DNA from: Eledone cirrhosa
Lineage: Eukaryota
DNA: 64,000 nucleotides
Direction of reading: 5' to 3'
Assembly (NCBI GenBank): GCA_964016885.1
Contig: OZ024740.1
Location: 228,408,001 to 228,472,000 of the forward strand
The translations under genes and the position numbers were made by a program. Below, piece after piece: positions 1-64,000 of the stretch; position 1 is the stretch's first letter, and each line of letters opens with the position of its first letter. Under the pieces are notes generated by a model. The model did no database searches, had not been told where the DNA came from, and saw only the letters and a program-made list of their open reading frames with translations.

Positions 1-1075
1 AGAAATCACAACAAACAGCAACAATAATAGCAACAGAAATCACAAGAGAAACAACAACTATTACAACTCAAAGATCTCATCAAGCAACAACAACAACAAC
101 AACAACAACAACAACTATTACAACAACACAACAAAGATCTCTTCAAACAGCAACAACAACAACAACAACAGCAACAACAACAACAATTATTACAACAACA
201 CAACGAAGATCTCAACAAACAACAACAACTATTACAACAACACAACGAAGATCTCATCAAACAACAACAACAACAACTATTACAACTATTACAACAACAC
301 AACAAAGATCTCATCAAACAACAACAACTATTACAACTATTACAACAACACAACAAAGATCTCATCAAACAACAACAACAACAACTATTACAACAACACA
401 CAAAGTCTCATCAAACAACAACAACAACAACAACTATTACAACAACACAACAAAGATCTCATCAAACAGCAACAACAACAACAACAACAGCAACAACAAC
501 AACAATTATTACAACAACACAACGAAGATCTCAACAAACAACAACAACTATTACAACAACACAACGAAGATCTCAACAAACAACAACAACAACTATTACA
601 ACAACACAACGAAGATCTCATCAAACAACAACAACAACAACAACTATTACAACTATTACAACAACACAACAAAGATCTCATCAAACAACAACAACAACAA
701 CTATTACAACAACACAACAAAGTCTCATCAAACAACAACAACTATTACAACAACACAACAAAGATCTCATCAAACAACAACAACAACAACAACAACAACT
801 ATTACAACAACACAACAAAGATCTCATCAAACAACAGCAACAACAACAACAACAACAACGAAGCTCACATTAAAAACAACAACCTTCAAAACATGAACAA
901 CAACAACAACAACAGCAACAAAAACACCGAAGATCACCTCAACAACAACCACCACCACAACAACAACAACAACAACATCAACCTCAACAACAACATCAAC
1001 AACACCAGCAACTACAACACCAACAACAACAACCACCACAACAACAACCACCACAACAACCACCACAACAACAAA
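1..1075. repeat. (CAA)n-based compound minisatellite; unit ~CTATTACAACAACACAACAAAGATCTCATCAAA(CAA)n, grading into degenerate (CAA/CAC)n
   Basis: The unit with AAGATCTC recurs many times in 1-830 with variable CAA runs. Small indels near 400 and 720 shift frame. Runs off the window start. Confidence 0.9.
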
Positions 1076-1354
1076 GCAGTCTTTAGATGTTTTGACAATT
1101 CCACTTGAGCGTTTCTGCTTTTTGATTTATTTTTGACTTTTCTATAATTCCTTATTTTTTATATTGTTTTTCTCTTGTTGTTGTTTCCTTACTTTACTGA
1201 ATTTCTATTTAATTATAGAAGCAGGCAATATTACATACATGCACGCATCCCTACATAACATATAGACAGGACATATACACATATATACATACATACATAC
1301 ATACATACATACATTATAATATATATATATATATATATATATTACATATATATG

Positions 1355-1403
<49 letters not shown>

Positions 1404-1442
1404 ATATATATGTATGTATATGTATGTATATATATATATATG

Positions 1443-1474
<32 letters not shown>

Positions 1475-1476
1475 TG

Positions 1477-1544
<68 letters not shown>

Positions 1545-1672
1545 GAACTTCTACATATATGTATATACATATATATATATATATTTATGTATATATATAT
1601 GTATATATATATACACATATATATATATATATGTATGTATATACATATATGTAGAAGTTCTACACACACACT

Positions 1673-1734
<62 letters not shown>

Positions 1735-1783
1735 CACATATATATATATACATACATATATATATATATCCATGCATACACTG

Positions 1784-1829
<46 letters not shown>

Positions 1830-2354
1830 AAGATACATACTGTATGTATCTGTCACATATATTGACAGATACATACATACATACCTGCTTGCATATATAT
1901 ATATATATATATATATATAGGTACAAATCTCACATATTCTCACACCATACAGGCGAGATCACATTCATAGCTTACATCATATATACATACACAAGTAGAC
2001 ATAGTTGTATCTACCAGGTGCATGCAGGCATACGCTATACAAAATATCAGATGAATACATCATGCATCAATCCATTAATGCACACACGCGGGCACACATA
2101 CACACATACACACGTACACATACACACATTTATATATATATATTATAGTAGAGTTCTCTACAGCACCGTCTCATTGCTACCATTGGTTTACAATCCTACA
2201 TTTGGCTTAGTTTGTGCGATTGCACTCCAGATGCAAGTATAGAATAAAGATCATTATAATATGATATTTCAACTCTGTATATACGCATAGAGCATCTTGT
2301 TTCTTGTATCTGTTCTACGGAAATCATTCAGCAATATATATATACATAACACTA

Positions 2355-2740
2355 TACACACACGCAAACGCATGCGCAAAGAAGACAAAATAAAATAAGA
2401 TAAACAAACAAGCAAATAAATAAATAAATATATAGACAGACTGAATAAAAAATGGCGTAGACATACAACACAACAGGAGGGACAAAGAATATAACACCAC
2501 TGACGATGTTGCAGATGTGCAACGAAAGATTTATGTAAATTATGTAAACTATATATATGTGTTTGTGTCTATATTGTATCTGTATTATTTTTGACCGTCG
2601 GTCAGTCAATGGCAACATTGAGGACCGAGTAAGTTAGATCGCAGATATAAAAGACAGCGAGAAGCGAAAACCAACCAAACAGTGAGTGTGTTCTGTTATT
2701 AATTCTAAAATATTACGCAAATATGACCCTCCCCAAGTAT

Positions 2741-2746
<6 letters not shown>
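2355..2746 (+). mobile_element. Penelope-like element 3' end/pLTR fragment with hammerhead motif; same family as 45945-47060
   Basis: Colinear similarity to 45945-46127 plus 46689-46830. CTGACGA-TGTTGCA-gatg-TGCAAC-GAAA at 2500-2527. Ends ATGACCCTCCCCAAGTATAACAAT followed by (TA)n. Confidence 0.7.
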
Positions 2747-2809
<63 letters not shown>

Positions 2810-3006
2810 AATTTTAGTACACCATCAACGAAGCTTTTGGCAGCAGCCAAGCTAACGAATGCAGATTCGGTGTGCAGCTAAGCACTCAATGGAGAATATT
2901 ACCCCAGAGTTATAACATTACGTTTAGACAGCTTCAAGTTTACACAGCAAATCAAATACAGCGACCGATAGTCGGGCCGCATTGCCATAGCGACGAAAAA
3001 ACTGAA

Positions 3007-3037
<31 letters not shown>

Positions 3038-3042
<5 letters not shown>

Positions 3043-3152
3043 GGGCTTATGCCCGAAACGTCGTTCCCCACCACCACCCCACTCTCCAGAGCGTGAAATT
3101 AATAAACATTCGTTGTACTGCCTCTCTGTTTTGTTCCTGTTCAAATTTTTCC

Positions 3153-3155
<3 letters not shown>
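3038..3155 (+). mobile_element. PLE-type terminal fragment with 5'-truncated hammerhead
   Basis: (CTG)ATGA-AGGGC-ttat-GCCC-GAAA-CG-TC at 3038-3062, between (TA)n tracts. Downstream sequence resembles 44309-44420. Confidence 0.55.
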
Positions 3156-3195
<40 letters not shown>

Positions 3196-3337
3196 CAAGA
3201 ACCGAAAATGTAACTGGAGTCTTTTGAAGAATATTTATTTCCTTTTGCGGTTTCACAGTTATTAAACATTTCAAAAGTGAGAATTGTGATGGAGGGTTTG
3301 TGGTTTGTCTCGCATCTGCATGATATATATTATATAT

Positions 3338-3710
3338 ATGTTTCTACTTTTTGGCACAAGGCCAGCAATAATCGCAGTGTATTACTGGTACTTTATTTTA
3401 TCGACCCCGTAAGGATGAAAGGCAAACTTAGCCTCGGCGGGATTTGAACTCAGAATATAAAGGGCCGTAACTCTATACTGCAAACATGGCGTCTGACCCT
3501 CAATAATAATGGGTTCTGATGTATGCACAAGACCTGCAATTTTGGGCAGGGGAAATTCGATTAAATCAACCCCAGTGTGTGACTGGTACTTTATTTTATC
3601 GACCCCGTAAGGATGAAAGGCAGAGTTAACCTCGGCGGGATTTGAACTCAGAATGGCAAGGGCCGTAACTCTATGCGTCAAAGCATGGAGTCTGACCTTC
3701 TACCGCCCTC

Positions 3711-3748
<38 letters not shown>

Positions 3749-4070
3749 TGTTTCTACTTTAGGCTCAAGGCCAGCAATTACCCAGTGCATTACTGGTACT
3801 TTATTTTATCGACCCCGTAAGGATGAAAGGCAAAGTCAACCTCGGCGGGATTTGAACTCAGATCGTAAAGGGATAATAATAATAATAATTGTTTCTACTT
3901 TAGGCACAAGGCCAGCAATTACCCAGTGCATTACTGGTACTTTATTTTATCGACCCCGTAAGGATGAAAGGCAAAGTCAACCTCGGCGGGATTTGAACTC
4001 AGATCGTAAAGGGACGTAACTATGCTTGAAAGCATGGCGTCCGACCCTCTACCGATACTGCCAATCCACC
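3338..4070 (-). mobile_element. Cluster of four head-to-tail copies of the dominant tRNA-derived SINE
   Basis: Repeated TACTGGTACTTTATTTTATCGACCCCGTAAGGATGAAAGGCAAAGTTAACCTCGGCGGGATTTGAACTCAG. On the minus strand this gives B-box GAGTTCAAATCC. (AAT)n tails lie between copies. Confidence 0.9.
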
Positions 4071-4380
4071 GAATGATAATATATATATAACTTAAAATAC
4101 AAGCAGCTAAACATATAGTTTCGTCGGTACTTAGTTTCATGATGGTATCCGATTAATCTGATACCACAGCAGATTAATCTCGCGTGCACCAACAATTTTC
4201 AGTATTTATGAAAAGATATATATGCTTCTGGGGTGTTGTTTACTTCCGGTGTTGAGTTATTTTTGGTAAAGGTTTTTTGAAAATTGTTTTCTTTTCTTTT
4301 TTCTCTGATCTAGGGAAGCCATTTCTTGCAGAGTTCGGGGCTTTTCAGTGGAGCAAAGCTCGCATTATTTGGACCTATTA

Positions 4381-4568
4381 GGGTCGTGGATTGGCAGTAT
4401 CGATAGAAGGTCAGACGCCATGCTTTGCAGCATAGAATTACGGCCCTTTATGATCTGAGTTCAAGTTCCGTCAAGGTTAACTTTGCCTTTCATCCTTACG
4501 TGGTTGATAAAATAAAGTACCAGTTATGCATTGGGATAATTGTTGTCCTTGTGCCAAAAGTAGAAGCA
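4381..4568 (+). mobile_element. tRNA-derived SINE, full length, with 17-bp TSD
   Basis: A-box-like TGGCAGTATCG and B-box GAGTTCAAGTTCC. ATTATTTGGACCTATTA is duplicated at 4364-4380 and 4569-4585. Confidence 0.9.
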
Positions 4569-4700
4569 ATTATTTGGACCTATTAAGGTAAGATTTAGGT
4601 CTTCCAATGACCCATTATTTAATATTATCTCCTTATAATATATAACCAGCAATTTCTCTGCCTGTCTGTCCGACAGTGGAAACACGTGCGCGCGTGGTTG

Positions 4701-4735
<35 letters not shown>

Positions 4736-5335
4736 GCTATCCCTCTCTTTTACTCTGTCTGTTTCTCTGACTCTCACTCTTTCTCTTTGTAACACACAAA
4801 CATTCCTCCCCTCAATCGCTGTGACGAATGGGGAGTTGGAGGAGGAGGAGGAAGAGAGAGTCACTTCGTCACTTCACCTCTGCCTTTCTTTCTCTCCCCT
4901 CTCACTCCCTGTCGTCGACCACTGATTCCAACAACCAGCGTTCTAGGCCAGCACGTGACACCTGCGTTCCCAGCCATGGCACGCGCGACCTTGGACTAGT
5001 TACCATGAAGATCTAGCCAGACACAACCGAGTTCTTTGAATTTACAGACGACAACTTTAAGACTGGCTTTTGTGCTTTAACCAACTCACTGGAGCTGAGC
5101 ATATAATATATATATATATGTGTGTGTGTATGCGTGTGTGTGTGTGTGTTATATGTGTGTGTATGCGTGTGTGTGTGTGTGTATTATATGTGTGTGTATG
5201 TGTGTGCGTGTGTGTGTTATATATGTGTGTGTGTGTTATATGTGTGTGTATGTGTGTGCGTGTGTGTGTTTTATATATGGGTGTGTGTTATATGCGTGTG
5301 TGTGTGTATATATAATATATATATATTTATATATA

Positions 5336-5366
<31 letters not shown>

Positions 5367-5714
5367 ATTATATATGTATATTATGTGTGTCTCTCTCTAT
5401 ATATACATATATATAGGTTTAAGTGTGTATGTGCGTGTGTATGTGTGTGTTAGCGTGTGTGCATATGTGCGTATGTATGAGTGTGTGTATGGCATGTGTG
5501 TGTTAGCGTATGTGTCTGTATGCGTGTGTGTCTGTCTGTGCGTGTGTCTGTGTGTATCTGTGTAAGTGTTTGTGTGTGTGTGTGTACAGGAATTCATAAA
5601 TTTCCTAAAATATGTCTGTATGATTAATTTTTCTTAAAAATTATAAACTGGTTCTTCCTGTCAGAGATAATAATCTGATTTGAGAATAATGCATCTCAAA
5701 ATATGAACATGGGT

Positions 5715-5754
<40 letters not shown>

Positions 5755-5831
5755 GTCTGTGTTTGTGTTTGTGTGTGTGTTAAATATATATCGACTAGCA
5801 GAAAACCACCCACCGGGTGGTTTTCTGCTAG

Positions 5832-6358
5832 TCTATATATATAAAACTGAGGATGTCTGTGTGTGTGTGTGTGTGTGTGAGTTTGAATCCCTAAAACTAG
5901 AGAAGCACCCAACCGACTGTTTTCAAACTTTACACATGTAATACTTATGTTTCAGGGAGTGTTCTGAGCAAACAAATTTCCAATTTTCGATGCCCTAGAG
6001 ACTGCATTAGGCGGTTTAGCGATCTCTCTCTATAATTCTCAGTCTTTCTCTTTTTAGATAGATACATACATATAACGTCGCGCCCTTATAATATCTGTCT
6101 GTATGTCTGGCTGTCTGCTGCCTCCGGTTATTCTGCCACCCTTGCTCAAGACAAATCTCACACTCATTCCCCAAACAGTTGGTAAGTGCACACAACTTCT
6201 TCCTCGCGTTTTAAGCCACAGTGTTGCTTACTTACGTACCACCAGACCCTTACTTCTTTGCCAGCCGTGGTTGTGGCAATCCTATGTTTAGCTAAGGCGG
6301 TTATATATTTCACAATACCTTATAGTGGTACCCGTGCAACGCCGGGTACCACTGCTAG
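5832..6358 (+). mobile_element. Non-autonomous Helitron-like element
   Basis: 5' TC(TATATATATAAAA) followed by (TG)n. 3' hairpin AGTGGTACCCG-tgcaacgc-CGGGTACCACT, then CTAG|T at 6355-6359, the canonical Helitron terminus. Confidence 0.65.
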
Positions 6359-6533
6359 TAGTTTATAAAAAAAAAACGTCGTGTGTGAAGCTCGAATTTT
6401 CAAACTTATTAAGGAAATAAATTTATATGTAGGAAGCTAAGATGCAGAAAATAACTGCAATTACAGTCAGTTGCTATAAAATAGCTTTTAAAAATCGGAT
6501 AAAGACGCTTGGAGACAGAAAAAGGTTGCCGGC

Positions 6534-6608
6534 GGCTGTCTCGAAGAATCGAAATCCATATCTCCCAGATACCGACTGGGTGGTCTAGCCATTGAGCTAA
6601 GGGAACCC
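6534..6608 (-). pseudogene. tRNA-like sequence (decayed tRNA or SINE head; anticodon loop reads GGT, Thr-like)
   Basis: Minus strand shows A-box TAGCTCAATGG, anticodon arm CCCAG-TCGGTAT-CTGGG and B-box-like GATTTCGATTC. Acceptor and T stems pair poorly. Confidence 0.5.
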
Positions 6609-6678
6609 TGACAACATTTTACCGAAGAAGAACCACCACAACTACGACCACCAGCATCATCACCACTACCACTGCCAC

Positions 6679-6729
<51 letters not shown>

Positions 6730-7104
6730 CAACGCCACCATTACCACTACTACTACCACCATCACCATCACCACCACCACCACCACCACCACCACCACCA
6801 CCATAGAAGATATAGAAAAAGAGTAAGAGAGTGGTAAAGATATATAAAGAGGGGAAAAGCGTTAAATACAGAGAGAGACATAGATATATAGAGAGTGGTA
6901 TTGTTACAGTTGTGGGTTGTAATGATATCCTATATTGGCGATTTGAAGTTGATTTATATCTCGTAACAATTACATTTTCTTGATAAATAACAAGCCTAAA
7001 ACATTCTCCTTGTGACGCAGATTTCAAAAATGAAAACCGTTTTTCTCTAGGATGCACCGTTTCGGAGTCATTGGGAGACATACACATATACAATCTCATT
7101 TATA

Positions 7105-7164
<60 letters not shown>

Positions 7165-7205
7165 GAAAAGTATAGAAATTGTTGTAGCAAGAAGCTAACA
7201 GTAAT

Positions 7206-7264
<59 letters not shown>

Positions 7265-7267
7265 TGC

Positions 7268-7541
7268 TTTGTGAGGGTCATGCTGCCAATAAAAACACAT
7301 GCACCTGCTGGTTTTCACTTCAATTTATTGAACCGGATGGCTGTCTATATGTTGTCAAAGCTCTTTCGTCACACATTGTGACCTACTCAATGACTGGGTT
7401 TTTATTTTGTGTCTCTCCTTTGTTCTAACCTACACCATCTTGTTTCACACTAAAACCAAGATGGTGTAGGATAGAACAATATCTGTTGAAACACACGTTT
7501 TCGGATAAGAAATCTTGCAAAACAAATTAAAAAACGAAGTG
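7268..7541 (-). mobile_element. PLE-type short element with degenerate hammerhead; paralog of 42062-42357
   Basis: Colinear with 42062-42357. Minus 7354-7394 reads gtca-TTGAGTA-GGTCAC..GTGAC-GAAA-GAGC-TT-tgac. Flanked by (TA)n. Confidence 0.65.
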
Positions 7542-7737
7542 TATATATATATATATATATATATATTAAGACAGGGGGGAAGAAAAAAATGGCTTCACTT
7601 GTGCTTTCAACAAATTTATTTTCTTCACAAAATCCCAAAATAATTTTTTTCCGGATTAGAAAAAATTAAAAAAAAATTTTTTTTTATAAATTCCCCTGTC
7701 TTAATATACCTAACTGTACCAAGGATTACACACATTT

Positions 7738-7794
<57 letters not shown>

Positions 7795-8030
7795 GGGTAA
7801 ATATTCAATCATTTTGTTTGAACTGTTTGGCTTACCTCGTCTTTTTGGCTTAGGTGGCTGATGGCTTCTTGACCGCCATCTCAGTTTGTTTGGCCTTTAT
7901 AACCTATGTTTACTGCTCTGGTCTTTATTTGGTCCATGGAGCGCTTGCCAGCATAACTCGGATATTGCGTTTCGCTTTGTTTTCGACCACAGCCGAAATC
8001 CGAATCTCGCTGAAATTATATCTATATATA

Positions 8031-9279
8031 TATAGTTAAAGAATGAAGGGTAACATGGTTGGCTGTACAATAAGGGCTTTATTTAAAGTACTGACAATTG
8101 TTTCGTTGATCAATAATAAAACATATATGGTAAATAGGTAGAGAAGTTACAGATGTAAAAAGTAAAATATAAGATAGGGTACATTAAAAAATAAGGAAAT
8201 GAGAGAATGGAAAATATAAATGAATAAATAAGTGAGAGCGTGTAAGTCCATAGTATGACTGGTAGCTTAAGGACAAAACCCTAGAATATAAGATTAGCTG
8301 GTCAAAATTATCGGTAGCAAAAGCTTACAGCAACGGTATGTCCCACTGCGGGCTTTGTAATTTAGAACTACTACATAATTTAAGGTACGATGGGATGCTG
8401 CTTAACAGCGAAATAGAAAAATCAATTTTCTGTAGGCATAAAATAGCTACTAGATTCACAAACTTTAAACCACCATGAATTGAACCAGCAATCCCAAAAT
8501 TATTACTGAACCACCTACATTTTAACATATAGAATACACACCATCGCACTGCTATTAGCTATCAAACAGCCAACTGGTCACTGGATCATACATCTCTAAA
8601 CATTTCTTTCACTCTCTCTCCCTGAAACAACATCAACCCCATTAAGACAGAATAATCAGCAAAACATTTACAACAAGCGTCTATCAAAGGTCCCGTCATC
8701 CCTAGCACATAAATCTCACACATGTATCTACCAATTAATCTCTAATTTATTGTTTTTTTCTTTTATCTGCCACTACATCGGACCCTCTACACGTGTCTAT
8801 GTACATCTCGAATCTGGTTTTTCATGTTAGCACTAAACTCACCAACCAATCCTTATAGGAACACTTACTCAAAAACTACTACTACCATATAACATACTAT
8901 GTACTTAGACGCTCTCACTTATTTCTTTCTTTATATTTTCCATTCTCTCATTTCCTTATTTTTTAATGTACCCTATCTTATCTTTTTACTTTTTACATCT
9001 GTAACTTCGCTACCTATTTACCATATATGTTTTATTATTGATGTCATTGTTTTAATTATGCGCTATTTTTCTATATAAATCTTGCCTCGAGTGAATTACT
9101 ATCATATCTACGTACTCTGGTGTGTTGACCAGAGGTAAATAATGTATTGGAGATCGAGTGACGCAACCTCAAGCGATTAGCGAACTCTAGACTCACCTGA
9201 TCAACGAAACAATTGTCAGTACTTTAAATAAAGCCCTTATTGTACAGTCAACCATGTTACTCTTCATTCTTTCACTATA
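8031..9279 (+). mobile_element. Fold-back PLE-type element with long inverted arms (8031-8257 vs 8893-9279)
   Basis: 8031-8112 is the reverse complement of ~9198-9279 and 8110-8257 of 8893-9041. Degenerate hammerhead at 9112-9222. Another fragment at 20125-20260. Confidence 0.75.
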
Positions 9280-9451
9280 ATTACTCCAAGTATAACCTGC
9301 ATAGGAATTACCGCGAACTCGCTGCATAACTATGGAAGCATCTTGTTGCGTTAAACAAAGCCGTACGTTAAAACTATCCACGACGCAGAGTACTCACAAC
9401 CTCTAACTGGATTACCTATAACGATAACTTGTTATCATATATTTATATATA

Positions 9452-9933
9452 CTAGCTAAACTACTCGTCCTTTGGACGGTTCAAGTAGCTTTCGATGTAG
9501 CTCATTAAACTAAACAAAGTAAATTTGAATATATAGAAGAAAAACGTACTTTATGTAAACATGAAAACCTTAAGCACTATTCCAGCGAAATAATTAATAT
9601 GTGAGCTCGGTGTCTTTTTTGACAACAGTAAAAGCGCATCATGAAATAGAGAAGTCAAGTACAAAGAGTAAATTAAAATCCGAATGAGCCGAATTACGAA
9701 AGATAACTCTTGTCTTACTTAAAGATAACTCTTGTCTTACTTAATCATGAAAATTCACACAAATAACCGAAACTTTTTTAATGTCGATTTTTGAAAGCCT
9801 TTGTAGATCATGTATAGGTTTTGTGCAAGGAGAAGTTCTGTAAAAAATTTCAAAGAAATCGCATGGATGGTTTAGAATATATGAGCCCCCATTAAAAATT
9901 GTCCACACACACGCATACGGAAAACTTTGTCTT

Positions 9934-9945
<12 letters not shown>
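9452..9945 (-). mobile_element. Non-autonomous Helitron-like element
   Basis: ACTAG at 9451 (CTAGT on minus) with adjacent hairpin CGTCC-ttt-GGACG. The opposite end carries AAATTTCAAAGAAATCG...(CA)n...CTTTATATATATA, typical of Helitron/HINE-like non-autonomous elements. Confidence 0.5.
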
Positions 9946-9967
<22 letters not shown>

Positions 9968-11010
9968 GAGAGAGAGACATAGATAGGAATATATAAACAT
10001 AAGAATTATATGAATGTTTTTGTGAAGTGGTTTATGTAATGTAATTGTTAAAATGCCTTGCGGTTATTGTTTCCGCCTGGGTAAATAAAATAAGGACCGT
10101 TATAGTCCTGGCAGATACCTGGGTTTATTAAATATAACAAGGTATTTTTCTGGCTCGTTTTGCACAAAGTTCAAATTTCACTGAGACCTATTTTTGCGAT
10201 ACACCTAATCTGTCACCTGGTTTAATCCCACTACCTGACCGTTGGGGGTCTTTGGCGGAGGAGTCCCTTCTGTTTGAAGCTATCGGACCTAGTTTCCAGC
10301 CTGTGAATACCTTCCCTCCTCTCTTGGGGCCCTGAAAAGGGTCATGGTCTCTGCCCCCCCCCCCTTGACTAAACAGTAAATATAATTGCAATATATACAC
10401 ACGTGTGAGTGGGTACACGTGCATGTGTGTATGTAAGACAGGAACAATGGACAGGCGTGGAAAAGGAAAGAGGCAAGGAGGGAAAAAAACAGAGTTCGAG
10501 AATTTAGACAAATAAGTGGAGAAGGGTGACTAAGAAATTATAAGAAATAGGAGTAATGTGGGGAGATTAAGGGAGAGAGAGAGAGAGAGTGGTGGGTGAG
10601 GGGGTGAGGGTGGGGTTGGGGTGAGCATAAGAAACAAAATGGGGAAAACCTTGAAATCAAACGAAACATTGGTGAGAAAATCCTCGCAAGGTTACTATTG
10701 TTTGTTGAAGGGAAGGTTTAAATATATTTAAATATACGTGTTTACATTTTCTACATGAGACACCGTTACCTTTAAAGAAAACAAATACTTTTTTGTTTTG
10801 TTTATACGTGACACTATTATGTTTGTTTTTTACTAATGGTTGAATTGAAACTTGTACCAAGTTCAAATGGAGACAGTAGTGTAAGATCTTTGATCTCCAA
10901 GTTCAAATGCCAACGAGGTTAATTTTGCCATTCATGCTTTTAGAGTTTGTAACTAAATAACAGTTGAGTACCGCAGTCGATTCTTCTCCTCTGACTGTCT
11001 ATGCGTCTGT

Positions 11011-11096
<86 letters not shown>

Positions 11097-11147
11097 AATT
11101 TAGATATAGACTTTAATTTCATATCTTATATCCATAACTAACAAAGA

Positions 11148-11222
11148 TATTTCATCTGATGAACGAAATCTGACGTTTCTGTTAGAATCGTCTAGCTTCG
11201 CGAAACCTTGGGTAATGGAATA
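11148..11222 (+). ncRNA. Type I hammerhead ribozyme motif
   Basis: Stem I TATTTCAT/ATGGAATA, core CTGATGA (11156-62), stem II CGAA/TTCG with an inner hairpin, GAAA, stem III ACC-ttg-GGT, cleavage triplet GUA. The 10.1-11.1 pair is an A-C mismatch. Confidence 0.7.
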
Positions 11223-11247
11223 ATTATATTGTCTTGTTTATTACACA

Positions 11248-11279
<32 letters not shown>

Positions 11280-11283
11280 GTCG

Positions 11284-11338
<55 letters not shown>

Positions 11339-11342
<4 letters not shown>

Positions 11343-12716
11343 AAGTAAAAGCGAAGTAGTTTCAGATGTTCAAGTCCTTTAATAATAATGCTGTGATATA
11401 TATTTCAATGACGACACTGGCCACACTGTTCTGTGTGCGAGTGTCGTGACATCATCAGACAGCTTGTTACATAATAAGGTTGTTTCCGAGGCAATCCAAA
11501 TTGAAGCGACATGGGAACGGATGAAGTTCGTGCTTTTGGGTTTTTCATCCGTTCCCTTGTGAGTACCAATTCACCCCCACCGGTCTGCGCAAGCGCATGT
11601 CCGAAGGAAGTTGACCATTAGCACCGCAGATTTCAACGAAATTCGCTGTCAGTGGCCCACCTATGCCTTGCCAATATTTACTGCTACCCATCGCTAGTGT
11701 GGCAGTCAGCCGAAAGCCAGAGGGGATGGGAGGGTGTTAGTTTTTATAGGTCATAATACTACCTTTCACTTAGCGTTGACAGTAAGACTGACCATCAACT
11801 CATAAGGTAAAATAAACTTAATTCTAGGTACTATGGTTTTACATAGTAAGTTAAGAGTGAGAGTTGGGAATAAAAATTAAAATACTAAATTAAATATCAG
11901 AGATTATAAATTAAACAATAAAGAATTCAAAAATTCTAAATTCAAAAATTTTTTTCAAGTGATAATTCGGATTAAGTAAAGATATACATTGAAGTGAGTA
12001 AATAATATGGAGAGAGATGTTTAAGTCATATGTTCTGGGAGGGATTCTAGTGTTACAGATATTGAACGGCAGTGCCGGACCTTATGACGGAGGGCAAACC
12101 ACATGGTTCAAGGCATTAGTCAATCCGTTACACGGTCATACTTTCCATCACATGGAACAGAGTCAAAGAAAAACAGACAAAAAGTACACAAAAGAAAAGA
12201 ACAGAGACAATAGTGAATAAATGCAAAAACACAGAGTACATATATGTAAAATGATCCATATGATTGTCCATCTGTCCATGTATAGATTGAATTGAGGGGG
12301 GCCTCTGTTCAGAAGCGATTTGGTGCAGGAAAATAGGGGTTTATCTTATTTTTTGTTTCCGCGTATTTATCCTGCCGAAAGATACTATTACGCCCGTCCA
12401 GTGTCAGGGGTTTTTCATCCCCATGGTAGAGGGGATTTCCGGGGTAGCTCTTGGTTGGTTCCTCTCTTCTCCACCATATCGGTTACATCATAGAGCGCTC
12501 AACTAAACGGAGCTTAATTATTAGGGTAAACATTGATGCAATTCAATTCAAGCACTCAACGTACTTTTTCCACATAGGAGTGACGGAGTAAATATCGACG
12601 GAGTAAATATTGAACATCTGAAACTACTTCGCTTTTACTTATTCGATATTTACTCCGTCACTCCTATGTGGAAAAAGTACGTTGAGTGCTTGAATTGAAT
12701 TGCATCAATGTTTACC

Positions 12717-12722
<6 letters not shown>
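11339..12722 (-). mobile_element. PLE-type relic with nested inverted termini, between (TA)n tracts
   Basis: 11339-11373 is inverted at 12610-12644, and ~12520-12598 at 12643-12722. Hammerhead on minus at 11390-11463. Confidence 0.7.
11390..11463 (-). ncRNA. Type I hammerhead ribozyme motif
   Basis: Minus strand: GCTGT-CTGATGA-(stem II ACGACACT...AGTGTCGT)-GAAA-TATATA-TC-ACAGC. The core is intact and loop 3 is palindromic. Confidence 0.75.
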
Positions 12723-12794
<72 letters not shown>

Positions 12795-12804
12795 TGTATA
12801 TATG

Positions 12805-12840
<36 letters not shown>

Positions 12841-12844
12841 TGTA

Positions 12845-12921
<77 letters not shown>

Positions 12922-12930
12922 ATATGTATT

Positions 12931-13230
<300 letters not shown>

Positions 13231-13237
13231 CCTTCGT

Positions 13238-13333
<96 letters not shown>

Positions 13334-13334
13334 G

Positions 13335-13370
<36 letters not shown>

Positions 13371-13525
13371 GGGGTAACAAATAATAGTTATATCCAATAC
13401 CCTTAGGTGTAGTCCAGTTATGGTATTCTGGGTAGTGGATGATATCAACGCTAGGCTTGGTTTGACTCAACAAGGCGTATTCATAGTGATGTTGCGAGTA
13501 TGCTGTAATTCCTATGTTGTAAACA

Positions 13526-13582
<57 letters not shown>

Positions 13583-13593
13583 GTATATATATG

Positions 13594-13640
<47 letters not shown>

Positions 13641-14257
13641 TTATATATTTATATATATGTATATAGATATATGTATGTATTTATATATTTATATATATGT
13701 ATATATATATATATACACATACACACAAATACCAACACACTCACATACAAAGATACAAACACACATACATACTCTCTTGCTCTCTTATTTCTCTCTAGAA
13801 GATATCACCTGCCGTCGGGCCACCGCCAGGACGTCATGACTGAGTCCTTATGAATTTGAGGTCTTAAAGAAAGGGTTAATGAAATTAGCTAAGGTGACAG
13901 ACACAGCATGATCCCTTCAATGCCATATTGATAAAATAACTACATATGACACACAAGTATTGCGTCAATCTAGCTTACATCATTACAACAAAATCTGGTT
14001 TCACACGAAACCAAGTGTTCTGAAAATAATAAGAACAATCTTATGAGTGCTTAGATTAAAGAAAATTATTTGGCACGTCAATGTTACGCCTCGGTTCCAC
14101 TTCTCGGTTGTAACACTATTATATCGCAGCCATATTTTATTTTCCCCGTGGGTGTCAACGACATAACCTAATATTTCCAAGATGGAGCTAGTGTTAATAA
14201 GATTATCATTTTTTTGGACAATTAAACACGTCTTTAAAGATATTTACAATTACAAGG

Positions 14258-15032
14258 GCAGTGGGTTGGCAGAATCACTAAAGCGTACGGGGGAAAAAAC
14301 AACTACTTTTGCTATTTAGTTGCGGTCATTTCCGTTCTTGATTCAAATTCCGGCGAAATTAATGTTGCTGTTAATCCTTCCAGGAGCCGGTAAATATAGT
14401 TCCAGGAAAATTGTGTTCGGTTTAATCGAATATTTCCCTCTCACTCAATGTATGGTCTTGTGTCAATACATTACCGTTACATTATGTTTTCTAATTTAGT
14501 TACAGGGCCAACAATTTGGGGAAATAGGAAAAGTCGATAACATCGGCCTCCAGTATTTGACTGGTACTTTATTTAAGTGGCGAATTGTCAGAGTCGTTAG
14601 GACGTCGAGTAGAATGCGTTGTGGTAGTCATTTTTGGTTCACTGATCTCTGAGTTCAAATCCCACCGAGGTCAACTTTGCCTTTCATCCATTTAAGGTCG
14701 ATAAAATAAGTACCAGTCTACTACCGGGGTCGATTTTTCCTATATATCTCTTTCTCACTTCCATTCTCTCACTCTCTATCCTTCTTTGGGAGAAATCTGC
14801 TGTATTCAGATCTGGAGAGGAGATGAGCTCTGCCAAGTTTTAAAAATGCCCTAAAAACACCGTATGTCAATACGGTGTCCCTACGACTCCCTCAGAAGTT
14901 ACAGGACTATGCATGCATTATTTATCAACCTTGCAAGGATGAAAGGAAAAGTATTTGAGCTCAGAACGTAAATAGCTGAAACTAAAATGCCGCAAAGCAT
15001 TTTAACCGACGCATTTCACCATTTACCGCCAT
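14258..15032. mobile_element. Cluster of older, diverged SINE copies in both orientations
   Basis: Degenerate matches to the SINE consensus at ~14258-14470 (+), 14495-14570 (-), 14577-14735 (+) and 14920-15030 (-). Confidence 0.7.
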
Positions 15033-15621
15033 TACACAACGCATGTATAATAAAGAAACATTAAAAATAACTTCAATGAATAGATAACTAGAGTATAGAG
15101 ATTTGTTACATAAATTATAAAATACAGGGGAAATAAATGATGTTAGGTAACCTTTGTATTTATGAAAGAGTACAAAGTTTTAATCGGCTCAGGAGATTTT
15201 TGTAATCCGATAGGTCGAGGTTACAATATGAAGACTTACTGTTGTTGTAAATATTGGTCATACGTAATAGCGAGTTAATATGACCTTAAACATGTAATAA
15301 GGTCTTTTGAGACGTCTGAGGCAGTAGAGCACCAGACTAGAGATGATTTACACAGTATTTAGGTTTATCGATTAGGATTTCGAATTAGATGAAAATAAAA
15401 TATGTACTTTTGTCTGTTTCTTTTGTCTGTTTCTTTATCGAATATCTATATTTACGCTCTGTTTGTCTACCACCCAGTTTGTCCTTGACTGTTTCATCCC
15501 TCCCCCCTCTCTCTCTCTCTCTCTCTCTTATATACATATATGTGTGTGTGTGTATATATATATACACACACATATACATGTATGTATATATACACACACA
15601 TTATATATATATATATATAAA

Positions 15622-15663
<42 letters not shown>

Positions 15664-15737
15664 AAAGTTCTATTTAAATTGTTGGGATACAACAAGCCAA
15701 TATTTTTATAACTGATATAAAGCACTCAACAAATATT

Positions 15738-17129
15738 TGGAGTAAAAATACGATATTAACAAATGGAAACTATATTTATAAAACCATATTTATTTCATTA
15801 TACATATTTCAAGGACACCAAGTTAAATTATGGTGTGCTTTCATCAGATAAAATATAATATAGATCAGTTTTATAAATAAATATTGACATACCCTTAAAG
15901 AATGCAACCATTACTGTTGGAAGCTCTCGGATAGTGGAGTTGTAGCTTTAATTATATTATTAGGTAAGTTAGTATTGGATATTTTTAAAATAAGCCGTTG
16001 GGTTACGGAGAAAGAGAAAGATAGAGACGGAAAGAGAGAGAAAGAGCAGAACAACAGAGAGAGAAAGATATATATAGAGAGAGGAGACAGAGAAAGGAGA
16101 GAGAACGAAAAACTCTAAGTCATATCTTGTTGAGTTATCTTCACAATTGAGATGAAATGAATAAATAAAATTAGAAATGTTAATAATCATGAATGGAATA
16201 TACATATATAATATGAGAAATTTAACCATAACAGGTAATCTTATAAAACTTATATAAAAAAATTTTGTTTAATAACATAAAGTGTGTATAACATAAAATT
16301 TCCTTTAATATCTTACCAATTGTAACATTGATATAACTATATAACGTAATTTTCCTTCTCTGATTTTATAAGATTCTTATATCTTAAATTAAAGAATCCT
16401 TTATATTTTGTATGTATATATTATATACGTAGTTAGATATGTATATATATTTTTATAAGTGTGTATATATATTTATATGTATGCATTTTTGCGTGTGTAT
16501 ACGTGTTATATAATATATAGATCTTTAACAATATAATAATATATAGATTTCTTAATATATAGATCCCAATTTTTAATATATTGATCTCAATATTTAACTG
16601 ATTAACTAAACATCTAATCATATTTAAACAATGGTTAAATTTCTCATATTATATATGTATATTCCATTCATGATTATTAACATTTCTAATTTTATTTATT
16701 CATTTCATCTCAATTGTTAAGATAACTCAACAAGATATGACTTAGTGTTTTTCGTTCACTCTCCTTTCTCTGTGTCCTCTCTATATATATCTTTCTCTCT
16801 GTTGTTCTGCTCTTTCTCTCTCTTTCCGTCTCTATCTTTCTCTTTCTCCGTAACCCAACGGCTTATTTTAAAAATATCCAATACTAACTTACCTAATAAT
16901 ATAATTAAAGCTACAACTCCACTATCCGGGAGCTTCCAACAGTAATGGTTGCATTCTTTCAGGATATGTCAATGATATGTCAATATTTATTTATAAAACT
17001 GATCTATATTATATTTTATCTGATGAAAGCACACCATAATTTAACTTGGTGTCCTTGAAATATGTATAATGAAATAAATATGGTTTTATAAATATAGTTT
17101 CCATTTGTTAATATCGTATTTTTACTCCA
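15738..17129. mobile_element. 1.4-kb fold-back element: ~490-bp inverted arms (15738-16229 / 16631-17129), each with a hammerhead core
   Basis: The arms are near-identical reverse complements. CTGATGA-AAGCACACCA...TGGTGTCCTT-GAAA at 17020-17060 (+), mirrored at ~15806-15846 (-). A third arm copy lies at 31623-31890. Confidence 0.85.
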
Positions 17130-17136
17130 TATATAT

Positions 17137-17247
<111 letters not shown>

Positions 17248-17774
17248 ACAGAACAATCAAATCTATGTTTAATACATTTTATTACAGACAATCGTTTCAT
17301 CCAAACTCACATAGAAACTGTTTTAACTATAATCTTGCTACATATACATATCTTAATACTGCATAACATTTTTCGTACTACACAACAGCTTTACTTCTGC
17401 TTGGATTGTTTATTTAATTATTTATCTGATCCACTCTCAACGCAGGCATCAACGAAACATTGTTTATGTATATTACACAATATGCTTCACAATTTTCACC
17501 TTATATCTTACCCCTGCATTCCTGACTGCTTAATATGTTCATCCTATTACACCTATATTTTGTGATATCTTTGCCATATTATGCTGTATATGCTTAATAC
17601 CTCTGCATTCTTACTGCCTATATGCTTATGTACCAATAATGACCTCCTCTGCGAGTAACCTTCTTTTATATTCTTTTATACTCTTTATTATACCCTTTGT
17701 TGCAGACCACAACATCTTCACTCACCTTGAATATGACACTATTGATAGCAACAACAGTATCAACGTATCTTTAG

Positions 17775-17931
17775 GACTCCTGAAATAGCCGTCGAAACGG
17801 CTTGAGCTCTGCTGTCGGGGTCATACTTTTTCCTATTTCCCACTCTACTACCCTAAGTATTGAGTACTCTGGTGCGTTATGGTCCATCTGGTTCCTTACC
17901 ACAATCCTGTGGTAAGGAACCAGATGGACCA
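17775..17931 (+). mobile_element. Copy of the 13035 family, with its own 3' hairpin
   Basis: CTC-CTGAAATAGCCGTC-GAAA-CGGC-TT-GAG plus the shared tail. TGGTCCATCTGGTTCCTTACCACA-atcc-TGTGGTAAGGAACCAGATGGACCA folds back. Confidence 0.7.
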
Positions 17932-18514
17932 AGTATTACACGGCTTGGAAATATTCACTTCTTTGAGATATTTAATTGTAAAAGACTATTTCGAGTTTAT
18001 AACTCAATATATGATATTCTCGGCTCCATACGTAGAGCTAATTTTAGTCCCATAAAACCGGCTGCTATTTTTAGCGGCACGAGTATGAGACGAGTTAGGC
18101 GCTGTGACACATGTGCGTTCAACAACACGTATTTCTCAGTCTTCTTAAGTATTTTGAAGTGAAAGATACGAATTTTCCTGGATACCCGCAGAAGAGCACA
18201 GGGATAGTGACTTTCACTTAATAATTGTTGCGAAACAAATTTAGAATTTGTCCGGGTATCACGGCCATTGCCAATATAGGTTTGTTATTTTTATTGATTT
18301 ATTATTTTAAATCGAGACAGGCAAACCATATCATGTTAAATTAGTATTTTTCAACCTAGCTAACTTGGTCATTTGCAATTCGAACACATGTATACTTGTA
18401 TCGGTGTTCATCCCTCATATATTCATTTGTATTACACGGCTGGGAAACATTCCCTTCTTTGAGCTATTTAATTGTAAAAGACTATTTCGAGTTTATAACT
18501 CAATATATGATATA

Positions 18515-18611
<97 letters not shown>

Positions 18612-19494
18612 GATATCCACGGTAAGTTGTGGGGTCTAGTCTGCATGAAGAACTCAATGTAATCCATATGTTGAAAATATTGTAGGTTAAAATAAATCCC
18701 AGAAAACAATAAAACATTAAAAGGAAAACAGAGTCATGATATAAGTTAAAACAATGAAATAAAAAATCAAGTCATTAGAAATATACTTCACTGCTTTACG
18801 ATCGTTTCTAGGTGATGATAATACATCGTAACTATACTTCGATATCGATCTATGTAAGGTTAGTTACAAAATATCAGATAAAGAGAATATTTACTTACAT
18901 GCATATCACCAGCTGTTGTCAAAAGTAATAATAATTTTATTCAAAATTAGTAGTAAATTAGTATTATGTTTAGTTCTATGACCATGTTTGGAGGTAGTTG
19001 AAGAACTAACCAATCAGATTGTTTTTTCCATATGATGTTAAGATGAAAAATAATTCACTTTAGTTGAGGTCATGACCCTTTGAAAGGAATGGTTGAATAA
19101 TGTTAATAATAGAATTGCCATAAAAAATCTATTAGGAAGAAAGGGATTGTCAAATTGATAGTTGAATGTATATGGTATAGTGAAGTTTAAAAGGAATGTA
19201 AAAATTAAATATTGAGTTGTGTTGTATGGAGTTTTTAGGTGAATATAAATTAATGTCAAGGCTAGGAAAGATAGTATATTAAAAGAATAAAGGATATAAT
19301 ACAATCCTTCAACCTGGAAAACACAACCACCCAAATCACCAACACAAAAACAACAGAACACAAAGTCTCAATACAACCCTAGCACTAAACCAACCACAAA
19401 GCAACCTTCATTCTCCCGCTAACATTAATTACAATAGGAATAGCTCAAGGATTAATGAGATGGTATAGGTACCCCCAACAACCATCTTACGTAT

Positions 19495-19790
19495 GGTTGT
19501 AATTGCAGAAATAGACGCATTTGCCCCTTAAATGGCAACTGTTTGATTAATAATGTAATATATAAATGCACTGTGTCTACTACTGACTCCAACAAAACAT
19601 ATATATGATCTACATCAAACACATTTAAGAAAAGGTTTTACGCACACTCTGGTAGTTTTAACAATACTAAACTAGCTAACACCACATCTTTAGCTGAAGC
19701 AGTAAATAACTATAAAAAGAAAAAAATAGATTTCAAGCTATCGTGGAACACCATTCTACAAAGAACTCCATATCACCGGATTCATACGGA
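19495..19790 (+). pseudogene. Penelope-like retroelement GIY-YIG endonuclease relic (CNC..CPLxGxC linker type)
   Basis: Manual translation: GCNCRNRRICPLNGNCLINNVIYKCTVSTTDSNKTYI*STSNTFKKRFYAHSGSF...FKLSW. VIY/YIG and RxxxH motifs are present, with one stop. Confidence 0.8.
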
Positions 19791-20065
19791 ACCCGGTCAT
19801 TGAAATAATCATAGTATAATAAACCTTTCAAGGATCTACACAAGTTCAGCCTCCTGTCATTTCATTATAATATTTAACTCCGTACTAGCACCACCAACTA
19901 CAAAAACAAAGACGGTTGAACTGCTTTACGTTGAGTACTCTCCATATTATTACATTAAGATTGACCATGCGGAATTGACCAGCTCTATCCAGTGGTGAAC
20001 CTCAAACCTGAATATATATATATTGTAAGTAAATAAATGATTTAAACTGAACTTTGATTCATGTA

Positions 20066-20123
<58 letters not shown>

Positions 20124-20309
20124 TTATAGTTAAAGAAAGAAAAGTCACATGGTTGGCTGTACAATAAGGGCTTTATTCAAATTGCTGACAATTGTTTCGT
20201 TGATCTGTTGCGTCTAGAGTTCTCTAATCACTTGACACTGCGTCAATCGATCTCCAATACGTTGTTTTCAACTATTGAAAATTGCAAACTTGACTGTCAC
20301 CACAGAATA

Positions 20310-20348
20310 TGAACCTGAAGATTGCGAAAGCATGAAAGTACTTGTTCA
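20310..20348 (+). ncRNA. Minimal type I hammerhead ribozyme motif
   Basis: TGAAC-CTGAAGA-T-TGC-gaaa-GCA-T-GAAA-GTAC-TT-GTTCA. Intact core, palindromic loop 3 GTAC. Confidence 0.75.
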
Positions 20349-20518
20349 ATTAACACTTAACATTTAATATTCTACCATACTATTTCATTCTAATACCATT
20401 ATAATTTTAAAGGATTGTAAATAAAACGAGTAAATCAGACAAAGTTGGAATTCCTTTATTAATATAATCTTCTATACACAATCATGCACACCCGTGTATA
20501 TTTATTTATATATATATC

Positions 20519-20560
<42 letters not shown>

Positions 20561-20564
<4 letters not shown>

Positions 20565-23150
20565 GTCCCCTCCAGTGATGTTCTTATTGTCGCTGGGGAC
20601 AGGAATGCGCGGACGGGGCCGGCTGATGATACAACACGGCGTATTCTAGGACGCTTCGCCCTAGGCGTACGCTGTGACAATCGCGAACGGCTGGTGTCCT
20701 TCGCGGATGCCAATCGTCTTATCGTCACCAACACCCGGTTCCAACATCCTCGCCGTCACCTCGTCACACGGAGATCCAATGACAGAAGAACGGCCAATCA
20801 GATTGACTACATCCTGGTCAGATCTCGGTGGGCCAGCTCAGTGATGGACTCGCGTGCGTATCGGGGGGCTGATACGGGCAGTGAGCATGGGTCAGACCAT
20901 ACTCTTGTTCGAGCAACCCTTCATCTGCGGCTCCGAGCGAAACCTTCTCCCAACCGCCAGAAAAGGATCGACATCTCGCGACTCAAGCTCGATGCTGGAA
21001 ATGCTTTCCGGCTAGAGCTGCGAAACCGATTCTAAATGCTGAGTAACGAAGGGGAACAGCAACCGGAGCAGGAGTCGAACGCGCTCAGGGCGGCGACGAT
21101 TGAGGTGGCCAGGGAGCTTCTCGAGTCGACCCGAAGACGCCATCGGGACTGGATCTCCAACGGCACTCTTGAACTCGCGGAGAGGGCGAGAGTGGCCCGA
21201 CTCGAGGGTGCACCCAATCTTCGAGATCTCCGATGTCGCACATCTCGGGCTATTCGGGCCGATCGGAATGAACACTGGTGCGAGTTTGCGGAGCAGACGG
21301 AGAGGACAGCAGCCTGTGGTGACTCGCTCAAGTTCTACCAACTGGTGAAGCGGGCCAGCCGAAGCAATACGGGTATCAGCGAGACGATCCATGATCGGAA
21401 CGGAGCGGTCATTACCAATCTTAATGACCGGCTAGTCCGATGGCAGGACCATTTCTCCAAGCTGCTCAACCACCCTCCACCATCCACGCCAACCTACGTG
21501 CAGCCTTCCGGAGAGGAATACGGGTGCAGCACTGCCCCTCCAACGGTCGAGGAGGTACGTGGTGTCCTGACACATCTCCGGAACAACAAGGCGCCGGGCG
21601 AGGATGGCGTTCCAGCTGAGGTCTACAAGGCCGAGCCTGATGTCTTCGCAGCTTGGCTCCATCGAGTCTTCTCCTCGGTGTGGGCGACGGGGCGGTTCCC
21701 TGGTGACTGGAGCGAGGCAACTCTCCTACCCTTCTTCAAAAAGGACGGCAGGAAACTGTCTTCCAACTACAGGGGTATCAGTTTAATTGACGTTGCTGCC
21801 AAGACCTTCGCAAATCTTCTGCTGAAGAGGTTCCAGGCCATCCGTGATGTCCGTTTCGTCCTTCTCAGGGTGGCTTCCGTTCGGGGAGGGGGTGCGTTGA
21901 TCAAATCTTCATTCTCCGGCGTGTCCTGGAACAGCGGTGGGCACATCAACAGCCTACCGTCCTCTGCTTCATCGACTTTGCAGCTGCCTTCGACTCTGTA
22001 GATTGGGAAGCCTTCTGGCGTATAATGCAGGCGGACGGCATCCCAGTGAAGCTGTTTCGTCTCATACAAGGCTACTACCTGTCGACTCGGGCTCGAGTGA
22101 GGGTCTATGGTGGGGAGACGGAGTCGTTCGATGTTGGGACCGGTGTTCGGCAGGGGTGTGCGCTATCGCCAACTCTCTTTAACTACGCCATTGACTACAC
22201 TCTCAACACAGCGCTCCGGGATTACCCGAGCGTAGAGCTCGGGAGAGGGGTCGTGGTGACAGACCTGGCCTACGCGGATGACATCGTGCTGATGGGCGCT
22301 AACGGGACAGATGTACAGGGAGCTCTCGAAACGGTGCACACTGCAGCCGCCGCTGTTGGTCTACGAATCGATGCCGCCAAGTCGAAGGTCATGACGTCAC
22401 TGGTTTCGCCTGATGCCTGGCAGCCAATATCTCTCGAGGGCGTGGACCTGGAGGATGTGGAGTCCTTCGTTTACCTGGGCTCAACAGTGGTTCCAACGGG
22501 ACAGGGCGCAGCCGAGGTCAAGCGTCACATAGGTGCTGCCAGATCCGCTTTTGGGCGCCTCCAGCGGTGTCTGTGGGATAGAAGAGAGATCTCCTCGGCG
22601 ACCAGAGGGTGAATCTACCAGGCTGTCGTTCGAACTATCCTCCTCTATGGGTGTGAAATATGGCCTATGAGGGTAGTCTATCAACGAGGGCTGGAGGTCT
22701 TCGACAATGACTGTCTCCGCCGCATTCTTCGCTGCCGAAGCGTTGATCGGGTGCCTATCACCAGTCTTCGTCTTCGCCTGAATCTTCGACCCCTTCGTTC
22801 AGTGCTTCTGCAACGGCGCTTGAGGTGGTTTGGTCACGCGGCCCGGCGCCCTGAGGGTGAACTGATCCGCGATGTTCTCCTCCCACCTCTACTCCCTAAC
22901 TGGCGCAAGCGCGTTGGCGGGAAGCTGAAGACTTGGGCAACGACGATCAAGGGGACCTCTCCGAACTCTCAGGTCCGCAGGTGGTCGGCCTGCACCGATA
23001 GAACCGTGACTGGCTCGCTATCTCCAGTGACCTAGCCCGGGACCGTCGTGCGTGGGCTGCCATGGTTCGGGATGCCGTCAGGATAAGGGAAGAAGCCGAC
23101 TCAACCCGTCCAGGGTGAATGTCGACACAAGTACAATTACAAGTAAGTAG
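20561..23150 (+). mobile_element. RTE-clade LINE, 5'-truncated, APE-RT pseudogene with few lesions
   Basis: APE motifs GDxNA, QIDYILV and SDH; KAPGEDG; NYRGISL; FIDFAAAFDSVD; GVRQGCALSP; YADD; LRWFGH. Stops at 21033 and 22610, frameshifts near 21855 and 22950. (CAAGTA)-like tail at 23128-23150. Confidence 0.92.
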
Positions 23151-23428
23151 TCCATACACTTCCGTCAATTGGCGATGAATTTCAATCGGTTCAACGCCTT
23201 TTGCGTTGAAAAACCGAATAACTGCACGAACTTCGCACTTGGCGGTAGCGTTCAACGGAGCTCCATTCTCAACGGCTGCCAAGCCAAGATTGAGCAACCC
23301 AGAGAAGTGCGCGCATGCTTGTTTGAGAGTGAAGGAAGCACCAATCACAACAGTGTTGCCAACAGCCGTACGAACAGTTTCTCTGCGTCCCCATCGCTTT
23401 GGAAACCTTACTTTTGGGATTGCCCTCG
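23151..23428 (-). mobile_element. Mariner transposon 5' fragment (TIR plus transposase N-terminus)
   Basis: Minus strand begins TA|CGAGGGCAATCCCAAAAGTAAGGTTTCC. Encodes AKCEVRAVIRFFNAKGVEPIEIHRQLTEVYG (mariner HTH). Cut at the RTE tail. Confidence 0.85.
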
Positions 23429-23470
23429 TATAAGTATACATGTGTATATATATACACAATTTAGTACATC

Positions 23471-23518
<48 letters not shown>

Positions 23519-23859
23519 CTGTGTGTGTGTGTGTGTGCGTGCGTGTGTGAATTTAGCGAAGATAATACGTCAGCAATGACGTGTTCGTCAGAATGTCGTT
23601 ATGCAGACAGCCAGACAGTCAGATATCATAAGGGCTCGACGGAGATGGATAACCGGCGCCTAATACTCCTTTAACAACAGAAAATTGAAAAATAAAAGCT
23701 GCAGTTAATATCTTTAGACCGCAAGGAATATATAAATGCAAGTTTGAAGTCAATCGGAGTAGAAATGTGAATTTGTATAGACTTTGCAAAAATGAGGACA
23801 CACACAGACAGACAACAACAGTTTTATATATATGTATAGATATATACATGTATGTATGT

Positions 23860-23917
<58 letters not shown>

Positions 23918-24290
23918 ATGTTTGTGTGTCTGTAAGCGTATGCGCGCGCGTCGTAGTGACGCATATTGACGAATACGGAAACTGGCCGTCCTGGAGAGTC
24001 CAGAGGTCAACCGTAAAGACTTAGTCATGCGGGCTTTTTCGAAATTATCATATCCCACCACCCGGTCTGTCTTGCTCTATCCTCCCTCCTTACCTCTTCT
24101 ATGCCTCAGTGTCATTCTTCGTCGTTTACACGTTGGACAACAGTCCATATTATTTTCTTCTAGGTTACTATTTCTTATCTTTCTGTATTTGTTCTCCTTA
24201 GGCTAACCCCTCGCTCACCGTCCCTCCCTTCTTTGTCAGTTGACGTAGATGGGATACTTTTTCATCTATATTTGAGTGATTCGTCTAAAG

Positions 24291-24583
24291 CAGGCATGGG
24301 CAACTTTTTCGAGAGGCGGGCCGCATGAGATATGGCTCACCATCTGGCGGGCCGCAAGCGCTAATTTACATTTGTACCCACATTTAAAATAAACGGGTGG
24401 TAACTCAGGTTGTTTTGATTTGTTTCTTCAGAATTAGTACACGTTGTTTTCCTCGATCGTAAAAATGACAGAAAGATAAATTACGACTGAAAAGTTGGGG
24501 TAAATAAAATCAGAAAGATTTCACTTAGGTGACTTAGGCGAACCATTTAGAAAGCTTCGTGGGCCGCAGGTTTCCCATGACTG
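24291..24583. mobile_element. hAT (Charlie-like) MITE with perfect 8-bp TSD
   Basis: TIRs CAGGCATGGGCAAC / GTTTCCCATGACTG, internal GGGCCGCA motifs, GTCTAAAG duplicated at 24283-24290 and 24584-24591. Confidence 0.9.
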
Positions 24584-25324
24584 GTCTAAAGGCATAAATT
24601 GCCTCTACCTGTTTTGTTATGTCTTAATGCGCACTGGAACAAATGGTATTAACTGTAATGCATCGAAACTGAGGTGAAAGCCGGAATAAACACTGCAAAG
24701 TGTTTTAAACTGGCGTTCTAACGACCATATCTATTCGCCGAAGCAGGGAAAGCATGAAGAAGCAAACTATACTGGACGGTCAAATTGCAAAATGAATGAG
24801 AAAAGGGAGTAGGCTATATAATGCCACAAATATGACTAAGAATAGCTGGGGGGGGGGGGGGGGGGGGTTAAAGGAAAACAGAATCATTGGCAAAGCATTG
24901 GGGGAATTTGAAATTTGAAAATGTGTTAGCCACAATGCGAATAACTATAACTAGTAGATGACAATTATAAATACTAGTTGACCCAGTCAGTTAAAATACC
25001 CCTAGAAACGGAAAAAAGTGTACAAAGAGGCGCCAGGGTTATTTTATCCAACCTACTCTTAGTATTTATAGTTACCAACTACTACTTATAGTTGTGACTA
25101 TTGTGACTATTGTGACTATTGTGACTAACACATTTTCAAATATAATTTCTCATAATTGGAAGATTCCCGTAATTGATGTCGTAATTTCTCATTAAAGTAC
25201 ACCAGTACTGTGTCAACAATATTCTATGAATTACTAAAGAGGTTAACATTAAGTCGACTGGTTACTAGAAGGAAACATATGTTTTCAAAAGAAAAAGTCT
25301 CTAGGAACTCATGAAACTATATAC

Positions 25325-25522
25325 CAGGCATGTCAAACAAGCGGCCCGAGGGCCGCATGCGGGCGGCCCGCACAAAGGTTTTTACAGCGCGGGCATGTTT
25401 TATCTTCGTAATATAAAATAAAAATAAAAAATTGTAATGTGTGCAATTAGTTGTGTGTGGCCCTCAGACAACACATATGTGACCCATGTGGCCCTCGAGG
25501 AACTCTTAGTTTGACATGGCTG
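25325..25522. mobile_element. hAT (Charlie-like) MITE
   Basis: TIRs CAGGCATGTCAAAC / GTTTGACATGGCTG, repeated GGCCC motifs, decayed 8-bp TSD CTATATAC/CTGTAAAC. Confidence 0.8.
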
Positions 25523-26221
25523 CTGTAAACCGATAGCTCACTTACCGATAATATAGAAAGCCTAGACATTGATACACACTGAGGGGTGGACAGGTTTACT
25601 GGAAAATGATGGATCTTCTGGTGAGCATTCAGTTCCATCAACTGAAATTCCAACTCGTCAAATAACATATAAATGGTTGAGTATTTCACAGGAACGTGTA
25701 CCCTTAACATAATCCCGAAGCTGATTTAGTGTGATAAGCCTGGACCTTTGAATTATAGGTGCAATTTATCCTACGAGCTATTACAATTTCTTGCTAAGCA
25801 GTGGGGTCTGACAGGTTACCTCAAAATTGGGAGGCGAATTTCTTAACCACCAATCCATAACCGTGTCCACTTCTGGAAAATAGTGCAGAAAGGGAGTTGG
25901 GAAAGCATATACGGTTGTGAATGTTAGTTATTGGTAAGGTTAAAGGTTAAAGTATATCATAAGAATCATGAAGTCGGAGCTCTGTGTTATGTCACTGAAC
26001 AACAAATGTACTCCCAAATAATATGTGGTGGGATGGTGGTGGAAAATCGATAATTTTTCGAGGTTGTCTCCCTTGATAACCCCCCGCCCCACCCACCCAC
26101 CAGAAATACTCGTTTAGTTTACATACTGAGAACCCAACCCATCCTATTTATTTTATAACGTATGGGATTTCTAGTAATGTACATTATGTATGTTTTAATT
26201 AGTTTTCCTTTTAGAAAATTA

Positions 26222-26380
26222 GGGCGGGGGATTAGCAGTATCGGTGGAGCATCGGACAACATGCTTTATGGCATAGAGTTACGGCCCTTTACGATCTGAG
26301 TTCAAATCTTCCCGAGGTTAACTTTGTCTTTCATCCTCACGGGGTCAATAAAATAAAGTACCAATAATGGACTGGGGCTC
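26222..26380 (+). mobile_element. tRNA-derived SINE
   Basis: Match to the SINE consensus, including GAGTTCAAATC and TTTCATCCT..GGGGTC.ATAAAATAAAGTACCA. Confidence 0.85.
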
Positions 26381-26716
26381 AATTATTCGAGACCCGAGAG
26401 TCATAGAAAAAATGCGATTTTTTGGTTTGGCATTTCAAAATTACCTGAAAATAAGTCTCAGCTATAATTCTGCAAAAAGTATGTTCCTCGGTGAAGATAG
26501 GTCATCATTCTTGATGCAAATCAACGGAAGACAACATACCACACGCCTGGATTTTGGAAATATTGTATAGAAACAAAACAGTCACGATACTAAAGCAATT
26601 TATCAAATACGCCATGTCAAAATGGAAAACACCCCTGACAATACAAGATATAACAAAAAGAAAATATAACACACACACACACCCACGCACGCACACACAC
26701 ACACACACGCACACAC

Positions 26717-26789
<73 letters not shown>

Positions 26790-27597
26790 TAGGTACATTC
26801 TCTTAAGAAAATTACTTATCCCCACTACACTTCTAACAGCTCTGACACCATTCCAATGCAAGCCTAAACCTTTAAGGAACCTATTCATTACACAAGACTT
26901 TGTTCATTTAAATAAATTGTCCCGTAGGCCTCAGGTTTTTGAAAGTTCTGTCATTTCAACAAGGCCACGGATACCTAAGGAGCCACGAACCACAGGATGT
27001 GTAATATTACTCTAATGGTTACAAATGCTATGGAAAAACTATCCTTACAGTATTTCCTTTATATGGATGGTTTAAACATTACTCAGCTGGAGAAGTTACT
27101 AAAAACTGTAAATAGTTCAGAAGTGATGTCACAATTAGTATGTAATTATGAAAATATGTGTAAGAAGGGAGAAGTCTAAAAGGAAAACTAATTAAAACTC
27201 AAAATAATTAGACGCTGAAATCGGAGAATTAGAACAGAACCACCTATGCAAGTACTAGTCCAGCTAACGAGAGGGGTACGTGTCAACAAAAGAAAATTTA
27301 TGTAGTCATGTCACATACTAGATGTAGCAGTCAAATCGCCCTTGTAAGTGCATGTTTGTTTACGAAATACCACAAGACATTTTGTATGATGATCTGCCGA
27401 CTCAGTTTCACCACCAATAAAGGTGTTTTTTTCATAAAAGGCATATTTGATTTGAAAATCACAAATGTCATCACCTTCATCACACACACGCGCAGGCAGA
27501 CACAGACACACACACGCCCCCCCCCCCCACACACACACTCACTCACACACACACACACACACACACACATACATACAAACATACATGCATACATACA

Positions 27598-28120
27598 TGA
27601 TGGCGGCAAACTCTGCTAAGAGTATTGCAATCACTTGTCAGATTATAGAGTTTGGTGCACTTTTAGGCTACGGCCAGCCACACAAACCTGTAACATATCC
27701 TAAACAAGCAATGCCTGTGCTTTGAAGGTTTTTTTAAGAGGGGAAAGGCCTTGCACTCGACCAATCCCACTCTCTGAGCATCGAAAACACTGTCCAAAAA
27801 GGAGAACTGGTCAACATCATCGGATGCTTCCGAAGCCGCAAGTTTTTTTTTCAGAGTTTCCCTTTCCTAGAAAGGTGTTGTGACAACAACTGGGTGCCTT
27901 TCACTCCCAGGTGGGGAAAAAAAAAAATTTGATGGCCGTTGGCTCTGCTGAGTTCATCCGTCCTTCGTCGGGTCTTGTATTTCATCCCGCAGGGTGTCCA
28001 AATATCACCCTCCTCACCAAGCAAGTTTGGTGGAGCTGCCGGCTTAGTCATTGACGACTCGACCATGAGACAGGTTGTACTGGGTTACATGTTACCAGTA
28101 GCACTCGAGAGCGACCTGAC
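27598..28120 (-). mobile_element. Short non-autonomous RTE-related element embedded in (TACA)n
   Basis: The minus strand carries an RTE-type 5'UTR motif CTAGGAAAGGGAAACTCTGA. No RT ORF. (ATAC)n on both sides. Related to 40570-40980. Confidence 0.6.
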
Positions 28121-28746
28121 ATACATACATACATACATACATACATACATACATACATACATACATACATACATACATACATACATACACACATACATAC
28201 ATACATACAAACATACATACATACATACATACATACATACATACAAACATACATACATACATACATACATACATACATACATACATACATACAAACAAAC
28301 ATACATACATACATACATACATACATACAAACAAACATACATACATACATACATACATACATACATACATACATACATAAATACATACATACACACATAC
28401 ACCTAACTACGCCATCAAACTACGGACCAATGAGGGAGCCTTTTACATTGTAAACACCCTCGCTAGCCTGTGTAAATATCTTTCTCCTTCTCTTTAGATC
28501 TATCAATATTTGTCTTTTTCTCTCTTCCCCACCTCTCTCTCTACCTCTCTCTTGTTGAGTTTAACTCCAGGGCAAACCCCATATTCAAATGATTTCCAAC
28601 CGCGATAGTGCCATCTATGTTTGTTAGATGCAGTACATCTAGAACCACATTTATGTTCTTTCTTATTTTAAGTTGGTTTTGGTCTGAATTGAGGCAAATT
28701 TAACCTCTACGAAGTAGGCCGACAGCATAAAGACTCATTTATTGGT

Positions 28747-28861
<115 letters not shown>

Positions 28862-28937
28862 CGTGAACCTAATATAATTGTGTACAATAGCCTCCTGTGT
28901 TTTGTTCGTTCATTTTCAACCACACACACACACACAC

Positions 28938-29040
<103 letters not shown>

Positions 29041-29069
29041 ATCATAATCACCACAATGCAGAGAACTAT

Positions 29070-29288
29070 AATGATTTCTGGTTTAGGCACAAGGTCAACA
29101 ATTTTGGGGGTAAGAGAAAGTCGATTAAATCGAATCCAGTGCATTACTGGTACTTTATTTGATCGACCCTGTAAGAATGAAACGCAAAGCTAACTTCGGC
29201 GGGATTTAAACCCAGGACACAAAGGGACGTAACTCTATGTCACAAAGCATGTTCAAAGCTCTATCGATACTGCCAATCCACCTCCCTC
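29070..29288 (-). mobile_element. tRNA-derived SINE (long 3' variant)
   Basis: Consensus match, including the AAGTCGATTAAATCGA palindromic segment. Confidence 0.85.
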
Positions 29289-29565
29289 ATGCAGATAACT
29301 ATAATAAAAATTGATAACTATAAATAGTAGTTGAATGAATCAGGTAAAGTACCCCCCCCCCCCTGGTGACGGAAAGCAGTAGACAGAGACGCCTGTGTGT
29401 GTGTATTTATGTATGTTGTGGTGATGATATACCTTCTTTCCTTCTTTCTTTCTTACTTTCTTTCTTTCTTTCTGTGTGTGTGTGTACATGTGTGCGTTTG
29501 TGTGTCTAAACATGTTTCTGTATAACTTTAGGTTTCTAGCTGCTCCTGTTTCTGTATGTGTGTGC

Positions 29566-29632
<67 letters not shown>

Positions 29633-29723
29633 CGTGTGTGTATATATATATACACATATATATATATACACACACACATATATATACATATATATATATA
29701 CACACATTATATATATATATGTA

Positions 29724-29793
<70 letters not shown>

Positions 29794-29848
29794 CACACAC
29801 ATATATGCATATATATATATATATATACACACATTATATATCTATATA

Positions 29849-29890
<42 letters not shown>

Positions 29891-29966
29891 CACACACACA
29901 CACACACACACACAACCACACATACATGTACAATCTGACACGTACACGCGCGTGCGCGCACAAACA

Positions 29967-30006
<40 letters not shown>

Positions 30007-30008
30007 GG

Positions 30009-30061
<53 letters not shown>

Positions 30062-30092
30062 ACACACACACACCCACTCACACACACACACA

Positions 30093-30140
<48 letters not shown>

Positions 30141-30202
30141 GGCGCGCGCACACACACACACTCACACACACACACACACACACACTCACACACACACACA
30201 CA

Positions 30203-30246
<44 letters not shown>

Positions 30247-30248
30247 GG

Positions 30249-30299
<51 letters not shown>

Positions 30300-30323
30300 G
30301 GTGTTTTCCTTCTTTGTGTGTAG

Positions 30324-30457
30324 TGAAGCCTTTTGTTTCAGTAGTCTGGTATCCAGCACCGTCATCATTGCCGCCGCCACCGCCTGCTTACACCCAGCTG
30401 TTCTGTCATAGCAGGTGCAGTACGGATGTGGCACGGACGGACACGGTGGCCTTTCAG
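30324..30457 (+). CDS. Candidate internal host-gene exon encoding (x)[44 protein letters not shown]
   Basis: Polypyrimidine acceptor TTTTCCTTCTTTGTGTGTAG|, donor CAG|GTAAAT, open frame (phase 1 to phase 0). GC-rich unique island with a PPxY motif and no recognisable TE similarity. Confidence 0.45.
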
Positions 30458-30978
30458 GTAAATCAATGGGGCAGGGACGATAGTGGCAATGGAAGGAGTA
30501 GGAGGAGGAGGAGAGGGACTCGAGGATAAGAACACTGACATAAAGCAAAACGTAAAGAGGGGAAAATATAGTGAGGTTGTGTATATAGTAGGGAGTCAGC
30601 CAGAAACAGACTAGTGTATACACAGACAGACGTACAGAGAGAGAGAGAGAGAGAGGGGGAAGAGAGGGGGCGGGGAGAAAGAGAGGGGGGGGGGGGGAGA
30701 AAGAGAGAGGGGGGTGTCAGAGGTGTACACATACACAAAGACAGACACAGGAAGACAACCAGGCAGACGGATAGATTGATAGGCAGATAGATAAGTAGAG
30801 AAAGAGAGGGATATATAAATATATATATATATATATAGATATATAGTAATAATAATAAATTTGAAGACTAAAATCCAAAGAGGGTTCGATAAAGATAAAT
30901 ATATATCAAATATATAAGAACCGGAGAGCAAATATTTATTAAAATAACAGATTGCTTAAACTTTAATCTGTTATTTTA

Positions 30979-31062
<84 letters not shown>

Positions 31063-31076
31063 TGGCCTATATATAT

Positions 31077-31258
31077 GAGAAAGTATGAATCCGACGGCAG
31101 AGCTCAAGCCGTTTCGACGGTTATTTCTGGACTAGAAATAGCCGTCGAAACGACTTGAGCTCTGCCGTCAGGGTTATACGTTCTCCTATTATCCACTCTA
31201 CTACCCTAAGTATTGAGTACTCTGGTGCGTTATGGTCCATCTGGTTTCTTACCACAAC
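31077..31258 (+). mobile_element. Third copy of the 13035 fold-back family
   Basis: Palindrome centred at ~31130 (..CGTTTCGACGGTTATTTCTGGACTAGAAATAGCCGTCGAAACG..) plus the shared tail, in (TA)n. Confidence 0.75.
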
Positions 31259-31266
31259 TCCTCCGT

Positions 31267-31351
<85 letters not shown>

Positions 31352-31459
31352 ATATATTCATAATGTGTGGTGTGTGTGTGTGAGACAGAGAGAGAGGGGG
31401 AGAGAGAGGGAGATAGAGAGAGGGGAGAGAGATGGGAGAGAGAGGGAGGAGAGAGAGTG

Positions 31460-31504
<45 letters not shown>

Positions 31505-31622
31505 ATGCGTGTGCCTCAGAGAGTAAGAATAGTGAGAGATACATAGATACATAGAACAAATACAGAAAAATCAAGACTAAGAAAGAGAAATGTAGATATT
31601 AACCAACAAATATATATACTAT

Positions 31623-31890
31623 ATATTAACAAATGGAAACTATATTTAAAAAACCATATTTATTTCATTATACATATTTCAAGGACACCAAGTTAAATTA
31701 TGGTGTGCTTTCATCAGATAAAATATAATATAGATCAGTTTTATAAATAAATATTGACATACGCTTAAAGAATGCGACCATTTCTGTTGGAAGCTCCCGG
31801 ATAGTGGGGTTATAAATTTATTTATACTATTATGCAAATTAGTGTCGGATATTTTAAGATCACAGTAGATTTAAAATAAGCCGTTGGAGT
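31623..31890 (-). mobile_element. Single-arm copy of the 15738 hammerhead element, followed by a (GAAAAAA)n expansion
   Basis: Near-identical to 15754-16000. Its GA-rich part is expanded into (GAAAAAA)n at ~31905-32020. Confidence 0.8.
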
Positions 31891-32236
31891 ATGGAGAGAG
31901 GGAAAGAGAAAAAAGAAAAAAGAAAAAAGAAAAAAGAAAAAAGAAAAAAGAAAAAAGAAAAAAGAAAAAAGAAAAAAGAAAAAAAGAAAAAAGAAAAAAG
32001 AAAAAAGAAAAAAGAAAAAAGCAGCTTTAAGAGGAAAATAAGAAAACGAGAAAAAGAGAAAGAGAGAAAGAGAAGAAAAAAGAAAAGAGAAAAGAGAAAG
32101 CGAAAGAGAAAGAGAAAGCCCTAAGTGATAGGTTGTTGTATTAGCATAACTTTTAAGATGAAGTGAAAAAATAAATATTTTTGGATGACTAAAGTAAATA
32201 AGTAAATAGGCGTGAATGGAAAATACTCGTGAATGG

Positions 32237-32322
<86 letters not shown>

Positions 32323-32892
32323 CTGTGTGTGTGTGTATGTATGTATGCGCGCGCGTGTGTGTGACTGGAGTACTTTAGTGTATAAAAGGTCTACCCATAC
32401 GTTAATTTAAGTCGGTGAACCTGGAGTTTTCACATATCTCAAAACTATCCAATTGAAACCTCTGAATATGTTAGTTGCATAATATCTCTTCCGTCTTGTT
32501 AAGTGACATTGTTGGGCGCTCAGACCAGCTCTCATCAGACAATATAAGCTGTATATTTTAAGGTACTTATATTTATCTTAAAACCTAAAATAATAATTTT
32601 ATGTAAAAAAACGTTGTTAGTAAAGTTCTAAACACCAGCTTAATTGGTTATATTACTAAATTCACCCAAATTCTTGATTATTTTCAAAATTATTTGGAAA
32701 TAAATTAACAGGGTTTTTCATTAGAAAACGTTTTTGTTAGACAAAGACGGCAGTTTTGTGATCCATTGACATAAGAAATAACTTAATCGAAGAAGCGCCA
32801 TGTTAATGTTGTGCGTCTTTGAGCTTCCAGATGGATTCGAGCAGAAATACATAGTTATTCCTATTTCTTGTTCTAGATGAGTAAAAAAGCTG

Positions 32893-33012
32893 GTAATAAT
32901 TGTTTCTACTTTAGGCACAAGGCCAGCAATTACCCAGTGCATTACTGGAGTAATAATTGTTTCTACTTTAGGCACAAGGCCAGCAATTACCCAGTGCATT
33001 ACTGGTGTAATA
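32893..33012 (-). repeat. Tandem duplication (57 bp) of a SINE 3' end
   Basis: GTAATAATTGTTTCTACTTTAGGCACAAGGCCAGCAATTACCCAGTGCATTACTGG occurs twice. Confidence 0.85.
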
Positions 33013-33657
33013 ATGACTCCTTGATAGAGATGAATATATATATAAAATAATATATAACGAATTTAAAAAAGGCAGACCGGGTGTATGATAGAGACGGGAA
33101 AAAATGTTTTCAACTTATTTGAACCAGAAAATTTAGAATCCTCTGACAGTAGGCAATATTATAACTTCTGAACAGAACATTCGATATTGAATGTGTAAAT
33201 AGCTGTTCTCGTTCACTCTATACAATCTAATCGATAATTTTGAATGATTTTATTTTACAAATATCAAAGATATATGTGTGAAATGTTGTGTGATTTTCAG
33301 CCGAAGTTACAAGACAGAAATATAACACTGAATGAATAATCTGTAAAAAAAAAAAGAAAATAACATGAAAAAAAAAAAAATCATCATCATCATCATCATC
33401 ATTCACAAAAGTTCATTTTATCACCTCCACTGACTTTTATCAATGTTTTCCGCCAACTATTCAACATCAAAACAACTTTTGACTTAGATCTCAGCTTCCA
33501 TCTCGTCTTATATTGAAAATACCTACTATTTTTTTTCCCGTAGATTTGTCGTGTGTTTTTTGTGTGTGGTGGCGGTGGGGGTTACTGTACTAAATAACAA
33601 CAACAACAGTAACAAAAATAACGAAAAAAAAAACAAATAGCAGACAAATACGATGCA

Positions 33658-33698
<41 letters not shown>

Positions 33699-33707
33699 GA
33701 GAAAGAA

Positions 33708-33745
<38 letters not shown>

Positions 33746-33746
33746 T

Positions 33747-33777
<31 letters not shown>

Positions 33778-33901
33778 GGAGAGAGATTAGGGGTAATGAC
33801 GGTGATTCATCAACTTCGAACAAATATGATGCATGCCCTATTCACACAAATACACCCCCCACACACACACAGACACGCACACACCCACACACACAGACAC
33901 G

Positions 33902-33999
<98 letters not shown>

Positions 34000-34307
34000 G
34001 ATACACACACATGCAAGCATATACATAATATATATATACATGTGTGTGTGTGTGTGTGTGTCTGTGTTTATGTGTATGAGTTATACTGTACTATAGACCA
34101 TATGTATAGAATTTTACCAATACTGTATGCAATACAATACACCAATGAAAGTAATTTCTCTAAATACACAATATCTTTATGGACAGAAAATGAGGGATCA
34201 GTTGTACTATTTTCAATTCATGAGTATACCCTCTATGATTGCCACAGAGACAAAGCTTATAAACTCACATCACGAAGCTTGGTTTAATAAGATAGACTAT
34301 CCATTTA

Positions 34308-34470
34308 TAATAATTGTTTCTACTTTTGGCACAAGGCCAGCAATTACCCCAGTGCATTACTGGTACTTTATTTTATCGACCCCGTAAGAATGAAATGCAA
34401 AGTTAACCACGGCATAACTCTCTGGTGCAAAGCATGGTATCTGACGCTCTACCGATACTGTCAATCCACT
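34308..34470 (-). mobile_element. tRNA-derived SINE with an internal deletion
   Basis: Consensus match; the B-box region is missing. Confidence 0.8.
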
Positions 34471-34699
34471 CATAATAATACGCCATGTTAGTTTGTATAT
34501 TTATATATACGTATAAAGCTCTATTTGTAACTCTTTAAAATTTACACTAACAAACATGCACACACAAACATAGACACATACACTCAATACATTTTCTATC
34601 TCAGTCACATTACTACAATACGTTCATTTTCCAATCACAAGGTCCAGTAAACAATTATTTCTTAAATACTATCTCTCCATTGACAAGATTCCAGATCTC

Positions 34700-34884
34700 A
34701 TTCGCTTACCAAGTGGGACGGAGACTCATCAATTGTTGATACTATCTACCGGTCGCAACTCCTGGCAGAAAAAGCAACGTGAAATAGTATCTTGCTCATT
34801 ACGCATCACCCGAACCGGGAACTGAACTCGTAACTTCATGATTGCGAATCCAATTTTCGAACCACTAAGCCACACGCCTTCACT
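34700..34884 (-). mobile_element. Second tRNA-derived SINE family, diverged
   Basis: Minus strand: GTGAAGGCGTGTGGCTTAGTGG (A-box)...GAGTTCAGTTCC (B-box)...GAGCAAGATACTATTTCACGTTGCT. Confidence 0.6.
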
Positions 34885-35279
34885 TTGTCCCTATATGCTA
34901 ACCATATTTATATAATTATCTCCTAGAGATAATTTATTAAAATATAATTATTTATCTTTAATCACTTCTACTTATTAGTAATCAACATAAAGTATAGGGT
35001 TTCTCTTATGCCAATCCTAAATTTCCCAATACGCAAATTTCCCAGTTTGCTTGATTGTCCATATATCTGGTAATCCTGGTATATATGGCATAGCAATCTT
35101 AGACTCCGAAAATTAAATGCGTTCGCTGCTATTGTCATCATTATCGACGCATTATTGGTAGCTTGAGTAGAGATCAAGAGGATTAGGGATCAGGTGGACG
35201 AGGGATTAATCGGACTGGATTTATTCCTGTGTTAGGACTTCATTAGTGACTGAGTATCATCTTCATCTGTACTCGGTTT

Positions 35280-35690
35280 CAAGGGGACGGCAAAAGGCCA
35301 GATGGCATGACCATCTTCCCGTTCCGCGGTGGCAAACCCCTCGTCTGGGATGCCACTTGCACCGACACTTTCTGCAGCTGCAACCTGGTGCAGTCTGCGA
35401 CTGACCCAGGTTCTGCTGTACGTCGGGCTGAAGGGGCCAAACTCCTCAAATACCGGTCGCTCTCCGACAGGTTTGCGGTCGTACCACTGGCAGTGGAGAC
35501 TTCTGGTGTCCTCGGCCTCAGGTCTACCTCCTTACTCACCACCATGGGCGCTGAGCTGGCCGGCCGCAGGTGTGAGCCCCGCGAGTTGGAGTGGCTTTTC
35601 CAGCGCGTCTCCCTTGCTGTCCTCCGGCGAAACGCCTTCTCCATTCTGTCCGCCGGGGCTGTGGGTGGGCCCTATCGCGTACCGCTGTAG
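35280..35690 (+). pseudogene. C-terminal restriction-like endonuclease of a CRE-type non-LTR retrotransposon (5'-truncated)
   Basis: GDGKRPDG..LVWDAT..AE..K..KY..L...VPLAVETSG...LFQRVSLAV.R.NA: a PD-(D/E)xK RLE signature typical of CRE-clade elements. GC-rich island. Confidence 0.8.
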
Positions 35691-35888
35691 TTGTTGTATA
35701 CATATATTAACTCATCAATCCTAAGCAGTATCACCACGGTCAATTAGAAACGTTACGCGCATATATATAGCAAAACCCATATTGTTAACGCATGGCAGCG
35801 AGGGAATGGAAGAGAAAGAGAGAAATGTCTTTGTGTATGCATTTATGCATGTATGCATATGTGTTTGTATGTAGATATGTATCTATGA

Positions 35889-35926
<38 letters not shown>

Positions 35927-35981
35927 TAAACACATATACCCTCCGACAGACACACACAGAAACTCACACACACATACACTC

Positions 35982-36060
<79 letters not shown>

Positions 36061-36524
36061 GAGAGATAAATGATAAATACGCAAATAGACAGAGAAGGAA
36101 GAGAAAGGGTAAGAAAGTGAAGTATGAGGTCATATGTTTTCTTTCCAACGATCTATCTGTCACCCCATGATTGATCTTTTCCTGATATTGTGAGTAGGTG
36201 TTGTGTACTTGTCACAAACCCTTCATTCTCTCATATGTGAATTAGTCAATATTTGTTTTTCTCATGAAGTGTGATCAATTGACTCAATCACAATCACATC
36301 TATTTATGAATGGTTAATTATCCCCGTTATATGAACTGCGAGGTTTATGATGTCTATGTGTTTCCCAAGCTAATTGTGGTTGATATTTTTAATGTACAGC
36401 CCCAGATCTTCCCCCAATGAGTAAACCTTTTCCCACGCTCATTGTTAATGAAAGCGAATTAAAGTCATTCTTCTGGGTACTGAAATTGGATTTATAGAGT
36501 TGGAAACAAGCATGCCTATGAACA

Positions 36525-36943
36525 TAATTGTTTCTATTTTTGGCACAATGCCAGCAATTATCACAGTGTATTACTGGTACTTTATTTTATCGACCCGTAA
36601 GGATGAACGGCAAAGTTAACCTCGGCGGGATTTGAACTCAGGCCATAAAGGGCCGTAACTCTATGCTGCAAAGCATGGTGTCCGACCCTCTACTGATACT
36701 GCCAATCCACATGTATATAAAGATAATGGTTTCTTATATAGGCACAAGGCCAGTAATTTGGGGGGAGGGGAAAGTCGATTATATCGACCCCAGTGCGTGA
36801 CTGGTACTTTATTTTATCGACCCCATAAGGATGAAAGGCAAAGTTAACCTCGGCGGGATTTGAGCTCAGATCATAAAGAGCCGTAACTCTATGCGTCAAA
36901 GCATGGCGTCCGACCCTCTACCGATACTGTCAATCCACCGCCC
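36525..36943 (-). mobile_element. Two tandem SINE copies (short and long 3' variants)
   Basis: Consensus matches. TGTATATAAA(G/C)ATAAT is duplicated around the second copy. Confidence 0.88.
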
Positions 36944-37404
36944 TGTATATAAACATAATAACATTCATATAGTTCTCTATATAAACTGTTCCGTTATTGG
37001 CTCATGCGTCTTTCGTGCGTGAGGGGAAAACATATGAAAATTCATATGAAAGCATATGAAATAATGTTTATGTTTTCAGAGTGATGAATCGGCAGAGTTC
37101 AAATCCCAGATCTAAGTTCAAATCCCAACGAGGTCAACCTTGCCTTTCATCCTGTCGAGGTCAATAAATAAAGTACCAGTTGAATACTTGGGTCAATTCT
37201 TCCTATATATTATTTTAACAAGTCTCTTTCTCTCTATTTCTGACAGAAAATATAACCTGTGTCGGACCTGGAATGGGAAGGGCTCTACCAGGTTTAACCG
37301 TCCCCATGACTCCATTATGTGTTATGGGTCATGTATGGATGTTTTCCTCCCTCTCCCACTGAAATAATAACTGAACTGTTTATATAGGAAAATATAGAGC
37401 GGAT

Positions 37405-37510
37405 TCGGCCGCCTGCATATGCGAGCTCAACGAGGTGGAGTGGCTGTTCCAGCGTATTTCCCCCGCCGTCCTCTGGGGCAATGCAATCCCCATCCTGTCG
37501 GCGGAGACCC
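37405..37510 (+). pseudogene. Second, more decayed CRE-type 3' fragment
   Basis: Reads ..CELNEVEWLFQRIS.AVLWGNAIPILSA with a frameshift, homologous to 35570-35655. Confidence 0.65.
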
Positions 37511-38050
37511 GGGGGGGGGGGGGGGGGGGGGGGGGGCGGAGGACAAGTTAGTTGGAGGTGGAAGATACTTGATCGGACGCCATACATTTACATATACTTC
37601 ATATGACAAGTGATTACAGTGAGGAAGCCTCATTCGTATATTGTTTGTGTGACTTACATGACGTCAGTTAATCAATCTTGTTTTTCTTGCATATGAGACA
37701 GCAATCAAGTGACGCCCCCAGGTGCTGTAACCAGCCCACGTTGGTAGAATTAGGGTGAGGGAGGGTCACACTCCCTGGGGCCAACTTGGAGTTTTCTGGT
37801 GGTTTTTTTTTTAATATTACAGACCAGAACTTGCTCTCTGACCGATCAAGATATCTTGAAACTCCGAGTAACTGCATAAGACACAAGCCGCGCGCGCGCC
37901 TGCGCACACACACACATCCCCCTCTCTCTCTCACACACGCACACACAAATATGTATATATATATACATTCCAAAAATATATACATATATATATGTATGTC
38001 TATACAGATACATGTAATATATGTGTCTGTGTAATATAATAGGATATAAT

Positions 38051-38220
38051 TGTTTCTACTTTTGGCACAAGGCCAGCAATTACCCAGTACATTACTGGTA
38101 CTTTATTTTATCGACCCCGTAAGGATGAAAGGCAAAGTTAACCTCGGCGGGATTTGAACTCAGAATGGCAAAGCATGCGTCAAAGCATGGCGTCCGACCC
38201 TCTACCGATACTGCCAATTC
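38051..38220 (-). mobile_element. tRNA-derived SINE with 10-bp TSD
   Basis: AGGATATAAT at 38041-38050 and 38221-38230. Confidence 0.88.
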
Positions 38221-38522
38221 AGGATATAATGACTACAATATTCGATTCATAGTCTATTATAAACATGTTATGGTTTCAGAAATCCGTACATTAGTTAATA
38301 GCACAGTTTTGATAACATAAACTGATACGAGCAACAGTTGACTCTTGAGTTGTGTTTTGAAAATATATATTTATCTGTAAATATCATTTAAGATATTTTC
38401 TGACTGGACACTGTTTTTGGTATGGCGGAAATATCCATATATATATTTTAAACAATAAAACTGACATCTGGTGTACTGAAAAATTTGATAATCAAAATGT
38501 AGAGTAATATTTAGGAATAAAT

Positions 38523-38740
38523 AGGGTGGTGGATTGGCAGTATCGGTAGAGCGTCGGACAACACGTTCTATGGAATTGTGTTACGTCCTTTTGCGTTATG
38601 AGTTCAAATCCCGCTGAGGTAAGCTTTTCCTTTCGACCTTATCGGCTCGATAAAATAAAGTATCAGTAACGCACTGGGGTCGATTTAATCGACTTTTCCT
38701 TCAAAATCGTTGGACTTGTGCCTAAACAGAGAAACCAATA
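38523..38740 (+). mobile_element. tRNA-derived SINE (long variant)
   Basis: Full consensus match. Confidence 0.85.
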
Positions 38741-39827
38741 TTTCGACGTAAATTATTATTTAGTGAAAATTATTGAACCTTCAAATCAGGAATTGTTAAA
38801 AAAAAAAAAAATTTAGCTTGAATAAAAAAATTGTTATTGTTTAGAAAATACGGGAAAGAATTTAAAAATAGCTCAGAAATAACGCTCATTAAGTTAAAAA
38901 AATATTAACTTAATAAAATATTAGACAAATAAAACGGAAGAAATAACAACACCAAAAAAAAAAGAAAAGATATTTACTGTATAAATTAATTCAGGAAATC
39001 GATTTAAGAGATAATTTAGGAATAACGCTGACTAAATCTATAAACCTATACTTTCCTAAAGAAATATTAGTCTATTAAAACAGCATACTAATTATAACAA
39101 CAATAATTTCTTACTATATAACAATTAAATCAAGAATAACGCTCACTGAGCTAATGAATATTGATAATTAGACAAATATATCGGTAAAAATAACAGCAAT
39201 TACTAAATTAATAATTGCCATAATAATGTAGATTGTGGAGTAAAAAGGGGTGTAAAAAGTCAACGAGGGAGCAGAAGGATTTGTGAACACATAATAAGGA
39301 GAAAATATTTGGAGATAAGGTAAGGCTAGGGAATAATTAAAAGACCGTTAAGGGTGGAGAAAATATGGAACAATAGGGGAAGTAGAATATATAGATGTGT
39401 ATGAAAATAAAAATGGAAGAACATTTACAAATATAAGAGGATGAGGTATAGATAGACGATGGGTAGTAATTTGTGGGTAAAGCTAGAAATAAATCAAGAT
39501 TGAATGCATAAAAAATGAGTAGACTAGCATACACAGATGCTGGATCACAAGAAAGAATATGTAGATAAGTAGGATTAAGGGAAAAGTAGATACAAGATTA
39601 ACCCCTTAGCAATTACATTACTCTCTATATACTATCGTATTTTCACAGTAAAGGCTTTATCTCACATGATATCGAATCTAAAAGATGTTGATATTATTTA
39701 TTTTGAGAACAATACCTTAACTTAAGTATGAGCAACCAGTTACAGCCAGTTTGAACAGGAAGAGGTGAGAGAATTCTGGCTGAACACGGCCGGTTTAAAG
39801 GCTAAAGGGTTAATTCTTGTTCATAAT

Positions 39828-40003
39828 TGTTTCTACTATTGGCACAAGGCCAGAAATTACCCAGTACATTACTGGTACTTTATTTTATCGACCCCGTAAG
39901 GATGAAAGGCAAAGTTAACCTCGGCGGGATTTGAACTCAGAATAGCAAGGGCCGTAACTCTATGCATCAAAGCATGGCGTCCGACCCTCTACCGATACTG
40001 CCA
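39828..40003 (-). mobile_element. tRNA-derived SINE with TSD
   Basis: GTTCATAAT is duplicated at both ends. Confidence 0.88.
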
Positions 40004-40569
40004 GTTCATAATAAAGGTAGAAAATAGAACAAAACATGCATAATAAAGACTAAACTATAAAATATTCAACAGCGGCCGTGGTTGCTCCTTGGACTATAGT
40101 GCTTGTATGTCTTAGAAACCTTGTGCATGTGTTATGAAGCGCTTAGAGCGTTTGATCAAAAGAAGAATTCCAGCAAAGGGGTTTTCCAGGCTTTCTGTGA
40201 TACAAAGATTACACTGTTGCTTGTTTTCGAGTACATTTCAAGATTTCCTTTTCAAGATTTCCAGCCTAATGAAAAGATAGATATATTTTCCATCTTTTAG
40301 AAACATTTAATTAAACCTATTTCAGAATCTGAAGGCTTAGGTATGAATGTTGTACCTAATTTTAAATGTGATAAAGCATACATACACATACATATATACA
40401 TGCAAACACACATAATACATACATACATATAATACATACATACATACATATAGTACATACATATAATACATACAAACACACATAATACATACATACATTC
40501 ATACATACATACATACATACATACATACATACATACATACATACATACATACATACATACATACATACA

Positions 40570-40980
40570 TGGTGGCTGCCAACTCGTTTTCGAGTACGGC
40601 CACTACTTTATATCCATGTAGGAGAACCCCTACCGATGCGCTGAACAAGTGTGACTTTTTAGTCCAGCCAGCGACTTGAAAACTCTGGTACAAACAATAC
40701 ACTTGTGACAATTATTGACACATAGTGCTGGGCCCATGGTACCATGTGACGACAAGTGCAGAGAGATCTCCAGATACAAAGCAATGCCTGTGCCGTGAAG
40801 CTTTTATAGTCAGCAAAGGCACTGCACAAAGCCAGTCCCACTCTCTTAACCAAGATGATATTTACCAAAAAGAAGAACAAGTCAACATCATTGGATACCA
40901 TCAGGGCTGCAGGTGTTATATCAGAGTTTTCCTTCTCCTAGAATTCTGCCTTGACAAAGGCTAAGGGGTCATCTCTCATA
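40570..40980 (-). mobile_element. RTE-related non-autonomous element in (TACA)n, related to 27598-28120
   Basis: Shared blocks AAGCAATGCCTGTGC, TCCCACTCTCT, GTCAACATCAT.GGAT and TCAGAGTTT.C.TT..CCTAGAA. (ATAC)n on both sides. Confidence 0.6.
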
Positions 40981-41238
40981 CATACATACATACATACATA
41001 CATACATACATACATACATACATACATACATGCATTTTCTTTCTCTCTCGTCTTTCTAATCTACCATTCCTGACCTTTCACTTCCAGGCTTCTGTTATCT
41101 TCATCTCCGCCTGTGACCATGCAAGGGCCAAGTCATACTTTTCACCTATTAGACGTACGTCTAATTTCCTTCCGCATTATAGTTGTTACACTTTCTGCAC
41201 TTTTCTGTTAAAACACTGTAACGTTGTATACAGATATG

Positions 41239-41574
41239 TATTGGAATTTCGTATTTCAGAAGAAATACGGTATGTTTAAAATGAGCATTTGGAGAGCCGT
41301 AGCTATGCTAAAGCACCAGCGACTAACGCCGTCAGGCGGTGTCCAGCAGAAGCAAGTGGGGCAATAGTGGATGCGCATCTCGAACTGAACTGGTTCTCAT
41401 CAGCACGATCTCTCTCACTCTTACAAGTGCTGGACTTTGAAAATAGGCGAGAATATATGGTTTTCTCGTCTGTGTAACTAAGGTGGACGGCGTTACTCGC
41501 TGGTGTTTTGGCATAACTCTCCAAATGTCTATTTTAAACATACCGTGTTTCTTCTGAAATACGAAATTCCAATA
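41239..41574. mobile_element. MITE with ~90-bp terminal inverted repeats
   Basis: TATTGGAATTTCGTATTTCAGAAGAAATACGGTATGTTTAAAAT...AACGCCGTC is mirrored at 41486-41574. Superfamily not assignable by eye. Confidence 0.85.
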
Positions 41575-41651
<77 letters not shown>

Positions 41652-41701
41652 GCATCTCGAAACTTCTCGAAACAATTTGATTTTTCAACCGAATACCATT
41701 G

Positions 41702-41815
<114 letters not shown>

Positions 41816-42024
41816 TTATTAAAATAACAGATTAAAGTTTAAGCAAAGAATCGCTGCTTTCACCCTTAACGGGATCTTCTGAAAATAACAAAGTCAATCT
41901 GTGAACGCAGAAGTGAATATATCAAAAAACGTTGCAAACGGAGGAAGACAGGAAGACGATAGGTATATTTTCCTGCTTGGTACAGGTATGTTCTTTGTAG
42001 AAATATTCAGATATTGTTTCTGCA

Positions 42025-42478
<454 letters not shown>

Positions 42479-43329
42479 GTATGTATATTTAGAGAGAAAG
42501 AGTGAGTGTTAGATATATATTATGTATGTATGTGTGAGTGCGTGTTTGTAACTGTGTCTTTGCATCTGTGCGTGCTTGCACATACAAGCGTTAGTCTATA
42601 TCGTGTGTATAAGTGCATGTGTTTACGTTCGCGTGCAATGAATGTATTGTGTATATAGTACTTTTCTTTGATGTTTGATTGCAGGTTCCGTTAAATTGTT
42701 AATATTTCATAATATTTAGGCGTTTATTTGCTATTCTTTCTATTTGATCGAATGTTGTTATATAACTTCATATTTCATTGTATACCTTAAATCGGAAATA
42801 TATAAAGGAATATTTGAGAAACAAACAGAAAAATTCTTACTAATAAATTAATACACACTTTGTAATTTCGGTCGCTTTATCTCAATAACCATCCACTCCT
42901 TCTATAACTTATTGTTTCAATAATATTAAGAAGGTTTTTTTTTATTTAGGCACAAGGCCAGCAATTTGGGGGGAGGGGTAAGTCGATTAATTCGAACCCA
43001 TGTTTACATATGTTTACATATGCACTGGAATGGATAGTATCAACTTTAATGTAACAAGACTATAAGGATTTCTAGAAGTGCCTATGTGTGTGCGTGCGTG
43101 TTTGTTGTTGGTCTGTACAGAGCTGTGAGGATGTGCGTTTCTGTTCATAACGAAGCCGTAGGTAACTCGAGCGGTGAATGTGCGCATGCGTGTTACAACG
43201 GACGAGGTAAGGGTGACAGTGACTAGGGGTATACAAACACGCTCGAGCGTATGTGTGCAAGGGTAAATAGATATTAGAAAATGTGGAGATGAGTTTAGTC
43301 CATTCTGGAAACTGGGCCCAAGGCGGAAA

Positions 43330-43880
43330 ATTAAGTTCTGCCGAGTCGTGGTGCGCGAGGCCGGTGATCCGTGATACAACAGGACACACAGGACACCCAG
43401 GACTGAGACAAGTAGAGAGGAGGGGTCTGGGAGGATGGAAAAGACGAAAGACGGGAGTATTCCCACCAAGTTGTTCTGCGAATCGGTCCACCAGTCGGCA
43501 GCCTGTTTGTCCGATCTATAAGGACCCTCAAAGGGAACACCAGGGGACATAGATAACGTTAGTAGAGGTGCAGATGAAGGAGTGGTGGATATGGAAAGAA
43601 CCGTTAATGCCCGAGAGAGTGGTGAGGTTGGAAATGAAGCGATATGTGTTACAGCGGGGGAAAGAACAGGGACGGGAGTCAGGCGGAGTCGTACGGGAGG
43701 AAAGGAAGGACCTGCCTACATGTAGGTCGCGGAGATTACGGGCGCATTTAAAGGAGGTGATGAGTGGGTTGGGAAAGAAGCTAGAAGTGACGGGGGTCAG
43801 AAGAAAGGGGGATATAGTGTCAGAGAGATAGGGTGGTGTGCTGGTAAGGGAAGGGGAAAAGAAGGCGTGTGTATATCTAT
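43330..43880 (-). pseudogene. Penelope-like (Neptune-type) linker plus GIY-YIG relic
   Basis: PLITSFKCARNLRDL..SRPCSFPRCNT..FHIHHSFICTSTNVIY..C, then frameshifted RL.DRFAE and PVFRLF. Confidence 0.75.
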
Positions 43881-43935
43881 GTGATGTCGATGGACGCAAG
43901 AATGAGTACTCAATACCGGAGTAGAGTTTAATAAT

Positions 43936-44121
43936 TGTTTCTACTTTAGGCACAAGGCCAGCAATTACCCAGTACATTACTGGTACTTTATTTTATCGAC
44001 CCCGTAAGGATGAAAGGCAAAGTCAACCTCGACGGGATTTGAACTCAGATCGTAAAGGGACGTAACTATGCTGGAAAGCATGGCGTCCGACCCTCTACCG
44101 ATACTGCCAATCCACCGCCCC
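43936..44121 (-). mobile_element. Young tRNA-derived SINE with 17-bp TSD
   Basis: GAGTAGAGTTTAATAAT at 43919-43935 and 44127-44143. Confidence 0.92.
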
Positions 44122-44308
44122 TAGTAGAGTAGAGTTTAATAATACGCTTTATTATGGGTAAGTGATGAGTCATGTTACTCCAGATCACCAGACAAAACAC
44201 ACACACATGTATAAAACTAACTGAATACGCATGTTTGTTTTTTCTAATTTCTTTCCGTTCCTTCTTCTCCTCACTCTTTATCTTTCTATTTTATCTTTTC
44301 TAATTCTA

Positions 44309-44344
44309 TCTTCTGTTGAAGGACTAATGTCCGAAACGTTAAGA
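44309..44344 (+). ncRNA. Minimal hammerhead motif (one core substitution)
   Basis: TCTT-CTGTTGA-A-GGAC-taat-GTCC-GAAA-CG-TT-AAGA. Confidence 0.6.
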
Positions 44345-44467
44345 CTATTTTCCTGTTATTTCAAGCGTTAAGCTAATATATTTCTTCAATGCACTGTTTC
44401 GTTTGCTTTGTTATTTCTATTTACCTTTTACATATACCTTGCTTTTATACACACACACACACACACA

Positions 44468-44512
<45 letters not shown>

Positions 44513-44518
44513 GCACAC

Positions 44519-44565
<47 letters not shown>

Positions 44566-44736
44566 GAGGAGAATATAAAAGCATATATACATACACGTAC
44601 TTATATATGTGTATGTATGTGAGTGTATATTTGCTTATGCACTTATGTCTACAAAGACAGATTAAAAAGAAAATAAATTCTCTTGTGATTGGAAAACAAA
44701 CAATATGTTGTCTTTCTGTTTTAACCCTCACTCGTC

Positions 44737-44848
<112 letters not shown>

Positions 44849-44889
44849 TATATTTGTCTTTGTCTGTCTGCTTACCTATCTATCTATAA

Positions 44890-45071
44890 AGGGCGGTGAA
44901 TTGGCAGTATCGGTAGAGGGTCGGACAAGCTTTCTAGCATAGTTATGTCCCTTTATGATCTGATTTCAAATCCCGCCGAGGTTAACTTTGCCTTTCATCC
45001 ATACGTGGTCGATAAAATAAAGTACCAGTAATGTACTGTGTAATTGATGGCCATGTGCCAAAAGTAGAAAC

Positions 45072-45077
<6 letters not shown>
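44890..45077 (+). mobile_element. tRNA-derived SINE
   Basis: Full consensus match. Confidence 0.88.
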
Positions 45078-45114
<37 letters not shown>

Positions 45115-45978
45115 TATATATATATATATAATTTTTTAATACATTAACAGAGAAAGCTTTAAGCAATACTCCGCCCGGCTTCCGTCTCACTCAACAAACA
45201 TTAGGACTAAACATAAGATAGGGAAAGCCATCTCATGGTACGACAACCTGAGATACCAGAGTGTCATGTTTGTGGACGCTACCCCTGGAGGGAAATTAGC
45301 TAACCGGCGTAGAAAGGCCCTGAGAAAGACCCACTTAAAAATTAAGGTGGTAGAAAAGCGAGGAACTACCATAAAATCCCTGATCAGCAAATCATACTCT
45401 TTTAAGAAAACCCATTGTACTAATAGGAAATGTATTATATGTAAAGTAAACCCTCGGATAAACTGTAAAACGAGAAATGTAGTCTATAGCATAAGTTGTA
45501 CAGAGGGTACTTGCAGAAACATGACAACAACATACATAGGCGAGACAGCTCGTAGCATAAGTGAAAGGATAGACTAACACTGGGGGGAACTAAAAGGACG
45601 AAAAAACGGTTCAGTACTCTACGAACACGCCAGACAACAACATGACGGTAACATAGACAACATAAAAATAAAAAAATATCTAAACATAGAAATGACCCAG
45701 CAGGTAGGCAAATCAGAGAGGCAAGTGAAATAGAACTTAGAAGGCCAAAGCTAAACAGAAAAAATGAATGGAATAACAACAACACCGAAACAAACAATAC
45801 TGACTTAAGAGAAATATAAATATAAATAAATAAATATATACACAAGCACAATAACAACAAACACATATAAGCACACACTAGTAAACTAAGATAGAATAAC
45901 CAAAACACAGTCACCCAAACGCGAACACACACCAAACACTATACACACACGCAAACGCATGCGCAGAGAAGACAAAAA

Positions 45979-46021
<43 letters not shown>

Positions 46022-46127
46022 ACATTAAATAAAGATGGCGTAAATATACAATACAACAGGAGGAAACATAATAGCACCACTGACGATGTTACAGATGTGC
46101 AACGAAAGAACTTTGTTAGACTATATA

Positions 46128-46688
46128 TTGGGTTGGTGCATAATTATTGCGGCCTTTTTTCACAAATCGGTAAACATTCGGACACGTTCAGCTTTGTTGT
46201 TATCGGAGAGTTCGTGGGGGACCCACACAGCCAATTTCCATACTTTTCCGAGCTTTTTGAGACGACGAACGACGGTCGAATGGTCCACATTGAAGTCTTC
46301 GGCCAACATTCTCGCTGTCAAGCTTTCGTCCTCTTCCACGGCTGCCAAAAGTGCCTGGTCATTGAAATTTGATGGTCGACCTCTTCCTTCTTCATCTGCG
46401 AGGTTAGTATCGCCCGATTTGAACTTCCTCAACCATCTTTCAACTTGGCTTTTGCTGATTGTTCCTTCACCAAAAAGTTCATTGAGATCGCGAAATGACA
46501 GTGCTGCATTCCAACCTTTCTCGAAGTGGTAGAGTATAATATGACGAATGTGGATATGATGTTCGATACGCATTCTGAAAAGAGAAAAACCCGACCGTCA
46601 TTTAAAGATGTTTTTGTTAAATATTGTTATTGTTTTTGTTAAATAAAATTTGTTGAAAAAAAGCCGCAACAATTATGCAACAACCCAA
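46128..46688 (-). mobile_element. Internally deleted mariner (Hsmar1/cecropia-like TIRs) with TA TSD
   Basis: TIRs TTGGGTTGGTGCATAATTATTGCGGC / GCCGCAACAATTATGCAACAACCCAA, TA on both sides. Confidence 0.92.
46160..46573 (-). CDS. Truncated mariner transposase: paired HTH DNA-binding domain through WVPHEL, no DD34D domain
   Basis: 137-aa uninterrupted ORF with RHIILYHF, GRGRP and WVPHEL motifs, stopping at the inner edge of the TIR. Confidence 0.8.
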   Translation of the reverse strand: MRIEHHIHIRHIILYHFEKGWNAALSFRDLNELFGEGTISKSQVERWLRKFKSGDTNLADEEGRGRPSNFNDQALLAAVEEDESLTARMLAEDFNVDHSTVVRRLKKLGKVWKLAVWVPHELSDNNKAERVRMFTDL

Positions 46689-46839
46689 TATATGTGTTTA
46701 TATCTATATTATATCTGTATTTTTTACTGTTGGTCAGTCAATGGTAAATATTGAGGACCGAATGAATTAACTGATATAAAAGATACAGAAGCGAAATCCA
46801 ACCAAACAGTGAATGTGTTCTGTTATTATTTCTGGCAAT

Positions 46840-47025
46840 TGGGGATTGGCAGTATCGGTAGAGGGTCGGACGCCATGCTTTCCAGCATAGTTACGTCCCT
46901 TTACGGTCTGAGTTCAAATCCCGCCGAGGTTAACTTTGCCTTTCATCCTTACGGGGCCGATAAAATAAAGTACCAGTAATTTACTGGGTAATTGCTGGCC
47001 TTGTGCCTAAAGTAGAAACAATTAT
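46840..47025 (+). mobile_element. tRNA-derived SINE inserted in the PLE 3' end
   Basis: Consensus match; interrupts the sequence that is continuous at 2680-2746. Confidence 0.88.
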
Positions 47026-47562
47026 TACACCATATGACCCTCCCCAAGTATAACAATATTTGTTTCAACACACGATTTCATATCAAAAATCTCGCAAAAC
47101 AAATATATATATACACATATATACATCTATATATATATACACATATATACATCTATATATCTATATATGCTTACCTACCAAACTATCTACCTACCTATCT
47201 ACCTGCCTATCTCTCTACACCCTCCTCTCTATCTATCTACCTATCTATCTACCTGCCTATCTCTCTACACCCTCCTCTCTATCTATCTACCTATCTATCT
47301 ATCTCACTTTATATCTTTCTCCTCCCGGTCTCTCACTACCTGTCTACGTGTCTCTAATTTCTGTCTCTCCCACTCCCTCTCTCTGCCCTGTTATCAGTTT
47401 TACCACTCTCTCTTTATCTCTGTCTGCTTCTCAACCTCTCCGTGTGTCTATTGCTGCTTCATTCTTACTCTTTCTTATGTCCCCTTCTCACCATTCTTTA
47501 TTTCTGTACCTGTTTCATTCTCTCTCTCTCTCTCTTAATCTGTCTGTGTGTGTGTGTGTCTC

Positions 47563-47624
<62 letters not shown>

Positions 47625-47758
47625 TCTGTCTATCCCCCCACCGACCCCCCTCTCTCTCTGTGTCGCTATGTGTGTCTCTGTCTATTTCTCTCTCCTCCAC
47701 TCTTTCTCTCTATCTATCTCTTTCTCTCCCTCTCTCTCTTTCTCTCTCCCTCACTCTT

Positions 47759-47790
<32 letters not shown>

Positions 47791-47828
47791 CCTCTCTCTC
47801 TCTATCTCTCTCTCTGTCTCTCTCTCTC

Positions 47829-47876
<48 letters not shown>

Positions 47877-47899
47877 ACTCTTTCTCTCTCTCTCTCTGA

Positions 47900-47946
<47 letters not shown>

Positions 47947-48229
47947 CATCACTCTCTCTCTCTCTCTGTCTCTCTCACTCTTTCTCTCTCTCTCCAGTTA
48001 CACATACACACTCACTCTCTTTCACTATTCTCTCGCCTTTACACACATATACATACAATCTCCCCTCCCTGACTCACATAGAACCCCCCCCCCCCCTCTC
48101 TCTCTCCATCACACACACGTACACGCCACCTCATACCCCCACACACACTCAGATCCACACACACTCAGATCCACACATACATACATTGATACGCTCCTCC
48201 ACAACACACACAGGTATACGCATATACCC

Positions 48230-48795
48230 TTTCTCTCTCTCTCTCTCCCACACACACACTCTCCCATCTCCCTTCCACACACATAAACACACACTCTCCT
48301 CTCTCTCTCTTCCACACACACACTCTCCCATCTCCCTTCCACACACATAAACACACACTCCCCTCTCTCTCTCTCACACACACACACACTCTCCCATCTC
48401 CCTTCCACACACATAAACACACACACCCCTCTCTCTCTCACACACACACACTCTCCCATTTCCCTTCCACACACATAAACACACACACCCCTCTCTCTCT
48501 CACACACACACACTCTCCCATTTCCCTTCCACACACATAAACACACACACCCCTCTCTCTCTCCCACACACACACACTCTCCCATCTCCCTTCCACATAC
48601 ATAAACACACACTCCCCTCTCTCTCTCTCCCACACACACACTCTCCCATCTCCCTTCCACACACATAAACACACACACTCCTCTCTCTCTCACACACACA
48701 CACTCTCCCATTTCCCTTCCACACACATAAACACACACATCCCTCTCTCTCTCACACACACACACTCTCCTATTTCCCTTCCGCACACACACACA
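48230..48795. repeat. ~60-bp minisatellite built from (CT)n/(CA)n modules, about 9 copies
   Basis: Recurring CTCTCCCAT(C/T)TCCCTTCCACACACATAAACACACAC. Confidence 0.85.
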
Positions 48796-48929
48796 CACAC
48801 ATATATATACGTGTATAATCTACCTGCATACACACACATATATATATATACGTGTATAGTCTATCTGTACACACACATATCACACACACACACACACATA
48901 TATATATATACACGTGTATAGTCTATCTG

Positions 48930-49085
48930 TGCGGTCGCAACATGGTGGAATGGCTAAGGAGTTCGTTTCGTAATCATTAGGTCCCACGTTCGATCCCATT
49001 GTGTATTATCTTGGCCAGTGGCAATTACTATAAATTTGGATTCATCCATGCGTTATGAGGAAAGCTGTAGACAGAAACTTTTTTC
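48930..49085 (+). mobile_element. Diverged tRNA-derived SINE (different family)
   Basis: A-box-like TGGTGGAATGG and B-box-like CGTTCGATCCC. Confidence 0.5.
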
Positions 49086-49261
49086 TGGATCTCCTTTGAG
49101 AATTACAATACGGGTACACGTGTCTTTGGAATTCTGTGGATCCATGGTCTACCTGTTAGGTTTATTTTTTGTCACACGCTTGACAGAATCGTTAGAGTAA
49201 CGCACAAAATGCCTGAGATATTTAGTCACATAAGACTCTTCATGTTCTGAGTTCAAATCTT

Positions 49262-50095
49262 TCATCAATCGGGTTGGAAGTGGTATCATGACTGGCGGAT
49301 GTAAAATCAGTCGGCTGGAATTTGCAGACGACATGGTGCTACTTAACTCGACAAAAGATGATCTCTGAGGTGCACTCGATAGGTTTGATGCCGAATGCTG
49401 CATGGCTGGAATGAAAATCAGTGCTTCAAAAACTGAGACAGTCATTATCTCAAGGAAGCCTGCGCAGTGCACCCTAGATGTGAATGGAATTCCACTGAAG
49501 CAGGTAGAGAAATTCAAGTATCACGAGGGATGGAAGGCAGGAGGCTGAATTAAGTGCAAGAATTACAGGAGCTGGTGCAGTAATGTGCCAGCTTCAGCAT
49601 TTAGTAATCAGAAGAAGGGAGGTAGGCGTAAAAGCCAAACTCGCTGTCTTCAATTCAGTATTCGTGCCAACCCTTACCTATGGTCATGAATCTTGGGTAA
49701 TGACGAAAAGATGCGATCGCGAATACAAGCTACCGAAATGGGGTTCTTTCGAAGGGTCTTTGGACTAACGTTACTCGATAGAGTGCGTATCTCAGAGACC
49801 AGAGAGTCACTCCAAGTAGAGCTGATATTTCTCCGAATTGAGAGATCATACTTCTGATACTGTCGGCATGTGGTTAGAATGTCTCAGGAAAGAATCGCTG
49901 GAAAGATTTTACGGGCAAAAACCAACCGGCAGGAGACCCAGGGTAGACCCCGAGGAAGATGGTTGGATAACATCCATGAGTTCGGCTGGTCTCACTCAGG
50001 GATCCAGCCGGATCAATTTATACAGGACCCACTGGAAGGGGAGTTTGAGGATTCTGCCCCAACAACTCTCAGAAATATGTGGGTGAAGAAGACTG
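49262..50095 (+). pseudogene. Decayed RTE-clade (Rex3/Expander-like) RT 3' fragment
   Basis: LEFADDMVLL..GMKISASKTE..LKQVEKFKY; FVPTLTYGHESWVMT; IQATEMGF.RR; GRPRGRWLDNI. Multiple stops and frameshifts. Confidence 0.85.
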
Positions 50096-50580
50096 AAAAA
50101 GACTACCTCTCTTTTGTCTGTCTGTTTGTCTCTTTTCCCCTTTCTTTCTCTCACTTTCTCTTTCTCACATACACACACAGTATAACACACTCTATCTCTC
50201 TGCCGCGCGCTCTCTCTCTCTCTCTCTCTCTCGTTCACACACACACACACACACACACACGGTGTCATTCACCCTTCCTTTCTTCTCTCTCTCTCTCACA
50301 CACACATACTGTCTTTCTTTATGTTATTGTTATTTAGCCTCAGATCAGCAACGATCGAGCAGTCATATGACCACATACCTTACGACTATAAGCATCTCAC
50401 CTTATTAATATATAATATTAACGACTGCATTATCCAATGCATTCTAGATATCAGAGAGAGATTTCGCTGCTGTTTCTAGCAGGTCACCCAGTCCTCGTTT
50501 TCTACTTTCTCTCACTTCCGCATTCAGCCTCACCCCTTCTACTCTCCCTGTGTCAATCGCTCCTTTCTTTCTCTGTACCT

Positions 50581-53500
50581 TGTATCTGTGTGTCTGTGTA
50601 TCTGTGTGTCTGTGTATCTGTGTATCTGTGTGTCTGTGTGTCTGTGTATCTGTGTATCTGTGTATCTGTGTATCTGTGTATCTGTGTGTCTGTGTATCTG
50701 TGTGTCTGTGTATCTGTGTGTCTGTGTGTGTGTATCTGTGTATCTGTGTATCTGTGTATCTGTGTGTCTGTGTATCTGTGTGTCTGTGTCTGTGTGTGTG
50801 TATCTGTGTATCTGTGTATCTGTGTATCTGTGTATCTGTGTGTCTGTGTATCTGTGTGTCTGTGTGTCTGTGTATCTGTGTATCTGTGTATCTGTGTATC
50901 TGTGTGTCTGTGTATCTGTGTGTCTGTGTATCTGTGTATCTGTGTGTCTGTGTATCTGTGTATCTGTGTGTCTGTGTATCTGTGTATCTGTGTATCTGTG
51001 TGTCTGTGTATCTGCGTATCTGTGTGTCTGTGTGTCTGTGTATCTGTGTGTCTGTGTATCTGTGTATGTGTGTCTGTGTGTCTGTGTATCTGTGTATCTG
51101 TATCTGTGTATCTGTGTGTCTGTGTATCTGTGTATCTGTGTGTCTGTGTATCTGTGTATCTGTGTCTGTGTATCTGTGTATCTGTGTATCTGTGTATCTG
51201 TGTGTCTGTGTGTCTGTGTATCTGTGTATCTGTGTGTCTGTGTATCTGTGTATCTGTGTGTCTATGTGTCTGTGAATCTGTGTGTCTGTGTGTCTGTGTA
51301 TCTGTGTATCTGTGTATATGTGTATCTGTGTCTGTGTGTCTGTGTATCTGTGTGTCTGTGTGTCTGGGTATCTGTGTATCTGTGTATCTGTGTATCTGTG
51401 TATCTGTGTCTGTGTGTCTGTGTATCTGTGTATCTGTGTATCTGTGTCTGTGTATCTGTGTATCTGTGTGTCTGTGTATCTGCGTATCTGTGTGTCTGTG
51501 TGTCTGTGTATCTGTGTGTCTGTGTATCTGTGTATGTGTGTCTGTGTGTCTGTGTATCTGTGTATCTGTATCTGTGTATCTGTGTGTCTGTGTATCTGTG
51601 TATCTGTGTGTCTGTGTATCTGTGTATCTGTGTCTGTGTGTCTGTGTATCTGTGTATCTGTGTATCTGTGTATCTGTGTGTCTGTGTGTCTGTGTATCTG
51701 TGTATCTGTGTGTCTGTGTATCTGTGTATCTGTGTGTCTATGTGTCTGTGTATCTGTGTGTCTGTGTGTCTGTGTATCTGTGTATCTGTGTATATGTGTA
51801 TCTGTGTCTGTGTGTCTGTGTATCTGTGTGTCTGTGTGTCTGGGTATCTGTGTATCTGTGTATCTGTGTATCTGTGTCCGTGTGTCTGTGTATCTGTGTA
51901 TCTGTGTATCTGTGTCTGTGTATCTGTGTATCTGTGTGTCTGTGTATCTGTGTATCTGTGTATCTGTGTATCTGTGTATCTGTGTGTCTGTGTGTCTGTG
52001 TATCTGTGTATCTGTGTGTCTGTGTGTCTGTGTATCTGTGTATCTGTGTGTCTGTGTGTCTGTGTATCTGTGTATCTGTGTGTCTGTGTATCTGTGTATC
52101 TGTGTGTCTGTGTATCTGTGTATCTGTGTCTGTGTGTCTGTGTATCTGTGTATCTGTGTCTGAGTGTCTGTGTATCTGTGTATCTGTGTGTCTGTGTATC
52201 TGTGTATCTGTGTGTCTGTGTATCTGTGTATCTGTGTATCTGTGTCTGTGTGTCTGTGTATCTGTGTGTCTGTGTGTCTGTGTATCTGTGTATCTGTGTC
52301 TGTGTGTCTGTGTATCTGTGTGTCTGTGTGTCTGTGTATCTGTGTATCTGTGTATCTGTGTATCTGTGTGTCTGTGTATCTGTGTATCTGTGTATCTGTG
52401 TCTGTGTGTCTGTGTATCTGTGTGTCTGTGTATCTGTGTATCTGTGTCTGTGTGTCTGTGTATCTGTGTGTCTGTGTGTCTGTGTATCTGTGTATCTGTG
52501 TATCTGTGTATCTGTGTATCTGTGTCTGTGTGTCTGTGTATCTGTGTGTCTGTGTGTCTGTGTATCTGTGTATCTGTGTATCTGTGTGTCTGTGTATCTG
52601 TGTATCTGTGTATCTGTGTATCTGTGTGTCTGTGTATCTGTGTATCTGTGTATCTGTGTGTCTGTGTGTCTGTGTATCTGTGTATCTGTGTATCTGTGTA
52701 TCTGTGTCTGTGTGTCTGTGTATCTGTGTGTCTGTGTGTCTGTGTATCTGTGTATCTGTGTATCTGTGTATCTGTGTATCTGTGTGTCTGTGTATCTGTG
52801 TGTCTGTGTATCTGTGTATCTGTGTATCTGTGTCTGTGTGTCTGTGTATCTGTGTATCTGTGTATCTGTGTATCTGTGTGTCTGTGTGTCTGTGTATCTG
52901 TGTATCTGTGTGTCTGTGTATCTGTGTATCTGTGTGTCTATGTGTCTGTGTATCTGTGTGTCTGTGTGTCTGTGTATCTGTGTATCTGTGTATATGTGTA
53001 TCTGTGTCTGTGTGTCTGTGTATCTGTGTGTCTGTGTGTCTGGGTATCTGTGTATCTGTGTATCTGTGTATCTGTGTATCTGTGTCTGTGTGTCTGTGTA
53101 TCTGTGTATCTGTGTATCTGTGTCTGTGTATCTGTGTATCTGTGTGTCTGTGTATCTGCGTATCTGTGTGTCTGTGTGTCTGTGTATCTGTGTGTCTGTG
53201 TATCTGTGTATGTGTGTCTGTGTGTCTGTGTATCTGTGTATCTGTATCTGTGTATCTGTGTGTCTGTGTATCTGTGTATCTGTGTGTCTGTGTATCTGTG
53301 TATCTGTGTCTGTGTGTCTGTGTATCTGTGTATCTGTGTATCTGTGTATCTGTGTGTCTGTGTGTCTGTGTATCTGTGTATCTGTGTGTCTGTGTATCTG
53401 TGTATCTGTGTGTCTATGTGTCTGTGTATCTGTGTGTCTGTGTGTCTGTGTATCTGTGTATCTGTGTATATGTGTATCTGTGTCTGTGTGTCTGTGTATC

Positions 53501-56500
53501 TGTGTGTCTGTGTGTCTGGGTATCTGTGTATCTGTGTATCTGTGTATCTGTGTCCGTGTGTCTGTGTATCTGTGTATCTGTGTATCTGTGTCTGTGTATC
53601 TGTGTATCTGTGTGTCTGTGTATCTGTGTATCTGTGTATCTGTGTATCTGTGTATCTGTGTGTCTGTGTGTCTGTGTATCTGTGTATCTGTGTGTCTGTG
53701 TGTCTGTGTATCTGTGTATCTGTGTGTCTGTGTGTCTGTGTATCTGTGTATCTGTGTGTCTGTGTATCTGTGTATCTGTGTGTCTGTGTATCTGTGTATC
53801 TGTGTGTCTGTGTATCTGTGTATCTGTGTATCTGTGTGTCTGTGTATCTGCGTATCTGTGTGTCTGTGTGTCTGTGTATCTGTGTGTCTGTGTATCTGTG
53901 TATGTGTGTCTGTGTGTCTGTGTATCTGTGTATCTGTATCTGTGTATCTGTGTGTCTGTGTATCTGTGTATCTGTGTGTCTGTGTATCTGTGTATCTGTG
54001 TCTGTGTATCTGTGTATCTGTGTATCTGTGTATCTGTGTGTCTGTGTGTCTGTGTATCTGTGTATCTGTGTGTCTGTGTATCTGTGTATCTGTGTGTCTA
54101 TGTGTCTGTGAATCTGTGTGTCTGTGTGTCTGTGTATCTGTGTATCTGTGTATATGTGTATCTGTGTCTGTGTGTCTGTGTATCTGTGTGTCTGTGTGTC
54201 TGCGTATCTGTGTATCTGTGTATCTGTGTATCTGTGTATCTGTGTCTGTGTGTCTGTGTATCTGTGTATCTGTGTATCTGTGTCTGTGTATCTGTGTATC
54301 TGTGTGTCTGTGTATCTGCGTATCTGTGTGTCTGTGTGTCTGTGTATCTGTGTGTCTGTGTATCTGTGTATGTGTGTCTGTGTGTCTGTGTATCTGTGTA
54401 TCTGTATCTGTGTATCTGTGTGTCTGTGTATCTGTGTATCTGTGTGTCTGTGTATCTGTGTATCTGTGTCTGTGTGTCTGTGTATCTGTGTATCTGTGTA
54501 TCTGTGTATCTGTGTGTCTGTGTGTCTGTGTATCTGTGTATCTGTGTGTCTGTGTATCTGTGTATCTGTGTGTCTATGTGTCTGTGTATCTGTGTGTCTG
54601 TGTGTCTGTGTATCTGTGTATCTGTGTATATGTGTATCTGTGTCTGTGTGTCTGTGTATCTGTGTGTCTGTGTGTCTGGGTATCTGTGTATCTGTGTATC
54701 TGTGTATCTGTGTATCTGTGTCCGTGTGTCTGTGTATCTGTGTATCTGTGTATCTGTGTCTGTGTATCTGTGTATCTGTGTGTCTGTGTATCTGTGTATC
54801 TGTGTATCTGTGTATCTGTGTATCTGTGTGTCTGTGTGTCTGTGTATCTGTGTATCTGTGTGTCTGTGTGTCTGTGTATCTGTGTATCTGTGTGTCTGTG
54901 TGTCTGTGTATCTGTGTATCTGTGTGTCTGTGTATCTGTGTATCTGTGTGTCTGTGTATCTGTGTATCTGTGTCTGTGTGTCTGTGTATCTGTGTATCTG
55001 TGTCTGAGTGTCTGTGTATCTGTGTATCTGTGTGTCTGTGTATCTGTGTATCTGTGTGTCTGTGTATCTGTGTATCTGTGTATCTGTGTCTGTGTGTCTG
55101 TGTATCTGTGTGTCTGTGTGTCTGTGTATCTGTGTATCTGTGTCTGTGTGTCTGTGTATCTGTGTGTCTGTGTGTCTGTGTATCTGTGTATCTGTGTATC
55201 TGTGTATCTGTGTGTCTGTGTATCTGTGTATCTGTGTATCTGTGTCTGTGTGTCTGTGTATCTGTGTGTCTGTGTATCTGTGTATCTGTGTCTGTGTGTC
55301 TGTGTATCTGTGTGTCTGTGTGTCTGTGTATCTGTGTATCTGTGTATCTGTGTATCTGTGTATCTGTGTCTGTGTGTCTGTGTATCTGTGTGTCTGTGTG
55401 TCTGTGTATCTGTGTATCTGTGTATCTGTGTGTCTGTGTATCTGTGTATCTGTGTATCTGTGTATCTGTGTGTCTGTGTATCTGTGTATCTGTGTATCTG
55501 TGTGTCTGTGTGTCTGTGTATCTGTGTATCTGTGTATCTGTGTATCTGTGTCTGTGTGTCTGTGTATCTGTGTGTCTGTGTGTCTGTGTATCTGTGTATC
55601 TGTGTATCTGTGTATCTGTGTATCTGTGTGTCTGTGTATCTGTGTGTCTGTGTATCTGTGTATCTGTGTATCTGTGTCTGTGTGTCTGTGTATCTGTGTA
55701 TCTGTGTATCTGTGTATCTGTGTGTCTGTGTGTCTGTGTATCTGTGTATCTGTGTGTCTGTGTATCTGTGTATCTGTGTGTCTATGTGTCTGTGTATCTG
55801 TGTGTCTGTGTGTCTGTGTATCTGTGTATCTGTGTATATGTGTATCTGTGTCTGTGTGTCTGTGTATCTGTGTGTCTGTGTGTCTGGGTATCTGTGTATC
55901 TGTGTATCTGTGTATCTGTGTATCTGTGTCTGTGTGTCTGTGTATCTGTGTATCTGTGTATCTGTGTCTGTGTATCTGTGTATCTGTGTGTCTGTGTATC
56001 TGCGTATCTGTGTGTCTGTGTGTCTGTGTATCTGTGTGTCTGTGTATCTGTGTATGTGTGTCTGTGTGTCTGTGTATCTGTGTATCTGTATCTGTGTATC
56101 TGTGTGTCTGTGTATCTGTGTATCTGTGTGTCTGTGTATCTGTGTATCTGTGTCTGTGTGTCTGTGTATCTGTGTATCTGTGTATCTGTGTATCTGTGTG
56201 TCTGTGTGTCTGTGTATCTGTGTATCTGTGTGTCTGTGTATCTGTGTATCTGTGTGTCTATGTGTCTGTGTATCTGTGTGTCTGTGTGTCTGTGTATCTG
56301 TGTATCTGTGTATATGTGTATCTGTGTCTGTGTGTCTGTGTATCTGTGTGTCTGTGTGTCTGGGTATCTGTGTATCTGTGTATCTGTGTATCTGTGTCCG
56401 TGTGTCTGTGTATCTGTGTATCTGTGTATCTGTGTCTGTGTATCTGTGTATCTGTGTGTCTGTGTATCTGTGTATCTGTGTATCTGTGTATCTGTGTATC

Positions 56501-58335
56501 TGTGTGTCTGTGTGTCTGTGTATCTGTGTATCTGTGTGTCTGTGTGTCTGTGTATCTGTGTATCTGTGTGTCTGTGTGTCTGTGTATCTGTGTATCTGTG
56601 TGTCTGTGTATCTGTGTATCTGTGTGTCTGTGTATCTGTGTATCTGTGTCTGTGTGTCTGTGTATCTGTGTATCTGTGTCTGAGTGTCTGTGTATCTGTG
56701 TATCTGTGTGTCTGTGTATCTGTGTATCTGTGTGTCTGTGTATCTGTGTATCTGTGTCTGTGTGTCTGTGTATCTGTGTGTCTGTGTGTCTGTGTATCTG
56801 TGTATCTGTGTCTGTGTGTCTGTGTATCTGTGTGTCTGTGTGTCTGTGTATCTGTGTATCTGTGTATCTGTGTATCTGTGTGTCTGTGTATCTGTGTATC
56901 TGTGTATCTGTGTCTGTGTGTCTGTGTATCTGTGTGTCTGTGTATCTGTGTATCTGTGTCTGTGTGTCTGTGTATCTGTGTGTCTGTGTGTCTGTGTATC
57001 TGTGTATCTGTGTATCTGTGTATCTGTGTATCTGTGTCTGTGTGTCTGTGTATCTGTGTGTCTGTGTGTCTGTGTATCTGTGTATCTGTGTGTCTGTGTA
57101 TCTGTGTATCTGTGTATCTGTGTATCTGTGTGTCTGTGTATCTGTGTATCTGTGTATCTGTGTGTCTGTGTGTCTGTGTATCTGTGTATCTGTGTATCTG
57201 TGTATCTGTGTCTGTGTGTCTGTGTATCTGTGTGTCTGTGTGTCTGTGTATCTGTGTATCTGTGTATCTGTGTATCTGTGTGTCTGTGTATCTGTGTGTC
57301 TGTGTATCTGTGTATCTGTGTCTGTGTGTCTGTGTGTCTGTGTATCTGTGTATCTGTGTCTGTGTGTCTGTGTATCTGGGTATCTGTGTCTGTGTATCTG
57401 TGTATCTGTGTATCTGTGTCTGTGTGTCTGTGTATCTGTGTGTCTGTGTATCTGTGTGTCTGTGTATCTGTGTATCTGTGTCTGTGTGTCTGTGTGTCTG
57501 TGTATCTGTGTATCTGTGTCTGTGTGTCTGTGTATCTGTGTATCTGTGTCTGTGTATCTGTGTATCTGTGTCTGTGTATCTGTGTATCTGTGTCTGTGTG
57601 TCTGTGTATCTGTGTATCTGTGTCTGTGTGTCTGTGTATTTGTGTATCTGTGTCTGTGTATCTGTGTATCTGTGTCTGTGTATCTGTGTATCTGTGTCTG
57701 TGTGTCTGTGTATCTGTGTATCTGTGTCTGTGTGTCTGTGTGTCTGTGTATCTGTGTATCTGTGTATCTGTGTATCTGTGTATCTGTGTCTGTGTGTATG
57801 TGTATCTGTGTATCTGTGTGTCTGTGTATCTGTGTATCTGTGTCTGTGTGTCTGTGTGTCTGTGTATCTGTGTATCTGTGTATCTGTGTGTCTGTGTATC
57901 TGTGTATCTGTGTATCTGTGTATCTGTGTGTCTGTGTATCTATTTGTCTGTGTATCTGTGTATCTGTGTCTGTGTGTCTGTGTGTCTGTGTATCTGTGTA
58001 TCTGTGTCTGTGTGTCTGTGTATCTGTGTGTCTGTGTGTCTGTGTATCTGTGTATCTGTGTATCTGTGTGTCTGTGTATCTGTGTATCTGTGTATCTGTG
58101 TGTCTGTGTATCTGTGTATCTGTGTGTCTGTGTATCTGTGTATCTGTGTCTGTGTGTCTGTGTGTCTGTGTATCTGTGTATCTGTGTGTCTGTGTGTCTG
58201 TGTCTGTGTGTCTGTGTGTCTGTGTATCTGTGTGTCTGTGTATCTGTGTGTCTGTGTATCTGTATCTGTGTGTCTGTGTGTCTGTGTATCTGTGTATCTG
58301 TGTCTGTGTATTTGTGTATCTGTGTCTGTGTGTCA
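50581..58335. repeat. 7.7-kb satellite of TCTGTGTA / TCTGTGTG / TCTGTG monomers with higher-order periodicity
   Basis: Uninterrupted array. Rare variants recur at 476, ~1676-1684 and ~2836-2844 bp spacings. Confidence 0.97.
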
Positions 58336-58522
58336 GTCTGTCTGTCTGAGGATAGTAGACGTGTGTCATATCGCTCTGTGATTTGGATTTTTACCTGCTA
58401 ATTTTGTGAGTGGATTTTTTTGAATTATTTTGTATAATTAACTGTAACCCCTAGTCTGGGACTCTAGACGTCGGGTAAATATATTTTCACCCCTTTTGGG
58501 GTGAAAAATAAATATTTGAGAA

Positions 58523-60280
58523 ATGTTTATCGATATCGTTGATAACGATATCGTCGAAAACGATATCGCCATATTGGAAGCGAACGCCACGCCGACCAAA
58601 AAAACAAGCGGGAAAGAGGGAACAACACTTCAAACTGTTGAACAACCCCTCCTCTCCAATGAAAAAAAGAATTTCAATTCAAATGAAAAAATTAATTTTC
58701 AAGAAAAAAATAACACCACAAATAAGGAAACCAACAACATTACAACAACAAACAAAGACAACATTTCTTTTGCCCAAACACTCAAGAGAGCCACGGAGTA
58801 CAAAGCCATTGACATCACGAACGCCAAGGAAAATTTGCTAGAGGCTAGAAAATACGTATCTTTTGGGGAGGATGGTTCTTTTACGATCAACTCCCCAGAA
58901 GAAGTGCGTGAACAGATTTACAAGAATACCGTAAGCTTCAGAACCATAACCAACGAAACGAGAAAGCCAGCGCAATTGACCGAAAGTCAAATCGAGCTGG
59001 TTCTGAAAGAAATTAAAAATGACATACTCTTTATTCAAAGAGGAAAGCTGTATGCCAGCATTATGGTCCGAATGAAGGACGAAATGCTGGCTCAGAAATA
59101 TTCGGTGGCACCTATAGTGTCACCACAATACACCTTCTTCCCCACATATAAAGGAAGAAGAACACAAAGGATAAGAATGTGGAGCCCTACGCCAGAAATT
59201 AACATCTGGTCCGTCCTAACTGGATTTACCGACCTAGATAAGGACATACTAATTTCAGCAGGGGAGTCCACCAGTGGACTGTTCGGGGGGAAAAGTCTGG
59301 AGGTTCTCTTACAGATGACACCTGAGAGAATCTCCGGAATACCCGACCGAGTGCTACTGGATGGGCGAACCTACATAAATATCACAGTGGAAGGCAGGAG
59401 ACCCTCATGTTACCACTGCGCTGGCAGAGGTCACCTGAGGACGGCCTGCCCTCTACTAACAACTAAAAAACCACTGCTACAAACACCACAACAACAACAA
59501 AAACAACCAGCACCACCATCACAAAAACAACAAAATACACTACCATCTCCACCAGAACAACAAAAACCAACAACACCACCACCACCACCACAACAACAAC
59601 AACAACATCAACAACAGCTCAAGAAAACAACCCAAAACACGGTCCCACCCAGCCCCACCCCACAGAACACAAATACAAAAACAGTTCATACACAACCCGG
59701 AGATATACCCCTCCCCTCCAATACGGAAGAGGAGCTCATATCGTCGGAAGACGAGGGGGCTCCCTTCCAAAAAGTGAAAAGAAAAAAACGTACACACACC
59801 ACAACAACAAAAATAACCCCACCTGACAACACAACACAGACAATAAAACGCAAACTCACTCAACAACAACAAGCAAAAACAAACACAACAACACAAAAAC
59901 TCTACACATACATAAACAAAAACAATGAAAACCTAACTTTAAAAATAGAAACCAACCCTTCGATACAAACCGAAGGGCCGAATTTCGTAACGGCAATGGG
60001 GCTCCCTAACCTGAAAATGGTGAAAATCCCACTTGACATTTTTAAAACTTTAAAAGACATGTACCCTGAGGACGTGGGCCCACCCTGCACCAGGCCACTC
60101 AACCGCGTCCTCCTGAAAGGTTTTCCCCTCCCCTCCTCAAACACCCACACAACTCCAAAGATCCCAACCCCTCCACACACCAATACCCCCACCCCACCAC
60201 AAACCACCACCCCACCCATCAACCCCGCCACCAGCCCCATGGAAACTGAGCGACCCGAACCCCGGGACGCAGAGAGGTAA
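58523..60280 (+). CDS. LINE ORF1p (gag-like nucleic-acid-binding protein), 585 aa
   Basis: Single zinc knuckle CYHCAGRGHLRTAC preceded by a Tx1-type IP..V.LDG...NITVEG segment. Long Q/P/T-rich disordered C-half with a basic KVKRKKR motif. Confidence 0.9.
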   Translation: MFIDIVDNDIVENDIAILEANATPTKKTSGKEGTTLQTVEQPLLSNEKKNFNSNEKINFQEKNNTTNKETNNITTTNKDNISFAQTLKRATEYKAIDITNAKENLLEARKYVSFGEDGSFTINSPEEVREQIYKNTVSFRTITNETRKPAQLTESQIELVLKEIKNDILFIQRGKLYASIMVRMKDEMLAQKYSVAPIVSPQYTFFPTYKGRRTQRIRMWSPTPEINIWSVLTGFTDLDKDILISAGESTSGLFGGKSLEVLLQMTPERISGIPDRVLLDGRTYINITVEGRRPSCYHCAGRGHLRTACPLLTTKKPLLQTPQQQQKQPAPPSQKQQNTLPSPPEQQKPTTPPPPPQQQQQHQQQLKKTTQNTVPPSPTPQNTNTKTVHTQPGDIPLPSNTEEELISSEDEGAPFQKVKRKKRTHTTTTKITPPDNTTQTIKRKLTQQQQAKTNTTTQKLYTYINKNNENLTLKIETNPSIQTEGPNFVTAMGLPNLKMVKIPLDIFKTLKDMYPEDVGPPCTRPLNRVLLKGFPLPSSNTHTTPKIPTPPHTNTPTPPQTTTPPINPATSPMETERPEPRDAER

Positions 60281-60303
60281 GTGCCTCTTTCTTTGCCACC
60301 AAC

Positions 60304-63300
60304 ATGGCTGTCTTAAGAGTAGGTTGTCTAAATGCGCGTGGCCTGGGCTCACCTTGGAAGCAAGCTAAACTTCTAAGTGACCTCAGGTCACAATGTGTAA
60401 ATGCGATGGTTATTTGCGAGGCCCGGATCAGCAGCATGCGACAGCTAACCCCCACCTTTGATGACTTTGAGATGCACGCATCTCTCTGTCAGCCCGGAGG
60501 TGGGGGTGGGGTTGTCGTTCTGCTGCAAAAACATCTGGGTCTCGCTACACAGACGGTACACTTGGACCCGGAGGGTCGACTCGTGGTTCTGGACCTTGGC
60601 AATGGCGAAGGCGAAGCTTTTAGGCTTGTCGCCGTATACGCCCCTTTTGGGGCAATGCGGTCGGACTTCTTCCATCGTCTGGAGACTTTTCTAGGGACGT
60701 CCCGCTCCTTGCTTTTAGTGGGGGACTGGAATGGTATCCTAGATGCACGTTGGGACTATGTGGGGGCATGTCCCGATAGAGGGGGGTGTAACAGCCTTAA
60801 GGGGTTAATCGGCCGATTCGACCTGGCCGATAGATACCGACTAGATTTTCCGACTGTACCAACCTGGACCTGGTCAAATAACAGTGGTCAATCTAGATCG
60901 TACCTAGATAGGTTCTTAGTTAGAATTAAGGATAGGGACTTTTTAAGTTGTCCAGAAATGCTCATGGTGGGCTATTCAGACCACAAGTTAGTGACCTGCG
61001 TAGTCCACCTTGATAGAACGCATAGGCAGGGGCCCGGTTACTGGAAGCTCAACTTGTCCTTGCCGGCAAGTAGAGCTTACAGGGACCGGATTAGAACCTT
61101 AGTTAAGGAGCAGTTGACGGGCGCCATCGTCAACAACAGGTGGTGGGGCTCTCTAAAAAGAGAGATTAGAGTAGTTTCAATAGGAGTTAGTAAGGAGTTA
61201 GCCTCAGATAGAAATAGGAAGGAAAGGGAGTTGGTAGTTAATGTTGAAGAGGCAATGAGAAGCGGCAACGTGGCCAGAGTGCAAGCGTCGAGAACGGTCT
61301 TGAACCAGTTCTTCGACGCGAAACACGAAGGCTGCGTTGTCCGAAGCAAAATACGTGCTCTGGGAAACGAGGGGACCAAAGCTGTTAGCTGGGCCCGCGT
61401 GACAGAAGCGAAAAGTGGGATTAAATCCACTATCCGGTCTTTGCGAGACCAGGATGGACGGCTGATCCTTGAACCTAAGCAAATGTGCGAGGCCTTTCAA
61501 AGGCACTTTGCCCAATTGTTCGGGAGGGGCGGGGAGCCGGTTGGAGATGTGGATTTCGGTCCATACCTCGACGGCCTGCCGCGTCTTTCGGACGGGGAGG
61601 CGAGGTCCTGCGACGGGCCGATCTCAGCTGCTGAAATAGGGGACGTGCTGAGCCTATGCGGCAAACGCAAATCTCCAGGACTCGATGGTCTGCCCTACGA
61701 ACTATATATTAATATGCCGGACTTGTTCCCCGATCTCCTCGAGGCGGTCTACTGCAACTGGCAACAGAACGGGAGAATTCCCTGTTCTGTGACCAAGGGC
61801 GTAGTCTCGCTAGTGAGGAAGGACGAGAACAAGGGGGATGACATTAGTAATTTTAGGCCCATAACTCTGCTAAATGCAGAGTTAAAGATTTTGGCGAAGG
61901 TGTTAGCGAAGAGGTTGGCGCTTGTCGTGGGGGGCCTGGTGGGAGATGCGCAGACATGCGCTATCCCGTCCAGGTCCATCCACGACAACCTCCACCTCAT
62001 GCGATACATCATAGAGAGGGTTGGGAACGAACCCGGCTTTGGTGGGGCCCTGATAAATTTAGATCAGTCTAAAGCGTTCGATAGGGTGGACCATGGTTAC
62101 CTGGATGCGGTGCTAGCGGCGGCTGGGTTCGGACCCGTTTTCAGGGGCTGGATCACTGCCATGCACAGCAGCCGCATCTGCTCTAGAGTCAAGGTGAACG
62201 GCTACCTTTCGGAGCCGTTCGAAATCACCCGCTCCATCCGACAGGGGTGCCCTCTCTCCTCCCTTCTGTATGTATTGACTCTCGAGCCATTACTGCGGAA
62301 GTTGGAGTTGTTGCAGGGCATCCCTTTGGAACCGGGATTGCGCAAAGCGGTGTCGGCCTACGCCGATGACGTAACAGTAATGGTGTCGACCGCCTCGGAA
62401 ATCGAGGCAATCGGCACCTTACTAGAGGAGTACGAAAGGTTGACAGGGGCTAAGCTGAACCGGGACAAGTCAGTCGCTTTGCAACTCGGCGAGTGGAGGG
62501 GCAAAGCGATGTCGTGCGACGGTATCGTCGGACGGTGGACGGAGGGCCCGGTGAAGTTGCTTGGGGTCTGGTTCGGACCGGACCTCCAGGTGGAGAAAAA
62601 CTGGGGTGAGGTGACGAATAGGGTGTTTGCACTGACCCAGAAGTGGGCCGAGTGCAAACTATCCCTAAAAGGTCGGGCGGAGGTGGCGAACGCTTACATA
62701 GCGTCCGTCATCTATTACCGCTTGACTGTCGTGCCTTGCCCGGGTGAGATCCTCGCCAAAATGGAGCGCGCCCTCTTTTATTTCCTTTGGAAGAAGAGGT
62801 CTCCTCTAGTGAGGAGATCCATCTGCTGTCAACACCCTTTGAAAGGAGGGCTGGGGATGCCGTGGCTAAAAATGCGTAAACACGCATTGAGGCTAAGGCA
62901 CCTCCACGTATTCCTCACCGGTCAACCGGTGTGGGCCCCGTTTGTGAGGCGAGCCTTCCCGAGGCTCGTCTCGCTCACCGAGCTACAGTCCTGGGTGAAG
63001 CAAAGACCGAGAAAACTGGGCGACTGGCACACCGAGTGTGCCCAGGCGCTCACGGCTCTCTGGCAGGCGGACCCGGCTATCGACGGAGACTCCACCTCGT
63101 CATTCTATAGAGGGCTGGTGGTTAGCGGGTGCGACGACGCCCTCGGAGAAGCCCTAGGCATGGAGGAGGACGAACTGGCCAGTCTATTCGGTAGGACTTT
63201 CGGCCCGGGACCTATGGACAACTTCCAGAAGTCCTTGGCCTGGCAGTGCTACCGAGGGGCTCTGCCCGTTCGGGATAAGCTCTACAGACACGGGCGCCCG

Positions 63301-63741
63301 GGTAGGGACCCCTCGAAAAAGATCTGTCCCAGATGCGTGCGCGACGAGGAAACCGTCGCGCACGCATTGATGCACTGCCCGCGCGTTGCCGATCTGTGGG
63401 GCTATGTCGAACGACTGCTGTCACGGGTGGGACCAATTAGGTTGACCACCGAGTCCATTGTAACGATCAAGCCGCCTCCCCCCTTCAAAAATGAAGGAGA
63501 GGCGGTCTTCCTCTGTGTAATAGCCATGGTAAAAGAGGCTATATGGTGGACGCGTCTGAAAGGGCTGAGGTCGGACACCTTTCTCTCCGGCCAACAACTG
63601 GTCCTTTTCTTCCGATACCATTTCGGAAGAAGGATCAGGATGGAGAGAGAGGTGCTCCACTCCAGCCAGTTTTATGAAAGGTGGGTGAAAGTTGCGAGAA
63701 TGGCCCGTGTGAATGGGCCTTCTCTCTACCTCAGCCTGTAG
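60304..63741 (+). CDS. LINE ORF2p: APE endonuclease, reverse transcriptase and C-terminal CCHC, 1145 aa
   Basis: LNARGL, VYAP, GDWN, YLDRF, SDH, GYWKLN; KSPGLDG, FRPITLLN, LDQSKAFDRVDH, RQGCPLS, AYADD; CPRC..EETVAHALMHC. No stops or frameshifts. Confidence 0.96.
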   Translation: MAVLRVGCLNARGLGSPWKQAKLLSDLRSQCVNAMVICEARISSMRQLTPTFDDFEMHASLCQPGGGGGVVVLLQKHLGLATQTVHLDPEGRLVVLDLGNGEGEAFRLVAVYAPFGAMRSDFFHRLETFLGTSRSLLLVGDWNGILDARWDYVGACPDRGGCNSLKGLIGRFDLADRYRLDFPTVPTWTWSNNSGQSRSYLDRFLVRIKDRDFLSCPEMLMVGYSDHKLVTCVVHLDRTHRQGPGYWKLNLSLPASRAYRDRIRTLVKEQLTGAIVNNRWWGSLKREIRVVSIGVSKELASDRNRKERELVVNVEEAMRSGNVARVQASRTVLNQFFDAKHEGCVVRSKIRALGNEGTKAVSWARVTEAKSGIKSTIRSLRDQDGRLILEPKQMCEAFQRHFAQLFGRGGEPVGDVDFGPYLDGLPRLSDGEARSCDGPISAAEIGDVLSLCGKRKSPGLDGLPYELYINMPDLFPDLLEAVYCNWQQNGRIPCSVTKGVVSLVRKDENKGDDISNFRPITLLNAELKILAKVLAKRLALVVGGLVGDAQTCAIPSRSIHDNLHLMRYIIERVGNEPGFGGALINLDQSKAFDRVDHGYLDAVLAAAGFGPVFRGWITAMHSSRICSRVKVNGYLSEPFEITRSIRQGCPLSSLLYVLTLEPLLRKLELLQGIPLEPGLRKAVSAYADDVTVMVSTASEIEAIGTLLEEYERLTGAKLNRDKSVALQLGEWRGKAMSCDGIVGRWTEGPVKLLGVWFGPDLQVEKNWGEVTNRVFALTQKWAECKLSLKGRAEVANAYIASVIYYRLTVVPCPGEILAKMERALFYFLWKKRSPLVRRSICCQHPLKGGLGMPWLKMRKHALRLRHLHVFLTGQPVWAPFVRRAFPRLVSLTELQSWVKQRPRKLGDWHTECAQALTALWQADPAIDGDSTSSFYRGLVVSGCDDALGEALGMEEDELASLFGRTFGPGPMDNFQKSLAWQCYRGALPVRDKLYRHGRPGRDPSKKICPRCVRDEETVAHALMHCPRVADLWGYVERLLSRVGPIRLTTESIVTIKPPPPFKNEGEAVFLCVIAMVKEAIWWTRLKGLRSDTFLSGQQLVLFFRYHFGRRIRMEREVLHSSQFYERWVKVARMARVNGPSLYLSL

Positions 63742-64000
63742 GTGGAACAGAAAGAAGGGAGCACCCTCTCTTTGTGCTCCCGTGGAGAAGGGTCGCACGC
63801 TTTTTTTCGGGGGTGTATGTGACCCCAAAACGATCCCTCCCTATTGAGGACCTTCTTGTTATTATTTTGTTTGTTATATTTTTCTTACTCGATTTTTATG
63901 TAAACTCCCCCCACCCATGTACATGTCCCTTTCTTTTGTGCCCTAGTGGCAAATAAACAGAAATTTATCTGTGTAACTGTGTCTGTGTGTCTGTGTATCT

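Follow-up and report, generated by a model that had tools for sequence, protein, structure and literature searches.

A young Tx1-like LINE of Eledone cirrhosa that probably inserts at TGTCT sites in (TGTC)n-type microsatellites

Introduction

An uninterrupted LINE without a poly(A) tail lies inside a long 8-bp satellite in the genome of the cephalopod Eledone cirrhosa (contig OZ024740.1, positions 228,408,001 to 228,472,000; this 64,000-nucleotide stretch is referred to below as the window), which raises the question of what such an element selects as its insertion site. The preliminary description of the window proposed that the family targets the satellite unit TCTGTGTR, or else a TATC/TGTC-type repeat, or that the element seeded the array through its own repeat tail. 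We have compared the junctions, the copies and the relatives of this LINE over the whole genome.

Results

The element occupies about 5.6 kb (58349-63964; its parts and the adjoining repeats are given on the + strand). Its 5' UTR (58349-58522), which has the same start in other copies, is followed by ORF1 (58523-60280; 585 aa), with one CCHC knuckle at aa 296-309 and a Q/T/P-rich C-terminal half, and by ORF2 (60304-63741; 1145 aa from its Met, with the stop at 63739-63741); both are open, as had been reported. ORF2 encodes an APE endonuclease (60304-61053) with the catalytic residues E39, Y112, D141, N143, D202, D226 and H227 all present, a reverse transcriptase region (61621-62883; YADD at aa 686) and a C-terminal CCHC zinc finger (63325-63378). 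An alignment-based structure model of the endonuclease (pLDDT 92.6) has its best fold match in the L1 endonuclease (TM ~0.8); a minor-groove hairpin is predicted near aa 189-199. The 3' UTR (63742-63964) carries AATAAA at 63952-63957 and, directly after it, a C at 63958 within an ACAGA motif that is complementary to TCTGT of the target; the closest TATC-flanked relatives have a T at this position. The absence of poly(A) was correctly noted, the element ending at 63964/5 and running straight into TATCTGTG, and target DNA resumes as TATCTGT (63966-64000), a minority form of the family's usual TGTCTGT site. As to the further claim that other autonomous elements of the window are decayed, the one element checked agrees with it: the RTE-like element (20463-22612) is broken up into three ORFs.

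ORF1 followed by an ORF2 with APE, reverse transcriptase and C-terminal zinc finger is the organization of the L1-group APE non-LTR retrotransposons, and the best PDB match of ORF2 is L1 ORF2p (173 bits, against 68 bits for R2). Two fish proteins that are TX1-named, or cluster with TX1-named ones, score 319-323 bits, compared with 173 for human L1 and 65 for the RTE-like element of the window; this supports the earlier assignment as Tx1-like, at an identity of ~28-30% to proteins whose names were themselves given by similarity. In the Tx1 clade, ORF1 carries RNA-binding and CCHC motifs. Here ORF1 has no Pfam match; atlas searches returned zf-CCHC and RRM-like leads (scores 0.89-0.92), to be taken as leads only.

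The 3' junctions are strongly biased throughout the genome. RTCT begins within 3 nt of 198 of the 210 exact 3' ends, while its background is 3.07% of 398,400 random positions; an element is called microsatellite-specific in PMC4494074 when one repeat type makes up more than 20% of its flanks, a level that is clearly exceeded here. The flanks are thus far from random, and it was the fallback guess of a TATC/TGTC-type target that proved right. Among the first 100 3' ends listed, GTCT is present at 90, and the usual flank is (TGTC)n, equivalent to (GACA)n, which is rare in this genome: a 200-kb sample of random DNA contains a single array of (ACAG)3 or more, compared with 326 AT and 79 AC arrays. 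Three or more RTCT words lie within 40 nt in 90 of 106 flanks (background 0.29%). The 137 distinct junctions have the consensus TGTCTGT, with G at +3 in 129; the remaining eight have A there, each time together with G at +7. Position +1 is T in 111 of them and one of the other three bases in 26, and six junctions are off the consensus. Exactly two bases separate the end motif from RTCT in each of the 100 listed junctions. Some copies are clustered, 46 of the first 100 listed 3' ends lying within 20 kb of another, and these 100 therefore represent 69 independent clusters; some copies within arrays arose by duplication and differ from one another by 1-13 substitutions.

Several features suggest that the target repeat was in place before the element arrived. 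At a given locus the 5' and 3' flanks are similar (mean cosine 0.30, compared with 0.067 for flanks from different loci), and a locus's own opposite flank is its best match in 18 of 85 cases. Among the 20 incomplete copies, five have the repeat on the 5' side; counting against the scheme, 12 have none at their present 5' edge, several of the latter being internal deletions or later interruptions. Around one incomplete copy (L138) the DNA is not repetitive, and its 17-bp duplication contains one mismatch; target-site duplications are mostly 14-18 bp where they can be read, and are unreadable in pure repeats. Flanks, truncated copies and duplications all point to a pre-existing target. The pure TCTG run is longer on the 5' side (median 17 nt against 8 nt at 3'; 62 versus 20 of 85; p=1.5e-6).

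The family that occupies TGTC sites comprises about 200 young copies, mostly full-length and often stacked. Two copies on different contigs differ by one substitution and both ORFs are open in 24 of 85 copies, and together with the RTCT bias this supports a sequence-specific family, as had been suggested, and one that was recently active. Shared ORF2 variants are 42 synonymous and 27 replacement, against 303 and 604 for singletons.

The relatives of the family, which have more than 10,000 3' ends, are found in (TATC)n. Their protein phylogeny is a reverse transcriptase tree; the TGTC family nests inside these relatives and so appears to have arisen from ancestors that targeted (TATC)n. A sibling subfamily, 91-96% (about 94%) identical to the TGTC family, has a TATC flank in 10 of 10 copies. 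Three sibling copies compared in full differ from the TGTC family by four fixed ORF2 residues and by two fixed 3'-UTR bases, one of which is the target-complementary base at 63958. Endonuclease changes of the sibling are C31G and R46Q. Counting against a switch in the enzyme, at no single endonuclease position is the TGTC group set apart from the two nearest TATC groups together. The residue at the tip of the predicted hairpin, N193, was considered as a switch and rejected: all 15 TGTC copies have N there, and 10 of 12 TATC copies have R, but copies with H193 occur under both targets.

Discussion

What we consider the best reading, at a probability of about 0.78, is that of a young Tx1-like LINE family whose copies occupy TGTCT sites in microsatellites of the (TGTC)n type, having likely reached them through an endonuclease nick and reverse transcription primed on the target-repeat tail of its own RNA. 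The strand nicked by the APE domain would be (GACA)n. In this scheme the transcript likely runs beyond AAUAAA into the downstream repeats, and its UGUCU tail would therefore pair in register with the freed strand. Annealing of target-like RNA ends has precedents in SART1 and R1Bm, as presented in PMC7265360. A few UCUG units are likely also present at the 5' end of the RNA, where they could aid completion of a full-length insertion and would provide a new site at which a further copy can insert.

Which component discriminates G from A at the target is a separate matter, and here we tentatively rank the enzyme ahead of the RNA. The alternative, which we hold to be rather unlikely, is that the enzyme nicks both repeats and that the RNA 3' end, its AYAGA motif 7 nt from the end plus the read-through tail, decides between TGTC and TATC priming; a one-base RNA change would then shift the family to a new microsatellite, a (GATA)n/(GACA)n switch made twice with almost no protein change. 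Several observations fit this scheme. Over 3,661 nt, 63958 is the single site that separates 12 older TGTC copies from both three sibling and five older TATC copies (L285 and L320, with no 3' end in the stretch examined, were left out). Seven further sibling-type copies are all flanked by TATCT, and six have T at 63958; ATAGA-type ends (992 with RTCT) have ATCT in 100 of the 100 listed; and all 57 copies chosen by their 5' end have C. The sibling group is nested within the TGTC clade, which suggests two joint changes of base and target. Against this, the largest group of relatives (11,901 ends) lacks the motif yet hits TATC, two copies with A at 63958 have different flanks (TGTC for L288, TATC for L358), and TATCTAT follows 5 of 100 listed C-bearing ends. 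The sibling also differs in its endonuclease, and the base change may itself be a compensation, or a mutation that a hairpin templated from the flank. Folding at the 3' end is weak (z ~ -2), and neither 5' nor 3' RNA hairpins are clearly better than shuffled sequences (z -0.6 to -2.1).

It seems most improbable that there is no targeting at all, that is, that the LINE inserts widely and its copies are kept, or amplified through recombination, in these repeats alone, or that the junctions were created by faulty assembly. The tandem arrays, with their near-identical members, would agree with such a view, as would the four read runs that cover the LINE, none of them across the repeat junction (reads at the repeat were skipped in mapping). 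However, the very youngest copies have the same bias, AT, AC and ACAT arrays do not supply the junction unit although they are much more abundant, the register is fixed to the base, the listed ends fall into separate clusters, and sister families keep different junction bases in the same tracts.

The satellite itself is one incidental host and not the target of the family. Its 5' part (50570-58333) consists of 994 copies of TCTGTGTR with a period of 8, and it resumes 3' of the LINE, as had been described. Extending the contig beyond 64,000, as had been advised, reveals 11.4 kb more of it, then a second full-length copy, 99.3% identical to that of the window, and then 6.9 kb, for a total of ~26 kb ending near extended coordinate 87,900. 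Internal support in the tree of young copies is weak, and the two copies are probably independent insertions because they differ by 34 substitutions and in their junctions. Pure (TCTG)3-type runs occur at both LINE 5' junctions and once elsewhere in the satellite; we infer that the run at 58337-58348, foreign to the satellite, came with the element's RNA. That the family targets the 8-bp unit, or that its tail seeded the array, is the least credible proposal, two full-length copies in one array notwithstanding: among the 137 distinct junctions that unit occurs at this locus's two copies alone, many different local units host other copies and flank them on both sides, 3' junctions bring no repeat unlike the local one, 7.8 kb of satellite precedes the first copy with no element upstream, and two probably independent insertions in one satellite argue against seeding.

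The family thus appears to join the microsatellite-targeting Tx1 elements, with a new target. The teleost Tx1 families Kibi, in (TC)n, and Koshi, in (TTC)n, are likewise APE-type LINEs found in pyrimidine-rich microsatellites in a fixed orientation (PMC4494074, PMC3812793), but their targets do not match the TGTCTGT consensus; the present family has a (TGTC)n target, (TATC)n relatives and a cephalopod host, and is set apart by target rather than on a shared tree. Crocodilian Tx1 elements on (TTCC)n or (TTTC)n (PMC4494074) also use tetranucleotides, with several related families together, although the unit is different and insertion there is called preferential, whereas here the targets of young siblings are one base apart. 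R1Bm and SART1Bm are site-specific APE elements in which target-like sequence at the 3' end of the RNA is believed to anneal and so determine where reverse transcription begins (PMC7265360); they belong to the R1 clade, and SART1 has poly(A) and a telomeric target, in contrast to the dispersed target and lack of poly(A) here. Recently active L1-Tx1 elements of Octopus vulgaris (13 families, 421 insertions in the account of PMC13282606) are probably elements of this type, in a genome of a similar type. A (TGTC)n target was absent from the literature searched, which did not extend to Repbase, Kojima and Fujiwara 2004, or the supplement and Fig. 3 of PMC4494074, any of which may list it.

Recognition of microsatellites by APE-type LINEs has been described as not well understood (PMC3812793), and loop grafts on the L1 endonuclease are reported to alter its nicking profile without transferring the donor specificity (PMC1950540, PMC8565326). 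Since the siblings are so similar, with four ORF2 and two 3'-UTR differences and targets one base apart, distinguishing enzyme from RNA becomes a small swap experiment, with intact copies of the TGTC family to draw on. At 5.6 kb the LINE is compact, and its mostly full-length insertion into a rare repeat would also make it interesting as a tool for site-specific insertion. If the enzyme alone matters, the family would still offer a new target and a specificity switch caught in the act; if the target were instead set by the RNA, it would be a naturally reprogrammable LINE integrase.

Target specificity of the TGTC family

We judge from the sequences that the Tx1-like LINE at 58349-63964, together with its genome-wide copies in (TGTC)n, constitutes a real, young and site-specific family. 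An exact 24-mer of its 3′ end has 210 matches in the genome (control, 0), and RTCT (GTCT or ATCT) follows within 3 nt in 198 of them, a test that 3.07% of positions pass in 200 kb of random DNA. This bears out the guess of a TATC/TGTC-type target in the preliminary description, but not another of its proposals, the 8-bp TCTGTGTR satellite that hosts the window copy. The consensus of 137 distinct junctions is instead (N)TGTCTGT: the +3 base is G in 129 and A in 8 (all eight with G at +7), six junctions are off-consensus and TATCTAT occurs at none of the 137. GTCT is present at 90 of 100 junctions among the matches listed. Since the window copy's own junction is one of the minority forms with A at +3, the satellite is a tolerated variant site rather than the target. 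In the random DNA, a single (ACAG)3+ array is present, compared with 326 of AT, 79 of AC and 39 of ACAT.

The target repeat was there before the copies inserted. The two flanks of a copy have more of their local unit in common than do flanks of different loci (cosine 0.30 vs 0.067), and a copy's own opposite flank is the best match in 18 of 85 cases and among the top five in 38. The 20 copies without a complete 5′ part comprise five with repeat on the 5′ side, one internal deletion, one at a gap, one that has a 17-bp duplication and lies outside repeat DNA, and 12 of no assigned class. The clearest duplications (14-18 bp) are at loci L103, L126, L162, L163, L169 and L187. At three loci (L138, L232 and L294), three different Tx1-like families occupy one TATCTGT site within another repeat, probably a LINE; this site would be a non-microsatellite hotspot used by all three.

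Structure, affiliation and host array

As first described, both ORFs of the element are uninterrupted: ORF1 (585 aa) has one CCHC, and ORF2 (1145 aa) has APE, RT and zinc finger, with a complete set of endonuclease catalytic residues and YADD. The top match of the modelled ORF2 endonuclease is the L1 endonuclease. The element is likely a Tx1, because alignments of ORF2 to TX1-named fish proteins or to their cluster reach 319-323 bits, whereas human L1 gives 173. The nearest named protein (68%) belongs to Argonauta hians, and on this ground the genome is taken as probably that of an octopod. From the available parts of the papers on Kibi and Koshi (PMC4494074, PMC3812793) and on the crocodilian (TTCC)n and (TTTC)n families (PMC4494074), it works as these do, differing from Kibi and Koshi by its target. 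No GACA- or GATA-targeting LINE is named in the literature titles and abstract openings searched, and where Tx1 comes up in the available portions of PMC13282606, PMC8967140, PMC10294476 and PMC3747384, no such target is given. This type of microsatellite-targeting element was already known; its (TGTC)n target is apparently new to the literature. A decayed RTE-like LINE, broken into three ORFs, lies at 20463-22612.

The satellite occupies 50570-58333 of the window, and extending the contig past 64000, as had been advised, added 11.4 kb more of it, a second full-length copy and then 6.9 kb to the array end. We read the two satellite-borne copies as two insertions in one array, because they differ at 34 sites (the level of unlinked copies), have unlike 3′ junctions and take separate positions in a weakly supported tree. 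The 26 nt ahead of the 5′ junction of the window copy (58308-58339) correspond to the array's right edge (contig G000:C1 near 228,495,890; extended ~87,890) and end in a variant absent from the remainder of the array; this copy may have inserted near an old array end, with the second copy and ~18 kb of satellite arriving afterwards inside its 3′ duplication. Between 51000 and 56700 the satellite has a higher-order structure, with rare variants returning at spacings of ~476, 1160 and 2840 bp. About 10 kb beyond the end of this satellite starts another long one (G000:C1 ~228,505,500-228,511,000, L149), built of a 12-bp unit over at least 5.5 kb.

Copy number, arrays and age

Copies behind at least 81 of 100 3′ ends among the matches listed keep their 5′ end, and for 46 of these 100 the next end on the same strand is no more than 20 kb away; there are 69 clusters. 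One array has nine copies, head-to-tail with spacers of 11-1151 nt (G000:C3:358,729,000-358,781,100; L093-L098). Some of its pairs are 1-8 substitutions apart with a common 78-bp deletion and others 20-36 apart; both duplication and fresh insertion therefore built it. Of 85 full-length copies, 24 have neither ORF interrupted, and one substitution separates L109 from L110, on different contigs. Synonymous to replacement ORF2 variants number 42:27 when shared and 303:604 when singleton, as would be expected of a lineage under selection for activity.

Junctions and a possible mechanism

The element lacks poly(A), as noted at the outset, and none was found at 136 junctions examined in the genome. 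AATAAA lies 7 nt before the element's end. Ordinary cleavage falls 10-30 nt downstream of this signal and would thus leave a tail of target repeats on the RNA, which would account for the absent poly(A). The spacing from end to RTCT is identical in 100 of 100 junctions among the matches listed, while the first junction base varies, with the element's own T at 111 of the 137 distinct junctions and another base (C, G or A) at 26; such a constant register with a variable boundary would arise if the RNA tail paired in register with the nicked strand. Pure TCTG runs have a median of 17 nt at 5′ junctions vs 8 nt at 3′ (p=1.5e-6), and (TCTG)3 is present at the 5′ junction of both satellite-borne copies, with one other such run in the 26-kb satellite. 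From the 3′ register and the 5′ runs we infer that target repeats are carried on the RNA. Annealing of target-like RNA ends has been proposed for SART1 and R1Bm, in the part of PMC7265360 available. The near-identical copies L109, L110, L208 and L150, on different contigs, all have one and the same interrupted run of TCTG ahead of their 5′ ends, suggesting that it travels with the element. The element's 5′ start is complementary to the upstream repeat (58337-58360), as is seen also at the downstream junction of a TATC relative at L326; a hairpin predicted at this start was no better than shuffles.

Change of target

The wider kindred is flanked by (TATC)n. A related 3′ motif has 11,901 matches in the genome (a few being other repeats), 10,012 of them followed by RTCT, and this is ATCT in 100 of 100 among the matches listed; truncated TATC relatives have TATC on the 5′ side as well. 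The TGTC family falls among TATC-flanked lineages in an RT tree that has outside homologues as its root (ultrafast bootstrap 99, 92 and 100 for this nesting, 78 for the in-genome clade), which argues that the deep direction of change is from GATA to GACA. At L264 (852 and 6718, minus strand), two copies of a TATC-type relative end in one non-repeat sequence starting TCAATATT; endonuclease hairpin and flank of the L264 relative are both unlike its kin's, and it possibly has another target.

A TATC-flanked sibling subfamily bears on the cause of the switch. Three siblings lie on short branches inside the TGTC clade and have in common C31G, R46Q, R381Q, F775L and one more UTR base. A changed enzyme remains the simpler reading, because residue 46 sits near the basic-patch region of L1 His45; according to the part of PMC8565326 available, the L1 endonuclease touches DNA with its hairpin loop and with a basic patch to which His45 belongs. 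Alternatively, the RNA could guide the choice through 63958 in the 3′ UTR, the sole site in 3,661 nt setting 12 older TGTC-group copies apart from both TATC groups (3 siblings and 5 older copies). It is C in 11 of the 12 and T in 8 of 8, giving ACAGA or ATAGA, the complements of TCTGT and TCTAT. Seven more sibling-type copies (91-95% identical to the element) have a TATCT flank in 7/7 and T at 63958 in 6/7, and 992 ATAGA-bearing ends are followed by RTCT, this being ATCT in 100/100 among the matches listed. Against a guiding role, however, the largest TATC relatives lack the motif, A is paired with either target in L288 and L358, TATCTAT follows 5 of 100 C-bearing ends among the matches listed, and the change might be compensatory or a copy of flanking sequence. 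We rejected residue 193 of the hairpin tip as the cause, H193 copies occurring with either target. Between a changed enzyme and the RNA as chooser of the target, the sibling pair makes the question directly testable.
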